Translations under genes and position numbers: made by a program | Shown here: positions 1 to 64,000 of the stretch, piece after piece | How the letters are laid out: each line of letters starts with the position of its first letter | Position numbering within the stretch: the first letter of the stretch is position 1 | NCBI GenBank assembly: GCA_951406725.2 | Contig: OX597814.1 | Span: 18,786,001 to 18,850,000 of the forward strand | Direction of reading: 5' to 3' | Length of the DNA: 64,000 nucleotides | Source: Octopus vulgaris | Lineage: Eukaryota | The notes under the pieces: generated by a model | What the model was told of the DNA's origin: nothing | Seen by the model: the letters and a program-made list of their open reading frames with translations, nothing else | Databases searched by the model: none

Positions 1-118
1 TCTCTCTTCCTGTTTCTTGAATAACGCTGCGATGGACTTGTACGCCACAGAAACCGGGGAAACGGACCCATGAAACTGGCTAGGCTTGAAAAAAGCAAAA
101 AAAAAAAAAAAAAAAAAA
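1..118 (+). mobile_element. 3' end of a SINE-like retroposon with poly(A) tail (cut by window edge)
   Basis: SINE-body-like sequence (gctgcgatggact...cagaaaccgggg) ending in an A-run of about 20 nt at 97-118. Confidence 0.4.
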
Positions 119-775
119 TTACATAGACATACATCTATATACACATATGCTCACACACTCATACACTCGTAAACATATTCACGTGCAGTACATACATTAT
201 ATATACATACATACATGCATGCATAAAATACATAAATATACACGAACATACATACAAGAAAATTATTGAGAATATGCCGTATATTTATATGAACCTTTTG
301 TATGTTAGTATACACTTAGACTGCGATTTATGTTAGCCAAACCTCAAGGAAATACTATAATGTGCAGCACATGGTTTTCATATATCATATATATATTATA
401 ACGATATTTTCGGGGTGGGAAATATGAAAACATAATTCACATTTTATGTTGTAATCCAATATGTCACAGAAACTTAATTTTTTTAAAACATAACAGTGAG
501 AATGTACGTACGTATATATAAATAAATATGTGTGTGTGCATGTGTGTATACGAGTATACATATATTTACACACACATACACATACACACATATATATATA
601 TATACATACATATATACATACATATATATATCTACACACACACACATATATATATATTTATATATATACATTTAGACATCTATATATATATATATATATA
701 ATCTTACGTACATATATATATATATACATATATATATATACATATACATCTATATATATATACATACATAAATAC

Positions 776-826
<51 letters not shown>

Positions 827-1035
827 CATATATATGTATATATATATATATGTTTATATCTGGATATATGTGTATGCTATACGTTACAGATTCAGCGAGA
901 TTTGTGTACGTGTTCGTTCATATGAGCGTTTAATGTGAAATTAAGTCGACTATAGATTCGTGGGTGGGTCAATATGAATAAGTCATTGGTAACAGTTGAT
1001 ATTTTCCTGATAAACATATCTTAACCTTTATGTGT

Positions 1036-1113
<78 letters not shown>

Positions 1114-1638
1114 ATTGAAATACTGTTTTAGAATGAACTAGCAGCAAAGGTATATTATATGTCCGACTGTTTACACTGTTATCATCGTTCGATGTTCAGT
1201 GACTTACATTCTTACAACACAAGTTTCAGGATGATATGTCTGTAAAACTGAGTAGAAAGATCAAAAGAAACATTATATAACTTTTATCTGTCTGTTCCCA
1301 GAAACTTATCCCTATGTCTGAAGTCTTAATCCTCCTTGATCTTTTCACCAGATTTCCTTGAAATAACATTACAGATCAAAATTTGCTTTTTCCTTTCGTC
1401 TTTTTGTTGATATATATACTTACATACCATCATTTATAGGTCCAAATGTGCTGCAAGATCCAATGTTCGAAAGAAGAATTATTTCGCGTTCTCTCAAATG
1501 TTTACAAGCTTACATAATATCAACAGCATACAATTCTCACCGATAAGGCTAAAGTTTGGAAAATCGATAGGGGAGGCCGAAGGGTTGCTTTGATTGAATG
1601 ACAGAACGTCTGTCATGTCTACACGAGAATGGAACATA

Positions 1639-2812
1639 AGCATGACAGAGGTAAATAGACGCTCGGTAACGTATAGTTTTATTTTTATCCTAAATGGAAA
1701 AGGTTTATATTTTTTATCATCTGACATTTTATGTTTCAGGTTCTATATGTGACTGATAAACCTATCTTAACCTTTATGCAAAAGAAGCCTTGGAACTGTC
1801 CGAATTTCTAAGAGGCCGTATTGAGGGTCAATCTGAAGGTAGATATAGTCGGCATAAAATCGCTGAAAATGCCGAGAGCCTGCTTTCTACAGTTACACCG
1901 ACTAGGGTCCTCTGACAAGACTCTTCTCTTTATTAAGACAAGTGTGGAGGATAATCCTCACTGTAAGGCCTCTGACATAGCTGAACGAATTGATATCAGT
2001 CCCAGAACAGCTACCAGATACATCCACAAATTTGGTTACTATGGCAGAGCAGCAATAAGGAAGTCACTTCTTCAACCTGCCAATATCAAGAGGAGAAAAG
2101 ATTGAGCCAATGAGATGGTGGAGAGGCCACTAGCATTTTGGAACACTGTCATATTCTCTAATGAGTCCAGATTTGCTGTATTTTCCGACAGTGGTCAAAT
2201 GTGGGTCTGGAGACTCTGTGGTCAAGAATTTGATGCGAAAAGATTGCAGCCAACAATAAAACACGGCGGTTATTCTGTGATAATCGCGGATCAATTTGGA
2301 GTCATGGTCGATCAGAGCTAGTGACATATGTGGGAAATATAAACTCAGATAGATATGTGTCCGTATTGCAGAAGGGACTCTTTCCAATCTTCTCTAGTGT
2401 TAAAATGATTAAATAAGATGGCGCTCATTGTCACACGGTTCAAAAGACCCAAGATTGGTTGGAAGAGAATGGCATTAAAAAGCTTCCATAGTCAAACCAG
2501 TCACCAGATATGAACCCTATTGAACACCTCTGTGGCATAATGGATAAGACCCTTCGTAAAATTTACAAGAAAGTATCCTGAAAGCCAGATCTTTTGAGAC
2601 TACTGCATGAAACTTGGCAAGAGATTCCTTAAGAGAATATTCGTCATCTGATCAGTAGCAGGTCTAATAGGGTCCTTAAATTGAAAAATTCAAAGGGCAT
2701 GTCTGCTAAATATTAGATATTCACATCATAATAATAAATAATTTGAATGTATAAGTTCAGATTTAAATAAATTTTAACGATTAAAAAGTTGTCTATTTAT
2801 TTCTGGCATGTA
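1639..2812 (+). mobile_element. Decayed Tc1-family (DD34E) DNA transposon
   Basis: Broken transposase: HTH part (ORF 1821-2105), WNTVIFSNESRF (2115-2321), then DGAHCH...SNQSPDMNPIEHL (2417-2530) with 34 residues between D and E and an in-frame stop. Imperfect TIRs catgacagaggtaaatagac (1641-1660) / gtctatttatttctggcatg-ta (2791-2812). Confidence 0.85.
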
Positions 2813-3057
2813 TACTTTTATGAAAGTTTATACATATATGTATGCATATATATACGATAGTTATAGGATTCAACAAAATCTTGGCACATTAACACGTAGG
2901 ACGCCAGAAATGGCTAGGCACAATAAAATTGGGTCCACAATGAGGTAAAACAGTGAAATTATTAAGTGTTGTTAGGATTCTGTAGATATATAAGTACCAA
3001 ATCCAATTAAAACCGTAGATCCGACTTAGAGCTGGGTCTAGGTGTGACCTATCTATA

Positions 3058-3107
<50 letters not shown>

Positions 3108-3762
3108 AGTTTATACGTATCTGAGGGATACTCAGCCACTTGGCACTTGGCACACTATTTCAGTGAGCATGTGCTGTAGTTGATTGAACAATTGGTTACT
3201 CATACGCCGATGTCATCTTAGAAATCTCCATCACACATATAAGTTGTGCGTGTATGTGTGTGTGTGTGTACGCGTGTGTGTACGTGTGTGTGTATGTTTG
3301 TATGCATCCGTATGTGTGTGTACATGTGTGTGTGCGCGCGCAGGAGAAAGGATCAGTCTGTAGAAACCATCTGATTTATCGCTTGTTGCAGGACCATCTA
3401 TGTAAGAGGAGAACTAGATAAGTGTCAGTTTTATTTCAGTATGTATCAGTTTTATTTATTTTAATCAACCCAAGATAAATGAAAAGCCCACTTAATCCAA
3501 ATGGGATTTAAATCCAAATATGCATGACACAAACTAAGATAGCGAAAACTATGTCGTGCCGATTTTCCTATGTATCCTTACACATTCACAGGCGCGGGTG
3601 TGGGCAGATTCTAACATACAATTACATCAGTGCGTCAGTGTGAATATATACGTATTGCTTGTATGTGAGTCTTTATATGTGTGTGTATGTGTGTGTATTT
3701 GTGTGTGTGTGTGTGTCTGTATGTGTGGGTGTGTATGCATGTACGCATATATGATAGATCGC

Positions 3763-3950
3763 TAGCCACTAAACCTTTTTCTATTTTCTCTCCCTGTTTA
3801 TTTCTGTGTTCCTTTCTGTCGAAGAGCGTAGGCTCGAAACGTAAAAGACTTTCTCATTTCCCGAGCGCTAAACTAATACATCTGTTTGTTGTTTAGACAC
3901 CCGTTTTCATCTTTGTTTTTGTTCTTTTTTTGTTTGTAAATTCTCACTAT
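3763..3950 (+). mobile_element. Short Penelope-like repeat with minimal hammerhead-like motif (related copies 36890-37045 +, 58440-58610 -, partial 13465-13560 -)
   Basis: Shared motif ctttctgtcgaagagcgtaggctcgaaacgtaaaagac at dispersed sites next to (TA)n. Confidence 0.6.
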
Positions 3951-4011
3951 ATATTAATGCATACTTATACATGACTATGCATACACACATGTACAAATAT
4001 ATAAATTACTG

Positions 4012-4063
<52 letters not shown>

Positions 4064-4199
4064 TAGTAAATCTATTTATCTATCAGTCTATTTATATATG
4101 TGTGTATGTATGTGCGCGTGTGTATATATCAATATATATATATATACAACTTAGATATACATGTATACACACACACACATATATGTTTTTATATCTATC

Positions 4200-4240
<41 letters not shown>

Positions 4241-4498
4241 GCATACATATACACGCGCGCATAAACATATATCTGCCTGAAGAACGGCTACCTGAAGCTC
4301 AGCGTAAAGGTTTGTGCAGATTTTTCAGATTCAGTAATATCATTATGTATGTGTATGTATGTGTGTGGGTGTGTATATCTGTGCGTCCGTATGAGTGTGT
4401 GTGTGTGTGTGTGTCTGTCTGTGCCAGTATCTGTGTGTCTATGTGTGTGTGAGCGCGCGCGTACCTGCATGAGTGTCCTTGTGTCTAAATTTATATAT

Positions 4499-5750
4499 AC
4501 AGGCTGCGATGAGTAAATTGTCGCCATTTTATATTTTTAATTTCGCGCATGTGCCTTATTTGTTTTTGATTTTCTCGATTGTAGGGTCGGTTGGACACCG
4601 TCTGTGAGAAAAACAGCACCATGACGCAATTCCCTCTGCTAGAAATTTGGAAACGACTTGCTTGGCATTCGCACCGGATGCTCCAATACGAACATTTCAA
4701 AGTGTTTGGGTGTCAATGTCAGGACAGTGCAGAGGATTCGGAAAGAGTTGGTGATTACGAAAGTACGGCTGCTCTGATCGTTCTGATAAGAAAAGAACTG
4801 AATTTGTTGGTGGAATCCAGGCCATGATTGACAACTTTCCCTCCAAGTCAGTCAGGTCCACCACCAGGAACATGGGAGTGTCTGAGTTTCTTATCAGGCA
4901 GGTATTGCATGAAGATATTCGGTATTCTACATACAAGTTGGGAAAGGGCCAAGTTTTATTATCCCAAGCCATCAAGAACGAGAGGAAAGACGGCGTTACG
5001 AAGCTTTTGAACAAACTCAATCATCTCCTCTAACCGAACATGCTTTGGTCTTTCTCAGACGAAAACAATATCTGCCGGGATCAGATGGTGAACACACAAA
5101 CAAACATTGGCTTGCTGTGTCCCTAAAACATGTACCGACAGTGATAAAAATCAAGCATCCAGTCAGCATCATGGAGTTTGGAGTAATCATTAGTGAGTGT
5201 GACGTTATGCCTCCAGTCATCTTCTCACACGGCCTCAGACTCAACACAAAGGACTACATCAAATGCCTGGAGGGGTAGTGCTGCCCTGGGTCAAGTGGGT
5301 TGCTACTGGGAGATCCTATGTCTGGGAACATGACACTGTACCATGCCACACAAGCCGGAGAACCCAGTCATGGGTGTCAGATAATTTCTGCGACTACATC
5401 AGTCTAAATATCTGGCCACCTGACTCCGCAAACTGCAACCCTCCTGATTATTATGTGCGGGCGCAGTTGAGTGAGGGACCAACAAACTCCTTGTAACACC
5501 AAGATGAACAGAAGGTAAGGATTATAGGAGCATTCTCCAACTTAAACAAGGAGATCGTCCAGAAGAGTTGCAGGAGATTCTGAAGTCATCTGGAGGTCGT
5601 GGTTGAAGCCAATAGCAATTTTATTAAATAAATTTATTCTTTAGTATTTCAAGATATTTTTCTATGTAATTTTGGTAAATATATCTGCTAAAATGAGATG
5701 TCAGTGTTATTTTCCAATTTACGTAATTTAGACGACAATTTATTCGTATA
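4499..5750 (+). mobile_element. Decayed maT-type (DD37D) Tc1/mariner transposon
   Basis: FSDEN motif near 5050; HDTVPCHTS...WPPDSANCNPPDY in ORF 5263-5496 with 37 residues between the two D. Imperfect TIRs gagtaaattgtcgcc (4511-4525) / gacgacaatttattc (5731-5745). Confidence 0.8.
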
Positions 5751-6204
5751 TATACGAATAGTAGATGGATTTTTATATATCGACTAGCTTACGTTCAATA
5801 ATTAGTACTTGCTACTAAATCCTTTGACAACAGAAGCTTTTTCTGAGTTTATTATGTAAGGAACTTATTCCCACACGCTTACACTCATAAATGTATTCAT
5901 CTTAAAATGATCTTAAGAGTTGTTTCATTTGTTATTGTAGCTTTTGTGTTCGCAATTTGCCTCAGGCTTTGCTTTGATCAAACAAACGAATGATCTATGA
6001 TATTTGAGACTTAAAGTACCGAATACTTGTACAACAGTAAATATACTGTGCAATTCGTCCTTCCTTTAAGATTGCATTTGTGAAATATATGGTTCTTATT
6101 TCTAGAAGCTAGCATACCCATAAAGACTTGCATTTTGGCACGTATTCTTGTATAATTTAGCATGTGTGAAAGAGTTTACAATGTTATCACCTTTATGTCT
6201 TATC

Positions 6205-6372
6205 TTTATTTGTTTCAGACATTATACTTCGGCCATGCGGGAGCACCGCCCAGAAGTAATTTAGTCAGTACTCATTATTTTTTAAGCCTGGTACTATGAC
6301 TCTCTGTGTTACGCTATGTTACGAGGAGGTAAACACACCGGCATCAATTGTCAAACGGTTCTAGACACAAAA
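6205..6372 (-). mobile_element. SINE family A, degenerate 3' fragment
   Basis: tttgtttcag...ggccatgc-ggagcaccgcc matches the family A tail seen in intact copies. Confidence 0.6.
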
Positions 6373-6375
6373 GCA

Positions 6376-6426
<51 letters not shown>

Positions 6427-6914
6427 ACGCATGCACAAATACGCCCACACACACACACACACAAATACGCACACACACACACACATATACCAAACTATTA
6501 CAAAGAATACGGAGACTGGTGCATATTCATATTTATCTTTTCATTTAGCAATTTGTCATACTGCATAATGAGTTAGTAAAAATGACCGATACGCTTTTCT
6601 GCTGCACATTGTATGTGCATTTGTGTATGCAGCCAAGCATATTCTGCTATGCACTTCATTCATGTTCTTTCTACAAGCGTGGTTCGAAGCATATATGGTG
6701 CTGCTGTAGTTACGTCTCTGTAACTTAGCGGTTCGGCAAAAGAAACCGATAGCTACCGACCACACAGCCGCTCCTGCGCCTATATACAAGCATAGTGTAC
6801 CTGCACACCAATGTCCGGGGATAACACGGATAACGGATACCGATAGTATATAGAGATATTTTATCCATTAGTCGGTTATTACAACCGCTAACTCTGTTTA
6901 CACTATATATATTC

Positions 6915-7457
6915 ATGAATAAAAAAAATGGAAGAGGAACGTAACGGAAGACAATGAAAACATACGGGCAGATGGACGATAAAGGACAGACAGGAAAACC
7001 AGGACGAACATTCGTGGCTCTGTATTCATCAATCAAGCTTCCAATTATCACTACAGTTTCGGCCTGTTACACTTGAGACTGTTCAAAATTGGTAGGCCCC
7101 AAGAATCTAAGCTAAGGACATTAAATTTTTGGAAGAAAGTGGGCGAATATGAGCAACGACACGGACAAAAAAAATTAGAAAACGGGGAAAACGTTACATG
7201 ATCACAAATATAGACAACAAGAATAACAACAGGTGTCTTTCGACTAAAAGGGCGAGTTAAGCTGGCGTGAGAAGTGAAGGCCTTACGGCAACAAATATAG
7301 ATGAAAGTTAGGAGACAGGAAAATAGGTGTTGTGAGAGCGGCAGTCAAGCCAAGAAAGAAAGCTCATGCTTGGCCGAACACCGGTCATATGGGAGAAACA
7401 GAGAAAGGTAGAGAGCAGAGGGATTGAAGAATTAGGGAAAGAAACTAGAGAGAGACT

Positions 7458-7496
<39 letters not shown>

Positions 7497-7851
7497 TACA
7501 AGCGAGACAACAGAGGAAAGTAGAGAGATTAAAGAAAAAGAATGACAAGAAATGTGACAGGGGGAGCGAGAAAAGGAAAATGGAAAGAAAGAGAATGCCA
7601 TGAAAGTGAGAGAGGGGGAGCGAGTAAAAGAAAGTCGTACATAATTTAGATATATACTAACTAGCTGAGCAAACGGTATACGTACGCTGCTATATGTATA
7701 TTTTTTTTAAAATCGGAACAAAAACGTAACGGACAACAATAAAAACATACTGGCTAATGGAAGATACAAAGATGGACAGGAAAATCAGGACTGAACATTT
7801 GTGTCTTTCTATTCATCAGTCAAGCTTCCAATTATCACTACAGTTTCGACC
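6915..7851 (-). mobile_element. ~787-bp-unit retrozyme/Penelope-like element (about 1.2 units) carrying a strand-swapped hammerhead
   Basis: Diverged direct repeats ~6915-7063 and ~7705-7851; homologous to 61664-62721 (ttccaa..taatg..cttagatt upstream of the motif). Confidence 0.6.
7014..7082 (-). ncRNA. Strand-swapped hammerhead-like motif, family 1 (C3U in this copy)
   Basis: Minus strand ACAGU-C-UCAAG-uguaacaggcc-GAA-ACUGU-15nt-CUUGA-UUGAUGA. Stem III ACAGU/ACUGU, stem I UCAAG/CUUGA. Truncated second copy (7803-7851) has intact CUGAUGA. Confidence 0.55.
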
Positions 7852-7947
7852 ATAAAGTATGGGTCTCCCATATTTAGGTGGCAAATATACTTCACGATTC
7901 CGTGCTGCTGCTCTTTACCTGTCGCTCAGAGATTTATTATTGCTATA

Positions 7948-8022
<75 letters not shown>

Positions 8023-8034
8023 CATTATTATTAT

Positions 8035-9311
<1,277 letters not shown>

Positions 9312-9524
9312 GTTATTATTATTATTATCATCATCATCATCATCATCATCATCTCAACTAACACTTCTGAGTTCCTGAAGTAGATCCATCGGAAATATAC
9401 CCCGACTATGGAAGTCCGCAAATAATCCAAACAAAGCCAGTACCCTACTCACTACTTCAACACACTAGTCGACATATCCCCTTCAGTCTAAAATACAAAA
9501 TATTAAATACATATATATATATAT

Positions 9525-9621
<97 letters not shown>

Positions 9622-9985
9622 AAATATCCTAGAGGTGTTGGCGCCAAATTCTGAAATCGAGAGGACGCCACTACACTGTTCCAAAACTCGCATCCATCGC
9701 TTTAGAGTGAGGACTTGGTACTGCAAAGCTTGTTTTTCAAAGGACCATAGCTATTTTATATCGTACCAAAAAACCTGAAAATTTCCATGGAGTGGGTGTA
9801 GACATTTTTACGCAGCAGCTTGATCTAATGTTCAAGATCCCAGATGAACTTACATTACACCAAGTTATTTAAAAGATGTCAGCAATATCAAACTTGCTCT
9901 ATCACCAAAATCCATGGCGTTGACCCAGCATGCCTACGGTCTTTGGGATGAAACACATGAAAGAATAAAATTACACACACACATA

Positions 9986-10835
9986 TACAGGGTGTTTAAA
10001 AAATTTATATCATTTCGCAATAACTTTGCCAGTTCTTGTTCTAATGCCTTTAAATTTTAATTGCATGTGTAGAAAGAGGTCAAAATTTTATGTTTAATGT
10101 TTCATGTGTTTATCTTTTAAAGTATAGAAATGGCATGCACTGGAAGAGAAAAGTTGTTTTGTTTGTTGGAGTATGCTCGAACACAGTCCAACAAGACTGT
10201 GCAGCGTGCATTTGTGAGAGAGTCACCAACGGCAAAGGCAGATTTGGACATAGCACAAAAATTTCAATGAGGAAGGCTGTCTGTGTAGAGTAAAAGGATC
10301 TGGACGACCACTAACATCGAAAGAGACGGTCCATTGGGTTCACCAAAACTCTTGCAAAACCCCAAGAAGTCCATCAGAAGAATAAGTCTGGAAACCCACA
10401 TTCCTCCAACTACAGCGTGCTGAGTAAACGCTTGACATTAAAACCCTACAGCTGTAGCTCATTCAGGCCATAACAGCAGATGACAAGCAAAGGCACAAAC
10501 AACTCAGTGCCGATATGTAAGAGAAACTTGAACATGCTGAGTTCAAGGACCGTTTTGTTTTCAGTGGTGAGGCCACATTTCATACAAATGGCAAAGTCAA
10601 TAAGCATAATATTCATATTTGGGGTGAAGAAAATCTCCATGTCACAGTTGAGCATGAGAGGGACTCACCAGAAGTGAATGTGTTCTGCGACATCTCCGAG
10701 AAGTATCTTCATGGCCCGTTTATCTTTGAGGGAAATATGACCGGCGATGTTTATCTGCAAATGCTTCAGAACTGCTAATGAACATGAAGACTTCATTTTC
10801 CACAGAACGGGACTCCACCTCACTGGAATCTCACT
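9986..10835 (+). mobile_element. Decayed Tc1/mariner remnant (DUF4817-type N-terminus)
   Basis: TA-cagggtg end; frameshifted LEYARTQSNKTVQRAF...EEGCLCRVKGSGRP, FSGEATFHTNGKVNKHNIHIWG, RDSPEVNVFC; 3' end lost at a SINE. Confidence 0.7.
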
Positions 10836-10854
10836 GACAATTTGCGATGGAGAT

Positions 10855-11104
10855 GGGTCGGTGTGCTGGTTGTTAAGCGGAAGCCTAGCGACAAACACAA
10901 ACACACAAATATATATATATATATATATATAAATATATATACAACGGGCTTTTTCAAGTTTCCTCCCGTTAAATCCACTGACAAGTCTTTGGTCGGTCTG
11001 AGACTATAGTACAAGACACTTGCCGAAGGTGCAACACAGTGGGACTGAACCTCTGAAACCATGTGGTTGGGAAGCAAGCTTCTTACCACACAGCCATGCC
11101 TGTG

Positions 11105-11106
<2 letters not shown>
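10855..11106 (-). mobile_element. SINE family A, 5' part
   Basis: Reverse complement of the tRNA-like head ggctgtgtggtaagaagcttgctt...ggttcagtccc. Confidence 0.8.
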
Positions 11107-11152
<46 letters not shown>

Positions 11153-11606
11153 TACGCATATACGCACACACACACACACACACACACAGACATATATATA
11201 TATATATATATATACATAAACATATATGCATGTGTGGGTGTGCGTATGTGTGTGAGAAAAGGAAAATATATGACTATGCCTGTATATGAAGAAGTAAAAT
11301 GGCCATTTCTCTGATGTTTCATGTAGCCAACATGTGACCTGACAATCACATCTGCATTATGTTTTAGTCGAGGCATTTTCGTTTAAAAAACAAAAAAAAG
11401 TAAGCCAGACCAAAGTGTGGATGTTGTCGCCGGGTATACTGAAGGTCACTTAACGTGCGTGTGTATATAATGATGTTTATGTGTTTGTATGCATGAATGC
11501 GTCTAAGTGAGTGTGCGTGTGTGTTCGTTCGTGCATTTTACATGCATGCGAATATATGTGACAGCGTGAGTGAAACAGTATGAGTCTGTGTTTACGTGAA
11601 TGTGAA

Positions 11607-11685
<79 letters not shown>

Positions 11686-12663
11686 GTGTATTCGCGCGTA
11701 TGTGGGCGCGTGCGTGCGTTCGTGCGTGCGGACATATACGTATAGAAGAAGAGGAACACTTGTATGCCTGGATCACCACGTTAAATCTGCCCTGACAGCC
11801 TGACATATATTAGACTAACTGACTAATTAGATGAACACGAGGTATTGACATTCACAATAGGTATGACACTGCCTCCCGAGGCGGAAAAAAAAAAAAAAAA
11901 AACGAAGGCAGTAAATAGATATGCAAGAAGCTAAGAGGAAGAATCATCGGGCTGAGGTGGTGAAAGGGAAAAAAAAACGACTAAGAGAGATAAAAGTGGA
12001 AAGCTGTATGGGAAAGCAACACGCAATCAGACAAGCAGGAAGCTACGAGCTTGTTGTATTTGTTTATACTGACTTTTCAGCCTGGGATTTTACAACATTT
12101 CGAATTAGAATGGCTTGTAGAATGACAGATGATTCGCTATTTCTTACTAACTACGTGTACGTACACTTTGTATATGTGCGTAGCAATGTAGAGCGAAGAA
12201 AACAATATGGTATTGTACAATGCACAACATATGTGTATAAGTGTATATAATATGTGTGTGTGTGTGTGTATTCTTATTCTATATATACACACACACTGTT
12301 ACTCTCACACATATATGCATGTATATATATATATATATATAGTATTATATATATTATAGTACAATGTCCCATACCAACATACATGCAGTGGGGATGAACC
12401 CGAAACTAAGTGGTTGGGAAGCAAGCTTCTTACCACACAGCCACTCCTATATATGTATGTGTGTGTATGTGGGGGGTGGGGTGGATCGGTGTGTGTATGT
12501 GTGTATGGGTGTATATATGTATGCATGTATATATGTGTGCATATTACATGTACATGTATATATACATCTAGACATACATGTATATCTATAGAAATACATC
12601 TATACATATATATGTATGCATATACAGCTATACATAAACATGTATACATATTCATCTATATAT

Positions 12664-12711
<48 letters not shown>

Positions 12712-12917
12712 TTCCATATACATACAATAGAGAGATGCTTTTGTTTCACTTTTAACACGTAATACTGAATTAGTGGAGAAGATGTGATATTGCTGTGGCC
12801 TCGCCCTAGGCAAGAAGTTAAATTTTTTTTGCCCATGACACTACATGGACCCTAAGTAAGGCATGTGTAAAATTTGAATGCGTGTATGTGTGTGAATATA
12901 TACATATATATATATAC

Positions 12918-12950
<33 letters not shown>

Positions 12951-12982
12951 CTTGCATACATATATATATATATATTTAAAAG

Positions 12983-13302
12983 ACTCCGCCGGTTACGACG
13001 ACGAGGGTCCCAGCTGATACGATCAACGGAACAGCTTGCTCGTGAAATTAACGTGCAAATGGCTGAGCATTCCACAGACACGTGTACTCTTAACGTAGTT
13101 CTCGGGGATAATCAGCGTGACACAGAGAGTGACAAGGCTGACCCTTTGAAATACAAGTACAACTCATTTTTGCCAGCTGAGTGGACTGGAGCAACGTGAA
13201 AATAAAGTGTCTGGCTCAAGGACACAACGCGTCGCCGGGAATCGAACTCACAACCTTACGATCATGAGCCGAATGCCCTAACCATTAAGCCACGCGCCCT
13301 CA
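12983..13302 (-). mobile_element. SINE family C (tRNA-derived), full length
   Basis: Head gagggcgcgtggcttaatggttagggc...gttcgattccc with A/B boxes; homologous to 45711-46027 and 54485-54790. Confidence 0.85.
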
Positions 13303-13304
13303 CG

Positions 13305-13469
<165 letters not shown>

Positions 13470-13559
13470 TAATCCAAACAAGAAAACAAAAAACAATAAC
13501 GCAAGGATGTGGAACAAATAAAGTATTATTGGACGCTCAGGAAAGAAGGGAAGAAGGAG

Positions 13560-13609
<50 letters not shown>

Positions 13610-13757
13610 TACATAACTTAGAATAACTGATGAACAACATGATGTCTATCATCAATAGTCAGAGAAGAGCTGAAGAGGCCTGGGCCGTTGAGAAGATCAA
13701 ACTCAATGTGGAGATGGGCTGGTTACATTGGCGTGTGCAGGTGTGCATGTGACTGTA

Positions 13758-13994
13758 TTTACTCTTTACTCTTTACTCTTTTGTTTCAGTCATTTGACTG
13801 TGGCCATGCTGGAGCACCGCCTTTAGTCGAGCAGATCGACCCCAGGACGTATTCTTTGGATGCCTAGTACTTATTCTATCGGTCTCTTTTGCCGAACCGC
13901 TAAGTTACGGAGACGTAAACACACCAGCATCGGTTGTCAAGCGATGTTGGGGAGACAAACACAGACACACAAACATATACACACACACACATAC

Positions 13995-14053
<59 letters not shown>

Positions 14054-14224
14054 CATACATACATACATACGACGGGCTTCTTTCAGTTTCCGTCTACCAA
14101 ATCCACTCACAAGGCTTTGGTCGGCCCGAGGCTAAATTAGAAGACACTTGCCCAAGGTGCCACGCAGTAGGACTGAACCCGGAACCATGTGGTTCGTAAG
14201 CAAGCTACGTACCACACAGCCACT
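13758..14224 (-). mobile_element. SINE family A, full length with internal microsatellite
   Basis: tRNA-like head, internal (TA)/(TG) tract, (gagtaaa)n-like tail; more than 10 homologous copies in window. Confidence 0.9.
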
Positions 14225-15239
14225 TATCTATCTATTTTAATATTATTTATCTATTTAATATTATTTATGCTATGTCGAGAAGTTGCTGAAGGACATAAGC
14301 GGCCTCGTACCACTTGTATCATAGCCTTCACCCCGCACCCTTTATTTACTTATTTTTCTTTTTTATTCAAGTAATCATTGAAACGGTTTAAACTTTTATC
14401 CTTGGTTCAAATATAATTGACCAATTGTAGAGATGGATAGACACCGGTCTATCCCATTGCAGAGAACAGGTGGTGTTCTTTGCAATATTTCAGTAAGAAC
14501 ATTATCATAAGGTCCTTACGCTATTGTTTAGGAAAAATATCAGCTAGCAATATTTACGATAACATAATTACTGCTCTCTTGCTAGATATGTTAGGAAGTT
14601 TCTTGTATAAGTATTCATTTATTTCTTTTTTTCTAACTTCTTTCTACAACTTTTAAAACATCTTGGTCACCCTTTTATATGGAAATAACCCGAAAAATAT
14701 TTTCGCAAGATCATTGCTCGTTCACTCTTTTGCCTACTGACTTCGAAGTCCTAAAATGGAAGATGGTATGATTTTAATATATTAGGCCCCCAGTCTTCTT
14801 CACTAGGCCATGTTTTCTTTCCTATTCTCTCTTTCTATATTTTTTGGACGCTTTTGTATTCACTCTTATGAAGCTCCATGTTCTAACCCGAATATTCTAT
14901 GAAGATGGAGAATATTATTTCGCAATTCTTTCGTAGGCACTGACTGACATTGGAAGCGGAAACAGCCGTAAGAATTGATATGTCACATAAATGTTATGTT
15001 TTGTATTTAAAGAATCATCTACAGATGTGGTCCAATTGAGTTGCTTGTTGATCTAGAGTTTTCTCCATTTTCTGATTATCTAAATTTGATTCCTGATTAA
15101 CTTATGTTTATTCTGTTGTTACCTGCACCCTACGAGCATAGTGAGCCTGCATACCCATGCCCAGAGATAACACGGGTAACTGATAGCGATAGTAAATACG
15201 GATACTTTATCTCTTAGTCAGTTACTATAAACGATAACT

Positions 15240-15296
15240 CTGCTTAATACTGCCGTCAGTTTCGGCGATTTCGGTCGACTCATCAGTATACTGCGA
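15240..15296 (-). ncRNA. Hammerhead-like core in canonical order, with weak stem I
   Basis: Minus strand CUGAUGA-GUCGA ccgaaa UCGCC-GAA-ACUG acgg CAGU-A; flank 15165-15245 is homologous to 6820-6900. Confidence 0.5.
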
Positions 15297-15643
15297 TTAT
15301 ATATATATCGAACCTACTAGAGTAAACAAGAGAGACAGAGACAGAGATAGGCAGAAACAAGGAAGATGTCCCTTGTATTTGAATACTATACAAATATTCT
15401 TTAAAAAAACTTTTCATTTAATTTTTCCAAAATTTGTTTTCCATACTTACAGTTGAAAAAGTCTCAATGACCGAAACCGTTACTGAAATATTTTTCATAA
15501 AATTATTTCACCATTTTCTAACTTGAATTTTTTCCATATATATCTCAACTCATGTGTTCCTTTTCAACCTTCTACACACACACACAAACAGCCCCCACAT
15601 ATACACACACTCACACACTCACACACACACACACAGACACACA

Positions 15644-15757
<114 letters not shown>

Positions 15758-15993
15758 TATATTTTTTCGTAAATGATAGAGATTAGGTACTAATATGGAG
15801 TATAATTAACTTTGTTTTACAACTTAAATCATATGCTTATTATACTTATATAACTTTTCATATCTACGCTAATTTACCCCAGAAATTTCAAAGTAAAGTA
15901 TGAAGAAAGTTCATTAGAAATCTTTTGGAAGCTCCTCCAATTAAAAGACGAATTCTCATATGTATATATATGTATATATATATATATATACAT

Positions 15994-16084
<91 letters not shown>

Positions 16085-16491
16085 GGAAAAGAATATGGAC
16101 ATTGAATGCACACTCTTTTATTTGATGTTACATTTGCTTCAGTATGCAGCAATACATGACGTCATACTATAAACGCAACCAGCAGATGCACCCAATAGGT
16201 AAGCAAACTGACACCTGAAGAGGAAATTGATGAATACTAAAACATATATAGCAAATCACATAATAATTTACCAAGTCAATGCCCAAGTTCTTTTCTCTTG
16301 ATTTTGCTGTGTTCTGTGTATCACACCCTGTGTGTACAAGCGACTACAGGAGTTTAAGGATATTAAAATCACTGCCGAAACCGGAAGAGCTTAATTGTCG
16401 CGTGCGTGTCAAGCAGATCTAATCATACATATATATAAATGCTTATGTGTGTGTGCGTATGTATGTGTGTACGTACGTACATACATACGAA

Positions 16492-16869
<378 letters not shown>

Positions 16870-17639
16870 TTTAGATTATATTACACCTCCTGAACGAAAA
16901 TAATATCATTATCTCCAGGCACTCTTTTATGATATAACTCGACAAACTCCCGGTATAATTTCTACCTTCGTTACATACACCAAATATTTCACTTATTAAA
17001 AATGTAAATGAACTAAGTATCTAAAATAAATGAATTATTGATATGCCAGGGTCATATAAATCTATTTTAATAAGAATTACACTGTTGAACCGAATGACGA
17101 ATTGCTTTATTAAAGACAAGCATCAAGATATGATTCTGGCAACACATAGTATTTGAAATATTATCATTGCATTCCTTTAAAAATTTCGTTGAACAATTCG
17201 TTGCCTATGTGTGAGATGTCGTGAACCATAATAACACTTGAACATCGAATGCACACTTTGGGCTATATTTGAAAAGACTAAAGATTGAATTCACATGTTT
17301 CGAGTCTCTGAAGAACATATGCGTATGACCTCAATTGACATGAAGGTGAGAGAAACAGCACAACAACATGCTATTTAAATCGCCGCCAGAAATGGTATCG
17401 CACCAAAGAAATGCAAGAAAGCAGTAAGGATTGTACTTGCAAGAAAGGTCATATGTGATGTTGAAATATATTGTCTTTGCTGGCCTAAAGCGGTTAGACC
17501 ACCTACTTACAGTAAAAGCCATTTCCATAGAGACAATGCCGAAGAAACGTACAATGCTGCAGAAGTCCACCGAACTACAGAGAATTGTCTAAAATGTAAG
17601 ACGAACGCTATTCCTTTATTTATGTATATGTGTAGCTAT

Positions 17640-17686
<47 letters not shown>

Positions 17687-18379
17687 GAACAGACAGACAA
17701 ATTCAAACAAACAAAGCCATACAGATATCTATAGTGTATGTACATATTTATATGCGTATGATCGCACATAGCTAGTGAGATAGCCATGCACACAGACACA
17801 TATGTGTGTGTTTATATGTGTGTGTAAATACATACATACATGCATGAATGCATGCATGCATACATGCATACATACGTACGTACGTACATACGTACGTACG
17901 TACATACGTCAGTAACTACATAAATTCATAATATCATCTGAGTAATAACCTCATAACGTGCATTTCAAAGCTCTAAAACGGTTATCGGCTATCCTATGTC
18001 ATCATATAGCAGGAATAGTCATTTTACTGCAAGTATATATAGAAATTTGTTAGTGTACGTAGAATTCATTTAAAAATTTATAAAACAAGAGGATGAAGGA
18101 ACAGGATCACATCACACCACAACAATTGTATCTGTTGTTATTTGCTGAGTTTTCCTTATCATACTATTATATAAGTATTAGGTAAATAAATATGATCTAA
18201 CTGTAGCCGTGTAGCTGCGCGCCATCAATGTTACCAATGCGCAGAAACAATTGTGGTGATTTGTGATTAAAGGGTTTAAGCCTGTTCATTTCATCATCGT
18301 GTTTTAAAGTTTATATATATTATATATATGTGTATGTTTGTGTGTAAGCGTATGTCTATATATATATGTGTGATTTCCT

Positions 18380-18722
18380 AGGAGTGGCTGTGTGGTAAGT
18401 AGCTTACTTACGAACTACATGGTTCCGGGTTCAGTCCCACTGCGTGGCACCTTGGGCAAGTGTCTTCTGCTATAGCCTCGGGCTGGCCAAAGCCTGGTGA
18501 GTGGGTTTGGTAGACGGAAACTGAAAGAAGCCCGTCATATATATGTATATATATATGTGTGTGTGTATGTATGTATATGTTTGTGTGTCTGTGTTTGTCC
18601 CCCTATTTACGTCCCCGTAACTTAGCGGTCCAGCAAAAGAGACCGATAGAATAATTCCTGGGGTCGATTTGCTCGACTACAGGTGGTGCTCCAGCATGGC
18701 TAACTGAAACAAACAAAAGAGT
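18380..18722 (+). mobile_element. SINE family A (internally deleted)
   Basis: aggagtggctgtgtggtaagtagc...ggttcagtcccactgcgtggcacc head plus family tail. Confidence 0.9.
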
Positions 18723-19071
18723 ATATGTACATACGCACAGATGTATTTATATATAAACTTACATGCATACATATATGAATGTGCGTGCGTGTGTGTATGT
18801 ATGTGAGTGTAGATATGCATGTATGTTTGTGTTGTGTATTGTGTGTCCATGCATGTATTTATTTGGCGCAATAGAGTCCTAGATAAAATCATGGTGTCCA
18901 TATTTTCATTTGAATTTTATGTCTCCAAATCTTCAACTAGAGAGCATTAGATTTAATAAGCAAAGAGAAAGACAAAAACAAGCGAGAAAAAGAGAGGGAA
19001 GAGAGACAGAGAGAGAAAGAGAGACAGAGAAAGAGAGACAGGGAGAGGAAGAGAGACAGACAGAGAGAGAA

Positions 19072-19107
<36 letters not shown>

Positions 19108-19260
19108 ATGTTACTTTAGTACATATATACTAAGCATAGAATATCATGAGAAGTGTGCCGTTGTGCCTAGGTTGCAATGCAATTTTGTTAATTAGTTGAT
19201 ATTCTCTCAAATTAGTTAAATATATTGACTGGAAAAAGAAATCATCACACATATATATAT

Positions 19261-19494
19261 ATATTTCTTTACTACCCACAAGGGGCTAAACACAGAGGGG
19301 ACAAACAAGGACAGACAAAGGGATTAAGTCGATTACATCGACCCCAGTACGTAACTGGTACTTAATTTATCGACCTCGAAAGGATGAAAGGCAAAGTCGA
19401 CCTCGGCGGAATTTGAACTCGGAACGTAACGGCAGACGAAATACGGCTACGCATTTCGCCCGGCGTGCTAACGTTTCTGCCAGCTCGCCGCCTT
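19261..19494 (-). mobile_element. SINE family B, full length
   Basis: Reverse complement of aaggcggcgagctggcagaaacgttagc...gagttcaaattcc...gtcgactttgcctttcatcc; copies at 39651, 54887, 55110, 63344, 63841. Confidence 0.9.
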
Positions 19495-20132
19495 ATCACA
19501 CATATATATATAGACATCACACATATATATAGACATACGCTGACGCACAAACATACATATGTATATTCTGTTGCGGATGATGATTGCAGCTACGAAGATA
19601 GATAAAATCCGATGTTCTAGATCGGTATTAGAAGCAAGACTTGTATGGAGAAAGGTAGAAGCACGCCCTTCTACAAAACAGCATTGAAATCTCTTTCTCA
19701 AATCCTATCCCACTAGTTCACAAAAACGAAGGAAACATGTAACTAATGTATTCTTAGATACACTATGCCGATCTAAAGATGAGTTAGTTAGAGATGAAAG
19801 TTGAGAAATACAGTGGAGCTAATTAAAAGCACAGATATTTTTGAACTTTATCAAGTCTTTTGTAGCTTCTTAACATACATGAAAGCTGAAAGCACGTAGC
19901 CTAGTCGTCAAGCTGATGCTCTCACGATTGTGATTTCGATTCCCAGCGTCTTCTTCATTAAAATACATCATTCCTTGTTATTCCTTTCTATTTCGCTGTA
20001 AATGAATAACTTTGCCACCACATACTGGCGTCCTGCTCAGAGAGTGTGTTGTGTTCTAGGGCACTTATAAGCCAGAGAAACTAGATAGACCCCCACTCTC
20101 CGCCATAGGATACGAAGCACTAACGTTCAATA

Positions 20133-20310
20133 GTGGTTGTTGTTGTTCTTGTTGTTGTTGATGATGATGATGATGATGATGACGACGAAGACGACGACGA
20201 TGATGACGACGACGATGATGATGATGATGACGAAGATGGTGATGATGATGGTGATGGGGATGATGATGGTGATGATGATGATGACGATGACGACGATGAT
20301 GATGATGATA
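20133..20310. repeat. (GTT)n/(GAT/GAC)n trinucleotide low-complexity tract
   Basis: Seen directly. Confidence 0.9.
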
Positions 20311-20394
20311 ACTACTTCGCCACCAATGTGAAGTATTGTCTCACTAACCTGTATGTGCCCGCTCAAAGAATTGGTCTCCTATGAACAGGCCACT

Positions 20395-21323
20395 TACGAG
20401 ATGATACCAAAAAAGTTCCCGCACAAGTTTGGAAGCACGCCAACCGATGGTGGCACATGGTTTCGTGCGAAATGAGAGCTTGTAGTGACCTTCAGACGGC
20501 AGTGTACCGATTGACATTGCTGCGTTTACGTTGTGCTGTGCAATTTTGTCATGGTCAGCAACAACGAACCAACGAGAAATTTTGCGCTAAACTAGGGAAG
20601 TCTACTCCTGAGACCTGGAGCATACCCTGGCAAGCTTACGGCGATGAGGCAATGGGTTGTACGCAATGATTCGTGTTGCATGGGCGCTTCAAAAGCGGAA
20701 GAACATCCTGGAAGAAGATGAGCGATCTGGAAGACCTGCCACGAATATCAACCGGGGAATCAAGAATTTGTCCCCTACGGTCAGACTGTCAATGGCGAAT
20801 TCTACTGCGAATTTTCGAAGTGTTTGAGACAGCACATTCGGCGAAAGTGATCGGAACTGTGGGGCGTGAAGAATTGGATTCTTGGATTCTTCACAACGAT
20901 AATGCGACCGCTCACCGAATTCCCCGCACTCGTGAGTTTCTCACCGAAAACCACATGGTATCGCTTCCGCATCCGCCCCCTTCGCCAGGTTTAGCACCTG
21001 GGGACTTCCATCTCTTCCCAAGATGATAATGTAGCCCAAAGGTTACCGTTTTAACACGGTTGTGGAGATCCATATTGAATCGCGAAAGTTTCTCAACTCG
21101 CTTACGGAATACGACTTCCAGACCGGATTCCAAATGTAAGAGAAACGCTGGAACCGGTGTATTCCTGCACAAGGTGACTATTTCGAAGAAAATAATATTA
21201 AAAGTTAGGAAACTATTTCGAAAGAGATGATATTAAAACTTAGATATTAAAATTTATATGATATCAAAAATAACTTATTTTTCGTCGAACATAAGTTCTG
21301 GAACTTTTTGACACCACATCGTA
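20395..21323 (+). mobile_element. Internally deleted mariner (DD34D) element
   Basis: KFCAKLGKS...AYGDEAM...RFKSGRTS HTH region; WILHNDNATAH...HPPPSPGLAPGDF with 34 residues between the two D. TIRs tacgagatgataccaaaaaagttcc / ggaactttttgacaccacatcgta with TA ends. Confidence 0.9.
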
Positions 21324-22893
21324 GTAGTATACTCTTCGACTAACACACTACATTCTTACTTGCAGCACACTATCGTATTTTCTTAGGCCTTTCACAACAC
21401 AACTACAACCTATAATCATATTAATTGGTTTCTTCTCAAAGGCACCAACCTACAATAATTAAATTATTCAAATTAAACATCATTGATTGGAAACTTGAGA
21501 ACATAAACCATTAAATAAATACTTCTCTCAGATTTTGGTTAGTATAGCTTTTACATAAACATACATTACATACCGCATCCAAAGTAAAACAAGTCGTCTG
21601 ATTAGCATTAGATCTATCACAAATACATTCTAACTTTCGGCCAAAAATATTTTGTCTCCACGTTTTGATTTTTCTACCACTATTATTTAGACAATGCTCC
21701 TCGGAACTGGAAAATCACGTGCAAAATAGTCAGATAATATCCATCAGTTTGACCAAAGTGCCGAGAATAGCAAAGATGTTGATGCTCGGTCAACAGTGTG
21801 GATGCTTGGATTACAGTGTTCGGGTGTTCACGTAGGAGTTAATGACGATCTATGAGTTGGACTGTGTCTCAAAGACATGGTCGTAATTACAAAGCCGACG
21901 GAGGAATCGGGAAAAGGGAATGGACAGTTTGGTGTGGAATGAAAAGTTTGGGTGGCAGCGGAAGTCTGTAGGTTTTTTAGTGGATAGAAGTGATAACAGA
22001 GGGTTGGCTGATGTATTATATAAACAAAACTTAAAATTCTGGTTATAGAGATACCAAAGGTTTCGTATTCACGAAAGCCAAAGCCTTGTGGACACCTTGT
22101 CAGACTACACAAAGACAAAAAAAATTTAAACTTTCTACCATATATGGAGTGAATCTCATTCGTTTGACATTAAAGATTCAGTTGTCGCATTAACATAATT
22201 ACCTACTCCTGATATAGCATGTATGTACCTGAACATTCCACAGTGAAGTATATTATTACCGTAATTCTCACCAGCATGAACTTGATGTATAGTGTGTGAC
22301 AAGAATGTATATTTCTGAAGAACAGATACAACTCTCCAACGGCCTTCTATAGAGTTTCCATCAATCCAGATACTCTCCAAAAGTATGGCTCAATTCATCG
22401 TTATTAACAAAATGATATTGATGCAAGATGCTTCGCATTAGAATCAAATTGAACACCTCATGATTCCGAAAGCACACCTCTTAACTGTTTGGTCATATTA
22501 GATATACACCCGGGAGTAGTGATTCTTCATAGTCAGGTCAGCCCTAGAAAGCAAGTTTATGATTAAATGGAATCTAGCTATGTACATACACTTGTGTCAG
22601 AAATTAATTAGCACTTCTCAAATTTCTACATTAAATAGGTTAAATCAATTAACCTATGAGCTGTTCAAAACGACTTACGCGATGAGAAAACTTAGTATGG
22701 TGTGATTTCGGTCCTTGCGAGGCGCTACCTATATCTATTAAACAAAGGAATTTGTCTGCATCCGCACTCCAAGTTGTTGTTGCACTGCTATGTCAACATC
22801 ATAAGGCTGTAGACTCTCAAACTGCTCTGCAAACAAAGTTACGTCATCGTTCTGCGCAACAGTGAACTCGCAACAAAGCAATAGTTCGAGATA

Positions 22894-22912
22894 TGGCCAC
22901 TAGGTGACAGCA
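22894..22912 (+). promoter_or_regulatory. CTCF-like motif
   Basis: tggccactaggtgacagca, one mismatch from the CCACTAGGTGGCAG-type core, in non-repetitive sequence. Confidence 0.25.
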
Positions 22913-23404
22913 CATACCTTGAGTGAAGCGCAAATCAAGGGTGCTAATTAATTTCTGATGGTAGTGTAGCTGCTATTATTAGAGATTGCGTGACTTCTTA
23001 CAGGTATCATTTTAAAAGAGGAGCAGTAGTTGTGGGAAACTGCATTACACGTAAGTACTTATTATCTCAGACAAGAAGGCATCAAAAGACAAACTAACTG
23101 GAACAGATTTGAACAATGGAAACTTAACTCCAAGACAAAAGAGAAGTCCGCATGCTTTCAATGTTTGGAAACTCGTCGTCATATAAAGTTTGCTTCTAAA
23201 TAGTGAAACATATTGCACGAATAATTATAATTAATAATTGAATTTGTTAATTAATTAATTAGTCTTGCTTATTTAGTAATTAGACTGCTGTTAATCATAA
23301 TAGGGTGAGTATGCTGAATGAGAGAGTTTGTATGTTATGTGATTGTGGGTTCTGATTCAAGTGAAATAGGAAGTTTGTTATATACACACGGACTTACACA
23401 CATA

Positions 23405-23439
<35 letters not shown>

Positions 23440-23518
23440 GCACACACATCAACATGTACACACTTATATACATACACGTACATATATGTGTGTATATATG
23501 TATATATATATGTATGTA

Positions 23519-23704
<186 letters not shown>

Positions 23705-24087
23705 GTCAGACAAAGGAAGAGAGAAAGAAAGAGCAAGGCAGAGAGGGAGCGCGCATGAAAGGAAGAGGAGCTGAGCGAATGACAGAAAGCGAACAGTACA
23801 GGGTTAAATAAAATAAAGAGAAAAATAACAAAACGAAAATAATGAGCTATTGGTAAAAATTCCACCAGTGGGTTTGTTCTATTAGTTGTGCTTGCGTGAA
23901 GCTAATATGAAACTGCTGACTACGGATATTTCAGCCTCGAGACTCCAATGTAGAGGAAGTACAAAAGTTGATCAAGATATCAGAACAGTACAGTGTTGCA
24001 AATGCTTCGAGCAAATAGCTGCTAATAGACAATTTGCAATTGTCAGGGTCCTTCTTTGTTGTTTGTCTAGTAAAGTGATTTTATATA

Positions 24088-24154
<67 letters not shown>

Positions 24155-24443
24155 TTTCTTTATTTATTTTCTATTTTTGTTATTTATATTCTTGGCTGTT
24201 TAACTGCTTTGACACGTCCAAGCTTCCATATGCTTATTAAAGGCTGACTGTGTGGTTAAGAAAATGCCTTTTTGCAACCGCGTGCATCTGGTTTCGATCC
24301 CGCTGCGTGGCACCTTGAGCTAGTATCTCCTACAATAGCCCCAGCTTGACTAATATATTGCAAGTAGAATTCGGTATATGTATATGTCTGTTGAGTGTGT
24401 AGGGGAAGTGTTGTGTATATACACATATTTACAAGTAAGTATG

Positions 24444-24523
<80 letters not shown>

Positions 24524-25052
24524 GACAATATATTTATGTTTTATGTATGTATGTATGTATGTGTGTGTGTGTGTGTATATAGATACATGTATGTGTGTGT
24601 GTATTTATTTATATTTATAACATTATATATAGAAATTGTGGAGACGCGTGGCTTAGTGATTAGGGGAGCTGGACTCATGCTCATAAAATTAGTTTCGATT
24701 CCTGCATCGAGTGACGTTTTGTATTCTGGAGCCAAGCAATTTATTTCACGAAAAAATCAGCAAATCTGCAACAGACTGGCGTCGCATCCATGGGAGATAT
24801 ATGCATCCATGGAAAAAAGGGAAGCCACTGCTACGATCCTATATGACTCAAGAAACATTTTTCTCATTTATTGCTTTATATATATATAACTATTATCGGG
24901 ATTAACTTGAAGTTTCGGTCATGTAGCTCCTAGCAATCCAATACAGTCTACATAGCCATATGCTATAATGTATTGTGTGACGCCTCACTTTAAGATCTGA
25001 GTGTTATATATTCAACTATTTACGAAAGCAAATATTAATCTATTTATCTCTT

Positions 25053-25157
<105 letters not shown>

Positions 25158-25163
25158 AGAAAT

Positions 25164-25500
25164 GGAGTTATTCAAATCTTTATACTTCCGACATATGTTT
25201 CGAAGGAAACATTGGTATTATTCCAGAGGGAATAAAATGATGTAAAACAATATGAGATCTTGTCATCAGGCAAAAAGAGAAACAACGTCAATAAGCCATT
25301 TTAACTGCGTATATGAAGGGAGCGCTTGCTTTCATCATATATGCAGCCATCACATTCGGTTAAAATGGCTTATGGATGTTGTTTCTCGTCTTTTCTCTGA
25401 GGAGACGATCGCATTGTTTTACATCATTTTATTCCCTCTGGAATAATACCAATGTTTCCTTCGAAGCATATGTCGGAAATATAAAGATTTGAATAACACC
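25164..25500. repeat. Long inverted repeat (~140-bp arms), Penelope-like, with one type I hammerhead-like motif per arm
   Basis: 25164-25305 is the reverse complement of ~25357-25500; CUGA(U/G)GA ... GAA(A/G)CAUAUGUC GGAA. Confidence 0.85.
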
Positions 25501-25673
25501 TGCGTTTAACTACATTTCTTTATGTATGTATGTATGTATGTATGTATGTATGTATGTATGTATGTATGTATGTATGTATGTATGTATGTATGCATGTATG
25601 TATGTATGTATCAATCTACCTACCTACCTATCTACCTACATACCTACCTGCCTACCTACCTATGTAGCTACAT

Positions 25674-25732
<59 letters not shown>

Positions 25733-26037
25733 TATATATGGTGGGTGTATGTGTGTACATATTTGCATATGTATGTATCATATATATGTGTGTGTATGTC
25801 TATGTGCGTATGTACACATACACACAAATGCACACACGCACATACATGTACACACATATACATACATGCAAACAAGCATGTAATACATACAGATATATAT
25901 ATACATAAATATATATATATATATATATATATGCATATTTAAATAATAAGGGTAAAAAATTGAATATTGAGTTCAATTATATCAATTTAAACCTAGCATA
26001 TTGTAAAAAAATCTGAAGATTCAGAAAAGTTATATTA

Positions 26038-26325
26038 CATACATATAAGAGGAATGACCATTCGGTGGACATCCAGTATGCTAGATGTAGACCTCATATG
26101 GTCTGACCACTGAGAACAGATTGTTCTCAAGAAAATTCAGCAAACGCCAGAACGTAAGCGAGCAATACAAATGAAAAGATGCAAAATATTATTTCCCCTG
26201 TTCGCTTACGTTGTGGCGTTTGCTGAATTTTCTTGAGAACAATCTTTTCTTAGCGGTCAGACCGTTTTGGGTTTACATCTAGCATATTGGATGTCCACTT
26301 AGTGGTCATCCTCTCTTATATGTAT
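26038..26325. repeat. Long inverted repeat (~125-bp arms)
   Basis: acatataagaggaatgacca...acgtaagcga versus tcgcttacgt...tggtcatcctctcttatatgt. Confidence 0.9.
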
Positions 26326-26328
26326 GTA

Positions 26329-26426
<98 letters not shown>

Positions 26427-26856
26427 TGTGTGTTTATGAAAATATTTGTATGCATGAGTTTATATGCCTTCATACACACAAACATGCACATATATGTCTG
26501 TATACGTGTTTCAAGGTATTCTACTAACACATACTTTTTCGACCAATCAAATTAGTTATTGCTCTAAGAAAGTATACGAGTTACAGATTCGATAATATTA
26601 AAAGAAACCCTGTGCACTCAATTTGATATAAATACTGTATTGTTTCTGTGTATATTTCAGCAGGGGTGTGCATTACTGAATTATATGGACCACCCAATTG
26701 CAAATAAACTTTTTCAATACGTTTTATCAATGCAATATCAAGGAAATCACTTTTTTTATTTAGAAAATCTTTATAAGAGATGTAAGTCGTAACTATACCG
26801 AGAAGTAATGTTTATCGTCAATATGAATATGATCTCGCACACATATGCATATATTT

Positions 26857-27261
26857 TTTTCTTTTACTCGTTTCAGCCATTTGACGGCGGCCATGCTGGA
26901 ACACCGTCTTTTGTCGAGCAAATTGACCCCCAGGACTTATTCTTTGTAAGTCTAGTACTTATTATATCTATCAGTCTCTTTTGCTGAATCGCTAAGTTAC
27001 GGGGACGTAAACACGCCAGCATCGGTTGTCAAGCGATGTTGGGGGGGGGACAAACACAGACACACAAAGACACATACACATATATATACATATACGTATA
27101 TACGACGGGCTTCTTTTCAGTTTCCGTCTACCAAATCCACTAACAAGGTTTTGGTCGGCCCGAGGCTACAGTAGAAGACACTTGCCCAAGGTGCCATGCA
27201 GTGGGACTGAACCCGGAACTATGTAGTTGGTAAGCTACTTAGCAAACAGCTACTCCTGCGC

Positions 27262-27263
<2 letters not shown>
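26857..27263 (-). mobile_element. SINE family A, full length
   Basis: Homology to 13758-14224. Confidence 0.9.
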
Positions 27264-27309
<46 letters not shown>

Positions 27310-27330
27310 GCCTATACATACATACCTACC

Positions 27331-27400
<70 letters not shown>

Positions 27401-27893
27401 GGCGAATAACCAAGTGGTTAGTCATCTGAGCTTATTAGCTGCTCCGCGGGAATCGACGTTACTACTGTTTTTAACTCCTGCAGGAGCCTCCTCTAACTGG
27501 TTATTGATGCAATTTGCACGTTATATGTATTGCAAGCAGAGGAGCGAACCCCCACCATCTTCTAGCAGACGACGGGATCTCCGGACCGTACGGTTTCGAT
27601 CTCTTTGTGCCCATCCTCAGTGGTGGGTTTTATTGTTGGTGATTTTTGTTTTGTGTTTTAATCCTCCACTTAATATCAAATGGGCTCAGGATGACCTGAG
27701 TCATAACGAAGGTGGGCATCCTGAGAACTAATCCGATTTACTTTGATAATGTCTACATTATGAAATGAGTCCTTCTTATATGAAACAGAAGAATGATATT
27801 TACGTGAAATCTTTTTTGCTGCTATTTCTAGGAAAACGAATTAATGTGTTGAGGGTCCACATTGCACATTTGCTTTCTCTATATACCTAAATT

Positions 27894-28196
27894 GGAGGCG
27901 CAATGGTCCAGTTGTTAGAGCAGCGGACTCGCGGTCGTTGGATAGCGGTTTCGATTCCCAGACCGGGCGTTGTGTGTGTTTATCGAGCGAAAACACCTAA
28001 AAGCTCCACGAGGCTCCGGTAGGGGGTGGTGATCCCAGCTGTACTCTTTCACCACTCTTTCTCTCACTCTTTCGTCTGTTGGCCTGCTCGCTTAGCTAGC
28101 GGGGTGGCGTCATTCGAAGGCTAAAACAATGCGAACGCATTGTGACCAGCGATGTGTAGCAACATCTGATGGTCTGGTCGGTCACGTGATTACGTG
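27894..28196 (+). mobile_element. SINE family D (tRNA-derived) with 13-bp target-site duplication
   Basis: Head ggaggcgcaatggtccagttgttagagc...ggtttcgattccc; tail (cacgtgat)-like; TSD atatacctaaatt at 27881-27893 and 28197-28209. Confidence 0.85.
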
Positions 28197-28284
28197 ATAT
28201 ACCTAAATTACTTATTTTAGTTATATTCCCCCTATTTTCGGTAAATCTCATTCTGGAAATCTCATTCTGTCCAGTATACTTTAT

Positions 28285-28700
28285 CTTTTTTTATATTTGT
28301 TTCAGACCTTTGACTGCGGCCATACTGGGGCATCGCCATCAAGAGTCTTTAGTGGAACAAATCTACCGGGGGACCTTTTTTTTTATTAAACACTGGTATT
28401 TCTTCTATCGGTCTCTTTTGCCGAACCGCCATGTTACGGTAACATAAACACACAGGTTGTCAAGCGGTAGTGTGGATAAACACAGACACAAAGACACATA
28501 CACATAGATATATACGTGCATATATATGTGTGTGTGTGTGTGTGTACATATATACATACATGTATATGCATACACCTTTCAAGGTTTCGGTCGACCAGGG
28601 ACTATAGTAGGTACAACTTAACGAAGGTGCCACGCAGTGGAACTGACCCCTTGAATCAAGTTGTTAGGAAGTAAGTTTCTTACCACACAGGTACGCCTTC
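28285..28700 (-). mobile_element. SINE family A, degenerate
   Basis: Homology to family A. Confidence 0.75.
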
Positions 28701-30284
28701 ACCTACGTTCACGAAAAATATATTTATATCCTAGTAAAAATGTAATGAGAGGGTCACCGAGAGAGTCTCTATGAGGATGTTCCGCTCACTAAAAATCCCA
28801 AAAGAATGTCTTTCAAATCATCTTACCGCCATAGAAAACATCAAAAGCCGTATTGGATGATGTTGTCCTAGATATTTACAAAAAGACGAGAAGCCTACGG
28901 CTGGAATTCTTTTCATTGTATATCAGATCGATCAGTACTGACCTGGGGTTAGTCAAAACTACAATAACACCACCAACAAAAGAACAATAACCTTGATTAT
29001 AGTTTACTAGTACGCTCTTTTGTATAAGAGATATGTTTCGTCAAAGCAAATCCAATTTACTTCCCACAGTTAATTCAAACTGTGTGTGTGTGTGTCTCTC
29101 CCTCTCTCCGCTGCCGATGGATAAACACTATGAGGTTCGAATATTCTAGAGATGCCAAATGTAACTATATTATTATGCCTGATCGGTAAATATCTTGCTG
29201 TATTTACTTATGTCCTGTTCCTTTATGTTTTGTGTTATAATCTTACTCTTTGCTCGTGTATTCAAGGTACCGATAGAATAAAAACCATTCAAGCACAAAA
29301 GCTCAGAAAACTAATTATTCTCGACTCACCAAGAGGTATGTGACTGTTAGAAAGAACAGTGGATTGCGCGTGTCGTTTCAGAGTCCAACAAAAAAAATAC
29401 ATTGCGTTATTTAGCTACGGCGCTTTGCGTACTTTTTGGTTTCAGATTTTGACGGATTAATTCATTAGAATTATTTCCAAAATTCCTGTTTTTGTGCCTA
29501 TTCTAGCAATCGTTCTTACTAACAGAAATAATAGAGAAATGAAAATTAAGGCAACAATACGTATACATATACATACACTCATACCTACACACACATACAT
29601 ACATACACACACTCATTCATACAAACATGCACACACGCACATACACACACACGTACCAACTAGGTCGTCTGAATCACCGGTTCTTGTGCGAATTTAGTAC
29701 TCGCCCCCGTTTGATCATAGACTAAAATAGAAACAAAAACATTTTTCATTTCAGTATTTGGCTTTGCACATGAGTAATGACGGGTGGGGTATATGTGCGC
29801 GTGTGCACCTATGTGTGTGTGTGTGGGCGCCTCTGTATTCCTATATTTGATGCTATTGTTCCCTTGCTCCAAGACAACTACAAAACAGTTGACTCTTGAT
29901 ACGCAGTAAGTCAAACGAACGACTAGGTGAGATCCTGAGTTCCATAGTATTACATACCTCGATCTGGTAGAGGATTATAACACAACGTTTTGCAGTATTA
30001 CAGTGTAGCCCAGTTCTATGCTGTGCACTGTCTGATCACTTTGTCTTTGCCTCTAGTGATATTAGCCACTGCAAAGACAATCAAAGTTGACTCGGTCCAA
30101 AGGCGACTGTTAACTCTCTCGCTAGTGATGTGCATTCTATCGCAAAATTTAATGACAAATCAGATAAATAATAGTGGCATTCTTTCTCTGTAAAAGTATT
30201 TTTCTACATTTTTTTAGTCTATCCTGAATGAAAGCGATAGTGTTGGTAGAATCGCTTTGTTATAGCAGTAATGTGTATGTGCGT

Positions 30285-30331
<47 letters not shown>

Positions 30332-30517
30332 AATAAAATATATGCATATATATAAACATATATGTACGTACCTACCTCTACATGTACATATACACGCATA
30401 TATGTGTACAGGACACCAAAAGGACGTCGAACACATAGAGAGACGAAAAACATAGACACAAACCAAGGAACAAGACAAGCAAAAAAAGGAGATACAGGAC
30501 AATAAGCACAACGAAAA

Positions 30518-30580
30518 ATCCCCTTCTTCAGTCGCTAAAGTTTCATCTACTAAACGTTTCAAAGGATAAAAGCGAGACGT
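30518..30580 (-). ncRNA. Strand-swapped (pseudoknotted) hammerhead candidate, family 2, copy 1
   Basis: ACGU-C-UCGCU-uuu-AUCCUUU-GAA-ACGU-17nt-AGCGA-CUGAAGA-AGGGGAU: intact core, GUC site, all three stems pair. Confidence 0.75.
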
Positions 30581-31349
30581 ATACTTCGAATGAAAAATTC
30601 CTTCCTGCGAAAAGCAAATCAATTAAAATTCTGAGATCTTGTCGCAGAGGGGTAAAAAAAGCAAGACGGTAACGACAGTACAAACATATAAACAGTAAAA
30701 AATATATATATAAACAGTGGAAAAATAAATATATAACAGTGAGAGACAGGACAAGGAGAACAAGATAAGAAGGGCTGTTAACGCCAGACGAAAAAAGTAT
30801 TGCAAACGCTGGATTATAGTGGACGACGAGAGAGGAAGATGTCGACCAGTGGCCTTAGAAGGCAGGTGAGAAAAGACGGGATAGCAGTTACGACGGAAGT
30901 TCGTCGCAGATGGACGACGGGAATGGGGGAGAAGGAGCAAGAGGAAGAGAGAGAAGAAGGGGAATGGTGCGAGGAGACCATGAAGAACAGTAGGGGGAGA
31001 GAGAGAGGAAGAGACAAGTTAAGTGAGGGAAAAAAGACGAGAAAGGGAATGGGAGAGAAAGAAAGAAAGATGCAGAGTCGCGTGAGAGTTAATATCAAGG
31101 CGAACTTGATAAACAGAACAATCTTACTTAATAGGGTGCGTGCGTTTAGTCGTATAATATGTTAATAAAATATATGCATATATATAAACATATATGTACG
31201 TACCTACCTCTACATGTACATATACACGCATATATGTGTACAGGACACCAAAAGGACGTCGAACACATAGAGAGACGAAAAACATAGACACAAACCAAGG
31301 AACAAGACAAGCAAAAAAAGGAGATACAGGACAATAAGCACAACGAAAA

Positions 31350-31412
31350 ATCCCCTTCTTCAGTCGCTAAAGTTTCATCTACTAAACGTTTCAAAGGATA
31401 AAAGCGAGACGT
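31350..31412 (-). ncRNA. Strand-swapped hammerhead candidate, family 2, copy 2
   Basis: Identical to 30518-30580. Confidence 0.75.
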
Positions 31413-32181
31413 ATACTTCGAATGAAAAATTCCTTCCTGCGAAAAGCAAATCAATTAAAATTCTGAGATCTTGTCGCAGAGGGGTAAAAAAAGCAAGACG
31501 GTAACGACAGTACAAACATATAAACAGTAAAAAATATATATATAAACAGTGGAAAAATAAATATATAACAGTGAGAGACAGGACAAGGAGAACAAGATAA
31601 GAAGGGCTGTTAACGCCAGACGAAAAAAGTATTGCAAACGCTGGATTATAGTGGACGACGAGAGAGGAAGATGTCGACCAGTGGCCTTAGAAGGCAGGTG
31701 AGAAAAGACGGGATAGCAGTTACGACGGAAGTTCGTCGCAGATGGACGACGGGAATGGGGGAGAAGGAGCAAGAGGAAGAGAGAGAAGAAGGGGAATGGT
31801 GCGAGGAGACCATGAAGAACAGTAGGGGGAGAGAGAGAGGAAGAGACAAGTTAAGTGAGGGAAAAAAGACGAGAAAGGGAATGGGAGAGAAAGAAAGAAA
31901 GATGCAGAGTCGCGTGAGAGTTAATATCAAGGCGAACTTGATAAACAGAACAATCTTACTTAATAGGGTGCGTGCGTTTAGTCGTATAATATGTTAATAA
32001 AATATATGCATATATATAAACATATATGTACGTACCTACCTCTACATGTACATATACACGCATATATGTGTACAGGACACCAAAAGGACGTCGAACACAT
32101 AGAGAGACGAAAAACATAGACACAAACCAAGGAACAAGACAAGCAAAAAAAGGAGATACAGGACAATAAGCACAACGAAAA

Positions 32182-32244
32182 ATCCCCTTCTTCAGTCGCT
32201 AAAGTTTCATCTACTAAACGTTTCAAAGGATAAAAGCGAGACGT
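32182..32244 (-). ncRNA. Strand-swapped hammerhead candidate, family 2, copy 3
   Basis: Identical to 30518-30580. Confidence 0.75.
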
Positions 32245-32908
32245 ATACTTCGAATGAAAAATTCCTTCCTGCGAAAAGCAAATCAATTAAAATTCTGAGA
32301 TCTTGTCGCAGAGGGGTAAAAAAAGCAAGACGGTAACGACAGTACAAACATATAAACAGTAAAAAATATATATATAAACAGTGGAAAAATAAATATATAA
32401 CAGTGAGAGACAGGACAAGGAGAACAAGATAAGAAGGGCTGTTAACGCCAGACGAAAAAAGTATTGCAAACGCTGGATTATAGTGGACGACGAGAGAGGA
32501 AGATGTCGACCAGTGGCCTTAGAAGGCAGGTGAGAAAAGACGGGATAGCAGTTACGACGGAAGTTCGTCGCAGATGGACGACGGGAATGGGGGAGAAGGA
32601 GCAAGAGGAAGAGAGAGAAGAAGGGGAATGGTGCGAGGAGACCATGAAGAACAGTAGGGGGAGAGAGAGAGGAAGAGACAAGTTAAGTGAGGGAAAAAAG
32701 ACGAGAAAGGGAATGGGAGAGAAAGAAAGAAAGATGCAGAGTCGCGTGAGAGTTAATATCAAGGCGAACTTGATAAACAGAACAATCTTACTTAATAGGG
32801 TGCGTGCGTTTAGTCGTATAATATGTTAATAAAATATATGCATATATATAAACATATATGTACGTACCTACCTCTACATGTACATATACACGCATATATG
32901 TGTACAGG

Positions 32909-33016
<108 letters not shown>

Positions 33017-33041
33017 ATATATATATATATATGTATGTATA

Positions 33042-33106
<65 letters not shown>

Positions 33107-33902
33107 TTGTATGTATGTATGTATGTATGTATATGTGGTTCTATGCAATATTACTGAATGAATGATTAATTACAAGCTTTGGTTGATAGTTTTCCTTTTT
33201 TGTAATTATTTTATTAAGTGAATGTACAATACCGTTATAAAACATACTGCAAGTCTTACAACGGGTAATTAAAACGTAACCGCTCATATAATTGCGTTTC
33301 AGGACTCTACCTCTCTCTCTGGGCCTCCGTCGGTCATGGCTGACCAAGGATAATGTCATCCGTCCGTTGAGTTGTCTATTCAGTTTTTGCAAGCCTCCTG
33401 CAGAATTTACCAGAATTGCAAATAAAGGGCGTGGATGCTCGGAAGAAAACTTGATTTTTCACTTCTTAATACTTTCTAAAAATTTTCGATGTTTCTCGGT
33501 GTATGCCAGTGAAACGATAGTAAATTATAAGCGTCATGTGTTTATCGTATGTATACGCACCAGTGACGTGCATGATTTTGATTTCAATAAAACACCTTCA
33601 AAGCGCGTTGTGTTAAATAACACAATAAATATCCCGACAGCAACGTTTCTCCCTTCTTGAGGATCGTCAGTTATGTATATCCTGTAGTCACGTGCATAAA
33701 TGAAATTTGAAGCACCTAATACATAGTGACTTGTGAATAATATATACAGTGATATTGCGTAAAGCTTGTCAGTCTAAAACAAACTCTGTGTATTCGTTCT
33801 ATACAGGTTTATGATACACGAATGTTTATAATTTAATGCACTTTCGATAGCGGACATAGAATTTTTTGGCCTGACAAGCTTGCCACATTATCAATGAATT
33901 TC

Positions 33903-34033
<131 letters not shown>

Positions 34034-34134
34034 GATCGATCATCTATCAGTCAAGCTACCTATTTACCTCTAGATATCGTATGTATGAGTTGATAAATAT
34101 ATTGATGTACACTGTGTGTGTACACACGCACACG

Positions 34135-34432
34135 TGTTCTTTGTAAGCCTAGTACTTATTCTGTTGGGACACTTGTGTCGAACCGGTAAGTTTCAGGGAC
34201 ATAAACATGGCTAGCATCGGTTGTCAAGCGGTGGTGGGGAATAAACGCAGGGACAAAGACACACACACACATAAATATACGTATACACAACGGGCTTCCT
34301 TCAGTTTCCGTCTACCAAATCCACTCACAAGGCTTTAGTCGGCCCGAAGCTATAATAAAAGACAGTTGCCCAAGGTGCCACGCCGTGGGACTGAACCCAG
34401 AACGATGTCGTTGAGAAGCAAGCTTCTTCCTA
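34135..34432 (-). mobile_element. SINE family A, partial
   Basis: Homology to family A. Confidence 0.8.
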
Positions 34433-35300
34433 CATATACTTTATATATATATATGTACATATACTTTATATATATATATATGTACATGCATATATATATG
34501 TACATATACTTTATATATATATATATGTACATGCATAAATATATATATATGTATATCTATATGTGTGTATATATAGGTATGTATATATATATATGTATGT
34601 ATTTATGTATGTATGTATGCATGTATAGTTGTAGTATAAATATGTATGTATGTATATATTTATATATGCATGTATGCATGCATGTATGTATACGTAGATG
34701 TGTATATTTATGTAATAACACCGAATGTTGTAAGGCAGAATTAAAACAAAGAAAAATGAAATGGAAGGAAACGGACATTCGAAGAAGGAATTGCAAGAAA
34801 GAGAGGAGAAAAATACAAAAGAAAGAAGAAAGGCTATAAAAGAAACTAAGGAAAAGGAGGAAAAAAGAACGAATCCTGGAAAGAAAGAAAGCAAGAAATA
34901 AGGAAAGTAAAAAAAAAAAAAAAAACTTTATATAGAAGAAAATATTTTTTTTAAAAAGGGGAAAATACGAAGGAAGGAAGGAAGGAATAGTTAAGAAATA
35001 TGAAGAAAATTGAGGAAAAGGAGAGAAAGCAATAACTGTGAACGACATTTGGAGATGAAAAACAAAAAGCAAGTAAGAAGGAAATGAAGAAGGTAGCCTG
35101 TATAGGAAACAAGAATGAGGGCAGGCAACGAAGAAGTAAAAGAGCGAGGTATGTGTGTGTGTATGTGTGTGTGTGTGTATCTGTGTGTGTGTCTGTGTGT
35201 ATGTACAAATAGAGATGTAAACAGACTTGTTTAAGGTGAAACATACATCTATAGACGTGTGCTCGCATGCATATGTATACATACATACATACATATATAT

Positions 35301-35381
<81 letters not shown>

Positions 35382-36196
35382 TGTGTGTGTGTGTTTTTAT
35401 ATATACATACACACGCTCACTTATATGCATATTAAATCACTCACACACACACACGCAGACACACATCTGCACTCTCAGACGATATATCAACAAAAACGTA
35501 CACACCAAAATACAAAAATTAAATATAGAAAAAAAATTAAGTACACACTCATACACACACAGATACACACACATAGGCACGCACATACACATGCATACAC
35601 ATACACATGCATGCATATACACACGTACGCAAGCACATGCATAAGCATGCACATACACACGCGCAGAGATGAAACTACAACAAGAACAAAACGATTCGGC
35701 AGCAGTTAAGTTAATATCTGCCGACAAGAGAAGCGTATGCCAGCGCTGGACTTAAGGTTACGGGCTTAAATGATGATGGCGATATATGCATATGAATATT
35801 TATAAGTATTATTTCATATTCCGATAAAGAGATAGTTGTAGTATAAATTATATTGCTTCGCTGCCTCTACTTACCTACCTACATACCTACCATCACACCT
35901 ACCTAAGTCTTAAACCACCACCACCACCACCACCTCCATCATCATCATAACTAAAATGGCCACTGCTTCTATATCAATCGCTACCGCTCACCGCCGTCGT
36001 TGGACGTCGACTGAAGGTTTGCTATCGCTGCTTGTTGTTGTTAGTTGTTTTTGCTGGTGCTGTGATTGCTGCTATGGATGGAGATGCAGCTACTGCTGCT
36101 GTTGTTGCCGCTGATGCTGTGATTGTTGTTGTCGTTATTGTTGATGTTGAAAGTTCAGTTTACCGAAAATTCATATCTCTACCTCCATAGCTCTCC

Positions 36197-36256
<60 letters not shown>

Positions 36257-36810
36257 ACCTAGCTAGCTAGCAGCCAGCTTGCTTCGGCAACGGGTCGAAG
36301 CATCGATATTTCAAACGATATGATGAACAGAACGAGATATACGTTTAATACGAAGCATACGATACGTACACACGTATAATACCACAATCACACGCATAAT
36401 CATACATTAACGTGCACACACACACATACACACACACACACACACACAAATATATATATATATATATACATATATATACATAACTACATAGATGGATGCA
36501 TGAAAGTGCGTGTATTTGTTTGTGTGTGTGTGCGTATGTATAATAGTATATGAACATATATATAGAGAGAGATGTATGTATGTATGTATGTATGTATGTA
36601 TGTATATATGTATGTATGCATGTATGTGTGTAACACCGCATTCGTATGGGACAAGTTACATACATCTACACATATAGGTAGGATATAGGTGGGGCTCTTT
36701 CTTCCTCATTTTTCTTCTATCTCCACCCCAACAACATTCAACATTTCTCATCAGATCATCATAGCTAGCGTATATCTATGAAATCTACTCTTAGCATGTA
36801 TTAATATATA

Positions 36811-36880
<70 letters not shown>

Positions 36881-37040
36881 AGATTGAAAGCCACTCCACA
36901 TTCTTTATTTTCTCTCCTTGTTTCTTTCTGTGTTCCTTTCCCTGGAAGAGCGTAGGCTCGAAACGTTAAAGATTTTTTCAATTCCCGTTTGTTGTCTACA
37001 CCAGCTATTTTCGTCTTTTGTTTTTTTTTAAAACTCCCCT

Positions 37041-37089
<49 letters not shown>

Positions 37090-37094
37090 ATATA

Positions 37095-37192
<98 letters not shown>

Positions 37193-37635
37193 TAGATAGA
37201 TAGATAGATAGATACGTAGATAGATAGACAGATAGACAGATAGATAGATAGATAGATAGACAGACAGAATCGAGGAGAAAGAAAAAGATAAATTAAGTCT
37301 TACGTGTGTATATACGCGCATAAGAACATTATTAGATATCTGTACAGTTGACCATGTTTTCTCCTTACTATTTAAAGTAATCGCAATTTCAAGAGCACAC
37401 ACATAGTCCATTTCGTTATAGATATGTATTGCGAGCAAAGAAGAACGCACCGACCTGTGCACTGGCAGCGATTGTAAACTGCAAGACATGATATTGTCAC
37501 TAGTGCGCCCTCCATGTTTGAATTGGGTCCGGTGTATTTAATGGAATCGTTCTTTATTTGCTCGACTCTAAGAGGATGAAATGTAGAGGTGACTTGTGCG
37601 AAATTTATATGTATGTATATGATTACTTATACATA

Positions 37636-38032
37636 TCTTTATATATAAAAGTGAAGTTGTGTGTCTGTCTCCTACGATTTAGATTCCTAACTACTCCCAC
37701 ATTTTGCGGTGCAGTTTAACCAAAACCGGGTAACTTATAGTCGTGATTCATATCGAGCCCTTCTGGGTATTAGCGCGCGTCTACGATGAGTCTACGATTT
37801 AAAAAAAATTTACCATCATTTTTTTCCATTTTAATGCATTTTTTCGCTATTATATAAGGGAAATAACTCTCTAAAAATGTCTACGATGAGTCAACGATTT
37901 AAAAAAAAATTACCATAATTTTTTTTCCATTTTTAATGCATTTTTTTTGCTATTTTTTGGCTATAACTCTCTAAAAATGCTTATATAGTTATTTCCCTTA
38001 CAAACCCGAGCAACGCCGGGCGATACTGCTAG
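37636..38032 (+). mobile_element. Non-autonomous Helitron
   Basis: 5' TC after A, 3' CTAG before T, subterminal GC-rich hairpin-like cccgagcaacgccggg; internal ~100-bp tandem duplication (gtctacgatgagtc...). Confidence 0.85.
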
Positions 38033-38929
38033 TTTACAATAAATTCGATTCGTACCTACGCATTTCGAGACTCAACGACACTGCGCAGAACTAAAGGCGT
38101 TTATTTCAGGTTACAGTCTCAAATTAATCAAAACCTTGTCAGCGGAGTTCAGTTATACTGTGACTGTGCATAATCTATTAATTTTAATGGGATAAGGGAA
38201 TCGGAAAGACTGGTTTTTCTGTTAGAAAGTCGATTGGTAAACTACTAGCGCCTTATCACTATTTTCTGGCTCCCTAACAAGTGTATCTGTTCAAGAGGGT
38301 TACGAGTTAGTGGCGACAGCTTACCACAAAACTAAGACAAGTTCGGCTGGTCCTTTTATTTTCTGTTGATGGAGGCAGTATATACAGAGTCAATAGTTTA
38401 CACCACTCTATATTTACAATATACGTTAAATTATGTAGATATTCGCCTTACATTGGAAAGAATTCTCTGCGAATGCAGTAGGTATTTCTTATATTTGTTC
38501 TGCACATGTAATAGACGTCGACATGGCTCGTTTTTTCAACCGTGTGATTTCGTCGGCTTTGCGCATGGCTTTGCATGTGAGAGCCAGTTAAAATTTTTCT
38601 TCAGCTCAAGTAGCCCATCCCGTTCAAAAGGCCCCTAAATAAGGTTTGTTGAAGAACGAAACACCCGTGTTTCCAGAGGTGAGTTATTCACACCCCCAAA
38701 GAATTCCTCTCAACACATGGCTATGATGCTCCCCCCTTACTTCTGCTCGTGATCAGAGATGCACATATCGGTAGCCACCAAGGGACATGCTCAACTGGTT
38801 AAGGTTAAACAACTGCCAAGCAAATCTGTGGTATTGAGCAAATTTGTTTTATTATTATTATTATTGTTGTTATTATTATTATTATTATTATCATTATTAT
38901 TATTATAGTTATTATTATTATTATTATCA

Positions 38930-39143
38930 TTCAGTAGTTTTATTTTTATAGCGTGCTTTCACTTCACTACCGAGCGCAGCTCTGTGTGCCTTGGGTATGT
39001 GCTGTGATTTGTTGTGATGCTCTGATTGTTATGGTATGGAAAGTGTTCTGCGTAGGATACAATAACCATCAGAGCATCACAACAAATCACAGCACATACC
39101 CAAGGCACACAGAGCTGCGCTCGGTAGTGAAGAGAAAGCACGC

Positions 39144-39146
<3 letters not shown>
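38930..39146 (-). mobile_element. Very short 3' end of an R4/Dong-like retrotransposon with an inverted copy of its 3' UTR, within (TAA)n
   Basis: Minus strand reads ILRRTLSIP* (compare VLRRALSM* at 8210), then a 3' UTR into (TAA)n; 38948-39038 is the reverse complement of ~39057-39146. Confidence 0.7.
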
Positions 39147-39203
<57 letters not shown>

Positions 39204-39650
39204 CATCCTCATCATTATTAAGCATCTGTTATGATTCCAATGCACACAATCTCAAACTACATCACGTACCAAAGACGTATCACTGAAGAAAGTATGTATG
39301 CATGAGGGTGTAAGTATGTATGTGTGTATGGCTGTTTATGTAAACGTGCGTGTGTGTGTTTTGCATGTATGTATGTAAATATATGTGAGCGGTGGTATGC
39401 ATATATGCGCGTACGCGTCAACTGCATATTTTTATGTGGATTTTTTTTTTAATTGAGTAAATGAGTATCAACCATGATTGACAACCAGTGCGTTTCCGAC
39501 CATGGCGGTATAGAAGAAGCCGTATCTCCCGCATGGACCTTGATATATTGTCGCATGTAAGTGCTTGCATGTGGAACACCAACAGCGTTCGTGATGTATT
39601 GCTACTTACGCAAAACTGCAGTTCCCTCAATGCCGTCATGATCCTAATAA

Positions 39651-39886
39651 AGGAGCGGCGAGCTGGCAGACACGTTAGCACGCCGGGCGAAATGCTTAGC
39701 GGTATTTCGTCTGCGTTACGTTGTGAGTTCAAATTCCGCCGAGGTCGACTTTGCCTTTCATCCTTTCGGGGTCGATAAATTAAGTACCAGTTACGCACTG
39801 GGGTCGATGTAATCGACTTAATACCTATGTCTGTCCTTGTTTGTTCCCTCTGTGTTTAGCTCCTTGTGGGTAATAAAGAAATAGGT
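39651..39886 (+). mobile_element. SINE family B, full length
   Basis: Homology to 19261-19494. Confidence 0.9.
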
Positions 39887-39990
39887 ACGTCTCTATGAAA
39901 CATTCGTTTATGATCCAAAGACCAGTTAAAGAAGCCGAGAAATGTTACAGAGTATTGATAAAAAAGTTAAAAGGAAAGAAAGAAATGTGA

Positions 39991-40084
<94 letters not shown>

Positions 40085-40475
40085 GAATTTTTTCCTACTC
40101 GTAAAACTACATCGTATCCAGTCGTTCAAATAACTCGTTATTGAAATCACTAAAACGTCCATCATGCGTGATTGTTAGGAAATTCATCGAACATTTGAAC
40201 CTTTATTATTGTTTATTGTTTATTTAGATATTGGAATCTGTATGAACAATTGATTTAAAAAAAATTTTTTTTCATATTTTCATTCGTATCTCTAATCTCT
40301 TCTAAACATTCATACATTATTTTTTAAAAAGTGTTAATACTGTTATGGAATGTTGATAAATTTGTCAAATATATTTTAAACAAGAATGCATTTTAGAACT
40401 CAGGTACATTTTGAACGCCCCGCGCCAAACGAACTCTCTTCTTTTCTTTCCTGCGAGATAAACCTCTTTTCTTCA

Positions 40476-40516
<41 letters not shown>

Positions 40517-40844
40517 CATATAATTATTTCGTTTTGGGAATTGGTTTGCAAAATTATTTATGAGTTGCATAGATATATATATGTACACATATATAAGTAC
40601 ACGCAGGTGCGCACACACACACACACGCGCACACACACACATACACACACACGCAAGCACATACACACACACATACGAATATGCATACATGTATGTTTAC
40701 ATATTTCTTAGATGCCATGCAATCTTGATGTAATAACTTCAGCGAAGATTTCTGAGGTACATTATTTCTTCATGAGAAATATATATATATACACATATAT
40801 ATATGTGTGTGCGTGTGTGCGTCTGTGTGTGTGTGTGTATATTC

Positions 40845-41035
40845 TTTTTATCCTTTTACTTGTTTCAGTGATTTGTCTGCGGCCATGCTGGGGCACAGCC
40901 TTCAAAGCTATTTAGTCGAACAAGTCAACTCCAGGACATTTTTTCCTCAGCGTAATACCTAGTATATTGGTCTCTTTTGCCAAACGTAGACTCAACAACA
41001 CCAGTTGTCAAGCGGTGATGGAAGCACAAACACAC
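40845..41035 (-). mobile_element. SINE family A, 3' fragment
   Basis: Homology to family A tail. Confidence 0.7.
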
Positions 41036-41053
41036 ACACACATTTGTATATAC

Positions 41054-41163
<110 letters not shown>

Positions 41164-41255
41164 CATATATATCTATATATATATATACACATATACACAT
41201 ATACATGCGTGTGTGCGTGTATGTGTGTATGTGTGCGTGTGTGTGTACATATATA

Positions 41256-41307
<52 letters not shown>

Positions 41308-41499
41308 CACACACACGCACATACACATAGGTGAGCACAAGTGCAAAGCAAAGCGAAAAAAGTTGTACTCGACTACCAAAGGTAGAGTAATATGCGTTTT
41401 ATTAAAGCTGCGTAATTATCTCAGGACTGTCACTCAGAGTTTCACGTACCTGGTCGTGTGACACTTGTGATAATCTCTCTAGGGCAGCTAACATTCCCT

Positions 41500-41860
41500 A
41501 GATCCATGGTCTTGTTCTCTTCAGAGATCTTTGCCCCTCATCATCACTACTATGTCCCGTGAATCCCAGAGACCAATGTCTGTCCTTAGGGTATCAACAT
41601 ATGTCATACTTGGTCTCCCTCTTATAGTGTGTCCGTGTAGGGACTCCTTCAGGAGTACTGAGTGCAATATCAACTCTGAATAACGTCCAGCTAATCTCAG
41701 TCTCCTATGTGTTATTTTCGAGCTAACTATTGGGAGGGTCTTGTACAGCTCTGATTTCTTTACCCTTTACCCTCAGCGTATACTGATTAAGGTTCAGAGC
41801 CATGCTCAACATTCTCGTGTAATACCCAGCCATCATTTGAGTGAATTTCTTGGTCAGCTG
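41500..41860 (-). mobile_element. RTE-like LINE C-terminal fragment, decayed
   Basis: Minus strand peptides LTKKFTQMMAGYYTRMLSMALN, SKITHRRLRLAGR, RGRPSMTYVDTLRTDIG, typical of the RTE post-RT region. Confidence 0.65.
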
Positions 41861-41904
41861 TAATAAAAACGGAATTAAAATCATGAAGTTATATATTTTT
41901 TTTT

Positions 41905-42185
41905 TTGTACTTGTTTCAGTCATTTGACTGCGGCCATGCTGGAGGAGCACCGCCTTTAGTCGAGTAAATCGACCCCCGGGACTTATTTTTTTGTAAGCCC
42001 AGTACTTATTCCATCGGTCTCTTTTTGCCGAACCGCTAAGTGACGGGGACGTAAACACACCAGCATCGGTTGTCAATCAATGCTAGGGGGACAAACACAG
42101 ACACACAAACAAACACAAACATAAATATATACATATATGCGACAGGCTTCTTTCAGTTTTCGTCTACCAAATTCACTCACAAGGC
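41905..42185 (-). mobile_element. SINE family A, 5'-truncated
   Basis: Homology to family A. Confidence 0.85.
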
Positions 42186-42193
42186 ATTATATA

Positions 42194-43110
42194 TATAAGA
42201 ATTTTTTGTGCGTAATGAGATTAAAAAAACCCAACGCTGTGTAAATTTATAGATAGAAGGTCTTACAGCTGTTTCCAGGATATTTATTAATTATATCCCT
42301 TCATCGGAGACGATGAGAGTGAGAGAGGGTGATTAAGTAATAATTAAATTAGATGGAATACAAAATAGAGAGTGAGGTGGAGAAAAGAAAATAGATGTAG
42401 GGATATTGAATTTGTAGATCCATTTTTTAGGCAGAATGGTATATATGTAAGTTATTTCTTTTATTTGTTCCAGTCATTTGACTATGGCCATGCTGGAACA
42501 CCGCCTTTAGTTGAGCAAATCGACCCCAGGACTTATTCTTTGTAAGCCTAGTACTTATTCTATCGGTCTCTTTTGCCGAACCACTAAGTTACGGGGGACG
42601 TAAATACACCGGCATCGGTTGTCAAGTGATGTTGTGGGGACAAACACAGACACATATACACACACGAGCTTCTTTCAGTTTCCGTCTACCAAATCCACTC
42701 ACAAGGCTTTGGTCAGCCTGAGGCTATAGTAGAAGACACTTGCCCAAGGTGCCACGCAGTGGGACTGAACCCAGAACCATGTGGTTCATAAGCAAGCTAC
42801 TTACCACACAGCCACTCCTGCGCCTTATATGTAAGATATATTTAAGATTCCAATATTCTGCCTAAAAAAAATGTATCTACAAATTCAATATTCCTACATA
42901 TTTCACATCTATTTTCTTTCCTCTACATCACTCTCTATTTTGTATCACATCTAAACTAACTATGACTTAACCATCCTCTCACACCGTCTCCGATGAAGGG
43001 ATATAATTAATAAATATCGCGGAAACAGCTGTAAGACCTTGTATCTATAAATGTTCTAATATCTACACAGCCTTGGTTTTTTTTATCTCATTACGCAAAA
43101 ACTTCTTATA
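42194..43110. repeat. Penelope-like inverted repeat (~245-bp arms) with hammerhead-like motifs at 42260-42311 (-) and 42986-43037 (+)
   Basis: Arms are reverse complements; GUCU-CCGAUGA-AGGGAUA..UAUC-GAA-ACAGCUGU-A-AGAC. Confidence 0.8.
42452..42825 (-). mobile_element. SINE family A, full length, with 10-bp TSD, inserted in the inverted-repeat spacer
   Basis: TSD tatatgtaag at 42442-42451 and 42826-42835. Confidence 0.9.
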
Positions 43111-43251
43111 TGCACACGCTGACACTGAACCAACGTTGAACCCCTTATTCGCAAAATCACAGAACCTAAAATTTAACTATGGTCCGTCTATAGCACTTAT
43201 TCAGCATTACCTGACACCTTTGGGTCTTAATGACACCATTACCGCTTATAA

Positions 43252-43285
<34 letters not shown>

Positions 43286-43517
43286 GTATGTATGTATGTA
43301 TGCATGTATGTATGTATGTATGTATATATATATGTGTTGATGTGTGTGTGTGTATGTATGTATATGTATATATACACCTACAGTTTAAGGAATAACATTA
43401 CCCACAATTGTAATAAGCAGTTTTAGCTAATGATGGGCATGGAGAATATACGTCTGTCATGTCACCATCATAATCATCATCATCATTATCATCGCCATCA
43501 ACATCAACATCATCATT

Positions 43518-43559
<42 letters not shown>

Positions 43560-43938
43560 GTCAACAACAACAACAACATCAACAGTAACTTCTACAGAAA
43601 ATAAGCATCATTTTTGCATATTACATTTTCATGCTGACATGGGTTGAGCAAGAATTTTTGAGGCAGTCTTTTACGACCGGATTCTTTTTTCTTGACACCA
43701 AGCAACTTGTACATGTCTTCCGACATTTAGAATTTTGAACATACCGATGCGAAAAAAAAAAATGTACTCAAGACAAGAATTCAAATGTTTTATGTAATGT
43801 TGAAGATTCCGTTGTTTGTATGCTGTAGTGTATGTATGTATCTTTTTTCACTGTCCATCTATCTATCTATTTCTCCCTCTCTCCCTCCCCCCTCTCATTT
43901 TCTCACTTTCTCTCTCTCTTTATATATAGTATATGTGT

Positions 43939-44205
43939 GAAGGCGCATGGCTCAGTGGTTGGAGCGTCAAGCTTACGATTATGAGGTTGTGCGTTCGATT
44001 CCCGGATCAGGTGGCGTGTTGTGTTCTTGAGCAAGACACTTTATTTCACGTTACTCCAGTTGTCTCAGCTGTAGAAATGAGTCGCGACCTCACTGGTGCC
44101 ATGCTGCATCAGCCTTTGCCTTTCCCTTGGATAACATCGGTGGTGTGAAGAGGGGGAGGCTGGTATGCATGGGCGACTGTTGGTCTTCCATAAAAATAAC
44201 CTTGG
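43939..44205 (+). mobile_element. SINE with family C-like head and a different body
   Basis: gaaggcgcatggctcagtggtt...gttcgattccc...cttgagcaagacactttatttcacgtt shared with family C, then diverges. Confidence 0.75.
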
Positions 44206-44838
44206 GTTTTGTGTTCCTACTCAGTCTAATTTTATAATATTCTATTATCAGAAAATTATGTCTAAGATGGGGTAAAATGAGCCATGAGTAATTTCAATAA
44301 CTACTTTTCTTTAACAGCATGGTATGAAAAATACATCTGGAAGAGAGCCACTCCAGCAGATCGTGGAGAATATTTTTTGATGAATATCTTTATTCAATTG
44401 AGTTTCGTTAATTTTCTATCGTGTGCCATTTCCCCCGATCCTTTCTTATTTTTCAATTTTTGTTACATTTCTGGTCCTTCAATGTCTAAAAATGGATATT
44501 GATGCGTAGGAGTCCGTTTTCACATGTAATTATGCAAAAGTGATGAGGAAAATTTACCTTATCTTGACTTATTCAGTTTGCCACAGCTCAATTTTTCTTT
44601 TATATGTTCGAAGAGAACGGTGATAACTTTCTGAAATAGAATATGTAATGATATTTTTAATGCATGTTCAGAAGGTCTTTTGCTTAGCTGACATGACTTT
44701 TGCAAGGTTGTGAACGTTTGTATGAAATTTATTTCTTCCCAGAGTCAAAATTGCAGTAAAGACTCCCACCTTCCTCTGTATGTATGTGTGTGTCTGTGTG
44801 TGTAAATAGATAGATAGATTGATAGATATAGATACCCA

Positions 44839-44936
<98 letters not shown>

Positions 44937-45309
44937 AAAGTAGGAAGAAAAAGCGAAAATGCACATTGGATATCAAAAAAATAAAGGCTTTTTATGAAAA
45001 GTAACGATAAATACATAGAATTAGATGAACTGAGGTAGAATTAAGAGGAATAAATGTTATTATTATGAATTGTTAAAGAGATTCAAACTCATACAGGTAT
45101 CGTCAATTGCTTTGAATGAGCACCGATTACCAAACGGTGTTGAATCTACAAGTCCCTGAGTAAAAAGATTATGTGTAAGGGAGATAAGTAGTTCTGGACT
45201 GGTGCATTTCGGGTAGATATAATACTGTAATATGAATGGTGTGTGGGATGTATGGAAGCTAGCGGTATTATTAGTAAGGTTAGTAGTGTTCTGTATTATG
45301 TTATGTGTT

Positions 45310-45680
45310 CATGTTAAGTTGTGGATGAAATTTATTGATGAAAGTTGCCTCTTTATTCATTCTTTACTGCACTGAGGTGTTCGGTGAACATTGATAGACG
45401 GGGAATATTAGCAAGTTAGGATTAAGGTTCCTAGCACACCTTTCAATGTGTTCACTGACCTGTATCTGTCTGTATTGTGGGTGGCGGATTACTTCTTTGT
45501 GAAGAGTGGTTCTTCGACGGAGAGATATTCTTGTTTGGCCAATATATTGATTACCGCACCCTCAATAAAGCTGCAAAAGCTTTTAGTGATGACTTTGCAG
45601 CTTTATTAATAAAGCATATTACTCTACCTCCGGTATTCGAATACTGTTTTTCCACCTTGTTTCACATTTATGTGCTTACT
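45310..45680 (-). mobile_element. Penelope-like element fragment with GIY-YIG endonuclease C-terminus
   Basis: Minus strand GCGNQYIGQTRIS / RRRTTLHKEVIRHPQYRQIQVSEHIERC...KEATFINKFHPQLN; 45560-45675 shares sequence with 50010-50080 and 59400-59470. Confidence 0.7.
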
Positions 45681-45710
45681 CTGGTATACGTGTGTATGTG
45701 TGTGTGTGTC

Positions 45711-46027
45711 AAGACGTGTGGCTTAGCGATTAAGGCATTCGGCTCTCGATCGTAAGGTCGTGAGTTCAATTCCTGGCGTCGCGTTGTGTCCTTGAGCAAG
45801 ACACTTTATTTCACGTTGCTCCATTCCACTCAGCTGGAAAACTAAGTAGTACCTGTATTTCAAAGGGCCAGCTTTGTCACACTTTGTGTCACACTGAATC
45901 CCGCTGAGAACTACGTTATGGGTACACGTATCTGTGGAGTGCTCAGTCACATGCACGTTAATTTCAAGAGCAAGTTGTTCCATTGAACGTATCATCTGGG
46001 ACCCTCGTCGTCGTAACCGACGGAGTG
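45711..46027 (+). mobile_element. SINE family C, full length
   Basis: Homology to 12983-13302. Confidence 0.85.
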
Positions 46028-46029
46028 CT

Positions 46030-46085
<56 letters not shown>

Positions 46086-46914
46086 GTATGTATTTAGGAG
46101 TCGATTGTGAGGACAACTTGTAGGATTTGAACTCAAAAAGAGGGGAGATGAAAGCAAGTTCCGTAAAGCCATTTATCCAGGTTTTCCACTAATCACAGAA
46201 ATATTAATAGCAACGAAATAAAAGTGTGCGTGTCCATTAAGTAGTAAGTTTTGAAAGGTTAATAAAGTTGCAGCGAGGTGAAACAATGTTTTCGAAAGGG
46301 GCAATATGCAATGAGAACTTTTAGCCTCATACCTCGAATTCATCGGAGAAAAATGAGAAAAAGATTTCAGAAGACTAAGTAAGAGAATGAACGAGGGAAA
46401 TATAAGCCGAAACAAGTCAAGAAAGGAATAATGAATAAAAATAAATGCTTAAATGAAGAAGAGAAAGAGAATGAAGAATAGAGAGAAAGTATGAACGGAA
46501 AGAAGGAGGTAAGAATTGAAACAGAGAATTTACCACGTGAGGCTGGGTACGCCAAAAACAATGAATTCGTAAATGTACTTGATAAGATTTCTAGATAGCC
46601 TGAACTCTGTACAAGTGATAGATTATTTGATTTGATTGGACATTTTAGGTTGACGGCTATGGACGAATGTAAAGGAATGAGAGTTAATTAGATGAAAAGA
46701 TTAAGTAAAATAAATGAACAAAGCAGTCTGGATTGTAATGGACTTTGGCACTCTTCCAAATCCAGAAAATTGAAAACAAAACCATCAACAACAAACAAAA
46801 ATAAAATTATAAAAGAAACAAAAAAAACTCCAAATAACACATAGATACACACACACACACAATATATAAATTGAACATACGTGTATATGCATATATATAT
46901 ATATATATACACAC

Positions 46915-46973
<59 letters not shown>

Positions 46974-46986
46974 ATATGTATATATG

Positions 46987-47018
<32 letters not shown>

Positions 47019-47085
47019 ATATATATGTATATGTATATATGTATATATGTATATATGTATATATATATATGTATATACACATATA

Positions 47086-47191
<106 letters not shown>

Positions 47192-47496
47192 GAAGTTAGA
47201 AAAACAAAAAAAAGAGGGAAAAAACAAAGAAATGCATGAACAGAATGGTAAAACAACAAACCAATTTAATGATAAACGGAATGAGATATAAAGAGAAAAG
47301 GGGAAAAAAACAATTAGAATAAAAACAAAAAAGATGTGACTAAGAAAAGGTGAGAATAAAGGAATTAAAAGAAAAAAAAAAAAAAACGTTAAACAAGGTA
47401 ACGTTGAATGAAAGACCGGAATATTGAACAATCGAATGTACGTACGGAGAATGTGCAGAGTCAGAGAGACAAACCAGGCGATGACACACACATATA

Positions 47497-47550
<54 letters not shown>

Positions 47551-48085
47551 GGTAGGGAGAGTGAGAGTATATCGGAAGAAATGAAAATGATCTAAGAAGT
47601 AAAATTGAGTACAGAAATAAGAATCGTAGATAGGCTAAAAATAAATTGAATAAACGGGGTTATGGTTGTATTGTCTAATTTATCAGGTTCTACAAATTAG
47701 TTTTCTTTAGAACTTCCACATCTAACCTTTGGAACACATTGCGGACGAAACATAATGGAAAAGTTCTCTTCGTAGAATTTTAACACGTATAGAGGTATCA
47801 AGTGATAAATTCTGTGATGGATCGATCGAGAGCCGAACTGATAAAATAGATTGATTGATAAATAGATAGATATCTACATACCTAAATAAATACAGACTAG
47901 TATTATACATACACATATAAATATGAGTGCGCGCGCGCGTGTGTGTGTGTGTGTGTGTGTGTGTATACATACATGCAAACACACATATGTATATATATAT
48001 ATTTATATGTGTGTGTATATATATATATATTTATATATATATATATTTATATATATATATTTATATGTATGTATATATATATAAT

Positions 48086-48119
<34 letters not shown>

Positions 48120-48299
48120 AATGGATAAGTAGATGGCTGTGTGTATGTATGCATGTATGTATGTGTGTATAACTTACTTTTGCAAATACATGGTTTCCGG
48201 TTCCATCTAGTTCCGTGGCACCATCGAGAAAACTCCGACCAACCGATGATTTTGGGTGAAATTTACTACACGGAAAATTTGCGGGGACAGACGTATACG

Positions 48300-48358
<59 letters not shown>

Positions 48359-48424
48359 ATATATATATATGTATGTACATATATATGTATGTACATATAT
48401 ATGTATGTATATGCGTGTATATAC

Positions 48425-48458
<34 letters not shown>

Positions 48459-48998
48459 ATACACGCATATACATACATATATACATACATACACACACAC
48501 ACACATACATACATACATACATACATACATACATACATACATACATACATACATACATACATACATACATACATACAGATACACAGACATAGATACATAC
48601 ATACGTACGTATGTAACACACTGCCTAAATACCAATCTTGAGAAATTCTCAAAACCTTCTTAAAAGCAGAAAAGAGAAAGTAAATTCGAAGACTACAGAT
48701 TCAAGCCATGACTGGAATTGTAAAACTCTGTAAAACTTTCCAGAAGTTTATCAATTACGTATGTATGAGCATGTCTACATATGCATGTATATACATATAT
48801 AAGTTTCCATGTATACATACATGCAAAAATACACTGTTGTTGATGTTGAAATTCGTACGAAAGAGCCTTGGATATAGGTTAGAAATCGCTTCTTTCTCTA
48901 TTGGCAAGAAATCTTGAAATAAAACTGAATAATGACATACATGCATACACACACACATATATACATATGTACACACACACACACATATATACATATGT

Positions 48999-49035
<37 letters not shown>

Positions 49036-49276
49036 TACATTGAACCAACCATACATACATACATATAATAAATGAAAATTTACTGAGACAAATATAACTA
49101 TATCAAATAGAATGCAAGTCGAATATGGTATCATCTTATGAATAAAAATTCTCCAAAACTGACATGCCATGAAATCAGATTGTTTGAAGTCAAGAAGAGA
49201 TCTGGGAGACGATATTCTTCCCCAACATCGTCATCAGCACAGCTGCTGTCCTACTTTATCATCAGTAGGCGGAACA

Positions 49277-49342
<66 letters not shown>

Positions 49343-49495
49343 TACATACATACATACATACATACATACATACATACATACATACATAAATACTGGGGTG
49401 GATTTGGTTCACTAAACTTTCTTCAAGGCGGTACTCTAGCATGGCCGCAGCTCTTGAACCGATACAAGTAAAAGAATAGAAGAATATATATATAT

Positions 49496-49929
<434 letters not shown>

Positions 49930-49939
49930 ATATACATAT

Positions 49940-49994
<55 letters not shown>

Positions 49995-50009
49995 TATACC
50001 GGTGTAAAC

Positions 50010-50220
50010 ACATAAATGTGAAACAAGGTGGAAAAAAGAGTACTCAAATACCAGTGGTAGAGTAATATGCTTTATTTGAAAGCAGCAGAAAATTCAACAA
50101 AATCTGTTACTCTGAGTTTATCGTTGCCGTTCATCAAACAGTTTTTGCTAGCAAAAACTGTCTGATGAACGGCGGCAACGAGAATCAGAGTAACAGATTT
50201 TGTTGAATTTTCTGCTGCTT

Positions 50221-50221
<1 letters not shown>
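50010..50221. mobile_element. Penelope-like terminal fragment forming a near-perfect 143-bp palindrome with degenerate type I hammerheads (related copy 59310-59475)
   Basis: 50079-50221 palindrome centred on gctagc; CUGU-CUGAUGA-ACG..CG-AGAA-UCAGAGU-A-ACAG at 50158-50196. Confidence 0.75.
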
Positions 50222-50286
<65 letters not shown>

Positions 50287-51952
50287 TTTCCATTATTATT
50301 ATTAGTAAACGAGAGACAGCAAAATTTACTTGATATAATCATAAAGTATAATTATATATTCCGCTAAGTTACAGCTCACTTATTTTAGTTTGAGTTACTC
50401 CTCCTTCGAATTGTGTTTGCGATTCGAACTCAGAACGCAGAAGTCACCAAAAGCAACAACAACAACAAAAAATATCAGACAATATACAATAACTGCATGA
50501 ACCCAAAACGTGATACCATCATGATAGATCTACCAACTACAAATGGCAGCCAAGTGTCCGTGAAAGCGCAGCGCACAATTTTAAATGTAGGTTTCATTGA
50601 ATAATATTGTTCTAACTGGAATCAACATTACTGGAAAACTCTTTATTATGGATCTATTTGTGCAGGTTTTACCTAGGAACTATTAAACAGCACCAATAGT
50701 TTGTGAAGTATATTTCATAATTGCCACTTAAATGTGGCTAATCCCTAAGGGTGGATGCTACTGTAGCTTGTAGCCCCAGGAGGACACCTCCTCCAGCTGG
50801 CTATTGACACACTTTCTATGCCCAATCAGTATTTGCAAAGGGAAGCCATCCTACCCGTCTTCAACCTATGATACACGCGGACTCGAGTTTCTGGGTATTG
50901 ACCCGTCATCAGCTTGTGACAATCCAACGAGTACACCTGTATGTCTTCACTTTAAGCTGTCAAACATCACTGGTAAATTGCACTGAAATTATACCGTAAT
51001 GTTTTAAAAGCAGAAGGATATATATATCATATAATCCTAGCTTTATTGGGAAAAAAGGAAACGCACGAATCAAAATGGACAAGAATAAAAATGAGAACAG
51101 GCATTGATCGTACACCCTTTGATCATTTCCGTAAACTAAGACGACTGGGTCTAAACAATAATCCATTTTACTATAGATATGAGGCCTGGAATTTTGGGAG
51201 TGAAGGCGAGTGGTGTACATCGAACCCAGTGCTCAACGAGGTACCCATTACAACGACACTGGAAGTGTGAAACATAAAATCGACGTCGAATTCTTTGTAC
51301 TGTAGGTTAAAGGCCTGAACTTTTTTTGGAAGGAGCCTGGTCGATTACATCGACCCGGTGATCAACTGGCACTTAGATCATAGACCACGAAACGATTCCG
51401 CCAAACGTCTTAGCAAACGTTCCTTAAATGTGTTGCCGAGAGTAGTGTACTCTATACAACTAATCTAGTCTGCTCGAGATCAGAGAGATCTTGAGAGTAT
51501 CTTTAAACGAGTGTTTATCAGCCAAAACATTTTGAGTGACACAAATATGCAACCACTAGACATATCAAGGAAAGAGTTTCGTATCTCAAACTGTCTCTTA
51601 GAACAATGCAATTAAAACTTTCAAAGTCAGTTCGAATGCTAGGCGTTCCAGTCCGCAGTGGTATCTCATGGCAAATCCACATGTAGTAATCATGAAATAG
51701 AATAAGTTGACAACAGTTATATGGTGCAGAATAGAAAATAAAGTAAAAAGTATGAAGTATAAAGGCAAATGACTCTATAACTGCTAACGCACCAGAAATT
51801 ATTTTATATATCACGCGATAGGAATTTTTTCGCATCTCTAATCAAAGTAACTAGGGCTAAGAGGTTTATGTTACACTTACAGCTTTAACATTTTTTCAGG
51901 ATGCGAAAAAAATACAAACATGTGTGTGTGAGTGTGTGTATGTATGTATACA

Positions 51953-52006
<54 letters not shown>

Positions 52007-52214
52007 ATCTATGTGTTGTTTGGAGTTTGTTTTTGTTTCTTTTATAATATTTTTGCATGTATGTATGTATATATATAAGATGTATATATATATGTGTGTG
52101 TGTGTGTGTGTGCGTGTGTATGTATGTATGTGTGTATCTATGTATATGTATACACACACATTTATATATATATGTATATATATTTACACATACATCCACG
52201 CATACATACTAATA

Positions 52215-52259
<45 letters not shown>

Positions 52260-52337
52260 GTGCGTATATATATGCATGTATGTATGTATATATATATAAA
52301 ACGTATATATACATACATCCACGCATACGTACAAATA

Positions 52338-52384
<47 letters not shown>

Positions 52385-52651
52385 GCGCACATTTACATAC
52401 GCTCACATATATATGTCCGTGTTTGACTGTGTGTGTTTCCCCGCATGTCTGAGCACAAGTGTGTGTGTATGTGTGTGTGTGTGTGTGTGTAAGTGTGTGA
52501 GTGAGTGTGTGCGAATGCGTAAGCGCGCGTGTGTAGGTATGTACGTAATTCATATATGAAATATTCCAAATGCTTTTTCCATATCAATTTCTTGCTAAAC
52601 AAACACTCGAGCGCACAAATACACACACACACTCACGCACACCCACACTTG

Positions 52652-52688
<37 letters not shown>

Positions 52689-53485
52689 CTACCTACATAC
52701 ACATTCATGTGCAAATATACATATGCACATATTGCTGCCATCGTCATTTCTATTTGGTAAATGTGCTGCCTTTGTTTTTTATTTCTTTGTCTGTCTGTTT
52801 GCTTCCTTGTATTTTGTTGTTTTTTTTTAATGCAAAATGCGGAGTGGTATATGTATATTTCACGTGCGGAAGCAAAATACGTATATACTTAGCTGACGCA
52901 CTATGATATCGTTTCTTCAATGACATTAAATCCAGCATACTCACACACAATCTTTGGCAGCTGCGAGCAAAGCAAAGCAAGCGAGTAAAGTTAGAAAACA
53001 TGGAATGATATTATATAAAAGTTCAGATGCACGATACATGGTACTATTATAAACGTTAAGAATTTATCAGAGGAGAAAGGAGAGCATAGGATGGGGCGGA
53101 GGCTTTCCTGATTCTTATAAATATCATTTAGTATTATCTCTTATTTATCTCATCTGTTTGTTTTTTCTTTGGTTTTTTTTTTTGGTTTTTTCTTGGAGAA
53201 ATAGTTATATGTATTTCAAAAAAAAAAATTGTAAACCTGTAATGTTTTTTTGCGTGTGAATCTGTTTGTGGTTGTTGCCACCGTTGTTATTTCTGCTGCT
53301 GAAGTCGTTGTTAATGGTTTATTTTTCTTTTTGTTTTTTGTTTCTGTTTGATGTTGATTCTGTTCACCGTTTTTTTTTTTTTTTTGTTTTTCTTTTTTTG
53401 AGATGCTAACTTATGAGGTGGGATTTCAGAAATGCAACAAGTTACACATGTGTGAGTGTAAATGTATACGCGCATTTACTCACAT

Positions 53486-53554
<69 letters not shown>

Positions 53555-54096
53555 CATATACACACACATATCCTCTCTCTCTCGTCTCGCCCGGCCCCTC
53601 TCATATACACTCATATAGGCATGTTGTGAAGTGTCCGTACGCTCGACGGTATACATATGTGTGTGTGTGTTCGCGAATATACATATATATATATTCACAA
53701 TCACACACATTCATACACACGGATACACACACCCTCATATACACATGCAAACACATTCATACACACATGAAAATACACGCAGACTCATGAACACATACAC
53801 TCACATTTATACACACACATACACATATATGCACACACATACACATATATACATACACACACACGTACATCCTGTTGCCTGAAGCTGACAGACACAGACA
53901 TGCTAACGTGGGTAGTTGTATGCGGGTGTGGGTGTGTGGGTGTGAGGGAAGCGGGGGAGTAAAGACATAAAAATCATATGGTAGTGCTGGCTTGGGTTCT
54001 CCTTTCAAAATCTGAGATCCCGGTTTCGCATTCTTTGCATAACACATTGATAAACCGTTTTCGTTAACAGCCTGGAACTGACGCAATTCTTTTTAA

Positions 54097-54311
54097 CCCC
54101 TTACCCAATAATTATTTTGAAAATAAATGTATTTTTTCAGACATATTTTTTAATTGTTTTATTTTACTATGTTTTGAATGGTTTATAATAGACGAAGGAA
54201 CTCGTTTGCTGTCGATTTTGGCGAGTCTATCTTTTGACAAGTTAACTCGCCAGAGATAGAAAAAAACGATTTCGGTCAAAACGCATATATTCGTTTCTGC
54301 CGGGTAAGGGG
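54097..54311. mobile_element. piggyBac-type MITE
   Basis: TTAA-ccccttaccc ... gggtaagggg-TTAA: 10-bp perfect TIR, CCC/GGG termini, TTAA TSD. Confidence 0.75.
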
Positions 54312-54484
54312 TTAATAATACTGAAAAAGACGAGAGTATATAAAAACCCATAAGCCGAAGTATAACTGCGATTAAAATGACCATCCTTGTTACACGCTGT
54401 GTCATGTTCATTCTGATAGAGGATTAGATCAAGTGTTCAGCAGTCTGGAGAATATGCTACCTGTAATACTATAGAAACTGGCAT

Positions 54485-54790
54485 TCCGTCGGTTATGACT
54501 ACAAGTGTTCCACTTCATCCGATCGACGGAACAACCTGCTCGCGAAATTAACATGCAAGCGGCAGAGCACTCCACAAATACGCATACCCTTAACCTAGTT
54601 CTCGGAGTGATGCAGCATGAGACAGAATGTGACAAGGCCGGCCCATTGAATTACAGGTACAGTTCACTTTTGTCAGCGGAGCAGCGTGAAATAAAGTATC
54701 TTGCCCAAGGACACAACGCGCCGACGGGAATCGAACTCACAATCATACGATCGTGAACCGATTACCCATATCACTAAACCAGCGCCTTCA
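54485..54790 (-). mobile_element. SINE family C
   Basis: Homology to 12983-13302. Confidence 0.8.
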
Positions 54791-54886
54791 TACTATAATT
54801 CCATAAGCAAATAGTTCGGTTGAGCAAACTAGTAAAATCTTCATTCACCGAAACCGACGAAAAATCCATTTACGTAAGTTTATATA

Positions 54887-55345
54887 GCCTTTTCTACTCT
54901 AGGCACAAGGCCCAAAATTTTGCGGGGAGGAGGCCAGTCGATTAAATCGACCTAAGTACGCAATTGGTACTTAATTTACAGATCCTGAATGGATGAATGA
55001 CAAAGTTGACCTCGGTGGAATTTGAACTCAGAACGTAGCGGCAGACGAAATACCGATAAGCATCTCGCCCGGCGTGCTAACGTTTCTGCCAGCTCGCCGC
55101 ATTTTAAATACCCATTTTGTTACTACCCACAAGGGGCTAAACACAGAGAGGACAAACAAGGACAGACAAACGGATTAAGTCGATTATATCGACTCCAGTG
55201 CGTAAATGGTACTTATTCAATCGACCCCGAAAGGATGAAAGGCAAAGTTGACCTCGGTGGAATTTGAACTCAGAACGTAACGGCAGACAAAATACCGCTA
55301 ACCATTTCGCCCGGCCTGCTAACGTTTCTGCCAGCTCACCGCCTT
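54887..55345 (-). mobile_element. Two adjacent same-orientation SINE family B copies (54887-55100 and 55110-55345)
   Basis: Each has the family B head and core; their tails differ. Confidence 0.85.
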
Positions 55346-56157
55346 ACATAAGTTCATATATCATTACACTCATAAGTATCCCACTGTCCGCGTTGGTATT
55401 AATATAAAGAATTAGAGAAGCGTGTATGTTTACGCGAGTGATGGTGGCCTTCCTTCTCTATTCGAATGAGGCTCCAGCAAGCCACACCTGTACTATGATA
55501 GTGGTGATTCTGGTAGCTTGGTTTACTGAATATATACGATAATATATATTCACGATAAATATTATTTTCAGTAGGGTAGGCATGGGTTGTTAAGAGCAAC
55601 TTCCACACACTCATCCTTCAAAGTTTGATTTTACGTCACAATACCATTAGTTATTTTGCTGCAAAAATTCTATGTAATTACTTTCTCTTACGAATGTACG
55701 CGTGCTATACTGATGTCAATATACAGCTAACTCAACATTTAACTCCATTTCTTCGGGTCTCGGAGACTGGTTAGAAGAAACGGTAAAGTTATCTTCAAAC
55801 TCCGTTAAAGACAATCCTTTCGCATTAACTCCGCTAAAGACAATCTAGGTCAAGGCGATGGCGGCTAAATAGTTTGCAGTATTAAGTCCAATAAGCCAAC
55901 TATCTAAAAATCCAGACAAAAATCCGAAGCATATACAGCGAATTATCTCATCCCACACGCTTAGAATTCGGTCGATTTAGAACACTGGAACGTTATTTTA
56001 TTTTATCGCCGCGTATAGAAAAAACTTATGCCCTAATGATGCAGTTAATTTGCCTCTCCGAAGAACTCTGAATGTATTATTGATGTGGAATAACTATGAA
56101 AGATTGTTATAGATTGCCAGGCATCGTTTATGAAGGTTTCCGACGTGTGATCTTTAG

Positions 56158-56384
56158 CCGTGGTTCTCAACCATTTTACGCCTATGGACAACTTTGATTT
56201 TATTTCATTCTCCCGGACCCCATAGTAATTCGATGATAAAATAAAACTCTATTATATTCAAATAGTATTAAGAATTGCATAAACAAATTATTGAACCATT
56301 TTGTATATTGCAAAAATATAACCAATTTTATTGCATAAATTTTAACAATAAAATCCTATATGGACTCCCTATTGACAACCGCTC
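56158..56384. mobile_element. Degenerate hAT-like MITE
   Basis: ccgtggttctcaacc ... attgacaaccgctc, resembling cagtggttctcaacc/ggttgagaaccactg termini. Confidence 0.5.
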
Positions 56385-56429
56385 TTCTACGGTAAAAGAC
56401 AAGGTTGCTTTGAAGCTGGGTTTTATTCC

Positions 56430-56526
<97 letters not shown>

Positions 56527-56676
56527 GAAATATTAAAATTACTAAGTCCCTTGTTCGAAGGTTATAATGGATACAGATCGTGTATCAATAGCTATCTTGA
56601 TGGCGGTGGCCTCATGGAGCTGACCATGGCAGCGATTATTCTTATATCTATAAGAATGCCATATTAATATGGTGAT

Positions 56677-56747
<71 letters not shown>

Positions 56748-56764
56748 CATACATACATATATAC

Positions 56765-56800
<36 letters not shown>

Positions 56801-57198
56801 TGTCCCAGTTTACCGATGAAGGATTTTAAAATGCGTTATGTTCATATAAGCTGTGTATGTTAGCTGGGATGTGTCATGGTCGGGCTATGAATGACCTTTG
56901 TGGAGAAAAGTTATCTGAGGGGAAGAGTGGCATCATGTCTGGGTAGGAATGACTGTAAATCACAGTAATACGCGAAATTGCTGCGTATGTACAGTTGGCT
57001 AAGTATCCGGAATATGAATGGACAGAGGTGTCGTGAACACCACAAACAAAAGGGCAACATATACGCAATCACCCACTCTCGCGTATATATCACACACGCT
57101 CATACTCACACGCGCGCGCGTAATCAATAACTTTCTTCGACGTTATTCATTCCTTTGAGCAATAAAAGGATATATCCAAATATCAACCAAACTATGTA

Positions 57199-57243
<45 letters not shown>

Positions 57244-57268
57244 CTCTCTCTCGCTCTCTCTCTCTCCA

Positions 57269-57370
<102 letters not shown>

Positions 57371-57514
57371 TATACATATATATACATATATATATATATA
57401 TATGTATATATATGTATATATATATATACACACATATATATATATATATATACATATATGGATATATATATGCATATATATATATATACATATATATATA
57501 TATGCATATATATA

Positions 57515-57563
<49 letters not shown>

Positions 57564-58410
57564 GAAGGCAGTATTATGCAGCTAATACTCAGGGGTTTGA
57601 AAATAACACTTCCATCTTTAATATCAAAAAGACCGAATTACGATATAGCTTTATATGTTATTGAATATACATATATATAGTTCTATGTATTTACTTTATG
57701 TGTGCGCATGTGCCCACGTGTGTGTGTGTGTGTGCTTATTTGTGTATTCCTCAATAATATATTGTATATTTAAAATGTTAGTAATGTATATATATATATA
57801 TATATATATACAAGTGTGTGTATATTTGTGTGAGCGTGCACTTAAATATTATATCATATAATATATATATATATATACATTCATACATACATACGATGAT
57901 ACACGCATATATTCATATGCACATACACACTCACACACACACAGATATTTGCATATAAACATACTCACACTTACATATAAACGCATACTCGCACACACGA
58001 GCGTCATAATATATTTTTCAATAGTTATGTAATATACGCATGTAAAATATCGTATTCAGAGTCTACGTTCCCTGGAGCATTCTTTCATCTCATATATATA
58101 TACAACAGCATGTGTGTGCATATTTGTGTGTGTGTTTGTGTGTGTGTGACAGTGTATGTGCCTATGTATATTGTGTGTATATCTGTGCGTCGCTATGTGT
58201 ATGTTTGAATTTTAGTAGAGTGTGCACTTGTACCGGTGTTTACTTACTACGTCCCATAGCTAATGATTTGATACAGTACGTCTCATAAGAGATTAAACAC
58301 ATGCAAATACATACGAGTATTTCGTTTATCAACGATGCTGCTAGATTTCAATGGCTTTAGCCGATCCATCCAACTTCAGTGCATATTTCATTCTGGTACT
58401 TTTTTAATGG

Positions 58411-58442
<32 letters not shown>

Positions 58443-58538
58443 CGGGAAGGTTTACGAAAATAAACAAAAGACGAAGGCAGGTGGAGTACAAACAAATATT
58501 TGTATTAATATGGCGCTCAGGAATAGAAAGAGAACAAG

Positions 58539-58576
58539 TCTTTTACGTTTCAAGCCTACGCTCTTCGACAGAAAGA
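58539..58576 (-). ncRNA. Minimal type I hammerhead-like motif with CUGUCGA core variant
   Basis: UCUUU-CUGUCGA-A-GAGC guag GCUU-GAA-ACGU-A-AAAGA. Confidence 0.5.
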
Positions 58577-58609
58577 TACAGAGAAAAGAAACAAGGAGAA
58601 AAAAAATGC

Positions 58610-58648
<39 letters not shown>

Positions 58649-58969
58649 TGGCTAAGTTCATAGACACACAGGTGAAAAATGGGCAACAACGTATTTCAGA
58701 GAATTGGGAACAGGCACAGAGACGCACGTCTTTATATATTCATACCTTATCTCGGATGGCGGAATACCCAGTGTACGGACATGCTAACCTACCATAAGGG
58801 TTATCCTAGAAACGGCTGCAAGACGTCAAATTCAACTTACCCTATTTAGATTATTCTAAATGACTTGAGACACTCGTTCTGTCTTCGTTTTGATTTTTCT
58901 TCTAATATAATATAATATAATATAATATAATATAATATAATATAATAATATATATATATATATAATAAT

Positions 58970-59007
<38 letters not shown>

Positions 59008-59010
59008 ACA

Positions 59011-59170
59011 CAGGTGCAGGAGTGGCAGTGTGGTAAGTAGCTTGCATACCAACTACATGGTTCCGGGTTCAGTCCCACCGCGTGATACCTTGGGCAAGTG
59101 TCTTCTACTATACGACCGAAGCCTTGTGAGAGAATTTGGTAGACGGTAACTGAAAGGAGTCCTTTGTGTA
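59011..59170 (+). mobile_element. SINE family A, 5' part
   Basis: Homology to family A head. Confidence 0.8.
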
Positions 59171-59191
59171 TATGTGTATATATGTATATAT

Positions 59192-59244
<53 letters not shown>

Positions 59245-59481
59245 AGTATGATTATTCTGAGTAAGAGTTTGTGAAGATTTTTTTCAGCTTCAAAGGTATA
59301 CATATACTTTATTTAAAAGCAGTAGAAATATAACAAAAGCTGTTACTCATACTTTAACGTAAAACTCTGAGTAACAGCTGTTGTTATATTTCTGCTGCTT
59401 TTAAATAAAGCATATTACACTACCGCTGGTATTTGAGTACTCGTGTTTCCACCTTGTTTCAAATTTATGTTCTTACTCCGG

Positions 59482-59541
<60 letters not shown>

Positions 59542-59662
59542 TATATATATACATGTATATATATACATATTATATATATGTTCCGACGCACGAAACTTTC
59601 GGACCTTGAATCACTTTGCTACTTCTAAATATAGAATATATATATAAATATGTGTGTGTGTA

Positions 59663-59701
<39 letters not shown>

Positions 59702-60653
59702 TGTATGTGTGTATGCATGTATGTATGCATGTAAGTATATATATATGCGCACACGTGTAGATATGCATAGTGCCTATTTATTTGTACATACGTAACTACA
59801 TAAGCGAAAAATATATACATGAGTGAGAGCGTTGTTTTATACTCAAATATGCGTATGTGTGAATGTCTACATGAGTATGCGTTTGTGTGCGCACGTGTAC
59901 TTATGTGCGACTGTGTGAGCGTGTGCGTGAGTGTCTGTCTGTGTGAGCTTGTACATTCATAACTGTGTATAATTGCGTATACATGTGGTTGTACGTACGC
60001 GTAACGTTGGGAAAACGCTTGTTTGATATATGATACGCGTAAATATCATTAGTTCAGTTCATTTACTAGAGATGTCAAATGAGAAGAATGCATGTTAAGC
60101 CAAAATGCTGAAGATGAAAACAATGACTACGATGGCGACACGTTAAGAAAGAACAACCGGAAGCGTCATCTCACTCATTTAAAATCCCTTCTTACATGGC
60201 GTGCGAGACTCTGTTTACCCCTTGGGGTTGATTTTAGCAATAGGTGGTACTATCAAAGACCTTTTCACAGCCATTTCTTGCCATAAGGCATACAAGTAAA
60301 AGTAAATGCTTTGATATAAATGCCTCTTTTAATGGTATAAGTTCACCACAGTCTTCACAGTTATTTCTCTCAATTTCATCTCACGTGAAGCGAATCTCAA
60401 ATGTACGGATTTTAGTAGTCGTCTTGTCTGCCTGTCTGTCTGATTATCTGTCTGTCCGTCTGTTTTGCCTATCTGTCTGTGTTTTGCATGTATTTCGAAG
60501 TGTCTGTCTGCGTCTCATGTTTTGTTTATCTCTCACTTTCTTCACTATCAAACAGTTTCTTATAGTTTTCGTTTCACCAGTTCCCCGTGATCCCTTTATG
60601 TCTGTCTCTTTCTCTCCCTTTCCTCTCACTCTCTTTTTCTCCCTCTCTCAATA

Positions 60654-60777
<124 letters not shown>

Positions 60778-60846
60778 CATGTGTGTGTATCTGTGCAATT
60801 TCCCTTTGTATAACGGTCATTTTTCATAGCATTTTTCCAATGACCA

Positions 60847-60907
60847 GATAACTGAAGAGATGGCGGCGTGGATTTCCACATCGGCATCCGAAACTCGGAG
60901 TTTTATC
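60847..60907 (+). ncRNA. Canonical-order type I hammerhead motif
   Basis: GAUAA-CUGAAGA-[GAUGGCGGCGUGGA uu UCCACAUCGGCAUC]C-GAA-ACUC g GAGU-U-UUAUC. Confidence 0.7.
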
Positions 60908-61011
60908 ATGGCTATGGAATAATTGTCACATATTACATTTACAAATAAATTCCTCTATTTACATAATATCGAGGTCTCTTTCTATCTTTTGCTGTCTTAC
61001 CACTTTTATCA

Positions 61012-61059
<48 letters not shown>

Positions 61060-61081
61060 AACTCTCCTATCGGTTTCGACT

Positions 61082-61197
<116 letters not shown>

Positions 61198-61253
61198 AAT
61201 ACCATATACACATATACATATATAAACATGCACACGAAAACACACACACACAA

Positions 61254-61358
<105 letters not shown>

Positions 61359-61785
61359 ACATGTGTGTCTGTGTATGTATGTATACAGATATTTATATAG
61401 ATATATTTATGAAAGAGAGATGACAAAGGAATACTTGATTATCCTATGAACTTCATTTTTCTGTAGCTGTTTCTGTTCTAAGATGCAGTATCTGTGTAAC
61501 ATCTTACAGCTTCATGGGAGCCTCGAATATGACGTATAGTTACATTCCTACATACATCATATCACATACTAGCATTAAATTTCTAAACACACACACACAT
61601 GCGTACACAGACAGTCAGGTGTCAGGCAATTATGCAAACAGACAGACAGACAGACAAATATATATATATTTTTGTTCGTGTACTTCGTTCGTTTTCCGTC
61701 CTCGTGTTGTATACATTCGAAGCTTTCTTCCAAGGGATCTAATGCACTTGGCTTAGATTTCCCGTGGCGGGCTGCCCATATCGGA

Positions 61786-61851
61786 GCAATCTCAAGATTA
61801 ATCAGCCGAAATTGCTAAGATGATCTGGTTCTTGACTGATGACTGAGGGCT
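61786..61851 (+). ncRNA. Strand-swapped hammerhead candidate, family 3, copy 1
   Basis: GCAAU-C-UCAAGA-uua-AUCAGCC-GAA-AUUGC-14nt-UCUUGA-CUGAUGA-cugag-GGCU. Confidence 0.65.
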
Positions 61852-62564
61852 TCGAATGTCCCGTCCTGTGGTTCTTGTGTCGTCTCTGTGGCGTTTCATG
61901 TTCTTGTCCATGTCTGTAATTATTTTTACTGTTTACCTATATAATCGGCGGCTACGTATCCACAATTGTCCTTATACGATAAGTATATTTTTTTCTCAAG
62001 CATTGATACGACTCTTAATCTTTCTTTCTCTCTCTCTCTCCTCCCTTATTCCCCCTCCTTTCTTTCCCTCTCCATCCGTTTCCCCCCCCTTCTACGTTTC
62101 TCTATCTCTCTCACCTCCAGCCCCCTCGATCTGTCTCTTTCTTCTCCTCCCTCGTCCACCTTCTCTCTCTTTTCATCTGTCCCTTTCTCTTGTATTTTGT
62201 TCTCACGTGACCGCTGACCGCTGTTGAGCGCTCTTTTCGTTCCAGCAGCCGTTGAAGCAACACGTACTTGTTCGTCTCCCTGTGGCCATTAGGCACAACT
62301 TCATAAGCCAGCCCCATGCTCAATTCGTCCTGTCGAAAGACCCTTGTCCTACGTCCTGGTTTTGTTTTGTTGTTTATTTTTTATACTTTATTTTTACCGT
62401 TATTGTTTTTACGTTTTTGTATTCTTATTGTTGTCACGTATTCTGTATTTTTGTTCGTGTACTTCGTTCGTTTTCCGTCCTCGTGTTGTATACATTCGAA
62501 GCTTTCTTCCAGGGGATCTAATGCACTTGGCTTAGATTTCCCGTGGCGGGCTGCCCATATCGGA

Positions 62565-62630
62565 GCAATCTCAAGATTAATCAGCCGAAATTGCTAAGAT
62601 GATCTGGTTCTTGACTGATGACTGAGGGCT
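62565..62630 (+). ncRNA. Strand-swapped hammerhead candidate, family 3, copy 2
   Basis: Identical to 61786-61851. Confidence 0.65.
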
Positions 62631-62725
62631 TCGAATGTCCCATCCTGTGGTTCTTGTGTCGTCTCTGTGGCGTTTCATGTTCTTGTCCATGTCTGTAATT
62701 ATTTTTACTGTTTACCTATATATAT

Positions 62726-62822
<97 letters not shown>

Positions 62823-63343
62823 CAGATGGCTATAACACAAAAACGTATAAAATACACACCAATATTCACTGTATAAAATGTAATTTAAACTAGCGTAAGC
62901 AAAGGTGCAAAAGAAAATGAAGTGAGTGAATAGAGAAAAGTTTAATGACACACAGACCTTGGACGGAACTGTGTCATCTGACTAAATCGAAGTATAAGGA
63001 GGAGAACTTCAAACAATAAAACGTACGATAATCAAAATTTTACAACGGGTTTTGTGTATTATCTTATTTGATAATTGCATTTTTGTTTTTTAAATGACAT
63101 TATTTCGAGAGAAATGATGGTTTCACAAGGCCAACAGATTATGAGATGGTGATGAGTCGATTACATTGACCACAGTCTTGTTCAAGAGGTACATATATTA
63201 TCGACTGTTAAAGAAGAGACGGTAAAGGCAACCGTGGCATGATTTGAGCGCAGGATGCAAATAGTTCGAATAATTGCCATTAAGAATTTTGTTCTACGCG
63301 CTGGTGATTCCGCTCATCCCTTAAAATTTGAGAAAGAGTATTA

Positions 63344-63555
63344 CTTTCTACTATAGGCACAAGACCTGAAGATTGTTGGGTGGGACCTACTCGATTATAT
63401 CGACACCAATGCGAAACTGATACTTATGTCATCGACCCCGAAAGGATAAAAAGCAAAGCCGACCTCGTCGAAATTTGAACTCATACCGTAAAGACGGACG
63501 AAATGAAGCTAAGCATTTTGCCCGTCGTGTTAACTACCTGCCAGATAGCCGCCTT
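63344..63555 (-). mobile_element. SINE family B, degenerate
   Basis: Homology to family B. Confidence 0.75.
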
Positions 63556-63840
63556 ATTTCGAGAAAAAAATACAATAGTAAAGATTGTGAATTATTGATC
63601 TACTGTTTATCGATTACGCGGATCATGGGAACTACTTAGATACATAATCAATAGCTTGGTTAAAAGGTTTCAACGCATATACGCTTCGGAGTTGTACTGT
63701 ACGTCTCATTTGAGCATCTTCTACAATGGTTTATGTTGGATCAAGCTATCCTGGTAAGACTATGAAAAGAAATGTGTTGAAGTGGGCCGGATACATTGCA
63801 GCCGTTATTGGTTGGTAGATCAGTCTTTCGTTTTAACATT

Positions 63841-64000
63841 ACCTATTTCTTTATTATCCACAAGGGGCTAAACATAGAGGGGACAGACAAGGACGGACAT
63901 AGGTATTAAGTCGATTACATCGACCCCTGGTACTTAATTTATCGACCCCGAAAGGATGAAAGGCAAAGTCGACCTCGGCGGAATTTGAGCTCACAACGTA
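63841..64000 (-). mobile_element. SINE family B, cut by window edge
   Basis: Homology to family B. Confidence 0.85.

Follow-up and report, generated by a model that had tools for sequence, protein, structure and literature searches.

A likely non-circularly permuted hammerhead with a split core, now decayed, in a non-coding Penelope-like element of Octopus vulgaris

Introduction

Hammerhead ribozymes with the block order A-C-B were described by Eckert et al. in 2023 as type SGC, a non-circular permutation of the motif (PMC10085705). In the portions of that report that deal with this type, type-SGC RNAs cleave at 0.007–0.19 per minute, monomeric RNAs do so in cis, a stem I–II interaction helix is essential, and a strand of helix II is assumed to lie within one or two bases after CUGANGA. 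The hammerheads of Penelope-like elements (PLEs) commonly carry single extra bases at A9/G10.1 (Cervera and de la Peña 2014; PMC4209133), and animal retrozymes are presented as PLE derivatives with type I hammerheads in a preprint by Li et al. (2026; 10.64898/2026.07.22.740005), the accessible portion of which mentions neither SGC nor octopus. The Naiad PLEs were described by Craig et al. in 2021 as TA-targeting, 5′-truncated elements with partial tandems and without canonical hammerheads, some of them bearing ‘HHR_core’ or ‘half_core’ marks, with Naiad_Ovul and Naiad_Esco among those marked as half cores, in the part of the report available to us (PMC8557442). Our literature search, which included the available portions of PMC2777235, PMC13725137, PMC10162972, PMC3088659 and PMC6155905, found no permuted hammerheads in animals or Naiads, no break at A9/G10.1 and no natural kink-turn in helix III; precedent for extra helices is possible, and Weinberg 2015 (PMC4509812) is the reference given elsewhere for hammerheads that carry further helices. 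Searched by terms, the supplement of Eckert et al. returned no octopus, coral, nematode or kink.

Here, we consider a motif in a 64,000-nt stretch of the Octopus vulgaris genome (assembly GCA_951406725.2, contig OX597814.1, positions 18,786,001 to 18,850,000), which we call the window and whose own numbering we use. A sequence-only reading of this DNA had proposed a permuted A-C-B hammerhead, which corresponds to the type-SGC order, although it had given neither that name nor the setting among Naiad/Penelope-like elements, nor the two additional helices and the kink-turn-like loop described below. From comparison of the motif with its relatives, we consider it likely to be a decayed, non-circularly permuted hammerhead with a core split between A9 and G10.1, the probable self-cleaving RNA of a non-coding Penelope-like element that is probably derived from Naiads.

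Results

A damaged motif in a 5′-truncated insertion

The motif lies on the minus strand in a non-coding retroelement insertion at 6913–7851, which comprises ~1.2 units of 787 bp, is 5′-truncated at 7851 and has no real ORF in its unit. Its 3′ end is fixed at ~6913, with a brief run of TA after it, on the basis that alignments with sister copies stop at 6895–6927 and have variable 5′ ends. The 3′ 356 nt of this copy show a mean identity of 84.5% to 29 sisters.

All segments that had been listed from the letters alone are present at 7082–7026, with the same 16/25-nt spacing: ACAGU (7082–7078), C (7077), UCAAG (7076–7072), 11 nt, GAAA (7060–7057), ACUGU (7057–7053), 15 nt, CUUGA (7037–7033) and UUGAUGA (7032–7026). 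The motif reaches farther upstream than these coordinates, to 7141. Read 5′ to 3′ on the minus strand, it begins with the upstream strand of a capping helix (7133–7141; GCUUUCU in the family, with one change here), whose partner is the strand that comes after the core, followed by a hairpin that separates the capping helix from helix II (7099–7132), the 5′ strand of helix II (GGCCU, 7094–7098), whose first base is G10.1 and which lies 5′ of the cut site, and the 5′ strand of a distal helix with the first GA of the kink-turn-like loop (CCAAUU plus GA, 7083–7092). Block S (7072–7082) contains the helix III strand ACAGU, the predicted cut 3′ of C7077 and the helix I strand UCAAG. After a 6-nt linker come block G (7053–7065), with the helix II 3′ strand AGGCC, GAAA and the helix III strand ACUGU; a 3-nt bulge, the second GA and the distal-helix 3′ strand AAUUGG (7041–7052); the helix I strand CUUGA with the core heptamer (7026–7037), which reads UUGAUGA (C3U) in place of CUGAUGA; and the capping-helix strand after the core (7016–7025), with two changes relative to the family's commonest letters. 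The block order is established by sequence and covariation, the cut site is placed by analogy with the hammerhead, and helices I, II and III cross one another.

Position 3 is C in 27/28 family copies and U only in the 7082–7026 copy, in agreement with the earlier view of C3U as damage. Pairing U3 against G8 is expected to make cleavage much slower. The natural substitute for C3–G8 is U3–A8 (PMC4209133). With U3 opposite G8 and a weakened capping helix, this copy is likely to cleave very slowly or not at all. The repeat 787 bp away (7803–7851, minus strand) has, as reported earlier, an intact CUGAUGA (7819–7813) together with GAAA; it begins at 7851, lacks the cleavage block (block S) and the upstream strands, and is incomplete on its own. 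Both the C3U copy and this truncated neighbour are likely dead.

Rfam gives no hammerhead match at E up to 10 within 6880–7300; on the whole window, microsatellite-driven miRNA-type matches were set aside among the matches listed (150/379). With nested folding, the energies do not beat those of shuffles (z 0.78, −0.76 and −0.41), the outcome to be expected with crossing helices, and no helix but helix II is recovered besides the hairpin (z 0.78).

Position of helix II

The sequence-only reading had placed a possible helix II on a strand 7 nt after CUGAUGA. We find instead that it is formed by the five bases before GAAA and a strand 19–20 nt upstream of the cut site/U16.1. This pairing is kept across subfamilies (labels assigned within this analysis), with GGCCU/AGGCC in the 7082–7026 copy and GGCUG/CAGCC, GGCCG/CGGCC, GGGCA/UGCCC, GGACA/UGUCC and GACAC/GUGUC elsewhere. 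Across 105 copies from 9 subfamilies, after 15/120 had been dropped as truncated or oddly spaced, the upstream register gives Watson–Crick pairs at 44/45 positions when the commonest letters of the nine subfamilies are taken and in 458/525 cells when all copies are, three to four pair types occur at positions 3–5, and G10.1–C11.1 is present in 9/9 subfamilies in this register only. By comparison, the displaced downstream strand reaches 24/45 Watson–Crick pairs and the strand adjacent to the core 10/45, with an A·C at 10.1–11.1 in 5/9 subfamilies in the downstream register, and both were rejected. The GUC/GAC helix II proposed earlier is confined to the 7.8-kb copy; in the family, GGCC stands before GAAA and AGCC at the displaced position.

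The pairing is also kept in genomic copies when covariation is computed. When 32 copies, selected from five subfamilies with columns lining up, are aligned with MAFFT, helices I–III are paired in 95.6% of cells, with both-side changes at 6/15 pairs. This percentage is reached by 0/500 shuffles (slid controls 16–39%), a comparison that, like the re-dealing p of 6.6e-5, overstates independence because the subfamilies are related. The displaced downstream helix II is paired in 61.6% of cells on the same alignment, versus 61.5% in shuffles. The distinct pair types imply at least 8 double changes in helix II and at least 6 in helix III, which occurs in at least five distinct pairing sequences, consistent with the selection on helix III structure suggested earlier. 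Helix I is nearly invariant within the family (p 0.11), its sequence having been fixed in the search patterns, and its variation is restricted to differences among families and to a small number of variants.

A family-blind scan for helix II, run over 1.54 Mb enriched for these loci, finds the upstream partner better in 94/107 distinct hits and the downstream partner better in 12, with 0 hits in reversed sequence; the best partner lies at offset −20 or −19 in 69/76 strong cases. One pair switches between G–C and A–U within subfamilies C–F, with 65 G–C, 18 A–U, 10 A·C and 7 G·U by eye count among the 100 listed of 290 matches, and 21, 3, 4 and 2, respectively, by script at 30 loci; the flip is probably one inherited event.

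Block C, uninterrupted in type SGC, is interrupted here (10/45 Watson–Crick pairs adjacent to the core versus 44/45 upstream), and the predicted catalytic core is broken between A9 and G10.1. Because this break departs from the rule of an uninterrupted block C, as given in the relevant part of PMC10085705, activity is not guaranteed.

Distal helix, helix III loop and capping helix

Helix III leads through the 3-nt bulge and GA/GA into the distal helix. The kink-turn consensus consists of a helix, a 3-nt bulge, tandem G·A/A·G pairs and a second helix. In the octopus motif, the two GA dinucleotides stand at fixed places in 99/105 and 96/105 copies while the bulge letters vary, and the kink-turn sequence pattern is found in the family, with family X fitting less clearly; by this pattern, the helix III loop would be kink-turn-like. 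Through the distal helix, the strand 3′ of helix II is connected to the one 5′ of helix I; its mean energies are −3.3 to −9.0 kcal/mol per subfamily, and A, B, C, Naiad and X each have a sequence of their own there that nonetheless pairs. A downstream interaction helix, AAGGAY/GUCCUU, was set aside once the upstream distal helix was seen. Together, the distal helix and the split helix II would make the molecule a circle of SGC/CSG type with its opening at the step from A9 to G10.1.

The strand after CUGANGA pairs farther upstream to form the capping helix, with a hairpin between its partner and the helix II strand. Cognate strands give −8.9 kcal/mol versus −7.4 kcal/mol for non-cognate ones, and this helix is the less well supported claim, as only one B copy passed the anchor.

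Copy number and family-blind scans

The strict pattern TCTCAAG-N10-12-GAAA-N16-24-CTTGACTGATGA, searched by exact matching over the 2.8-Gb genome (227 contigs), gives 1,091 matches versus 0 in the reversed control, so the motif is not a product of chance; a variant of the pattern gives 713 genome matches, and viral contigs contain 0 matches to the pattern. A family-blind descriptor applied to 664 kb, made up of the window and 600 kb of stretches sampled at even spacing, returns 8 hits in SGC order, 11 of type I and 1 of type III, with 0 in reversed sequence. Five of the SGC-order hits are in the window and three in the 600-kb sample, where one is probably due to chance. CUGANGA, GAAA and the UH site are intact in 102/105 family copies, which were found via core-bearing patterns, and the change rate in B copies, themselves picked by core patterns, is 1.4% in the core versus 5.9% in the linkers.

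The genome has roughly one type I hammerhead-like motif in every 60 kb. In several of them helix II carries a long insert, and they are found in the random stretches L033, L042, L046, L049, L058, L066, L072 and L080. Within the window, other repeats contain ordinary-order (type I-like) cores at 27620 (−), which has a palindromic helix III loop, 15286 (−) and 60852 (+).

Non-coding units and Naiads

The octopus motifs lie near the 3′ end of ~780–830-bp non-coding, tandem, TA-targeted units. These lack an ORF, end at a fixed 3′ position, are 5′-truncated, form partial tandems arranged head to tail and have one hammerhead each, which is the anatomy of a non-autonomous Penelope-like element or non-LTR retrozyme. 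Their genomic 3′ ends fall ~165 nt past the predicted cut and are followed by TA repeats in 22/34 B copies and 21/25 A copies versus a background of 16%. The TA ending is not specific to Naiads, as TA repeats likewise follow the copies of a young canonical PLE family.

Naiad_Obim and Naiad_Ovul show, at their 3′ ends, the same split architecture and the same −20 register as the units. A Naiad-type motif with this architecture and register has 318 genome matches, and a published Octopus Naiad end has an exact match in the genome. Among 30 Naiad RT loci with 1.5-kb flanks, the RT matching RVT_1 below the curated cut-off, the motif lies 1.1–1.4 kb downstream of the RT in three. Reading by eye the last 260–350 nt of 53 Naiad consensus sequences in the supplement of PMC8557442, we observe the split form in six (three Acropora, two Octopus and, with mismatches, Euprymna), fully paired type-CSG ends in six nematode Naiads, and partial motifs with GAAA before the core in about five (spider, three ostracod and ctenophore), with helix II unclear by eye in the spider and ostracod ones; nothing was found by eye in these ends of the remaining Naiads, including those of bivalves and hemichordates.

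Outside the motif, blastn gives no match between the units and the Naiad 3′ region. The Naiad copies seen in the genome are decayed, a Naiad RT piece matched none of the unit-bearing loci, 50 RT-bearing loci contain only scattered unit fragments, and a young intact PLE family with RT and C-terminal GIY-YIG has no match to the units. This canonical Penelope-like family (L257–L266, e.g., L257:3294–5552, −) has a 753-aa frame with both domains and copies that are mostly 96–99% identical, with inverted 5′ pieces; its 3′ end contains no standard hammerhead, only a degenerate look-alike that begins with CUGAAGA. It is a candidate enzyme for the young units.

Sister families and neighbors

The kinship with the family at 61.7 kb, proposed in the sequence-only reading, is upheld. 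That locus is a young copy of subfamily A with two intact motifs 779 bp apart (61720–62640, +; cores at 61836 and 62615), the repeat being 99.2% identical. Subfamily A (window 61690–62720, +) has an AUC site and accounts for the majority of the 100 matches listed for the strict pattern. Family X, with the same layout, has three intact motifs in 832-bp units at 30500–32310 (−; cores at 30531, 31363 and 32195), and the compared pair of units is 100% identical and thus very recent. Unit similarity across subfamilies is only 63–70%.

Family X can form helix II both upstream and directly after the core, possibly as a switch, or as a stage that lies between SGC and the split layout. A further subfamily at L240:3110–3210 (−) has UCAGA/UCUGA in helix I and GCGGAU/AUCUGC in helix III; at the level of sequence, its changes in helix I are compensatory. 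Close to the element under study is a 3′ piece of a non-LTR retrotransposon (window 8210–9160, −) with zf-RVT and an apparent restriction-like endonuclease motif, whose end is a TAA tail ~80 bp from the element.

Discussion

The pairing evidence argues for a split-core hammerhead that probably served as the self-cleaving RNA of its element. It is unlikely that a hammerhead-derived fold has instead been retained for a role other than cleavage, as a 3′-end signal for a PLE protein or a kink-turn target of the 15.5K/L7Ae family. Such a role would suit the position near the 3′ end, the conserved kink-turn pattern, genomic 3′ ends that lie ~165 nt beyond the predicted cut and not at it, and the spread of most Naiads without a recognized hammerhead, whereas the features kept across subfamilies that are only 63–70% alike are CUGANGA, GAAA, U16.1–A15.1, an H17 that is not G, and G10.1–C11.1, with N7 free to vary, a pattern that catalysis would predict. 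Also improbable, and decidedly so, is a ribozyme in which two tandem units act together as a dimer with swapped strands, in place of a triple-crossed single unit. Tandem arrays are common, PLE hammerheads often need dimers (PMC4209133), and nested folding predicts just the hairpin and helix II (z 0.78), but every helix has at least 5 bp, there is no palindromic loop III, Naiad_Ovul lacks a pLTR and contains the motif just once, and type-SGC RNAs act in cis as monomers (PMC10085705). Finally, we give very little credence to an ordinary three-block type-SGC hammerhead with helix II formed by a strand 5–7 nt after, or directly after, CUGAUGA: some subfamilies do pair downstream (B2 5/5, A 4/5 and Naiad 5/5 with three G–U), 7 pairs are possible directly after the core in family X of the window, and the displaced-helix covariation score is reached by only 4/500 shuffles, but the downstream registers reach only 24/45 and 10/45 against 44/45 Watson–Crick pairs upstream, with A·C at 10.1–11.1 in 5/9 subfamilies and pairing at the shuffle level (61.6% versus 61.5%), and X variants also have an upstream GAAGG that pairs with CCUUC and gives a proper G10.1–C11.1.

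In the split-core hammerhead that we prefer, the kink-turn-like loop would bend helix III back so that the distal helix could replace the stem I–II interaction helix of type SGC, while the capping helix and hairpin would bulge out at the A9/G10.1 step. Single extra bases are tolerated at A9/G10.1 in PLE hammerheads, which makes a bulged-out domain there plausible. A tandem transcript would be cut once per unit, 3′ of sites equivalent to C7077, and the four helices that join the ends would favor closure of a circle of ~787 nt. A Penelope-like RT/GIY-YIG enzyme may then copy the circle at TA-repeat sites, starting at a constant position ~165 nt beyond the cut, with more than one copying round giving head-to-tail arrays of 1.2 to 3 units, along the lines of the copying scheme proposed for PLE hammerheads (PMC4209133).

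On balance, we lean towards the broader view that Naiads, whose proteins are themselves permuted, use non-circularly permuted hammerheads across animals, with intact CSG in nematodes and a four-block, A9/G10.1-split, kink-turn-closed and possibly 15.5K-gated form in corals and cephalopods. If true, octopus genomes would contain active-type copies by the thousand within young retrozymes, non-circularly permuted hammerheads would go from a few hundred metagenomic sequences to high-copy animal genomes, and a host element would be supplied for permuted hammerheads, with the ‘half-core’ marks of Naiads explained. The family would then record how a non-circular permutation acquires a new opening point, and would provide a topology beyond the six permutations thought possible, in which the A9–G10.1 bond is dispensable, along with a natural kink-turn within a hammerhead. 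As standard descriptors and Rfam miss the split motif, counts of invertebrate ribozymes are probably too low. Young intact copies are at hand in the window, in subfamily A at 61.7 kb (99.2%) and family X at 30.5–32.2 kb (100%).

Comparison with known systems

Among the circularly permuted orders of the type I–III hammerheads in Rfam, the S-G-C order of the octopus motif is not found. The closest system is type SGC (HRIMA-1 and variants), with which the motif shares the order of site, GAAA and CUGANGA, the crossing helices I–III, a short linker between helices I and II, and a helix that joins the distal sides of I and II. It differs in that the 5′ strand of helix II is severed from the core and placed upstream, a capping helix and hairpin stand at A9/G10.1, the interaction helix is fused to helix III via the kink-turn-like loop, and the linker is 6 nt versus ~3 in type SGC. 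Type SGC is also known from metatranscriptome and metagenome sequences, whereas the octopus motif resides in high-copy animal retroelements. Type CSG, represented by two sequences in the part of PMC10085705 that covers it, shares the reversed cyclic order, and the octopus motif, once its ends were joined, would become CSG with an insert, although CSG itself has block C intact.

The hammerheads found in PLEs and in non-LTR retrozymes, as far as described in the available parts of PMC4209133 and 10.64898/2026.07.22.740005, resemble the octopus motif in lying near the 3′ end of tandem, 5′-truncated units, in their association with non-coding PLE derivatives and in the common extra base between 9 and 10.1. 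They are, however, of type I and often have a minimal palindromic helix III that requires dimers, whereas the octopus motif is non-circular with long helices. Naiad PLEs share TA targeting, 5′ truncation and partial tandems with the octopus units, and the Naiad_Obim and Naiad_Ovul ends share the architecture of the motif; unlike a Naiad, the octopus unit has no ORF and no detectable homology outside the motif. Taken together, the octopus motif would work like type SGC but lacks one of its defining features, and it is thus best regarded as a putative variant of the hammerhead class.

Follow-up and report, generated by a model that had tools for sequence, protein, structure and literature searches.

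The window analyzed here, a stretch of 64,000 nucleotides from the Octopus vulgaris contig OX597814.1, carries on its minus strand a hammerhead ribozyme whose three core blocks follow one another in the order S-G-C, which is not a circular permutation of types I-III and gives a pseudoknotted fold. We consider it likely that this type-SGC hammerhead serves as processing signal for a non-autonomous element that resembles retrozymes and depends on Penelope-like elements (PLEs). The features directly supported are the block order and the core, the pairing of helices I and III and of an additional helix termed P3ext, the presence of one ribozyme per unit, and the dispersal of copies with a fixed 3' end. 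The topology as such is known, but the scaffold, the host and the carrier are new, and a non-circularly permuted hammerhead, previously associated with RNA circles of uncultured origin, is thereby placed in the genome of an animal, where it is present in high copy number.

The core of copy 1 spans 30518..30580 (minus strand), and the 63 nt quoted for it in an initial, sequence-only reading matched the letters of the window exactly upon re-reading. The core words are GUC with C17 at 30576, GAAA at 30560-30557, and CUGAAGA at 30531-30525, with the cut predicted at 30576/30575. Helix III consists of 30580-77/30557-54 and helix I of 30575-71/30536-32. All core bases of CUGAnGA, GAAA, and NUH are present, and the S, G, and C blocks are each uninterrupted, with one base inserted after A9. 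The non-circular block order that had been proposed (A-C-B in the terms used there, S-G-C in ours) was borne out by the letters and by a full descriptor, as was the point that descriptors for types I-III are blind to this order. The whole domain, comprising the core, P3ext, and a further helix termed P0, extends over 30507..30607 according to the pair counts in a 33-member alignment, and identical copies are found on the same strand at 31339..31439 (copy 2, predicted cut 31408/31407) and at 32171..32271 (copy 3, predicted cut 32240/32239).

The motif is a real feature and not a chance match. A G-block-to-core pattern had three matches in the 64-kb window compared to a mean of 0.07 in 100 shuffles, and the full descriptor, which demands all three helices, matched three times in the window and not once in 150 random windows matched for dinucleotide composition. 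Rfam returned no matches for the whole 64-kb window at gathering thresholds, and the SGC fold was not predicted by nested folding programs (z 0.78), whose scope does not include pseudoknots.

The sequence-only reading had regarded the topology as undescribed, which turned out to be mistaken, since it is the type SGC of Eckert, Friedrich, Weinberg, and Weinberg 2023 (PMC10085705). According to the parts of that paper on which we draw, type SGC consists of the HRIMA-1 motif and SGC variants, together 583 sequences in two motifs, all of which come from RNA in soil and spruce metatranscriptomes and none from genomes of known organisms. Five of the six examples tested in vitro cut, at 0.007-0.19 per minute, and the sixth was without a cleavage site. 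The same parts describe a linker of typically 3 nt that may help join stems I and II, a tolerance for 1-2 bases inserted after A9, as well as a fourth helix, required for activity, that links the outer sides of stems I and II. The window motif shares with these ribozymes the S-G-C order, the full core, the three crossing stems, the short linker between stems I and II, and the single base after A9. It differs in that the linker pairs with the 3' flank in their fourth helix, whereas in the family of the window the 5' flank pairs with both instead, and in that it resides in chromosomal animal DNA, within retroelements, rather than in environmental RNA. Moreover, the published descriptors, as far as given in those parts, need CGAAA, either CUGAUGAG or CUGAUGAUG, and a linker no longer than 15 nt, whereas the window motif has A at N7, an inserted A, U at 11.1, and a linker of 17 nt; the search of Eckert et al. 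would consequently not have matched it. As far as can be tested from its letters, the window motif belongs to the SGC topology class but lies outside the HRIMA-1 and SGC variant alignments.

The fold was analyzed using an alignment of 33 members from the three nearest clades and a five-helix model, in which 90.7% of the cells are paired, 15 of the 29 pairs display compensatory change, and 110 cells are changed on both sides. The covariation score of 0.361 compares to 0.212 for shuffled alignments (0/500) and to 0.08-0.13 with slid partners, but the shuffle test is overstated because the structure was derived from the same, related sequences, and it is the per-pair tables that carry the weight. 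Helix I is 94% paired across the 33 members, with compensatory change in five of six pairs, and its positions 1.1, 1.2, and 1.4 are U-A or C-G in almost every row; helix III is 98% paired, with compensatory change in three of five pairs. In P3ext, which pairs the 5' flank with the linker (30595-30589 with 30547-30541 in copy 1), five of seven pairs are compensatory. P0, between the further 5' flank and the 3' flank (30603-30599 with 30514-30510), has one compensatory pair out of seven and a single mismatch, G-G, in the copy of the window. The covariation among genomic copies that had been called for was thus found, both in this alignment and in core-word matches across families. Conversely, the suggestion that the 17-nt linker spans the distance from helix III to helix I did not hold, as most of it is paired with the 5' flank. 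The pair counts indicate that the ribozyme domain is larger than the core, with the pairing of linker and 5' flank replacing the helix that Eckert et al. placed between stems I and II. A helix of their type, between linker and 3' flank, can be drawn in the copy of the window, but fails on the family (68% paired, with a score below the shuffled mean).

The core is invariant in the 33-member alignment except at N7 and N17, and U16.1 is found in 33/33 members, with the proviso that N17 and the conservation of the core were partly preset, since the core words belonged to the search patterns; among the core-word matches in the loci examined, N7 and N17 vary within what hammerheads allow. These loci hold 115 distinct core-word matches, of which 72 pair at 9/9 positions in helices I and III, a further 11 at eight, 11 at seven, and 21 at fewer. 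The 83 that pair at eight or nine positions do so with helix sequences that are unrelated between families. Viral contigs, which served as a control, yielded 37 core-word matches, 23 of them distinct; none of the 23 pairs at eight or nine positions, one pairs at seven, and none has the fold. Taken together, a conserved SGC fold is almost certain. The loop between helix III and P3ext (30591-30581 with 30553-30546) contains GA-rich words on both strands, which we take to be reminiscent of a kink-turn. Such an element would supply the U-turn that the fold requires, but it is not kept in clade 2.

Of the three helices originally proposed, I and III are those that covary, whereas the 7-bp helix II is valid for the allele of the window only. 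Across the family it does not covary, and one of the 33 members forms its closing pair. The family register of helix II (30564-61/30523-20 in copy 1, with A30524 bulged) has 4 bp including two G-U pairs, is 95% paired, and has compensatory change in one of its four pairs. With the A after A9 bulged, the C11.1 of the family pairs with G10.1. The subfamily of the window instead has U11.1 (position 30561), where most copies and contigs of two other organism labels have C, and this U makes the second, 7-bp register possible. The 3-nt linker assigned to the clamping of helices I and II fared similarly: it can be drawn in the copy of the window, and the clamp role matches the proposal of Eckert et al., but in the family the linker between these helices is 5-6 nt long because of the bulged A. 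A slipped pairing, CCUUC/GAAGG, is also available in clades 1-2 and would bury G8 and A9. Being short, rich in G-U, and compensatory in one of four pairs, helix II is the weak point of the SGC reading.

At least six further families with SGC order were observed (L051, L061, L120, L144 on the minus strand, L081-L086, L104-L107, and L114-L128). In these distant families, including one found in PLEs of the Naiad clade, either 4-9 extra bases separate A9 from a displaced helix II, or helix II is not clear. If they cut, the core tolerates insertions far larger than has been assumed.

The three ribozymes of the window lie in a non-coding tandem array of 3.1 units of 832 nt (30330..32912, minus strand), whose periodicity is perfect, with 1751/1751 positions identical at period 832. 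There is one ribozyme per unit, and the array is U-rich, with 42% U and 40% GC on the ribozyme strand. Its 3' end lies near 30330, 246 nt downstream of the last predicted cut, and its 5' end at 32912; the former is flanked by (AT)n target sequence at 30288..30329 and the latter by (AT)n/(ATAC)n at 32913..33134. Two predicted cut-to-cut monomers of the minus strand, 30576..31407 (832 nt) and 31408-32239, are candidates for linear or circular RNAs that would arise by release and circularization. The array contains short open reading frames of 102-121 aa that come back with each repeat unit, and no ORF combining GIY-YIG and reverse transcriptase (RT) domains was found in the array or elsewhere in the 64-kb window. 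The terminal 90 bases of the element at its 3' end (30330-30420) are rich in short palindromes and alternating purine-pyrimidine runs resembling the (AT)n target, and could possibly aid priming.

Searches of the whole genome (2.8 Gb in 227 contigs) with an 81-base motif gave 1104 first-look candidates, and the 40 that were scored were all 100% identical. Three genome patterns had 1409, 2204, and 429 matches compared to 0, 49, and 72 for the reversed patterns; these patterns fix the core words but not both strands of the helices, and the counts include tandem units and some loci twice. Thirty loci and the window together represent 18 distinct young insertions. All 18 share the 3' end, 246 bases downstream of the predicted cut and in (AT)n, while their 5' ends vary. 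The arrays comprise non-integer numbers of units; their 3' end is fixed and their 5' end free, and one to four ribozymes per array were seen. Cut-to-cut monomers measure 824-875 bases, and in the young subfamily the loci differ from one another by 0-13 positions per 832-nt unit. Within loci, differences amount to 0-2 per 240 nt at 13/16 loci, with two further rows, L015 and L026, at 12 and 30, and the units are identical within L041 even though its subfamily is 25% away from that of the window. Older copies (L031, L032, L035, and L047) have inverted 5' pieces, as found in PLEs. Both flanks of the insertions are microsatellite, and this is the background against which target site duplications were sought. 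Read in this way, the insertion pattern is that of target-primed copying by PLEs, as this is set out in the passages of PMC8557442 considered here. The ribozyme stretch is also covered, at few differences, by contigs carrying two other organism labels, and the family therefore extends beyond this assembly. Contigs of four sequencing runs, two of them putatively RNA, cover the unit and the head-to-tail joint, a joint that tandem DNA yields as well as a circle does.

If the template has been cut, a copying enzyme that approaches from 3' cannot go past the cut, and the 5' ends of the genomic copies carry a corresponding footprint. The copies counted were those with 11 alternating purine-pyrimidine bases abutting the 5' end, and counts were taken on the forward strand, since the reverse search repeats loci. 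On the 3' side of the cut, a 31-nt window in the linker and G block contains 178 such 5' ends (~5.7 per base); a window spanning the cut, with ~12 bases 3' and 18 bases 5' of it, contains 269 (~18 per base); and a 31-nt window wholly 5' of the cut contains 36 (~1.2 per base). Across the predicted cut, the 5' ends per base drop ~15-fold, and as a share of the copies at risk they fall from 1.9% to 0.16% per base; this step rests on three patterns with differing anchors and on ends that are visible because a microsatellite flanks them. Among the first 100 of 2686 matches listed, 15/15 distinct loci have their 5' end 2-12 bases 3' of the predicted cut. Microhomology to TA shapes the exact positions of the 5' ends and aids the peak 2-12 nt short of the cut, but similar microhomology is found 5' of the cut. 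We regard the step as good indirect evidence that clade 1 cleaves at or next to the predicted site. [quoted passage not shown] The step also constitutes genomic evidence for in vivo cutting by a PLE-type hammerhead, something not demonstrated by RNA data in the case of the Anolis element.

Two other readings bear on cleavage itself. The SGC-shaped fold could be a docking or start signal for a PLE reverse transcriptase and cut poorly, depend on protein, or no longer cut. The weak, poorly covarying helix II and the long insertions after A9 in distant families would suit such a role, as would the distance of 110-250 nt between the motif and the 3' end at which copying begins, and the hammerhead of the only PLE tested, that of Anolis, is described in the relevant part of PMC11167929 as protein-assisted and dispensable for insertion in vitro. 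A docking signal would nevertheless leave unexplained that the 5'-end drop coincides with the predicted cut, where a stall caused by structure fits badly because the 3' partners of the remaining strands would already have been copied, and that helices I and III hold the exact hammerhead register around the NUH site with helix sequences unrelated between families. We consider this reading unlikely. Still less probable, to the point of being very doubtful, is that cleavage takes place only between units or molecules, with the S block of one acting together with the G and C blocks of others in the manner of dimeric minimal PLE hammerheads. The units are indeed in tandem, helix III is palindromic in the copy of the window, and minimal PLE hammerheads are reported in the passages used of PMC4209133 to function as dimers; however, helix III is non-palindromic in most other families, P3ext covaries as a local clamp, and the Naiad consensus has a single copy of the motif. 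Besides, the cyclic order on a monomer circle would still be S-G-C.

A link to a particular branch of PLEs emerged from published consensus sequences. In the passages available from Craig, Yushenova, Rodriguez, and Arkhipova 2021 (PMC8557442), Naiads are described as being without a canonical hammerhead, and eight entries, among them Naiad_Ovul and Naiad_Esco, carry the label 'HHR_half_core', the second half of their core lying on one side or the other; these passages offer no interpretation of the half cores as a permuted ribozyme. When the published FASTA was inspected by eye, a sister SGC motif was found in the Naiad_Ovul consensus ~110 nt from the 3' end. It has a GUA site, a 6-bp helix I, a helix III, a P3ext directly next to helix I, and, after four extra bases, a helix II of 5 bp, and its 3' UTR thus has S-G-C order and the same P3ext layout as the domain of the window. 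The preceding record (Naiad_Obim by table order) also ends with an S-G-C motif by eye, and Naiad_Esco has the S-G-C order with helices I, III, and P3ext while a clear partner for helix II is absent. By the same inspection of the published records, no S-G-C motif was seen in Naiad_Omin, Naiad_Adux, or Naiad-1_Skow.

In the genome, L123 comprises the end of a Naiad ORF, the UTR, and then the SGC motif, and the motif was found in four of ten windows downstream of Naiad ORF ends (ten of 41 ORF-end matches were examined). Among the six tail windows without it, L209, L215, and L217 are still UTR or interrupted, and three are unrelated DNA. The sister SGC family of the Naiad tail is present at L123-L126, L210-L212, and L218, and the match between this genome and the published Naiad tails of octopus is almost identical. 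The tie between the window element and Naiads seems to be one of architecture and position, and the present mobilizer may be another PLE: the unit of the window had no match to the UTRs of L123 and L106 at E values up to 1, and the Naiad copies are old, with 77-90% identity to the L123 query, compared to the 0-13 differences per 832 nt of the young subfamily of the window. At L106, a Naiad ORF ends 1.07 kb upstream of another SGC family; this case was not counted since there is a foreign piece at the join and the UTR is absent in relatives. Two other apparent partners were set aside: the Neptune-like RT upstream of the SGC motif in L092/L109 was judged a chimera, as 29 and 20 further loci do not repeat the arrangement, and an endonuclease piece beside L107 is separated from it by (TA)n, with 0/29 further loci repeating that arrangement.

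The PLE clades named here were assigned from characteristic motifs and by-eye comparison with the files of Craig et al.; four PLE fragments were not recognized by Pfam. A very young, high-copy PLE represented by L200 and 149 other matches, at 96-100% identity, has frames of up to 717 aa together with a GIY-YIG domain at the C-terminus and was assigned by eye as Hydra-like, after Hydra-1_Obim of Craig et al. It had 19761 first-look candidates, and its tail displays a type I-like hammerhead whose core seemingly starts with CCGA, not CUGA. An abundant Neptune-like PLE (L144, L154, and L159-L178) has a zinc-finger-like linker together with a GIY-YIG domain at the C-terminus, and in most of these loci the hammerhead descriptors found nothing.

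Two further alternatives leave the ribozyme standing and concern its partner and its life cycle. The element may have no tie to Naiads and be moved by a young Hydra-like or Neptune-like PLE, the likeness to the Naiad tail being convergent or old, and we give this even odds. The Hydra-like PLE is the most evidently young one here, as all 150 scored endonuclease matches fall at 96-100% identity and the frames are long; the Neptune-like RT has 9802 candidates; both PLEs end in (AT)n; and the Naiad copies are not only old but broken. On the other side, the SGC motif was found in sense beside 0/29 and 0/20 Neptune-like loci and 0/29 Hydra-like loci, beyond the query loci, compared to 4/10 Naiad tails. 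An origin in a Naiad-type tail and current movement by another PLE are compatible. The second alternative concerns only the circle: the tandem units may stem from uncut multimeric transcripts or local DNA duplication without a circular RNA stage. The identity within loci does not separate these models, because the differences between loci are also small. The non-integer arrays with their fixed 3' and free 5' ends speak against it, as do the within-locus identity maintained even in the divergent subfamily of L041 and the fact that other animal retrozymes accumulate as circles, according to the parts of PMC7229834 consulted. A route without circles therefore strikes us as possible, though somewhat doubtful.

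In the cycle that we propose for a PLE-dependent retrozyme-like element, the array would be transcribed on the minus strand, and each ribozyme would fold locally with its 5' flank as a splint. The cut after GUC, for which the 5' ends offer indirect support, would free monomers of 832 bases, some of which a host ligase might close into circles. A PLE protein would then prime in (AT)n and copy from a fixed internal site; short copies would stop near the cut, and tandem copies would pass beyond it. Internal initiation has been demonstrated for another PLE, as stated in the part of PMC11167929 that we use. For circles as the template, the odds are even. Among Xenopus retrozymes, one of nine cut, according to the portion seen of a preprint by Li, Clavereau, and Pollet 2026 (10.64898/2026.07.22.740005).

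Non-LTR retrozymes are the closest functional counterpart. In the available parts of Cervera and de la Pena 2020 (PMC7229834) and of the preprint by Li et al. 2026, they are defined by a type I hammerhead. The window element resembles them in being a non-coding tandem with one hammerhead per unit, a length within their range of 51-972 bp, low GC content, dispersed monomers and short multimers, PLE-like ends, and no LTR structure, but its hammerhead is of type SGC. It thus appears to work like a non-LTR retrozyme without being a member as defined there, given that it lacks the type I hammerhead. With Naiads, as far as the passages describe them, it shares (TA)n targets, 5' truncation, partial tandems, and inverted 5' copies, all of which are common to other PLE clades as well; Naiads, however, have an ORF with an N-terminal GIY-YIG and a C-terminal RT, whereas the window element has neither an ORF nor alignable likeness to a Naiad UTR. 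The hammerheads of PLEs have as their signature an extra base between 9 and 10.1 together with G10.1-C11.1, according to the part of Cervera and de la Pena 2014 (PMC4209133) drawn upon here. Both features recur in the family of the window, as does the occurrence of many variable families per genome. The minimal type I PLE hammerheads described there have the order C-G-S, little or no helix III, and a dependence on dimers, whereas the window motif has the order S-G-C and a full, extended helix III.

Our literature search, from whose scope subscription papers mostly fell, turned up no description of type SGC in any genome, retrozyme, or PLE. The natural variation seen here goes far beyond the 583 known sequences of two motifs and uses a different scaffold. 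A broader proposition, to which we assign a probability of about one half, is that type SGC, far from being a rarity confined to environmental RNA circles, is the standard ribozyme of a Naiad branch and its retrozyme dependants, that cephalopods contain it in thousands of copies which no type I-III search has detected, and that many of the 'half cores' are such ribozymes, with a new 5'-splint scaffold, up to nine bases between A9 and helix II, and a cut recorded in the 5' ends of the truncated copies. The present finding offers a testable answer to the apparent absence of hammerheads in Naiads, and it shows that whole families escape retrozyme censuses based on type I descriptors.

Elsewhere in the window, the minus strand holds four hammerhead word sets in canonical, type I-like order, whose cores begin at 50912, 27620, 15286, and 33670 and all of which were missed by Rfam. 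The core at 50912 has a clear helix II hairpin and a helix III, and resembles a word set behind a Neptune-like ORF in L156; the four are probably the tails of other PLEs. A frame at 8213-9448 (minus strand), broken by a (TTA)n run, has a weak zf-RVT match (E 8e-4, below the cut-off) and is likely a LINE remnant, and a 100-bp tandem repeat with two copies that are 86% alike lies at 37779-37979.
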